A DNA stretch of 21,292 nucleotides from an uncultured virus (IMG/VR IMGVR_UViG_2740892251_000001) (taxonomy: Duplodnaviria; Heunggongvirae; Uroviricota; Caudoviricetes). A model generated the notes under the pieces. The model was not told where the DNA came from. It saw nothing but the letters and a program-made list of their open reading frames with translations, and searched no databases. Made by a program: the position numbers and the translations under genes. The stretch's first letter is position 1. Every line of letters begins with the position of its first letter. Shown here piece by piece: positions 1 to 21,292 of this stretch. Location of the stretch: the IMG/VR virus record IMGVR_UViG_2740892251_000001; one strand, 5' to 3'.

Positions 1-320
1 ACCAGTGAGTTGATAACGCCAAGCGCGCCAGTCATGTATTTGTCTTTAGACATACCACACATCACCTCAGAGTCATGGGCTAACGTCGCGTTACATTCTA
101 TTCGATGCGATACCAGCGCAGTAATACAATCCGGGTCAAGTGACAACGCTTGATTAAGAATATCAACAGCCCGTTGCGCTGTGATTTTCTGGTTAGTTTG
201 AGTTTCCATAATTATTACTCGTTTCGTTTCGCATTTTTGGGGTGGCTGAGGCGGTGGCGCGGGCCTCTTCACAATATCGCCGGGGTTATATGGCGGCGGT
301 GTTGGCGCTTTACGTCCCAT
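1..320 (-). CDS. Hypothetical phage protein with a Pro-rich N-terminus, running off the left edge (MGRKAPTPPPYNPGDIVKRPAPPPQPPQKCETKRVIIMETQTNQKITAQRAVDILNQALSLDPDCITALVSHRIECNATLAHD...)
   Basis: Translated by hand; not in the ORF track. ATG at 320 lies 1 nt after the Q stop, with GAGGA upstream. The frame stays open to position 1. There is an alternative in-frame ATG at 209. Confidence 0.7.
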   Translation of the reverse strand, partial: MGRKAPTPPPYNPGDIVKRPAPPPQPPQKCETKRVIIMETQTNQKITAQRAVDILNQALSLDPDCITALVSHRIECNATLAHDSEVMCGMSKDKYMTGALGVINSL

Positions 321-321
321 A

Positions 322-1359
322 TTAATCCTCGCTTATCAGTTCATAAGGCTTAAACCGGATCACCTCTTCCCCTATCCAGTCATTCACCTCTTTCAATCGT
401 TCTTGCAACGGCGTTAACTCGTTACGGACAAACACTTGTGAGGCTTTCGCCACGTCACCGAATCCGCCGGTATTGTTGGGAATAATCCCCATCATCTGCG
501 GTGGCACCCGGTGCACACTGAGCAGGTCGTCGCGGGTGGCGTTCTTGATATTAAAAAAGTCATCTTTGGTGGCGACTTCGCTCAACGGTAAAATCTGGAT
601 ACCGTCTTTTTTGCCATTAGGCGCGTACATAAACAGGTTGCGGAAATTGCCTAGCCCTTTGGTGTCGCGCATCGCTTTACGCATTGCCTCAATATCGCTG
701 CTACTTTGCGCCGCATCAGTCATATACAGGATGTATCCCGCGTGAGCGCCGTTCTGATAATACTTGCGGCGAAACAGCGTGGCGGCTTCATTGAGCCATG
801 CCGAATTTAAACCGCTGAGGTATTCCGGTAAACCGTAAAGCTCCTGATTGATATCCGGCTCGATCAGGTGGAAAACGCTCCCGGCGGCGAACAGGTGTTC
901 ATCTTTCCAGTTCTGGACAAACCAATAGCACTCTTTTTCTAATCCACGTCGGGTGTACTTTGCCGGGCTGGGGTCGAGGCGCAGTGCTGCGCCCAGTTGG
1001 TTACGGCGCAGCTCTAAAAACGCATTGCCGAATACCAGATAATCCAGCGCATAACGGCTAAAAGCCTGCTGACTGAGCATGGGGTGTGGGATAAAAGTAC
1101 TTGCCAGTATGTTGCGCTTCACATACAGCGGTGAGCTGTGATGCACTGCCGCCCGGAAGCTGCGCGCCAGCCCGTCAAAGCTGATAGGCGGGTCATACCA
1201 TTTTCCGTTGCCGGTGCATTCGATGTAATCCAGAATTTCCCGCTTGTCGAGCACGGCGGAGGGTTCGCCAAAGGTGAACGCCTCCACCGGCTGCTGTTGG
1301 CTGGCGGTGTGATTGGTTGCCGGGCGACTTAATGCCTTGCGGCCTTTGCGCTTACTCAT
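322..1359 (-). CDS. Q: Portal protein (P2 gpQ family)
   Basis: 345 aa with EAFTFGEP, HHSSPLYVKRN, QELYGLPEYL and HRVPPQMMG motifs; lies next to terminase. Confidence 0.96.
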   Translation of the reverse strand: MSKRKGRKALSRPATNHTASQQQPVEAFTFGEPSAVLDKREILDYIECTGNGKWYDPPISFDGLARSFRAAVHHSSPLYVKRNILASTFIPHPMLSQQAFSRYALDYLVFGNAFLELRRNQLGAALRLDPSPAKYTRRGLEKECYWFVQNWKDEHLFAAGSVFHLIEPDINQELYGLPEYLSGLNSAWLNEAATLFRRKYYQNGAHAGYILYMTDAAQSSSDIEAMRKAMRDTKGLGNFRNLFMYAPNGKKDGIQILPLSEVATKDDFFNIKNATRDDLLSVHRVPPQMMGIIPNNTGGFGDVAKASQVFVRNELTPLQERLKEVNDWIGEEVIRFKPYELISED

Positions 1360-3128
1360 CCGTAAAACTCCAAGAAATTAGGGCTGTGACCGCCATATGT
1401 CGCGGTAAGGGGTTCATTTAACAGGGCGTGCATAATCGCCCACGCCACATCGGCATGGCTGGCTTCTTCACTGCGGCTGGCAACATAAGTCGAACTCTTG
1501 CCGCTGGCGGTCATGGTTTTGCGAATGGCCATAAATGACTGGGTGATATCGGTGTGGCCGGTGTCATATTCCAGACGGCCGTTATTGATGGTGTGTTTGG
1601 CTTTCAGCACCATGGCGGTTTTGATTTCAGGGGTGTATTTGATTTCCCTTGCGGCCGGGAAGAACTGGCGCACCAACTGGAAAACACCTTGCCCGACGGT
1701 AGTCGCATCAATACCGATGTATTCCACGCAATATTTCTGCGTCAATTCTTCGATATGCTTGGCCTGCGCTTCAAAATCCATACCTTTCCACTGGTGGCGC
1801 TCCAACACGCGGAACTTGCCGCCCGGCACCATTGGCGGCGCAATCACCGCACACCCGGCACTGTCGCCGCCGTTGGCCTCGGACGGGTCATAACCGATCC
1901 ACACCGGGCGATAACCAAACGGCCGCAACGAATAGGGGTTGTAGTCTTCCCACTCTTCCAGACTGTCCACCATGCAAGCCTGCAACTCGGCGAACGGGAA
2001 GACTGACGCTTGATCGTCCACAAACTCGCACATCAGCAGGTTTTGATATTCTGACGGGCCGTATTCCAGTGAGAGCTGGTTAAGGTCAAACAGGTTACAA
2101 CCGCCCGCCAGTGCATCTTCAACCGTGACAATCTGCCGCCACTGACCATCAGCACACAGCGCGCCACGGGCTAAATGGCTGTGGCTTAAATCCAGTTGGA
2201 TATGGTCGGATTTATTGCGGCGGCCTTTATTGAACAACTCACCAGACCAGAACGGGTAGGCGCTGTGGGCCAGACTCGACGGTGTGGAGAAATAGGTGGT
2301 ACGCCATTTTTTGTGTAATGACATGCCGCTGGCGACTTTGCGCAGCTCCTGAAACTTGGGGATCCAGAAATATTCGTCAAGATAGAGATTGCCGGTGTAG
2401 CTCTGCGCGGTGCGCACGTTAGTGCCGAGGAAGAACAAGCGCGCCCCGTTCGGCAGCACCATCGGGTCACCTTTCAGGTCAACGTCAACCATGCGGGCAA
2501 AGTCGATAATGTAGCTTTTGAACACGTGCGCCTGTGCCTTACTGGCTGACAGGAATATCTGGTTACGTCCGGTTTTGATGGCGTCCAGCAGCGCTTCGCG
2601 GGCAAAGAAGAAGGTTGCACCAATCTGGCGCGATTTCAGGATATTGCGGATGCGGTGAGTGAGTCCGGCCTCAAACCAATTGCGCTGATAATCAAAGATA
2701 TTTTCGTGAAAAATAGACTCCAGCTTTTCAATAGCGGATTCACCGAACAGGTTTTTATCCGGGGTCTTGCGCTCCCCTTTGTTGCGGTTCGCTACGTTCG
2801 GATTTAAATCAGCTTCGCTGCCGGTCTGGCTGTAGCGGTTAACCCGCGCCAGCCGTTCAATCTGGCGGCCTAACAGGTCAATCTCTTTAAAGTCCCGCCC
2901 CTCTTTGGCGTCTTTCATGATGAGCTGAATCAACCGCGCTTCCATGCTGGTTTCCACGCGGGAAATGGGCGCAATGGCGTCCCACCCGTCGCGCTTCTTC
3001 CAGCTCTGCACAGTCGGCGATTTCAGGGCCAGCGTGTCCGCAATCTGGCGCACAGAAAAGCCCTGCCAGTAAAGCAAGGCCGCCTGTCGCCGTGGGTCGC
3101 TGATGATGGTGCTCGGTGTCGTATTCAT
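1356..3128 (-). CDS. P: Terminase large (ATPase) subunit (P2 gpP)
   Basis: 590 aa with an N-terminal HTH (DPRRQAALLYWQG), Walker A-like KSRQIGAT, Walker B LYLDE and the nuclease-domain IGYDP motif. Confidence 0.97.
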   Translation of the reverse strand: MNTTPSTIISDPRRQAALLYWQGFSVRQIADTLALKSPTVQSWKKRDGWDAIAPISRVETSMEARLIQLIMKDAKEGRDFKEIDLLGRQIERLARVNRYSQTGSEADLNPNVANRNKGERKTPDKNLFGESAIEKLESIFHENIFDYQRNWFEAGLTHRIRNILKSRQIGATFFFAREALLDAIKTGRNQIFLSASKAQAHVFKSYIIDFARMVDVDLKGDPMVLPNGARLFFLGTNVRTAQSYTGNLYLDEYFWIPKFQELRKVASGMSLHKKWRTTYFSTPSSLAHSAYPFWSGELFNKGRRNKSDHIQLDLSHSHLARGALCADGQWRQIVTVEDALAGGCNLFDLNQLSLEYGPSEYQNLLMCEFVDDQASVFPFAELQACMVDSLEEWEDYNPYSLRPFGYRPVWIGYDPSEANGGDSAGCAVIAPPMVPGGKFRVLERHQWKGMDFEAQAKHIEELTQKYCVEYIGIDATTVGQGVFQLVRQFFPAAREIKYTPEIKTAMVLKAKHTINNGRLEYDTGHTDITQSFMAIRKTMTASGKSSTYVASRSEEASHADVAWAIMHALLNEPLTATYGGHSPNFLEFYG

Positions 3129-3173
3129 GCCATTAGGCTACGCGACCAGCCCGACCCTCTGCGCGTCCTCGCT

Positions 3174-3195
3174 GTTGTGCCAGCCCCGTCACAAC
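3174..3195. promoter_or_regulatory. Ogr/Delta-type activator site for the divergent late promoters pP and pO
   Basis: TGT(3176-3178)-N12-ACA(3191-3193), extended to the inverted repeat GTTGTG...CACAAC. Candidate -10 elements are TAGCCT (minus, 3135-3140) and GAAACT (plus, 3228-3233). Confidence 0.85.
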
Positions 3196-3273
3196 TGGCT
3201 TTCGTTGTTGCCGCCCCCCTCAGTCTGGAAACTAAGCCCCGTACCAAACAACCCACATTAAATGGAGCCGCTC

Positions 3274-4128
3274 ATGGCTAAGAAAGTCTCTAAGTATTTT
3301 CGTATCGGCGTTGAAGGTGATACCTGCGACGGACGAGTGATTGACGCTGACGATATCAACCAGATGGCCGAGTCATTTGATCCACGCGTCTACGGTTGCC
3401 GTATCAATTTGGAGCATTTGAAAAGTTATTTCCCTGACAGCCCCTTCCGCCGTTATGGCGATGTATCAGCACTTAAAGCAGAAACCATTGAAGACGATTC
3501 CATCCTGAACGGTAAGCGTGCGTTGTTCGCCCAAATCAGCCCAACCGATGATTTGGTGCAGATGAACAAAGCCCTACAGAAAATCTATACCTCCATGGAA
3601 ATTCGCCCGAACTTTGCCAATACCGGTAAAGCCTATCTGGTTGGGCTAGCCGTGACCGATGACCCGGCCAGTCTCGGTACTGAAATGCTGGAATTTAGCG
3701 CCAAAGCCAAGCACAACCCACTGGCCGCCCGTAAGTCTCACCCGGATAACTTTTTCTCTGCGGCGGTTGAAGTGCAACTGGAGTTTGAAGACGTGGCCGA
3801 GCCGGGTGTCACCTTACTCAACATGGTGAAGTCAGTATTCAGTCGTAAACAGGCAACCGATGATGCCCGTTTTAATGATGTGCATGAGGCGGTGAATGCC
3901 GTGGCAGTGCATGTGCAGGAACAGGGGGAAACCATTGAAGCCCGCTTTGCCGCCATTGAGAAACAACTCACTGACCACGTGGTGGAGCTGAAGCAGAGCA
4001 TCGAAAAGGGAAAGCAAGGGGTTACGTCCCTCGAAAACAAACTGTCTATCACTGAAAACTTTAGCCAGACCAAGCGCCCGGAATCCACTGGTGTCAATGG
4101 TCAAGCCGACGTGCTGACTGACTGCTAA
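3274..4128 (+). CDS. O: Capsid scaffold/protease (P2 gpO)
   Basis: MAKKVSKYFRIGVEGDTCDGR start, INLEH and GLAVTDDPASLGTE motifs, C-terminal LTDC. Start moved to 3274 because a GGAG SD sits at 3264-3267. Confidence 0.95.
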   Translation: MAKKVSKYFRIGVEGDTCDGRVIDADDINQMAESFDPRVYGCRINLEHLKSYFPDSPFRRYGDVSALKAETIEDDSILNGKRALFAQISPTDDLVQMNKALQKIYTSMEIRPNFANTGKAYLVGLAVTDDPASLGTEMLEFSAKAKHNPLAARKSHPDNFFSAAVEVQLEFEDVAEPGVTLLNMVKSVFSRKQATDDARFNDVHEAVNAVAVHVQEQGETIEARFAAIEKQLTDHVVELKQSIEKGKQGVTSLENKLSITENFSQTKRPESTGVNGQADVLTDC

Positions 4129-4204
4129 TCAGGGTCACAGGCCGCCCATTGTGCGGTCACGTTGTTATTTCACCATTACATTATTTAACTGAATCAGGAT
4201 TATT

Positions 4205-5440
4205 ATGCGCCCAGCAACCCGTTTTAAATTTAATGCCTATCTGACCCGTCAAGCCGAGCTGAACGGGGTCGCAACCGGCGATTTGAATAAAAAATTCAAC
4301 GTTGAACCCTCCGTCACGCAAACCATCATGACCCGCGTCCAAGAGTCCTCTGATTTCCTAAGCAGCATCAATATTGTGCCCGTCGCCGAGCTGACCGCTG
4401 AAAAAGTCGGCCTCGGTGTGAATGGCACAGTCGCCAGTACCACCGATACTGACGGCGGAGACGAGCGCGAAACTGCCGAGTTTGCCTCACTGGACAGTGA
4501 GAAATATTTCTGTGAACAGGTGAACTACGACTTCCACATCCGCTATAGCACCCTCGATATGTGGGCGCGTTATCTGGACTTCCAGACCCGCTTGCGCGAC
4601 GCCATTATCAAGCGGCAGGCGCTAGACCGCATTATGGCGGGTTTCAATGGCACCCACCGCGCCAAAACATCCAATCGCGCGCAGTTTCCTATGTTGGAAG
4701 ATCTTGCTGTGGGTTGGTTGCAAAAATACCGTAATAACGCACCGGCCCGCGTGATGAGTAAAGTCGTCGGGGAAAATGGTGAGTTGGTATCAGATAAGAT
4801 TCGTGTTGGCGAGGGCGGTGACTACGTCAATCTTGATGCACTGGTGATGGATGCTGCCAGCTCGATGATTGCCGAATGGTATCAGGAAGACCCCGGCCTT
4901 GTTGTCCTGACAGGTCGCAATCTGATGCAGGATAAGTATTTCCCGCTGGTCAACAAAGCGCAGGAAAACAGCGAATCCCTTGCTGCTGACATGATTATCA
5001 GCCAGAAGCGAATCGGTAACTTACCTGCCGTCAGTGCGCCCTATTTCCCGGCCAATGCATTCATGATCACCCGCCTTGATAACCTGTCTATCTACTGGCT
5101 GGAAGACTCACACCGCCGCCATATTGATGAAGTTGCTAAACGTGACCGTATCGAAAACTACGAATCCATTAAACAGGATTATGTGGTGGAAGATTACGCC
5201 GGGGGTTGTCTGGTGGAAAATATCGAGATTTTACCGGCAAAAAGTGGCAGTAAAACCGGAATGGGTGCAAGCGCGCTAATGGTATCTGATGCCCCGAACT
5301 ATGACGGTATTGCCGCCGCGATCATGGCTGCGGTGAACGTTGCGGCTAACCCGAATGAAGCCAAACCGGAAGCCACCACCGATGCGCAGGCCGCGACGGA
5401 AAGCGCTCCCGAAACACCGGCAACCAAAGGGAGCAAATAA
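4205..5440 (+). CDS. N: Major capsid protein (P2 gpN family) with a C-terminal extension
   Basis: FNVEPSVTQT, ALDRIMAGFNG, GWLQKYR and ITRLDNLSIYW motifs; 411 aa. Confidence 0.96.
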   Translation: MRPATRFKFNAYLTRQAELNGVATGDLNKKFNVEPSVTQTIMTRVQESSDFLSSINIVPVAELTAEKVGLGVNGTVASTTDTDGGDERETAEFASLDSEKYFCEQVNYDFHIRYSTLDMWARYLDFQTRLRDAIIKRQALDRIMAGFNGTHRAKTSNRAQFPMLEDLAVGWLQKYRNNAPARVMSKVVGENGELVSDKIRVGEGGDYVNLDALVMDAASSMIAEWYQEDPGLVVLTGRNLMQDKYFPLVNKAQENSESLAADMIISQKRIGNLPAVSAPYFPANAFMITRLDNLSIYWLEDSHRRHIDEVAKRDRIENYESIKQDYVVEDYAGGCLVENIEILPAKSGSKTGMGASALMVSDAPNYDGIAAAIMAAVNVAANPNEAKPEATTDAQAATESAPETPATKGSK

Positions 5441-5443
5441 GCC

Positions 5444-6103
5444 ATGACCAGTCCTGCGCGCCGCCACTTTATCCAACAGTCGGCTATTGCCGCCTCACAA
5501 CTACGGGATAACCCGTTGCGCCATGCCACCGGCTACGAGCTGATGTTGCTTAAGCTCAATGAAGATAAACGCAAGCTGAAACAGGTGCGTTCAAATGAAC
5601 GTAAAGCCGAGCTGAAGCGGCAATTATTGCCGGACTACCTGCCGTGGGTGTCAGGTGTGTTGAGTGAGGGGAAAGGCGCGCAGGACGCCATTTTAATGAC
5701 CATCATGATTTGGCGTCTGGATGCCGGGGATATCCCCGGTGCACTGGATATCGCCCGTTATGCCCTGCGTTATCAGTTAGTGCCAACAGACCGCTTTACC
5801 CGTTCTACCGCGTACCTGATTGCCGAGGAAGTGGCCGAGTCTGCCGGGCGCGCCTATGCCACCGGTAAGCCGGTTGACGTTGACCACCTGCTGCAAACCA
5901 TTGAGCTGATGGAAGACGAAGACATGCCCGACCAGGTGCGGGCCAAACTGCACAAAATGACCGGTTATGTGCTGCGTGACAGTGACCGGGGCGAACTGGC
6001 CCTGAGCCACCTTCACCGCGCACTCCAATTGCATACCGGTTGTGGCGTCAAGAAAGACATTGAGCGACTGGCCGTTAAGTTAAAGAACGCCGCCAGCCGC
6101 TAA
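5444..6103 (+). CDS. M: Terminase small subunit (P2 gpM)
   Basis: MTSPARRH start, DMPDQVRAKLHK and GVKKDIERL motifs; follows N. Confidence 0.93.
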   Translation: MTSPARRHFIQQSAIAASQLRDNPLRHATGYELMLLKLNEDKRKLKQVRSNERKAELKRQLLPDYLPWVSGVLSEGKGAQDAILMTIMIWRLDAGDIPGALDIARYALRYQLVPTDRFTRSTAYLIAEEVAESAGRAYATGKPVDVDHLLQTIELMEDEDMPDQVRAKLHKMTGYVLRDSDRGELALSHLHRALQLHTGCGVKKDIERLAVKLKNAASR

Positions 6104-6202
6104 CCCGAACGCTCCCCGAGCCGGGCGGCACGATGGCCGCAACAGGGTTTGCCTTGTTAACGCCGTCGTCCACCGCCCACCCATTCTGATATTGAGGTTG
6201 CC

Positions 6203-6676
6203 ATGACCACTGTTGTTATCCCCGCGCCACGGCCTGACAAAACGGCCGAACCGGTGATTGAAAATACCTTTTTCTGGCCTGCGGTTGACCCGATAAAACT
6301 GCGCGAGCTGTTGCGCCTTGAAGGAACCGTTACCGCCGAGCGCCTGCGCTTTACCATCAAAGGCGCTATTGCCGAGGTTAACGCTGAACTGTACGAGTAC
6401 CGCCGTGACCAGATGGCGGCAGGCTTTAAAACACTGGCCGAGGTACAGGCCGAGCAACTGGACGGCGAGAGCATCCAGTTGGCCGAGTACCAGCGCGCGG
6501 TCTGTGCCATTACGGCCGCACTGTTGGCCGAGCGTTATCGCGGCTATGACGCCAGCGCGCGTGGTGATAAACGCGCGGAAGCCATTGAAAGTACGGTTGA
6601 TGAGTTGTGGCGTGATGCGCGGATTAGCATTCGCAACATTGCCGGTAAGCCTCACAACATTATTGGCCTTATCTGA
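6203..6676 (+). CDS. L: Head completion protein (P2 gpL)
   Basis: IENTFFWP, YQRAVCA and ERYRGYDAS motifs; GAGG SD upstream. Confidence 0.92.
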   Translation: MTTVVIPAPRPDKTAEPVIENTFFWPAVDPIKLRELLRLEGTVTAERLRFTIKGAIAEVNAELYEYRRDQMAAGFKTLAEVQAEQLDGESIQLAEYQRAVCAITAALLAERYRGYDASARGDKRAEAIESTVDELWRDARISIRNIAGKPHNIIGLI

Positions 6677-6879
6677 TGCAGGTCAACGCGTTGCAAGGCG
6701 ACACGCTCGACGCACTGTGCTGGCGGCATTACGGCCGCACCCAAGATGTGCTTGAGCAAGTCTATGACGCAAATCCGGGGCTGTCGGAACTGGGGGCTAT
6801 TCTGCCCCACGGCTATCCGGTGGAGTTGCCCGACATGGCCCCAGCGGCCCAACGTGAAACCGTTCAATTATGGGATTGA
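6676..6879 (+). CDS. X: Tail protein X (LysM-like)
   Basis: QGDTLDALCWRHYG...ANPGL...VQLWD. Confidence 0.93.
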   Translation: MQVNALQGDTLDALCWRHYGRTQDVLEQVYDANPGLSELGAILPHGYPVELPDMAPAAQRETVQLWD

Positions 6880-6881
6880 AA

Positions 6882-7091
6882 ATGGAGAAAATCAGCTCTG
6901 CGTTAGCTTATGTTTTTGCGCTGCTGTTAGCGTTTATTGGCGCACTGAGTCCGCAAGATATTGCGTTTTATGTGGCGGCGCTGGCTGCTGCGGCGACCTG
7001 TCTTATTAACTGGTATTACCGGCGCAAGAGTTATTTCTTGCTGAAAGAACTGAGTATTAGGCGGGAGGTGTTCGATGAACTCAATCGTTAA
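6882..7091 (+). CDS. Holin (small, HP1/186-type)
   Basis: 69 aa with two hydrophobic segments, then NWYYRRK and a charged tail; directly upstream of the endolysin. Start set at ATG 6882, after the X stop. Confidence 0.85.
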   Translation: MEKISSALAYVFALLLAFIGALSPQDIAFYVAALAAAATCLINWYYRRKSYFLLKELSIRREVFDELNR

Positions 7092-7581
7092 GCGCTGTCT
7101 GGTCGGGGTCATTCTGGCGCTGGCCGCCACCTTGCCAAACTATCAGACGCTCAAAACATCGGCTGCCGGACTAAAACTGATTGCCGATTATGAGGGCTGC
7201 CAGCTCAACGCCTACCAATGCAGCGCCAACGTTTGGACAAATGGCATCGGTCACACGGCTGGCGTGAAGCCGGGCAGCGTGATTAGTGAGAGGCAGGTGG
7301 CGGTCAATCTGGTGGCGGATGTGCAACGGGTTGAGCAGGCAATCGCCGTCTGTATGCCGGTTGCCATGCCACAACCGGTGTATGACGCAGTGGTGAGTTT
7401 CGTCTTTAACGTCGGCACCGGCGCGGCTTGCCGCTCGACGCTGGCCTTTTTTGTCAACAAGGGCGACTGGCGCAGCGCCTGCAATCAGTTGCCGCGCTGG
7501 GTGTACGTCAATGGCGTAAAAACCAAAGGGCTAGAACGTCGCCGCACCACTGAACAAACACACTGCCTGAGCGGGGTCTGA
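7075..7581 (+). CDS. SAR endolysin, T4-lysozyme fold (GH24)
   Basis: Weakly hydrophobic N-terminal segment; catalytic E40-X8-C49-X5-T55; FNVG and GLERRR motifs. Confidence 0.92.
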   Translation: MNSIVKRCLVGVILALAATLPNYQTLKTSAAGLKLIADYEGCQLNAYQCSANVWTNGIGHTAGVKPGSVISERQVAVNLVADVQRVEQAIAVCMPVAMPQPVYDAVVSFVFNVGTGAACRSTLAFFVNKGDWRSACNQLPRWVYVNGVKTKGLERRRTTEQTHCLSGV

Positions 7582-7582
7582 T

Positions 7583-7999
7583 ATGCGCATAGCCATGATG
7601 TTGATAGTCGCGTTACTGGTTGCACTGGGGTGGTATGCCAACCGCCTGAGCCACAATATCGACAGTGCCAACCGGATTATTGGCACCTTATCAGCTGGGA
7701 TTGAGAGCCGGGACAATGCGATCACCCGAATGCAAGATGAGGCCCGGCAACAGGCAGACAATGAGCGGGCATTACGGCAATCACTGAGCCACGCCAGCAC
7801 CTTGTCATTATCTCGTGAACAGAGAATTCAAAGGTTACTCAATGAAAATAAAGTCTTGCGTGATTGGTTTGCTACTGCTTTGCCTGCTGACGTTATCCGG
7901 CTGCACCAAAGACCCGCATTTGCCAGACCCAACGATTATTTACGTTGGCTGTCCGACGGTGAGCAGTTGCCCGCTGCCGGGCAGCACCCCGGCGGTTAA
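7583..7999 (+). CDS. lysB: Inner-membrane spanin (LysB/Rz-like)
   Basis: N-terminal TM segment, coiled-coil body and the LLNENKVLRDWFATALPADVIRL motif. Confidence 0.88.
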   Translation: MRIAMMLIVALLVALGWYANRLSHNIDSANRIIGTLSAGIESRDNAITRMQDEARQQADNERALRQSLSHASTLSLSREQRIQRLLNENKVLRDWFATALPADVIRLHQRPAFARPNDYLRWLSDGEQLPAAGQHPGG

Positions 8000-8156
8000 C
8001 GGTGATTTAAGTGCCGATATCCGTCAGTTAGAAACCGCACTGGTGGCCTGCGGGCTGCAAGTGGAAGCTGTTAAACAGTGTCAGGAACAACACCATGTTA
8101 AAACCCAAACTGTTACGCCAAGCCTTAACCGACAGCCTGCAACTGTTCCAGACTAA
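7842..8156 (+). CDS. lysC: Outer-membrane lipoprotein spanin (LysC/Rz1-like), overlapping lysB and R
   Basis: From ATG 7842: signal peptide MKIKSCVIGLLLLCLLTLSG|C (lipobox LSGC), then GCPTVSSCPLP and NGDL motifs. Confidence 0.87.
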   Translation: MKIKSCVIGLLLLCLLTLSGCTKDPHLPDPTIIYVGCPTVSSCPLPGSTPAVNGDLSADIRQLETALVACGLQVEAVKQCQEQHHVKTQTVTPSLNRQPATVPD

Positions 8157-8550
8157 CCCGGAGCGGTTGAAAATGTTTGTTGATGGCGGGCGCATTGTCT
8201 CAACGCTGGCCCCGTCGCTGTCTTTTGAAAATCAATATACGCTCACGCTGTTTATTGAGGATTTCCCCGATGATATTGATTATCTCTTTGTGCCGATACT
8301 GGCATGGCTGCGGGAACATCAACCGGACATCATGGCAACAGAAGAAAAACGCCGCACCGGCTTTATTCATAAGGTTGATGTGATGAGCGATGTGTTGAGT
8401 GATATCCGTATCGACTTGCAACTGACTGAGCGGGCTATTGTGAAAGAGGTAGACGGTGCATTGCATGTTGACCATGCGCTGGAACCGGCTTGGCCGGGTA
8501 CGCCAACACGACCAACAGCAATCTACTTTAACGGTGAAACGGTCAAATGA
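8095..8550 (+). CDS. R: Tail completion protein (P2 gpR)
   Basis: MLKPKLLRQAL start, WLREHQPD and LQLTER motifs. Confidence 0.92.
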   Translation: MLKPKLLRQALTDSLQLFQTNPERLKMFVDGGRIVSTLAPSLSFENQYTLTLFIEDFPDDIDYLFVPILAWLREHQPDIMATEEKRRTGFIHKVDVMSDVLSDIRIDLQLTERAIVKEVDGALHVDHALEPAWPGTPTRPTAIYFNGETVK

Positions 8551-8993
8551 ATGAACTGAAACCCTTTGATGATGCACTGGCCGGGCTGATTGCCAGTCTG
8601 ACACCCAAAACCCGCAAAGCACTGGCGGTGACAGTTGCCAAACGCCTGCGGGCCAGCCAGCAACAACGCATTAAACGCCAGCAAGCGCCTGATGGCTCCC
8701 TGTATGCGGCGCGTAAATCTCAACCATTGCGTAAGCCAAAAGGCCGCATTAAACGGGAAATGTTCGCCAAGTTGCGCACCGTCCGCTATATGAAAGCCAA
8801 CAGTAGCCCTGATGAGGCGGTGGTTGAGTTTGCCGGGCGCGTGGAACGGATGGCGGCAGTGCACCATTTTGGCCTGCGTGACCGTCCGAACGTGCACAGC
8901 AAAGATGTGCAGTATGACGAGCGGCCGTTGCTCGGTTTCAGTCAGCAAGATATAAAACTCATTGAATCCGAACTCTTGAATGGTCTGAATTAA
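8547..8993 (+). CDS. S: Tail completion / virion morphogenesis protein (P2 gpS)
   Basis: QQQRIKRQQAPDG, VHHFGL and RPLLGF motifs; ATGA overlap with R. Confidence 0.92.
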   Translation: MNELKPFDDALAGLIASLTPKTRKALAVTVAKRLRASQQQRIKRQQAPDGSLYAARKSQPLRKPKGRIKREMFAKLRTVRYMKANSSPDEAVVEFAGRVERMAAVHHFGLRDRPNVHSKDVQYDERPLLGFSQQDIKLIESELLNGLN

Positions 8994-9044
8994 ATTACTT
9001 ATTTTCTCATTGACAAAGATGATTTAAAAAGAGATAAAGCACTC

Positions 9045-9101
9045 AAGCTATGATGTTGGTCAGCTGAGAAATCAGTGAGAGGGTTCAATTCCCTCAAGCT
9101 T
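9045..9101 (+). ncRNA. Candidate tRNA-like small RNA (cloverleaf with a canonical T-arm)
   Basis: Four stems folded by hand; T-arm GAGGG-TTCAATT-CCCTC; TTGACA at 9010-9015 upstream. No anticodon loop or CCA. Confidence 0.4.
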
Positions 9102-9111
9102 CTGATTCGTG

Positions 9112-10011
9112 CTAGCTTGAAAACTTAACATCCTTTTTTAAGGTTTTTATTTTTAATTTCATATCATCGTCGACAACAACATAATCAAGGTTCTTGGCTC
9201 TACATAGTTCGCCTTCATCTAAATTAGTGACACTACGTAAGTTTGCTCTATTCATATTCGCAACATCAAAAATAGCACCATTCATGTCACAATTTTTAAA
9301 TATACAACTTTTAAATTCGCCACTTCTAAAACTTGCTTTTGTTAGATTGCAATTAATTAAAGTTACATTATGAAATTTAGCATGTGAAAATATTGCATTT
9401 CTCATATTACAATTATTAAAGGTGACGTTTTTTAATTTAGAGCCTATAAGACTTATAGCCTGCAGTTTTGTATTCACAAATTCAGAGTTGGTCATATATA
9501 TATCATTCAAAACTAAGCCGGTAAGATCGCTTTCTTTAAATTTAATATCTCTTATCTCTATATATTTGGCTTTTTCAGCATTAGAACTCATGTCATCACC
9601 TGTTCCGCTGATGTTCATCCTATGTACTGTTATTTCATAAATTTTCATTTCATTTAACCGTCTGAGAATACCTACCTTTTTTAAGTTTATTTCCAAACTA
9701 TTGTATTTTGATATGTCAATTAAGTTATTTAATAGATCTTTATTATTTTCATTGCGTTCTCTTCTTTTTTCAAAAAAAAATAGAATAATACCGAAAACAA
9801 AAAAATCAAAAGAAGACGCATTTAAATTAACAAGAAGGTCACTCCAGAATCCTTTATTATAAATCCCAATTTCTGTTTTTGGGAAAAACCATGTACTCAA
9901 CCACGGGAAGAATAATGACCATGTAACAATGATTATAAAGTATACAAAAAAAATAATAACTATATTTTTAAGTGGGTGAGCCCGTATTTTATCAAACCAA
10001 CGCTTAAACAT
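9112..10011 (-). CDS. Moron: membrane-anchored pentapeptide-repeat protein
   Basis: 299 aa, very AT-rich and opposite to the late operon. Two N-terminal hydrophobic segments, then about 21 consecutive 5-residue repeats (FKESD LTGLV LNDIY MTNSE FVNTK ... MNRAN LRSVT). Confidence 0.9.
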   Translation of the reverse strand: MFKRWFDKIRAHPLKNIVIIFFVYFIIIVTWSLFFPWLSTWFFPKTEIGIYNKGFWSDLLVNLNASSFDFFVFGIILFFFEKRRERNENNKDLLNNLIDISKYNSLEINLKKVGILRRLNEMKIYEITVHRMNISGTGDDMSSNAEKAKYIEIRDIKFKESDLTGLVLNDIYMTNSEFVNTKLQAISLIGSKLKNVTFNNCNMRNAIFSHAKFHNVTLINCNLTKASFRSGEFKSCIFKNCDMNGAIFDVANMNRANLRSVTNLDEGELCRAKNLDYVVVDDDMKLKIKTLKKDVKFSS

Positions 10012-10040
10012 AACATCTCAATATGCAGAAAATTTTTCAG

Positions 10041-10070
10041 AGTCTGACATGAAAATCCCAACAGATGCAA
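10041..10070 (-). promoter_or_regulatory. Candidate sigma70 promoter for the moron gene
   Basis: Minus strand TTGCAT (10070-10065), 18-nt spacer, TGnCAGACT extended -10 (hexamer at 10046-10041), about 30 nt upstream of the ATG. Confidence 0.4.
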
Positions 10071-10077
10071 AGAATGT

Positions 10078-10095
10078 TGTGCCAACACTCTTACA
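10078..10095 (+). promoter_or_regulatory. Ogr site of late promoter pV
   Basis: TGT-N12-ACA sharing GTTGTGCCA with the pP/pO site; candidate -10 CATCCT at 10130-10135. Confidence 0.85.
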
Positions 10096-10142
10096 AAATG
10101 AAGTTATTGATAACAAACAACCAAAAATACATCCTTTCCCCC

Positions 10143-10784
10143 ATGAACACTCAAACCCAACTTACTGAAATTCTGCGCCTGCTGCGCAACCTGATCCGTA
10201 TTGGTACGGTGGCCGAGGTCGATCTCGACAATGCCCTGTGCCGTGTGGCGACGGGAGACAATACCACCGGCTGGCTTAACTGGCTGACGCTGCGCGCCGG
10301 TCAATCGCGATCATGGTGGGCACCGTCTGGGGGTGAGCAGGTGTTGATATTATCCCTCGGCGGCGAACTGGACACAGCCTTTGTGCTGCCGGGCATTTTC
10401 TCTGATGACTTCCCGCCGCCGTCGGCCTCGGCGGATGGCCTGTATATCGCCTTTCCTGACGGTGCCACGTTGCACTATGAACCTGAGAGCGGCGAGTTGC
10501 AGGCTGATGGCATCAAAACGGCGGTTATCAATGCCAGTGAATCGATAAATGCCACTGCCCCCACTATCACCTGTGCCGCCTTGGTCAAAATCCTGCTGGA
10601 TACACCCGAAGTGGAATGCACAAACAACCTGACTACCGGCACTTTAAAAGTGAAGAAAGGCGGCACGATGAACGGCAACATTCAGCACTCTGGCGGGCAG
10701 TTTTCATCTAATGGCGTGGTTATCGATAAGCACGACCACGGCGGCGTCTTGCGTGGTGGGGATTATACGGAGGGAATTAAATGA
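10143..10784 (+). CDS. V: Baseplate spike protein (P2 gpV)
   Basis: LRNLIRIGTV, WWAPSGGEQV and the C-terminal metal-binding HxH motif (HDH). Start set at 10143 because the upstream in-frame extension overlaps the promoter. Confidence 0.94.
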   Translation: MNTQTQLTEILRLLRNLIRIGTVAEVDLDNALCRVATGDNTTGWLNWLTLRAGQSRSWWAPSGGEQVLILSLGGELDTAFVLPGIFSDDFPPPSASADGLYIAFPDGATLHYEPESGELQADGIKTAVINASESINATAPTITCAALVKILLDTPEVECTNNLTTGTLKVKKGGTMNGNIQHSGGQFSSNGVVIDKHDHGGVLRGGDYTEGIK

Positions 10785-11131
10785 CCACTGCCACCTATCT
10801 CGGCATGAGCCGCAACGCCGGGCAAACCATTACCGACGCTGACCACATCAGCCAGTCAATCGCCGACATTTTGATTACGCCAGTCGGTTCGCGGGTGATG
10901 CGCCGTGCCTATGGGTCGCTGCTATCCGAGCTGATTGACCAGCCACAAAATCCGGCCCTGCGCCTGCAAATTATGGCCGCCAGTTACAGTGCGATTTTGC
11001 GCTGGGAGCCGAGGGTCAAACTGACTGGTATCACCTTTGAAACCACTATTGACGGGAAAATGGTGGTTGATATCACCGGCACTCGCACCGATAGCGCGGC
11101 CCCCCTCTCTTTAACCATCCCTGTGAGCTAA
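10781..11131 (+). CDS. W: Baseplate wedge protein (P2 gpW, gp25-like)
   Basis: HISQSIADILITPVGSRVMRRAYGS and RWEPRV motifs. Confidence 0.94.
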   Translation: MTTATYLGMSRNAGQTITDADHISQSIADILITPVGSRVMRRAYGSLLSELIDQPQNPALRLQIMAASYSAILRWEPRVKLTGITFETTIDGKMVVDITGTRTDSAAPLSLTIPVS

Positions 11132-11135
11132 CCCT

Positions 11136-12044
11136 ATGGCAACCATTGACCTGAGCCTGTTACCGCCGCCGTTTGTGGTGGAAGAACTGGACTATGAAAC
11201 CCTGCTGGCCGAGCGTAAAGCCACGCTGATATCTCTTTACCCGGAAGAACAGCGCGCAGCCGTGGCCCGCACGTTGTCGCTGGAGTCGGAGCCGCTGGTC
11301 AAGTTGCTACAGGAAAACGCTTACCGCGAGGTGATATTACGCCAGCGTGTCAACGATGCGGCGCGCGCGGTGATGGTGGCCTATGCCGTCGGCAGTGATT
11401 TAGACCAGCTCGGCGCAAATAACAACGTTGAGCGGCTGGTGATCACCCCGGCAGACCCCACCGCTATTCCGCCGATTGAGGCCGTGATGGAATCTGACAG
11501 TGATTTCCGGGTGCGTATCCCGCAAGCCTTTGAGGGCTTGAGCGTCGCCGGGCCAACGGGTGCTTATGAATATCACGCCAAAAGCGCTGATGGCCGTGTG
11601 GCCGATGCCTCGGCAATCAGTCCGACCCCCGCCTGTGTCACGGTCACGGTGTTGTCGCGTGAGGGCAACGGCGAAGCCTCAGCCGAACTGCTGGCCGTGG
11701 TTGAGGCCGCGCTGAATGATGAGAACACGCGGCCAGTGGCTGACCGGGTGACGGTGCAATCCGCCCACATTGAAGATTATGAGATTGACGCGGTGCTCTA
11801 TCTGCATCCGGGGCCGGAGGCTGAACCGGTACGCATTGCGGCAGAGAAGAAACTGACCGCCTTTGTGACCGCACAGCGCCGCCTTGGTCGCGACATTCGT
11901 CTGTCGGCCCTCTATGCCGCGCTGCATGTTGAGGGCGTCCAGCGGGCGGTAATTAATGCCCCCCTGGCTGACGTGGTGCTGGATAAAACCCAAGCGGCTT
12001 GGTGCACCGGCAGCAGCATCACTGTCGGGGGTACGGATGACTGA
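11136..12044 (+). CDS. J: Baseplate J protein
   Basis: MATIDLSLLPPP start, LESEPLVKLL and SVAGPTGAYEYHA motifs. Confidence 0.95.
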   Translation: MATIDLSLLPPPFVVEELDYETLLAERKATLISLYPEEQRAAVARTLSLESEPLVKLLQENAYREVILRQRVNDAARAVMVAYAVGSDLDQLGANNNVERLVITPADPTAIPPIEAVMESDSDFRVRIPQAFEGLSVAGPTGAYEYHAKSADGRVADASAISPTPACVTVTVLSREGNGEASAELLAVVEAALNDENTRPVADRVTVQSAHIEDYEIDAVLYLHPGPEAEPVRIAAEKKLTAFVTAQRRLGRDIRLSALYAALHVEGVQRAVINAPLADVVLDKTQAAWCTGSSITVGGTDD

Positions 12045-12645
12045 CCGTTTATTGCCTGTTGGTTCTTCTGTGCTGGAAGTGGCCGCCGCGCGCGCCTGTG
12101 CCGAACTGGAGAATACCCCAGTACCCATTCGCCAGCTCTGGAACGCCGACACTTGCCCGCTGCCACTGTTGCCCTATCTGGCGTGGGCGTGGTCGGTTGA
12201 CCGCTGGGATGAGAAATGGACGGAAGCCACCAAGCGCGCGGTGGTGAAGTCCTCGCAGTACGTGCACAAACACAAGGGCACCATTGGCGCAATCCGTCGG
12301 GTGGTTGAGCCGCTCGGCTATCTCATCAAGGTGATTGAGTGGTGGAAGACCAACGAAACACCCGGCACCTTTCGACTCGATGTTGGGGTGTTGGAAACCG
12401 GCATTACCGAAGAGATGTATCAAGAGCTTGAGCGGCTGATAGACGACGCCAAGCCATGCAGCCGCCACTTAGTCGGCCTGTCTATCAATCTCGACAGTAG
12501 CGGCCCGCTGTATGTCGCCGCAGGTAGTTACAGCGGTGATGAGCTGACCGTATACCCGTATTTACCTGAAACCATAACCGTGACCGGCGAGGGTTACGCC
12601 AGTGCCGCAATCCACATTATCGATGACCTGAGAGTGAACCCATGA
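12037..12645 (+). CDS. I: Baseplate/tail protein I
   Basis: From ATG 12037 (MTDRLLP): CPLPLLPYLAWAWSVDRWD, HKHKGTIGA and AKPCSRHL motifs. Confidence 0.94.
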   Translation: MTDRLLPVGSSVLEVAAARACAELENTPVPIRQLWNADTCPLPLLPYLAWAWSVDRWDEKWTEATKRAVVKSSQYVHKHKGTIGAIRRVVEPLGYLIKVIEWWKTNETPGTFRLDVGVLETGITEEMYQELERLIDDAKPCSRHLVGLSINLDSSGPLYVAAGSYSGDELTVYPYLPETITVTGEGYASAAIHIIDDLRVNP

Positions 12646-14177
12646 CAGCGAGATTCTTTGCTTTACTGACCAACATCGGCGCGGCCAAGCTGGCGAACGC
12701 CACCGCGCTCGGCACCCGCTTAGAGATTACCCAAATGGCGGTCGGGGATGGCGGCGGAACCCTGCCGACCCCTAGCCCGGCACAAACCAAACTGGTGAAT
12801 GAGCAGCGCCGCGCCGCCCTTAACATGCTGACCATTGACCCGATTAACACCAGTCAGATTATTGCTGAACAGGTTATCCCTGAGACTGAGGGCGGGTGGT
12901 GGGTCCGGGAGATTGGCTTGCTGGATAAAGACGGTGATTTGGTTGCGATTGCCAACTGTGCCGAAACCTATAAACCGCAACTGCAAGAGGGCAGCGGTCG
13001 CACCCAAACCATTCGGGTAATTTTAATTGTCAGCAGCACGGCGGCGGTTACGTTGAAAATCGACCCGTCAGTGGTGCTGGCAACGCGTCAATACGTTGAT
13101 AAAAAAACTGATGATAAAGCGATTGAGGTTAAAGCCTACGCTGATGACCTGTTGGCGGCGCATGCAAAATCACGTAATCACCCAGATGCATCGTTAACCG
13201 CTAAAGGTTTTGCTCAGTACAGCAATGCCATTGACAGCGACAGCGAAAAGCAGGCCGCCACCTCAAAGGCAGTAAAAACGGTTACCGAAGCCGGTGTGAT
13301 GGCAATGAGCGACCACGTACAAACCGATAACCCCCATGACCAGTATTTACAGATTGCTAATCTGTTGTCTGAGATTAAAGAGCTGGGGCCGACCGCACTG
13401 GCTGAGACTCTCAGAAATATTGGCGCAGCGAGTTTATCTCAATTAACGGGAATTGTTGGAGCGTCCAGAAATGCAAAAATGAGTATTCCAGTAACTCATG
13501 CAACTGCCACTTTTACAGCAGATGAGTTGATTGTTCAAACTGCGCTGGGAGGACTGCAATACAAACTGAGCAGTTTCAGCAAGACGATTAACCTTGCAAC
13601 AACTGGCGCGGGCGGCATGGATACAGGCACTGTTCCCGTAACTGGATTCGTTGCACTGTATGCGATTTATAACCCGACAACACAAGCATCTGCATTGATG
13701 GCTGTTAACGCAACATCAGTATTGGCTCCAGAGATTTGCGGCGGGGTAATGCCACCTGGATACACTGCATCAGCACTTGTTAGCGTGTGGCGCATTGCGG
13801 CCAGTAAATTCATACCCGGTGAACAAGTCAACCGCTCAATATCGATTCAATCTACAACGGCGTTCACTATTACTGCCAGTACACCGGCCACAACCATTGC
13901 GTCTATATCGTCAATAGTTCCAGTGAACACGAAAAGAATATCAGGGATTGTAAACATTCTTATTGCTACCGCCGGTGGTGGTAACTATACAGAGTTTAAT
14001 CTATTCAGTAGCGCCAGCAGTGTTGGTCGTCAATCTGCGAGATACGGCGCGCCATCGATTGGTGACATGAATTGTAATTACTCCGTCGCTGTAAATGGTC
14101 AGAATGTTTATTATTCAACATTTAGTGCGAGCGGTTCATTAACAGCAAGCGCTTACATTTCAAAATATGAATTTTAG
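12642..14177 (+). CDS. H: Tail fibre protein (P2 gpH-type N-terminus, divergent C-terminal receptor-binding region)
   Basis: MAVGDGGG, EQVIPETEGGWWVREIG, IDPSVVLATR and HPDASL motifs; Ser/Thr/Ala-rich, AT-richer 3' half. Confidence 0.92.
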   Translation: MTARFFALLTNIGAAKLANATALGTRLEITQMAVGDGGGTLPTPSPAQTKLVNEQRRAALNMLTIDPINTSQIIAEQVIPETEGGWWVREIGLLDKDGDLVAIANCAETYKPQLQEGSGRTQTIRVILIVSSTAAVTLKIDPSVVLATRQYVDKKTDDKAIEVKAYADDLLAAHAKSRNHPDASLTAKGFAQYSNAIDSDSEKQAATSKAVKTVTEAGVMAMSDHVQTDNPHDQYLQIANLLSEIKELGPTALAETLRNIGAASLSQLTGIVGASRNAKMSIPVTHATATFTADELIVQTALGGLQYKLSSFSKTINLATTGAGGMDTGTVPVTGFVALYAIYNPTTQASALMAVNATSVLAPEICGGVMPPGYTASALVSVWRIAASKFIPGEQVNRSISIQSTTAFTITASTPATTIASISSIVPVNTKRISGIVNILIATAGGGNYTEFNLFSSASSVGRQSARYGAPSIGDMNCNYSVAVNGQNVYYSTFSASGSLTASAYISKYEF

Positions 14178-14185
14178 GAGCCGAG

Positions 14186-14356
14186 ATGATTTACGTAAAC
14201 TTTACAGATGAGACAAATACGGAAATTTCCGCTTCATTTGCTAGCCCACAATCACCGGAAGTTTATTTTTTTCTTGGTGAAGTAAAAGAAAGTGACCAGC
14301 GATATAGAGAATATTTGTCAAAGTTTAATATATCAAAAGCGCCGGATATCGAGTGA
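14186..14356 (+). CDS. 56-aa tail-fibre-associated protein (MIYVNFTDETNTEISASFASPQSPEVYFFLGEVKESDQRYREYLSKFNISKAPDIE)
   Basis: Translated by hand; below the ORF-track cutoff. Strong SD AGGAG at 14176-14180; fills the gap between H and the terminator. Confidence 0.8.
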   Translation: MIYVNFTDETNTEISASFASPQSPEVYFFLGEVKESDQRYREYLSKFNISKAPDIE

Positions 14357-14379
14357 CCATTAGCACTGAACAATAACCT

Positions 14380-14404
14380 GCCGGGCTTAACTGTCCGGTT
14401 TTTT
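14380..14404 (+). terminator. Intrinsic terminator of the V operon
   Basis: GCCGGGC-ttaact-GTCCGG hairpin followed by T6. Confidence 0.75.
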
Positions 14405-14408
14405 CCGT

Positions 14409-14426
14409 TGTACCAGCGACCACACA
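14409..14426 (+). promoter_or_regulatory. Ogr site of late promoter pF
   Basis: TGT-N12-ACA (GTTGTACCAGC...ACA); candidate -10 CATACT at 14464-14469. Confidence 0.85.
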
Positions 14427-14498
14427 TCCCCTATCAGATGCCCCCCGCGCGGTAAGCCGTCACCATACTCTCACCCTTAACCAACGGAGAGTTACCCC

Positions 14499-15668
14499 AT
14501 GGGTGATTACCATCACGGCGTCCGCGTTCTCGAAATCAACGAGGGGACGCGTGTCATTTCCACTATTTCCACCGCCATTGTCGGCATGGTCTGCACCAGT
14601 GACGATGCTGACGCAACCGCATTCCCTCTCAACACCCCGGTACTGATCACTGATGTGCGCGCCGCCGCCGGTAAAGCCGGTAAAAAAGGTACGCTGGCCG
14701 CGTCATTGCTGGCGATTGCCGAACAGTCGCGCCCGGTCACCATTGTGGTGCGAGTGGCTACCGGCAAAGATGAGGCTGAAACCACGTCTAATATTATTGG
14801 CGGTGCAGACGAGAACGGCCGCTACACCGGTATGAAAGCGCTGTTAGATGCGCAATCAGTCACCGGCGTGCGTCCGCGCATTCTTGGTGTGCCGGGGCTG
14901 GATAACCAACAAGTGTCTACTACGCTGGCGAGTATCTGCCAGCAGTTGCGCGCCTTTGGCTATATCAGCGCCTACGGTTGCAAAACCCTTTCCGAAGCTA
15001 TCTTGTACCGTAACAATTTCAGCCAACGCGAGTTGATGTTGATTTGGCCGGACTTCCTGAGCTGGAACACCACCGCCAACAGCACAGATATTGCTTATGC
15101 CACCGCCCGCGCCCTCGGTCTGCGCGCCAAGATTGATACCGATACCGGCTGGCATAAAACCCTGTCTAACGTCGGCGTAAATGGCGTAACCGGTATCTCT
15201 GCCAGCGTCTACTGGGATTTACAGACCGTTGGCACTGACGCTGACCTGCTCAATAAAGCCTGTGTTACCACCCTTGTGCGTAAAGACGGCTTCAAGTTTT
15301 GGGGTTCGCGTACCTGTTCTGACGACCCACTGTTTGCCTTTGAGAACTACACCCGCACCGCGCAGATTCTGGCCGACACCATGGCCGAGGCGCAGTTGTG
15401 GGCGATAGACCGCCCGATGCACCCGACGCTGGTCAAAGACATGATTGGCAGCATCAACGCCAAATTCCGCGAAATGAAATCCGCCGGACTGATTATTGAT
15501 GGCACCTGCTGGTATGACGACAGCGCCAACGATAAAGACACTCTGAAAGCGGGCAAGCTGTTTATCGATTACGACTACACCCCAGTGCCACCACTGGAAG
15601 ATTTAACCCTGCGCCAGCGTATCACCGATAAATATTTGGTGAACTTTGCCGCCGCCGTCAACAGCTAA
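14499..15668 (+). CDS. FI: Contractile tail sheath protein (P2 gpFI)
   Basis: YHHGVRV, PRILGVPG, GWHKTLSN, FWGSRT and YTPVPPLEDL motifs. Confidence 0.96.
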   Translation: MGDYHHGVRVLEINEGTRVISTISTAIVGMVCTSDDADATAFPLNTPVLITDVRAAAGKAGKKGTLAASLLAIAEQSRPVTIVVRVATGKDEAETTSNIIGGADENGRYTGMKALLDAQSVTGVRPRILGVPGLDNQQVSTTLASICQQLRAFGYISAYGCKTLSEAILYRNNFSQRELMLIWPDFLSWNTTANSTDIAYATARALGLRAKIDTDTGWHKTLSNVGVNGVTGISASVYWDLQTVGTDADLLNKACVTTLVRKDGFKFWGSRTCSDDPLFAFENYTRTAQILADTMAEAQLWAIDRPMHPTLVKDMIGSINAKFREMKSAGLIIDGTCWYDDSANDKDTLKAGKLFIDYDYTPVPPLEDLTLRQRITDKYLVNFAAAVNS

Positions 15669-15681
15669 GGAAAACTGACTT

Positions 15682-16197
15682 ATGGCACTGCCACGTAAGC
15701 TGAAATTGATGAACCTGTTTAACGATGGCCGGGATTACATGGGGATCGTCTCCGCCATCACCCTGCCAAAACTGACTCGCAAGCTGGAGAACTACCGGGG
15801 CGGCGGGATGAATGGCGTTGCGCCGATTGATTTGGGTCTGGATGACGATGCGCTATCCATGGAATGGTCGATGGGTGGTCTCGACGAGCTGGTGTTGCAG
15901 CAATGGGGAACGCCTAAAGTTGACGGGGTTCCGCTGCGCTTTGCGGGCGCTTATCAGCGTGACGATACCGGCGAAGTGACAGCGGTAGAGGTCGAAATCC
16001 GTGGCCGTCATAAAGAGATTGATGGCGGTGAATCCAAGCAAGGGGAAGACACTGAAACCAAGGTGTCCACTCAGTGCACCTACTACAAGCTGACCATTGA
16101 CGGCAAGGTGGTAATGGAAATTGACGTGGTTAACTTGATTGAAATTGTTAACGGCGTAGACCTGCTGGAAGCCCAACGCAAGGCCATTGGCCGCTAA
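15682..16197 (+). CDS. FII: Tail tube protein (P2 gpFII)
   Basis: MALPRKLK start, YRGGGM and YYKLTIDG motifs. Confidence 0.96.
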   Translation: MALPRKLKLMNLFNDGRDYMGIVSAITLPKLTRKLENYRGGGMNGVAPIDLGLDDDALSMEWSMGGLDELVLQQWGTPKVDGVPLRFAGAYQRDDTGEVTAVEVEIRGRHKEIDGGESKQGEDTETKVSTQCTYYKLTIDGKVVMEIDVVNLIEIVNGVDLLEAQRKAIGR

Positions 16198-16250
16198 CCC
16201 TTGACGGCCAGTGCTGACCCGCTGGCCTCTAACTGAATTGGAAAGAACAC

Positions 16251-16562
16251 ATGAAAAAACTCACTGTTAAAACTGAAGCCGTCGCCGAGGTTAACGAGAA
16301 TGTGGTGGTACTGGAAACTCCGCTAAAGCGTGGCGATACCCTGATTACTGAAATCGAAGTTTACCGCCCGAATGCCGGGGCGCTACGCGGGGTGCGGCTT
16401 TCCGATGTCGCTCATTCTGATGTGGATGCGCTGATTGTGGTGTTACCCCGCATTACGACACCGACACTGACCGCCGCAGAATGCAGCCGCTTAGAATTGC
16501 CGGATTTAGTGGCACTGGCGGGGAAGGTGATTGGTTTTTTGTCGCCGAAACAGGGGGCGTAA
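16251..16562 (+). CDS. E: Tail assembly chaperone (P2 gpE)
   Basis: PNAGALRGV, LPRIT and DLVALAGKVIGFL motifs. Confidence 0.92.
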   Translation: MKKLTVKTEAVAEVNENVVVLETPLKRGDTLITEIEVYRPNAGALRGVRLSDVAHSDVDALIVVLPRITTPTLTAAECSRLELPDLVALAGKVIGFLSPKQGA

Positions 16563-16717
16563 CGCTCGACCCAAAACTGGAAGTTGACGACCTGATGGCG
16601 GATGTTGCCGCCATTTTTCACTGGCCGCCGTCAGAGCTTTGGGCCTTGAGCCTCACAGAACTGGTGCGCTGGCGTCATAAAGCCCTACTACGCAGTGGAG
16701 CCGTAAATCATGAGTAA
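16535..16717 (+). CDS. gpE' extension reached by a -1 programmed frameshift (E+E', about 155 aa from 16251)
   Basis: Slippery TTTTTTG at 16535-16541; the -1 frame encodes DDLMADVAAIFHWPPSEL, typical of gpE'. Confidence 0.88.
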   Translation, partial: FFVAETGGVTLDPKLEVDDLMADVAAIFHWPPSELWALSLTELVRWRHKALLRSGAVNHE

Positions 16718-19121
16718 GAGCTTACAGTTACAGGTATTGCTCAAAGCAGTAGACCAAGCCACCCGCCCGTTTAAAGCCATTCAAACCGCCAGTAAATCCC
16801 TCACCGGGGATATTCGCAACACGCAAAGCAGCATCAAATCCCTTGATGCGCAGGCGGCGAAAATTGACGGTTTCCGCAAGGCCAGCGCCCAACTGGCCGT
16901 CACCGGGCAGGCGCTGAAAAAAGCCAAAGAAGATGCAGCGGCGCTGGCTATCGCCTTTAAAAACACCGAGAAACCCACCGCTCAACAAGCCCGACTGATG
17001 GAGGGAGCCAAGCGCGCGGCGTCTGAACTGCAAACCAAATACAACGGGTTACGCCAGTCAGTGCAGCGTCAGCGCGACGCCCTTAACGCTGACGGCATTG
17101 CCACCAAAAACCTGAGCAGTGAACAGCGCCGGTTACGCAGTAGTGCCGCCGAGGCGACTGTTGCCCTGAGTCGCCAGCGCCAAGAACTGCAACGCCTGAG
17201 CTTGAAACAGGAGCAACTCAACCGTATCAGCAATCGTTACCAGCAAGGCAAAGCCGCCACCAGTGCCGTGCGTAATACCAGTGCGGCGAGTCTTGGCGTA
17301 GCAACTGCCGGGCTGTACGGCGCGGCGAAACTGGTTGCGCCAGGTATGGAGTTTGACAGCCAGATGTCAGGCACACAGGCGATTTTAGGGCTGGATAAGA
17401 ACGACGCCAAGCTGGCCGCCATTCGTAAACAGGCGCGAGATATTGGCGGTTCAACGGCCTTTTCCCCGACTGACGTAGCGCGAACCCAAGACACGCTGGC
17501 GCGTGCTGGCTATGACGCTAACTCTATTCTGGCCGCGACTGAACCGACGGTTAACCTGTCGCTGGCGTCCGGTGTGGATATTGCTGAGGCGGCCGATATT
17601 GTCACCAACATGCAATCGGCGTTTAACCTGCCGTTAGACCAGATTAAACGCGTGTCGGACGTGATGGCGAAAGGCTTTACCAGCTCAAACACCAACCTGT
17701 TAGAACTGGGTGAGGCCATGAAATATGTGGCCCCGATTGCTGAGGCCGCCGGGGCCAGCATTGAAGACACCACCGCGTTACTCGGTGTACTGGCTGATAA
17801 CGGTATCAAGGGCAGCATGGCGGGTACCAGTACCAGTGCGGTGTTTAGCCGGTTGCAAGCGCCTGTCGGGCAAGCACCGGCCGCACTGAAAGAGCTGGGA
17901 ATAACGACCCGCGACGACAAAGGCAATATGTTGCCGGTGGCGAAAATCCTTAAAGATATTGACCGCTCGTTTAAAAAGAACACGTTAGGCACCGCGCAGC
18001 AAGCCGAGTATCTGAAAGTGATATTTGGTGAAGAGGCGATGAAAGGCGCGGTGAAACTGGTGGCTGCTGCCGGTAACGGCAAGCTGGCGGAGAAACAAAG
18101 TAAGCTGATGCAGGCCGGTGGCACCGCGCAATCTATCGCCACAGTCAGAATGGATAACCTTGACGGCGACCTGAAAAACCTGAGTTCGGCATGGGAAGAC
18201 TTAGAGATTGAAGTCTTTGAGAAGCAAGACTCCGCGCTGCGCAAACTGACCCTAACCGCAACCGACTGGCTGATTAATGTGGCTGCATGGGCCAAGAAAA
18301 ACCCGGAGCTGGTCAGCACCATTACCACCGTTACTGGCGCGGCGTTGGTACTGGTTGCCGGATTGGGGGCGCTGGGGCTGATTGCATGGCCGGTCATGGC
18401 CGGGTTTAACCTGTTATTGGCTGGTGCCGGTTTGTTGAGTACCGGCTTTTCCATCATGGGTGGAACAATTGCTGCAACACTTGCCACGTTGGCATGGCCG
18501 GTCACTGCGGTGATTGCGCTTATTATTGCTGGTGCGCTGCTTATTCGTAAGTTTTGGGAGCCTATTAGCGCATTTATGGCAGGTGTAGTGACAGGCTTTA
18601 CCGCTGTTGCTGGGCCAATCAGTGCGGCATTTACCCCGCTAGTTAATGGCTTTAACCAGCTCAAGACACTGTTTGCTGAATTGGTCGCCCCCATCAAATT
18701 TAGTGGGGAGTCGTTGCTTATTGCTACCACTGCTGGGGAAACATTCGGCCGAGGTTTAGCTTATGCGCTCAGACTTCCCATTGATGCACTGGGGCAGCTA
18801 CGCAGTGGCATTGACTGGGTACTGGAAAAACTCGGCATTATTGATAGTAAATCTGCCGGGCTGGCCGATAACGTCCCGAAAGATAACCCTTACGCGGGGG
18901 GATACTCACCCAGTGGCGGCGTGTTATACGGCAGTTATCAGCCGGTCACCGCCAATACCGGCACCACTATCGTTGATAGCAGTGTCACCACCAATGATAT
19001 CAAGGTGACTATCCCGCCGGGCATGAGCCGACAGGATGCGGAACGAATGATGGTTGATGCCCTTGCCAAGAACGAACGCGATAAGCGCGCCCGTCAGCGC
19101 GGCCAGATGGAGAATGATTAA
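16710..19121 (+). CDS. T: Tape measure protein (P2 gpT)
   Basis: 803 aa, Ala-rich; AVDQATRPF and LADNGIKGSMAGT motifs; hydrophobic C-terminal region. Confidence 0.94.
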   Translation: MSKSLQLQVLLKAVDQATRPFKAIQTASKSLTGDIRNTQSSIKSLDAQAAKIDGFRKASAQLAVTGQALKKAKEDAAALAIAFKNTEKPTAQQARLMEGAKRAASELQTKYNGLRQSVQRQRDALNADGIATKNLSSEQRRLRSSAAEATVALSRQRQELQRLSLKQEQLNRISNRYQQGKAATSAVRNTSAASLGVATAGLYGAAKLVAPGMEFDSQMSGTQAILGLDKNDAKLAAIRKQARDIGGSTAFSPTDVARTQDTLARAGYDANSILAATEPTVNLSLASGVDIAEAADIVTNMQSAFNLPLDQIKRVSDVMAKGFTSSNTNLLELGEAMKYVAPIAEAAGASIEDTTALLGVLADNGIKGSMAGTSTSAVFSRLQAPVGQAPAALKELGITTRDDKGNMLPVAKILKDIDRSFKKNTLGTAQQAEYLKVIFGEEAMKGAVKLVAAAGNGKLAEKQSKLMQAGGTAQSIATVRMDNLDGDLKNLSSAWEDLEIEVFEKQDSALRKLTLTATDWLINVAAWAKKNPELVSTITTVTGAALVLVAGLGALGLIAWPVMAGFNLLLAGAGLLSTGFSIMGGTIAATLATLAWPVTAVIALIIAGALLIRKFWEPISAFMAGVVTGFTAVAGPISAAFTPLVNGFNQLKTLFAELVAPIKFSGESLLIATTAGETFGRGLAYALRLPIDALGQLRSGIDWVLEKLGIIDSKSAGLADNVPKDNPYAGGYSPSGGVLYGSYQPVTANTGTTIVDSSVTTNDIKVTIPPGMSRQDAERMMVDALAKNERDKRARQRGQMEND

Positions 19122-19123
19122 TC

Positions 19124-19609
19124 ATGATGTTATCACTGGGGTTATTTGTCTTTATGCGCCAAACCACGCCTTACCAAAGCATGGGGCGCGATATTGATTA
19201 CCGCTGGCCGACTAACAGCCGGGTGGGCTTGCGCCCATCCGCGCAATTTCTTGGCGTAGACAGTGAGAAAATTAAGCTGTCCGGTGTATTACTGCCGGAA
19301 CTGACCGGTGGCCGCCTGTCATTGCTGGCCCTTGAGTCGATGGCTGACCAAGGCAAAGCGTGGCCGCTGGTTGAGGGTAGCGGCATGATTTACGGCATGT
19401 TTGTCATCGAGAGCCTGAGCCAGACCGGCACGCTATTATTTGAAGACGGTAGCGCCCGGCGCATTGAGTTCACCCTCAATCTGTTGCGGGTTGACGAGTC
19501 ATTAACGGCCATGTTCGGCGACATGAAACAACAGGCTGACGAGTTGCTGGGTAAAGCGACAGCAATGACCGGTAAAGCACAGGCAGCTATCGGGGGATTA
19601 TTCTCATGA
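19124..19609 (+). CDS. U: Tail protein U
   Basis: MMLSLGLFVF start, LSGVLLPELTGG and RRIEFTL motifs. Confidence 0.93.
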   Translation: MMLSLGLFVFMRQTTPYQSMGRDIDYRWPTNSRVGLRPSAQFLGVDSEKIKLSGVLLPELTGGRLSLLALESMADQGKAWPLVEGSGMIYGMFVIESLSQTGTLLFEDGSARRIEFTLNLLRVDESLTAMFGDMKQQADELLGKATAMTGKAQAAIGGLFS

Positions 19610-20775
19610 TGACCGGCATGTCTCTACCGGCCGGGGCGGATATGGCCCCAGACTATATGCTGATGATTAACGCGAAAGATATCACGCAGAATATTCGCGC
19701 CCGGCTGTTGTCTCTGAACCTGACCGATAACCGGGGCTTTGAAGCTGACCAGCTCGACATTGAACTGGATGACGCAGACGGCCAGCTTTCTATGCCGGAA
19801 CGGGGCGCGGTGCTGTCGGTGTTTTTGGGCTGGAAAGGGTCGGCGCTGATTGGTAAAGGTGACTTTACCGTGGATGAGGTCGAGCACCATGGCGCACCAG
19901 ACACACTGACTATTCGTGCCCGCAGTGCCGATTTTCGGGGTTCGCTCAATGCGCGGCGGGAAGTCTCTTATCATGAGACAACGCTGGGTAAAGTCGTGGC
20001 GCAGGTGGCGGAGCGCAACAACCTGAAAGCGATGCTGGCCGAGGGGCTGGCGGATATCGCTATCTCTCATATCGACCAGACCCAAGAAACTGACGCCAAG
20101 TTTATCACCCGGTTAGCCTCGCTTAATGGTGCAGTGGCCGCCGTTAAAGCCGGGCGATTGTTGTTTATCAAGCCGGGCAGCGGTGTCACTGCCCGTGGTA
20201 AACCCATTCCGCAAATGACGATCACCCGACAAGATGGCGACCAGCACAGCTTTAGTATTGCTGACCGGGGCGCGTATACCGGTGTCAGTGCCAGTTGGTT
20301 GCACACCAAAGACCCCAAACCGGCAAAACCGAAAAAGGTTAAGTTAAAGCGCAAGCCGAAGTTTAAACAGCTCCGCGCACTGGAACACCCGAAAGCCAAG
20401 CCGACCCGCGCCAAAGCGGCTAAAGAGAAAAAACCGGTAGAGGAAAAGCAAGGGGATTATCTGGTGGGGGCTGAGGATAATGTCTTTGTTATCACGACGG
20501 TTTACGCCACGCAAAAAGCTGCCATGCGCGCTGCCCAGTCTAAATGGGAGAAGTTACAGCGCGGTGTTGCTGAGTTCTCTATCACTCTTGCCATGGGGCG
20601 CGCTGATTTATTTCCTGAAACACCTGTTGCGGTCAACGGTTTTAAATCCGTGATAGACCAACAGAGTTGGATAATTAGCAAGGTATCGCACAGCCTGAGC
20701 AACAGCGGCTACACCACCCAATTGTCTCTCGAAGTGCTGTTGTCGGATGTGACATACGAGGCCACTGAGCAGTGA
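19606..20775 (+). CDS. D: Baseplate hub protein (P2 gpD)
   Basis: LTDNRGFEADQLDIELDD, HIDQTQETD and GRADLFPE motifs. Confidence 0.94.
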   Translation: MMTGMSLPAGADMAPDYMLMINAKDITQNIRARLLSLNLTDNRGFEADQLDIELDDADGQLSMPERGAVLSVFLGWKGSALIGKGDFTVDEVEHHGAPDTLTIRARSADFRGSLNARREVSYHETTLGKVVAQVAERNNLKAMLAEGLADIAISHIDQTQETDAKFITRLASLNGAVAAVKAGRLLFIKPGSGVTARGKPIPQMTITRQDGDQHSFSIADRGAYTGVSASWLHTKDPKPAKPKKVKLKRKPKFKQLRALEHPKAKPTRAKAAKEKKPVEEKQGDYLVGAEDNVFVITTVYATQKAAMRAAQSKWEKLQRGVAEFSITLAMGRADLFPETPVAVNGFKSVIDQQSWIISKVSHSLSNSGYTTQLSLEVLLSDVTYEATEQ

Positions 20776-20797
20776 AATTCAACTAATTGATATTTAT

Positions 20798-20826
20798 TTC
20801 ACAAATGCGAATACTGGTGATAAGAT
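20798..20826 (+). promoter_or_regulatory. sigma70 promoter for ogr
   Basis: TTCACA (20798-20803), 17-nt spacer, TGnTAAGAT extended -10 (hexamer at 20821-20826); GGAGG SD before the ATG. Confidence 0.75.
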
Positions 20827-20863
20827 CAGCATAATTACTGAATATGCAGTTTCGGAGGTAAAT

Positions 20864-21079
20864 ATGATGCATTGCCCACGCTGTAAATTTGCAGCACACG
20901 CGAGATCCAGTCGTTACCTTAGTGATGAAACTAAAGAACGCTATCACCAGTGCACGAATATTAATTGCGGCAAAACCTTTAAGACCCATGAAACAATCGT
21001 TGATACGATAATGGAGCCGGGAATAATTAATGCTGTACCGCCCCACCCTAAAGGGAATCAAGGCGTGTTGTGGATGTAG
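20864..21079 (+). CDS. ogr: Late transcription activator, Ogr/Delta/186-B zinc finger
   Basis: CPRC...ERYHQCTNINCGKTF C4 zinc finger and PPHP tail; 71 aa. Confidence 0.95.
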   Translation: MMHCPRCKFAAHARSSRYLSDETKERYHQCTNINCGKTFKTHETIVDTIMEPGIINAVPPHPKGNQGVLWM

Positions 21080-21085
21080 TTGAAG

Positions 21086-21110
21086 AAGCCTGCAAATTGC
21101 AGGTTTTTTT
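21086..21110 (+). terminator. Intrinsic terminator after ogr
   Basis: GCCTGCA-aat-TGCAGG hairpin followed by T7. Confidence 0.85.
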
Positions 21111-21205
21111 ATTATTAAAATTTGGCGTAATTAATATCTTATTGGGGATAATTGGCGGTTTATCGTGCTTGCTACTGGATGCAGCCTTGAGGATGTGAAA
21201 AGTGC

Positions 21206-21246
21206 CGTAGACACAATGTAGTCATTTTGTAGTCACTCTGCTGCCA
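21206..21246. repeat. Integrase arm-type site array
   Basis: CGTAGACA, TGTAGTCA, TGTAGTCA and TGCTGCCA start at 21206, 21217, 21228 and 21239 (11-bp period), downstream of ogr where P2-family att sites lie. Confidence 0.7.
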
Positions 21247-21265
21247 CTTGCCAAATTTCAGGCAC

Positions 21266-21286
21266 AAAAAAACCGCCTCTCGGCGG
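21266..21286 (-). terminator. Minus-strand intrinsic terminator for a gene entering from the right (int or a host gene)
   Basis: A7 followed by CCGCC-tctc-GGCGG, which reads as hairpin plus T7 on the minus strand. Confidence 0.75.
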
Positions 21287-21292
21287 GTTACG

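Follow-up and report, generated by a model that had tools for sequence, protein, structure and literature searches.

A tRNA-like cloverleaf conserved tail-to-tail with a pentapeptide-repeat membrane protein gene: a candidate partner RNA in temperate phages

A 57-nt sequence with the fold of a miniature tRNA lies just beyond the end of a convergent gene for a pentapeptide-repeat membrane protein. We found it in a 21,292-nucleotide stretch of DNA (the window) from an uncultured member of the Caudoviricetes (IMG/VR record IMGVR_UViG_2740892251_000001). The cloverleaf belongs to an undescribed structured RNA family, outside Rfam 15 and the tRNA finders. Its tail-to-tail association with one membrane protein gene of temperate phages suggests, at the level of sequence, that RNA and protein work as a pair. 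A preliminary description of the window had proposed an RNA of this kind: a phage small RNA, so far undescribed, with a link to the neighboring pentapeptide membrane protein. Conserved structure and co-occurrence support that core reading. The features discussed below are as follows.

8547–8993, plus strand: gpS-type tail completion gene (open reading frame; annotated homologues in Yersinia phages)
9010–9038, plus strand: predicted sigma-70-type promoter (-35 TTGACA at 9010–9015, 17-nt spacer, -10-like GATAAA at 9033–9038), start at about 9045
9045–9101, plus strand: tRNA-like cloverleaf RNA, 57 nt (minimum free energy [MFE] structure, score of family model R1, covariation)
9045–9049 and 9097–9101, plus strand: acceptor-like (closing) stem of the cloverleaf, from the fold
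9051–9062, plus strand: D-like arm, with GG in the loop
9063–9076, plus strand: variable hairpin at the place of the anticodon arm, with a GAAA loop in the window
9079–9095, plus strand: T-arm, loop UUCAAUU
9102–9111, no strand: 10-nt gap from the RNA 3' end to the convergent stop codon, without a terminator on either strand
9112–10011, minus strand: gene for the 299-aa membrane protein partner (open reading frame; Pfam pentapeptide families; phrog_12514)

The cloverleaf fold and its conservation

The letters and coordinates first given for the cloverleaf arms, the TTGACA and GATAAA hexamers, and the 17-nt spacer were all correct, and the four-arm fold is exactly the RNAfold MFE structure of 9045–9101 (-17.4 kcal/mol). 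Shuffled versions of the sequence averaged -12.2 kcal/mol (standard deviation, 2.37; z = -2.19). Because 7 of 200 shuffles folded equally well, the window sequence alone is only marginally above chance. It is the comparison with relatives, and not the window by itself, that sets the cloverleaf apart from chance. When flanks were included (9030–9135), the MFE structure switched to a long-range pairing of 9043–9050 with 9113–9120 (z = -1.50). This alternative had also been noted, and it does form in the window with flanks, but it is absent from the closest relative (locus L006). Therefore, it is not general and is probably incidental. The GNRA tetraloop had a similar fate: GAAA is present in the window but is not conserved in other lineages, with variable-hairpin loops across the family reading GAAA, GAGA, CAAGU, CUUG, CGUG, GUUA, and longer. 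Family model R1 scored 63.3 bits on the window at 9046–9101. This was its one match in the whole phage genome, so the RNA is single-copy, without tandem repeats. Sequencing runs X3 and X4 cover the region of the element (8911–9362) with zero differences and thus add no variation. Among the RNA runs on record, none covered the cloverleaf locus. RNA run X6 contributed two reads, both below 90% identity and confined to the end of gpS, and the cloverleaf locus was absent from it.

Conservation of the structure in homologous loci had been named as a check, and the structure is conserved, with compensatory changes. With 9 sequences in a plain MAFFT alignment, pairing reached 82.3% of cells versus 66.8% in shuffles (0/500), 13 of 21 pairs had changed on both sides (30/500 shuffles), and slid partners gave 39 to 51% pairing. 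The 13 lineages have the fold in common but differ in stem sequence. When 13 sequences from 13 lineages were aligned with the model, and hence fitted to the model itself, 83.0% of cells paired versus 64.8% in shuffles (0/500), with a covariation score of 0.463 versus 0.178 (0/500). In that alignment 14 of 21 pairs had changed on both sides (11/500 shuffles), many of these double changes being inherited and not independent because there are about three sequence types among the 13 lineages. The cloverleaf is the unconstrained MFE structure in the window and in seven other loci (L007, L009, L022, L028, L029, L030, and L033), and it ties in L006. In L016, which is degenerate, the reading frame extends 38 nt into the cloverleaf, and that fold is 7 kcal/mol less favorable than the MFE. 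The comparison also assigned the strand. Read on the plus strand, the alignment has 23 G.U cells versus 9 A.C cells, the T-loop and GG motifs are correct on this strand only, and the promoter is on the same strand in 13/13 lineages. The best-conserved parts are the T-loop and the D-loop GG, which form the tRNA elbow.

The likeness to tRNA is partial. A tRNA-type UUCRAUU T-loop was found together with a GG in the D region, the latter in all 13 rows, and the three inner T-stem pairs are all G-C in 12 of the 13; the mismatch of L016 is at the outermost, 73/85. As the preliminary description had stated, there is no anticodon: the loop is 4 nt in the window, not the 7-nt loop on a 5-bp stem of a canonical tRNA, and in relatives the hairpin at this place has a loop of 4, 5, 12, or more nt and a stem of 5 to 7 bp or more. 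There is no CCA either. Enterobacterial tRNA genes encode a 3' CCA, whereas the 3' flanks here are never CCA (the first letters across lineages are CTG, CTA, TAA, AAA, GTA, GTT, TTT, GCT, and GCC) and the acceptor-like stem has 4 to 5 bp, not 7 bp. ARAGORN called no tRNA gene in the window or in L006, L007, L009, L012, L016, L021, L022, and L024, and it did call the real tRNAs of L025 to L027. On a 4.8-Mb E. coli chromosome, R1 gave the element 74.6 bits, and next came three real tRNA-Gly genes at 23 to 24.8 bits. No Rfam 15 family reached its gathering score in the 13 sources. The best subthreshold match was RF01684 (mascRNA-menRNA), at 17.1 bits versus a gathering score of 42.5, and RF00023 (tmRNA) reached 11.4 versus 47 bits through the T-arm alone. 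Literature abstracts and some passages of text yielded no description of the cloverleaf RNA.

Linkage to one membrane protein gene

We retrieved loci protein-first, by similarity to the gene encoding two transmembrane helices and pentapeptide repeats. This gave 21 loci including the window, one of which (L031) stops at the end of the gene. The same cloverleaf was found in 19 of the 20 loci with sequence past the gene, and the 20th had a diverged copy; the co-occurrence that had been put forward for checking is real. Thirteen of the 20 matched R1 at 24.9 to 74.6 bits, on the opposite strand and directly beyond or overlapping the end of the gene, and a further six had the same cloverleaf sequences, found by pattern. 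The diverged copy (L028) lies where expected, with an R1 score of 7.5 bits (E 3), and folds as a four-arm cloverleaf in its MFE structure. Five loci that were all outside R1 training (L029, L030, L032, L033, and L034) matched at E 4e-11 to 1e-5. R1 had no match at E <= 10 in four Yersinia phage gpS-gpV regions with other cargo, and its best score on seven loci with unrelated pentapeptide genes was 11.1 bits (E 0.24).

This strict linkage extends over three contexts. The pair occupies the gpS-gpV slot in the window, L006, L007, L009, L012, L016, and L032; in L029 its neighbors are an integrase gene on one side and the end of the prophage on the other; and in L030 it is beside repressor-like, HNH, and ATPase genes. 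The RNA gene and protein gene may well form one mobile two-gene cassette, which a P2-like phage here carries as cargo between gpS and gpV. There is no further open reading frame in the window cassette, and its neighbors are gpS and gpV. Slots of the gpS-gpV type elsewhere hold prophage-encoded defense cargo, such as a retron-type reverse transcriptase.

The partner protein has two N-terminal transmembrane helices and a cytosolic pentapeptide-repeat beta-helix (AlphaFold, pLDDT 90.1). Family members are 253 to 324 aa long. The net charge of the pentapeptide-repeat domain is +6 in the window protein and positive in 35 of 37 members (median, +5). The family is diverse, with at least 30 clusters at 50% identity among the best 150 matches and Atlas clusters of up to 578 members. 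The cloverleaf is kept beside proteins merely 27 to 44% identical, and some RNA segments are better conserved than the protein. Pfam matched only pentapeptide families, with no match to an endoribonuclease family, and Foldseek of the model against the PDB returned only generic pentapeptide proteins. PADLOC found no defense match for the window protein; the N-terminus of the E. coli version gave one weak SLATT-type match (E 0.0027), which is a lead only.

Other searches were less productive. The 146-nt region had no blastn match in the phage and E. coli collections, and an exact 33-mer had none in viral contigs. A protein-pattern scan of species genomes and single-protein scans of viral contigs, with the window protein and the L016 protein as queries, found no relative of the partner. 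An RNA-first scan with a degenerate pattern gave 18 stretches. Eight were on contigs already known for the family gene and three were real tRNAs. The other seven were neither tRNAs nor beside a family gene, with R1 scores of at most 17.1 bits; four of them read as one conserved coding sequence, and another (L049) is a small structure bearing a T-arm.

Promoter and convergent geometry

The promoter proposed upstream of the cloverleaf recurs in relatives. A -35 hexamer (TTGAC[ATG] or TTGCAA), a spacer of 17 to 18 nt, and a -10-like hexamer lie upstream in 13/13 lineages, 2 to 15 nt from the RNA, and we take this layout as a putative promoter. A strict promoter scan of the window did not include 9010–9038 among its matches because GATAAA does not have the final T. 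L030 and L033 have an extended -10 TATAAT and no co-oriented gene upstream. In L007, L009/L011, L012, and L016, the TGA stop codon of gpS is inside the -35 hexamer, and the preceding codons differ. The final ~45 nt of the gpS-type gene in the window are already low in G+C, and gpS C-termini differ among phages with different cargo in the gpS-gpV slot. In L009/L011 only 2 nt separate the -10 hexamer from the best acceptor pairing, which a start at the usual distance would truncate.

The convergent arrangement of RNA and protein gene also holds in relatives. Across the 13 lineages, the position of the RNA 3' end relative to the stop codon varies: at one extreme it leaves a 10-nt gap (+10), and at the other it lies 44 nt within the frame (-44). 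The frame enters the RNA gene by 8 to 44 nt in eight lineages. The other five, including the window, have no frame overlap, and overlap of the mRNA there hinges on an unmapped 3' untranslated region. The protein ends have an independent trace of this geometry. In four distant family proteins the last residues are GIEP, and two have a tail with GNRT (SGNRTTVTQP); as we read them, both endings are the reverse-strand translation of a T-arm. There is no terminator-like site between gpS and the pentapeptide gene on either strand, and we found no conserved terminator or defined RNA 3' end across lineages.

Possible function of the pair

We consider it quite plausible, from sequence comparison, that a candidate membrane effector has the tRNA-mimic small RNA as its obligate partner, and that the RNA probably guards or negatively regulates it. 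Transcription, processing, and binding of the RNA, and any role of the protein in toxicity or defense, are what we infer. The RNA would be transcribed from its own promoter (9010–9038) toward the 3' end of the convergent gene (10011 to 9112) and would act negatively on the membrane protein, most likely by one or both of two non-exclusive routes. One is antisense action in cis. With no terminator between the genes and a frame overlap of 8 to 44 nt in 8/13 lineages, the convergent transcripts would be complementary at their 3' ends and the polymerases would collide, so the mRNA for the protein would be held down. Pairing of the cloverleaf with the 5' untranslated region and start of the gene gave duplex energies no better than shuffles in 8/8 loci (12 to 81 of 100 shuffles were as good). 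The other route is that of a bound guard. Host tRNA-processing enzymes would trim the transcript to a discrete, stable RNA of ~60 nt, for which no terminator is needed. Bound to the basic beta-helix in the cytosol, it would keep the membrane effector shut until infection depletes or damages the RNA. This logic can be likened to that of an RNA antitoxin or of the oligo-dA guard of Hailong.

Parallels exist for each half of this scheme. mascRNA/menRNA (RF01684) and the tRNA-like domain of YrlA share the compact ~60-nt cloverleaf, T-arm, acceptor-like stem, reduced anticodon arm, and expected maturation by tRNA-processing enzymes. Unlike mascRNA/menRNA, the RNA here is bacterial and phage-borne, with its own promoter and an obligate membrane protein partner, and its score is far below gathering; unlike the Y RNA YrlA, it has no Ro/Rsr gene nearby. 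Type I toxin-antitoxin pairs with a 3'-overlapping antisense RNA, such as txpA/RatA and bsrG/SR4 of Bacillus prophages, are also prophage-borne. They too combine a membrane-located protein with a convergent RNA gene; in those pairs the RNA is complementary, through its 3' part, to the end of the mRNA, as it may be here. However, the partner here has 299 aa with a large cytosolic domain and is not a small hydrophobic peptide, its RNA has a conserved tRNA-like fold that is superfluous for antisense action, and 5/13 lineages have no frame overlap. As in type III systems (ToxIN, CptIN, and TenpIN), an abundant RNA would neutralize the protein by binding, and its loss on infection would free the protein. 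Here, however, there is a single RNA unit and not tandem repeats, the genes are convergent and the RNA is not upstream in one operon, and the partner has no match to an endoribonuclease family.

In Hailong, the ion-channel effector HalA is held shut by oligo-dA made by HalB, as described in section 11 of the review PMC13434031. The likely parallels are the type of protein, a candidate membrane effector whose cytosolic part is a beta-helix of pentapeptide type; the logic of a constitutively made nucleic acid as guard; and a location in phage or satellite defense hotspots. A HalA profile matched the partner protein at E 7.3e-7 over 70 residues, and HalA (9nyi_A) aligned with the partner model at Z 10.1 (rmsd 4.4 over 150 residues; model 100–294 to chain 14–226) through the beta-helix alone. 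The transmembrane part comes first in the partner protein, whereas the beta-helix is first in HalA; no HalB-like nucleotidyltransferase is adjacent; and the candidate ligand here is a structured RNA encoded in the genome. We rejected the partner as a HalA orthologue because of the reversed domain order, the absence of a HalB-like neighbor, and the far higher scores of generic pentapeptide proteins (MfpA, Z 19.1). By analogy, we tentatively suggest, with considerable doubt, a two-part immune or exclusion module in which a pore-forming protein with two transmembrane helices is kept shut by the encoded tRNA mimic on its basic beta-helix and is opened by the mimic's loss. If so, the guard would report an invader's effects on the tRNA pool or on RNA synthesis (nucleases, modification, or transcription shut-off), and such a module would amount to a membrane effector gated by RNA, with its sensor built on a tRNA scaffold and an RNA in the role that DNA plays as guard in Hailong.

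An unlikely alternative is that the fold is only punctuation or an insulator. It would be a processing signal, cut by RNase P at the 5' side and trimmed at the 3' side, that ends the convergent transcripts and, in the gpS-gpV slot, the late gpS transcript, and the freed RNA would have no function. mascRNA/MALAT1 and polycistronic bacterial RNAs are established cases of such tRNA-like punctuation by RNase P. The lack of a terminator-like site from gpS to the gene on both strands would fit, as would the P2 slot, in which the element is co-oriented with gpS and would be included in late read-through transcripts. However, the near-consensus dedicated promoter in 13/13 lineages argues against it, as does its extended -10 in L030/L033, where there is no co-oriented upstream gene. 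The element is also absent with other cargo in the same slot, and it accompanies the gene into other contexts. We find a decay product still harder to accept. A decayed tRNA gene without present function, the plain alternative in the preliminary description, would account for the missing ARAGORN call, the short arms, and the eroded look of L016. It is extremely improbable given the covariation, the conserved promoter, and the linkage in three contexts, and because the element is conserved beside proteins that have diverged so far, with some segments exceeding the protein's own conservation.

Two other readings give the element a use apart from its neighbor. As a counter-defense decoy, a tRNA mimic would occupy host or rival enzymes that recognize the tRNA elbow or acceptor end, with the pentapeptide protein as a separate or cooperating counter-defense factor. 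The elbow parts are indeed the best conserved, and phage tRNAs reportedly neutralize a tRNA-targeting defense, a finding attributed to Burman et al. 2024. A phage pentapeptide protein is reported to counter the Sucellos system (preprint 10.1101/2024.07.02.601686). However, since the RNA has no anticodon loop, it cannot decoy anticodon nucleases; a free decoy needs neither strict tail-to-tail linkage nor overlap with one gene; and the slots of the cassette are elsewhere occupied by prophage defense cargo. We regard a decoy as decidedly unlikely. It is very improbable that the element acts at the DNA level, moving the cassette as a site of recombination or attachment (e.g., a remnant of integration into a tRNA gene) with no functional RNA. 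Three contexts, one of them adjoining an integrase gene and prophage end, would suit such a site, and tRNA 3' halves are common integration targets. Yet an att site would not be expected to have four complete arms, each with compensatory changes, a G.U:A.C ratio of 23:9, or a conserved promoter. A search of 185,579 species genomes for the exact 21-mer of T-arm plus acceptor gave no match, and thus neither a donor tRNA nor an identical copy.

The partner RNA reading has practical consequences. The protein family is widespread and of unknown function, and its strict pairing with an RNA offers a testable model; a guard role for the RNA, if real, would be a new use of tRNA mimicry in effector regulation. 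Defense-hotspot surveys restricted to genes would overlook the RNA partner, and the protein gene, taken by itself, might then be scored as toxic or inactive. Fourteen complete E. coli genomes carry the cloverleaf without annotation.

The cloverleaf and its relatives

Comparison of related loci makes it very probable that the element considered here is a conserved, structured RNA gene with a predicted promoter, obligately linked to a membrane protein gene. The features concerned are the following.

8547..8993, plus strand: gpS, tail completion gene
8994-10142: gpS-gpV gap with low-G+C cargo
9010..9038, plus strand: putative promoter
9045-9101, plus strand: cloverleaf (RNA gene)
9112..10011, minus strand: partner gene, convergent with gpS, encoding a 299-aa protein
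10078-10095: TGT-N12-ACA dyad

Rereading of the sequence confirmed all bases and coordinates that the preliminary description gave for the element. Its four-arm cloverleaf is the exact minimum free energy (MFE) structure of 9045-9101 (RNAfold, -17.4 kcal/mol; z = -2.19 against shuffles, with 7 of 200 equally good). With the flanks included, the alternative long-range pairing named in that description becomes the MFE structure, and neither strand is exceptional by folding energy (z of -1.50 and -1.43). ARAGORN found no tRNA gene in the window. No Rfam family matched the element at gathering score (13 sources), and matches in the window were all sub-threshold, the top one being the tRNA-like mascRNA family (17.1 bits; gathering score, 42.5). 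In the window sequence by itself, the cloverleaf is genuine, though it exceeds chance only marginally.

Used as a DNA query, the element matched no phage record, E. coli genome, viral contig, or species genome. Protein similarity revealed five homologues in the protein collection and then further loci, on viral and metagenome contigs and in one E. coli phage. A similar cloverleaf occupies the same place in the two loci obtained first, with protein identities of 67% and 43%, and a degenerate pattern search added two more. The locus set defined by protein similarity has 21 members including the window; one stops at the gene's end, leaving 20 assessable. R1, a covariance model trained on part of the loci, matched in 13 of these (24.9-74.6 bits), on the opposite strand and just past or overlapping the gene's 3' end. 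The same sequences were found by pattern in six more, and the last (L028) has a diverged copy (7.5 bits) whose MFE structure is a clean four-arm cloverleaf. Co-occurrence with the pentapeptide gene, a check proposed in the preliminary description, thus extends to 19 of 20 loci plus the diverged copy. Five loci outside the training set (L029, L030, L032, L033, and L034) matched R1 at E values of 4e-11 to 1e-5. As controls, R1 matched none of four Yersinia phage regions carrying different cargo at E <= 10, and seven loci with unrelated pentapeptide genes scored 11.1 bits at best.

The window's phage genome contains a single copy of the element. The E. coli type is present in 14 of 5,426 complete genomes, always between the pentapeptide gene and gpS, and none of the 14 has an annotated RNA at the site. 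A high-G+C viral contig (L049, 1492-1543, minus strand) has a 52-nt structure comprising a T-arm and a closing stem of 6 bp; it scored 17.1 bits with R1, had no family gene within 1.5 kb, and was not called a tRNA by ARAGORN.

Fold and promoter across lineages

The 13 lineages fall into approximately three sequence types with a common fold and different stem sequences. The acceptor-like stem is AAGCU/AGCUU in the window, GGAU/AUCC in L007, GAGGC/GCCUC in L009, GAGGU/ACCUC in the E. coli type, and GGCA/UGCC in L028 and L029. Homologous loci therefore keep the structure while stems change on both sides, as the pairing statistics indicate.

Pairing statistics for the cloverleaf. The lineages are few and related, and the 13-row alignment was fitted to R1. 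Brackets give shuffles reaching the observed value.
Measure; MAFFT alignment, 9 sequences; model-aligned, 13 sequences
Cells paired; 82.3% vs 66.8% in shuffles (0/500); 83.0% vs 64.8% in shuffles (0/500)
Pairs changed on both sides; 13/21 (30/500); 14/21 (11/500)
Covariation score; 0.444 vs 0.215 (0/500); 0.463 vs 0.178 (0/500)
Slid partners, paired; 39-51%; 43-53%

Conservation is strongest in three features: the inner three T-stem pairs, which are G-C in 12 of 13 rows; the UUCRAUU loop; and the D-region GG. Firm pairs in the D-like arm number only three, the third-arm hairpin varies in both length and loop, and the L016 copy is eroded. There are 23 G.U cells vs 9 A.C cells, which favors the strand bearing the T-loop motif. 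When R1 was run on a 4.8-Mb E. coli chromosome, the next three matches after the element were genuine tRNA-Gly genes (23-24.8 bits), an independent sign of its tRNA likeness. As described earlier, there is no anticodon: the third arm lacks a 7-nt anticodon loop in every lineage.

The promoter of the preliminary description was not listed by the promoter scan, because its -10 (GATAAA) is without the last T, but the same layout lies upstream of the cloverleaf in 13/13 lineages. In this predicted promoter, a spacer of 17 or 18 nt separates a -35 hexamer (TTGACA, TTGACT, TTGACG, or TTGCAA) from a -10-like hexamer (GATAAA, TCAAAT, TTAAAT, TATTAT, CATTAT, GATGAT, GATAAT, TATTTT, TATAAT, TATCAT, or TAGTTT) that ends 2-15 nt before the cloverleaf. 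The gpS stop codon is inside the -35 hexamer in L007, L009/L011, L012, and L016 after differing last codons, so the hexamer is kept for its DNA rather than for protein. In L012, the E. coli phage version, a perfect 8-bp inverted repeat surrounds the -10 (3142-3170, minus strand) and could be an operator or leader hairpin; it is absent from L021 and L022.

The promoter/terminator scan found no terminator between gpS and the convergent gene, and no conserved terminator follows the RNA gene. The position of the RNA 3' end ranges from 10 nt ahead of the convergent gene's stop codon to 44 nt inside the reading frame, and the two genes overlap in 8 of 13 lineages. Among distant members known as protein only, GIEP is the C-terminus of four, and another two have a GNRT-containing tail. 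These tails read as reverse-strand coding of the T-arm, a further trace of overlap. Some members have lost the usual stop, so that the frame runs through the RNA gene into such tails (L016 2441-3406; proteins P0020, P0071, P0077, P0080, and P0106).

The membrane protein and a candidate role for the RNA

The 299-aa protein has two transmembrane helices and a pentapeptide-repeat beta-helix. In the predicted structure (pLDDT 90.1), the first transmembrane helix spans ~15-42 and the second ~53-80; the latter continues as a long cytosolic helix, after which come the beta-helix (150-265) and a helix at the C-terminus. The beta-helix has a positive net charge in 35 of 37 family members (median, +5). 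MfpA and Qnr, gyrase-targeting DNA mimics, are acidic. The family is phrog_12514 (function unknown); the best 150 library matches include at least 30 full-length clusters at 50% identity. PADLOC gave no match for the window's protein, and structure searches returned generic pentapeptide proteins. HalA of Hailong aligned via the beta-helix only (Z 10.1, rmsd 4.4, 150 residues; profile E 7.3e-7), and its transmembrane domain is at the opposite end. HalA is described in a review as a membrane channel held closed by oligo-dA, the product of HalB (PMC13434031). A 2026 survey of P2/P4 hotspots terms a pentapeptide plus channel protein Hailong-like. Hailong serves here as an analogy, and the cassette protein is not classed with it.

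Our preferred reading is that the RNA would be a negative partner of the membrane protein; to this role as a whole we give an even chance. Given two terminator-less genes placed tail to tail, firing of both promoters would almost unavoidably bring antisense pairing and polymerase collision. The tRNA-like fold is more than antisense action would require. It would suit a transcript that tRNA-processing enzymes mature to a stable RNA, one that could bind the basic beta-helix as a guard. Against this role are a start-site conflict in L009/L011, the eroded L016 copy, and the failure to find complementarity between the cloverleaf and the gene's 5' end. Its rivals are that the element is punctuation only, a decoy, a DNA site, or a decayed tRNA. 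The excess of G.U over A.C cells speaks against a DNA site, as covariation and the predicted promoter do against a decayed tRNA.

The cloverleaf family is absent from Rfam 15, and in the literature reached by our searches no tRNA-like RNA is described as the partner of a pentapeptide membrane protein. The nearest known kinds are tRNA-mimic RNAs and RNA-protein antidote pairs. It is a rather unlikely possibility that the cassette protein is an RNA-gated membrane effector; if true, this would be new in kind.

Cargo slot and other contexts

The window is from a P2-like phage and is part of a 33,437-bp virus record. Its closest relatives, Yersinia enterocolitica phages, are 90.6-92.1% identical over 71-72% of 7000-11200. 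Their gpS-gpV gap varies: it measures 73 nt in vB_YenM_201.16, whereas 06.16-2 and 31.17 have an unrelated minus-strand ORF there and 56.17 has a retron-type reverse transcriptase plus regulator. Therefore, the element sits in a cargo slot, a hotspot of this phage group (window 8994-10142; L002-L005). The last codons of gpS change with the cargo, which places exchange points inside gpS. The dyad at 10078-10095, ~50 nt upstream of gpV and with similar dyads in L003 and L004, is presumably the P2 late-promoter activator site. Homology puts the gpV start at ATG 10143; the listed ORF 10065-10784 extends too far upstream of it.

Most of the loci occupy this slot. In L029, the pair is flanked by an integrase gene on one side and the prophage end on the other. 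The L029 and L007 contigs start with the host SraC/RyeA-SdsR/RyeB small-RNA locus (1-129 in each; Rfam, 94-123 bits), so these prophages or remnants adjoin it. In L030, no co-oriented gene precedes the RNA. By motif reading, the pair is flanked there by an ORF with an HNH motif and a P-loop ATPase ORF of 625 aa (2122-2487 and 3718-5595); a repressor-like ORF and a fragment resembling a cytosine methyltransferase are nearby, and these surroundings look like a defense-type neighborhood. Because the pair occurs in several contexts, the RNA and protein genes evidently move as a unit.

Contigs of two other runs, from another study and with another organism label, have zero differences from window 8911-9362 and a few deeper in the partner gene (9406, 9514, 9550, and 9563). 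Therefore, the cassette circulates nearly unchanged among isolates.
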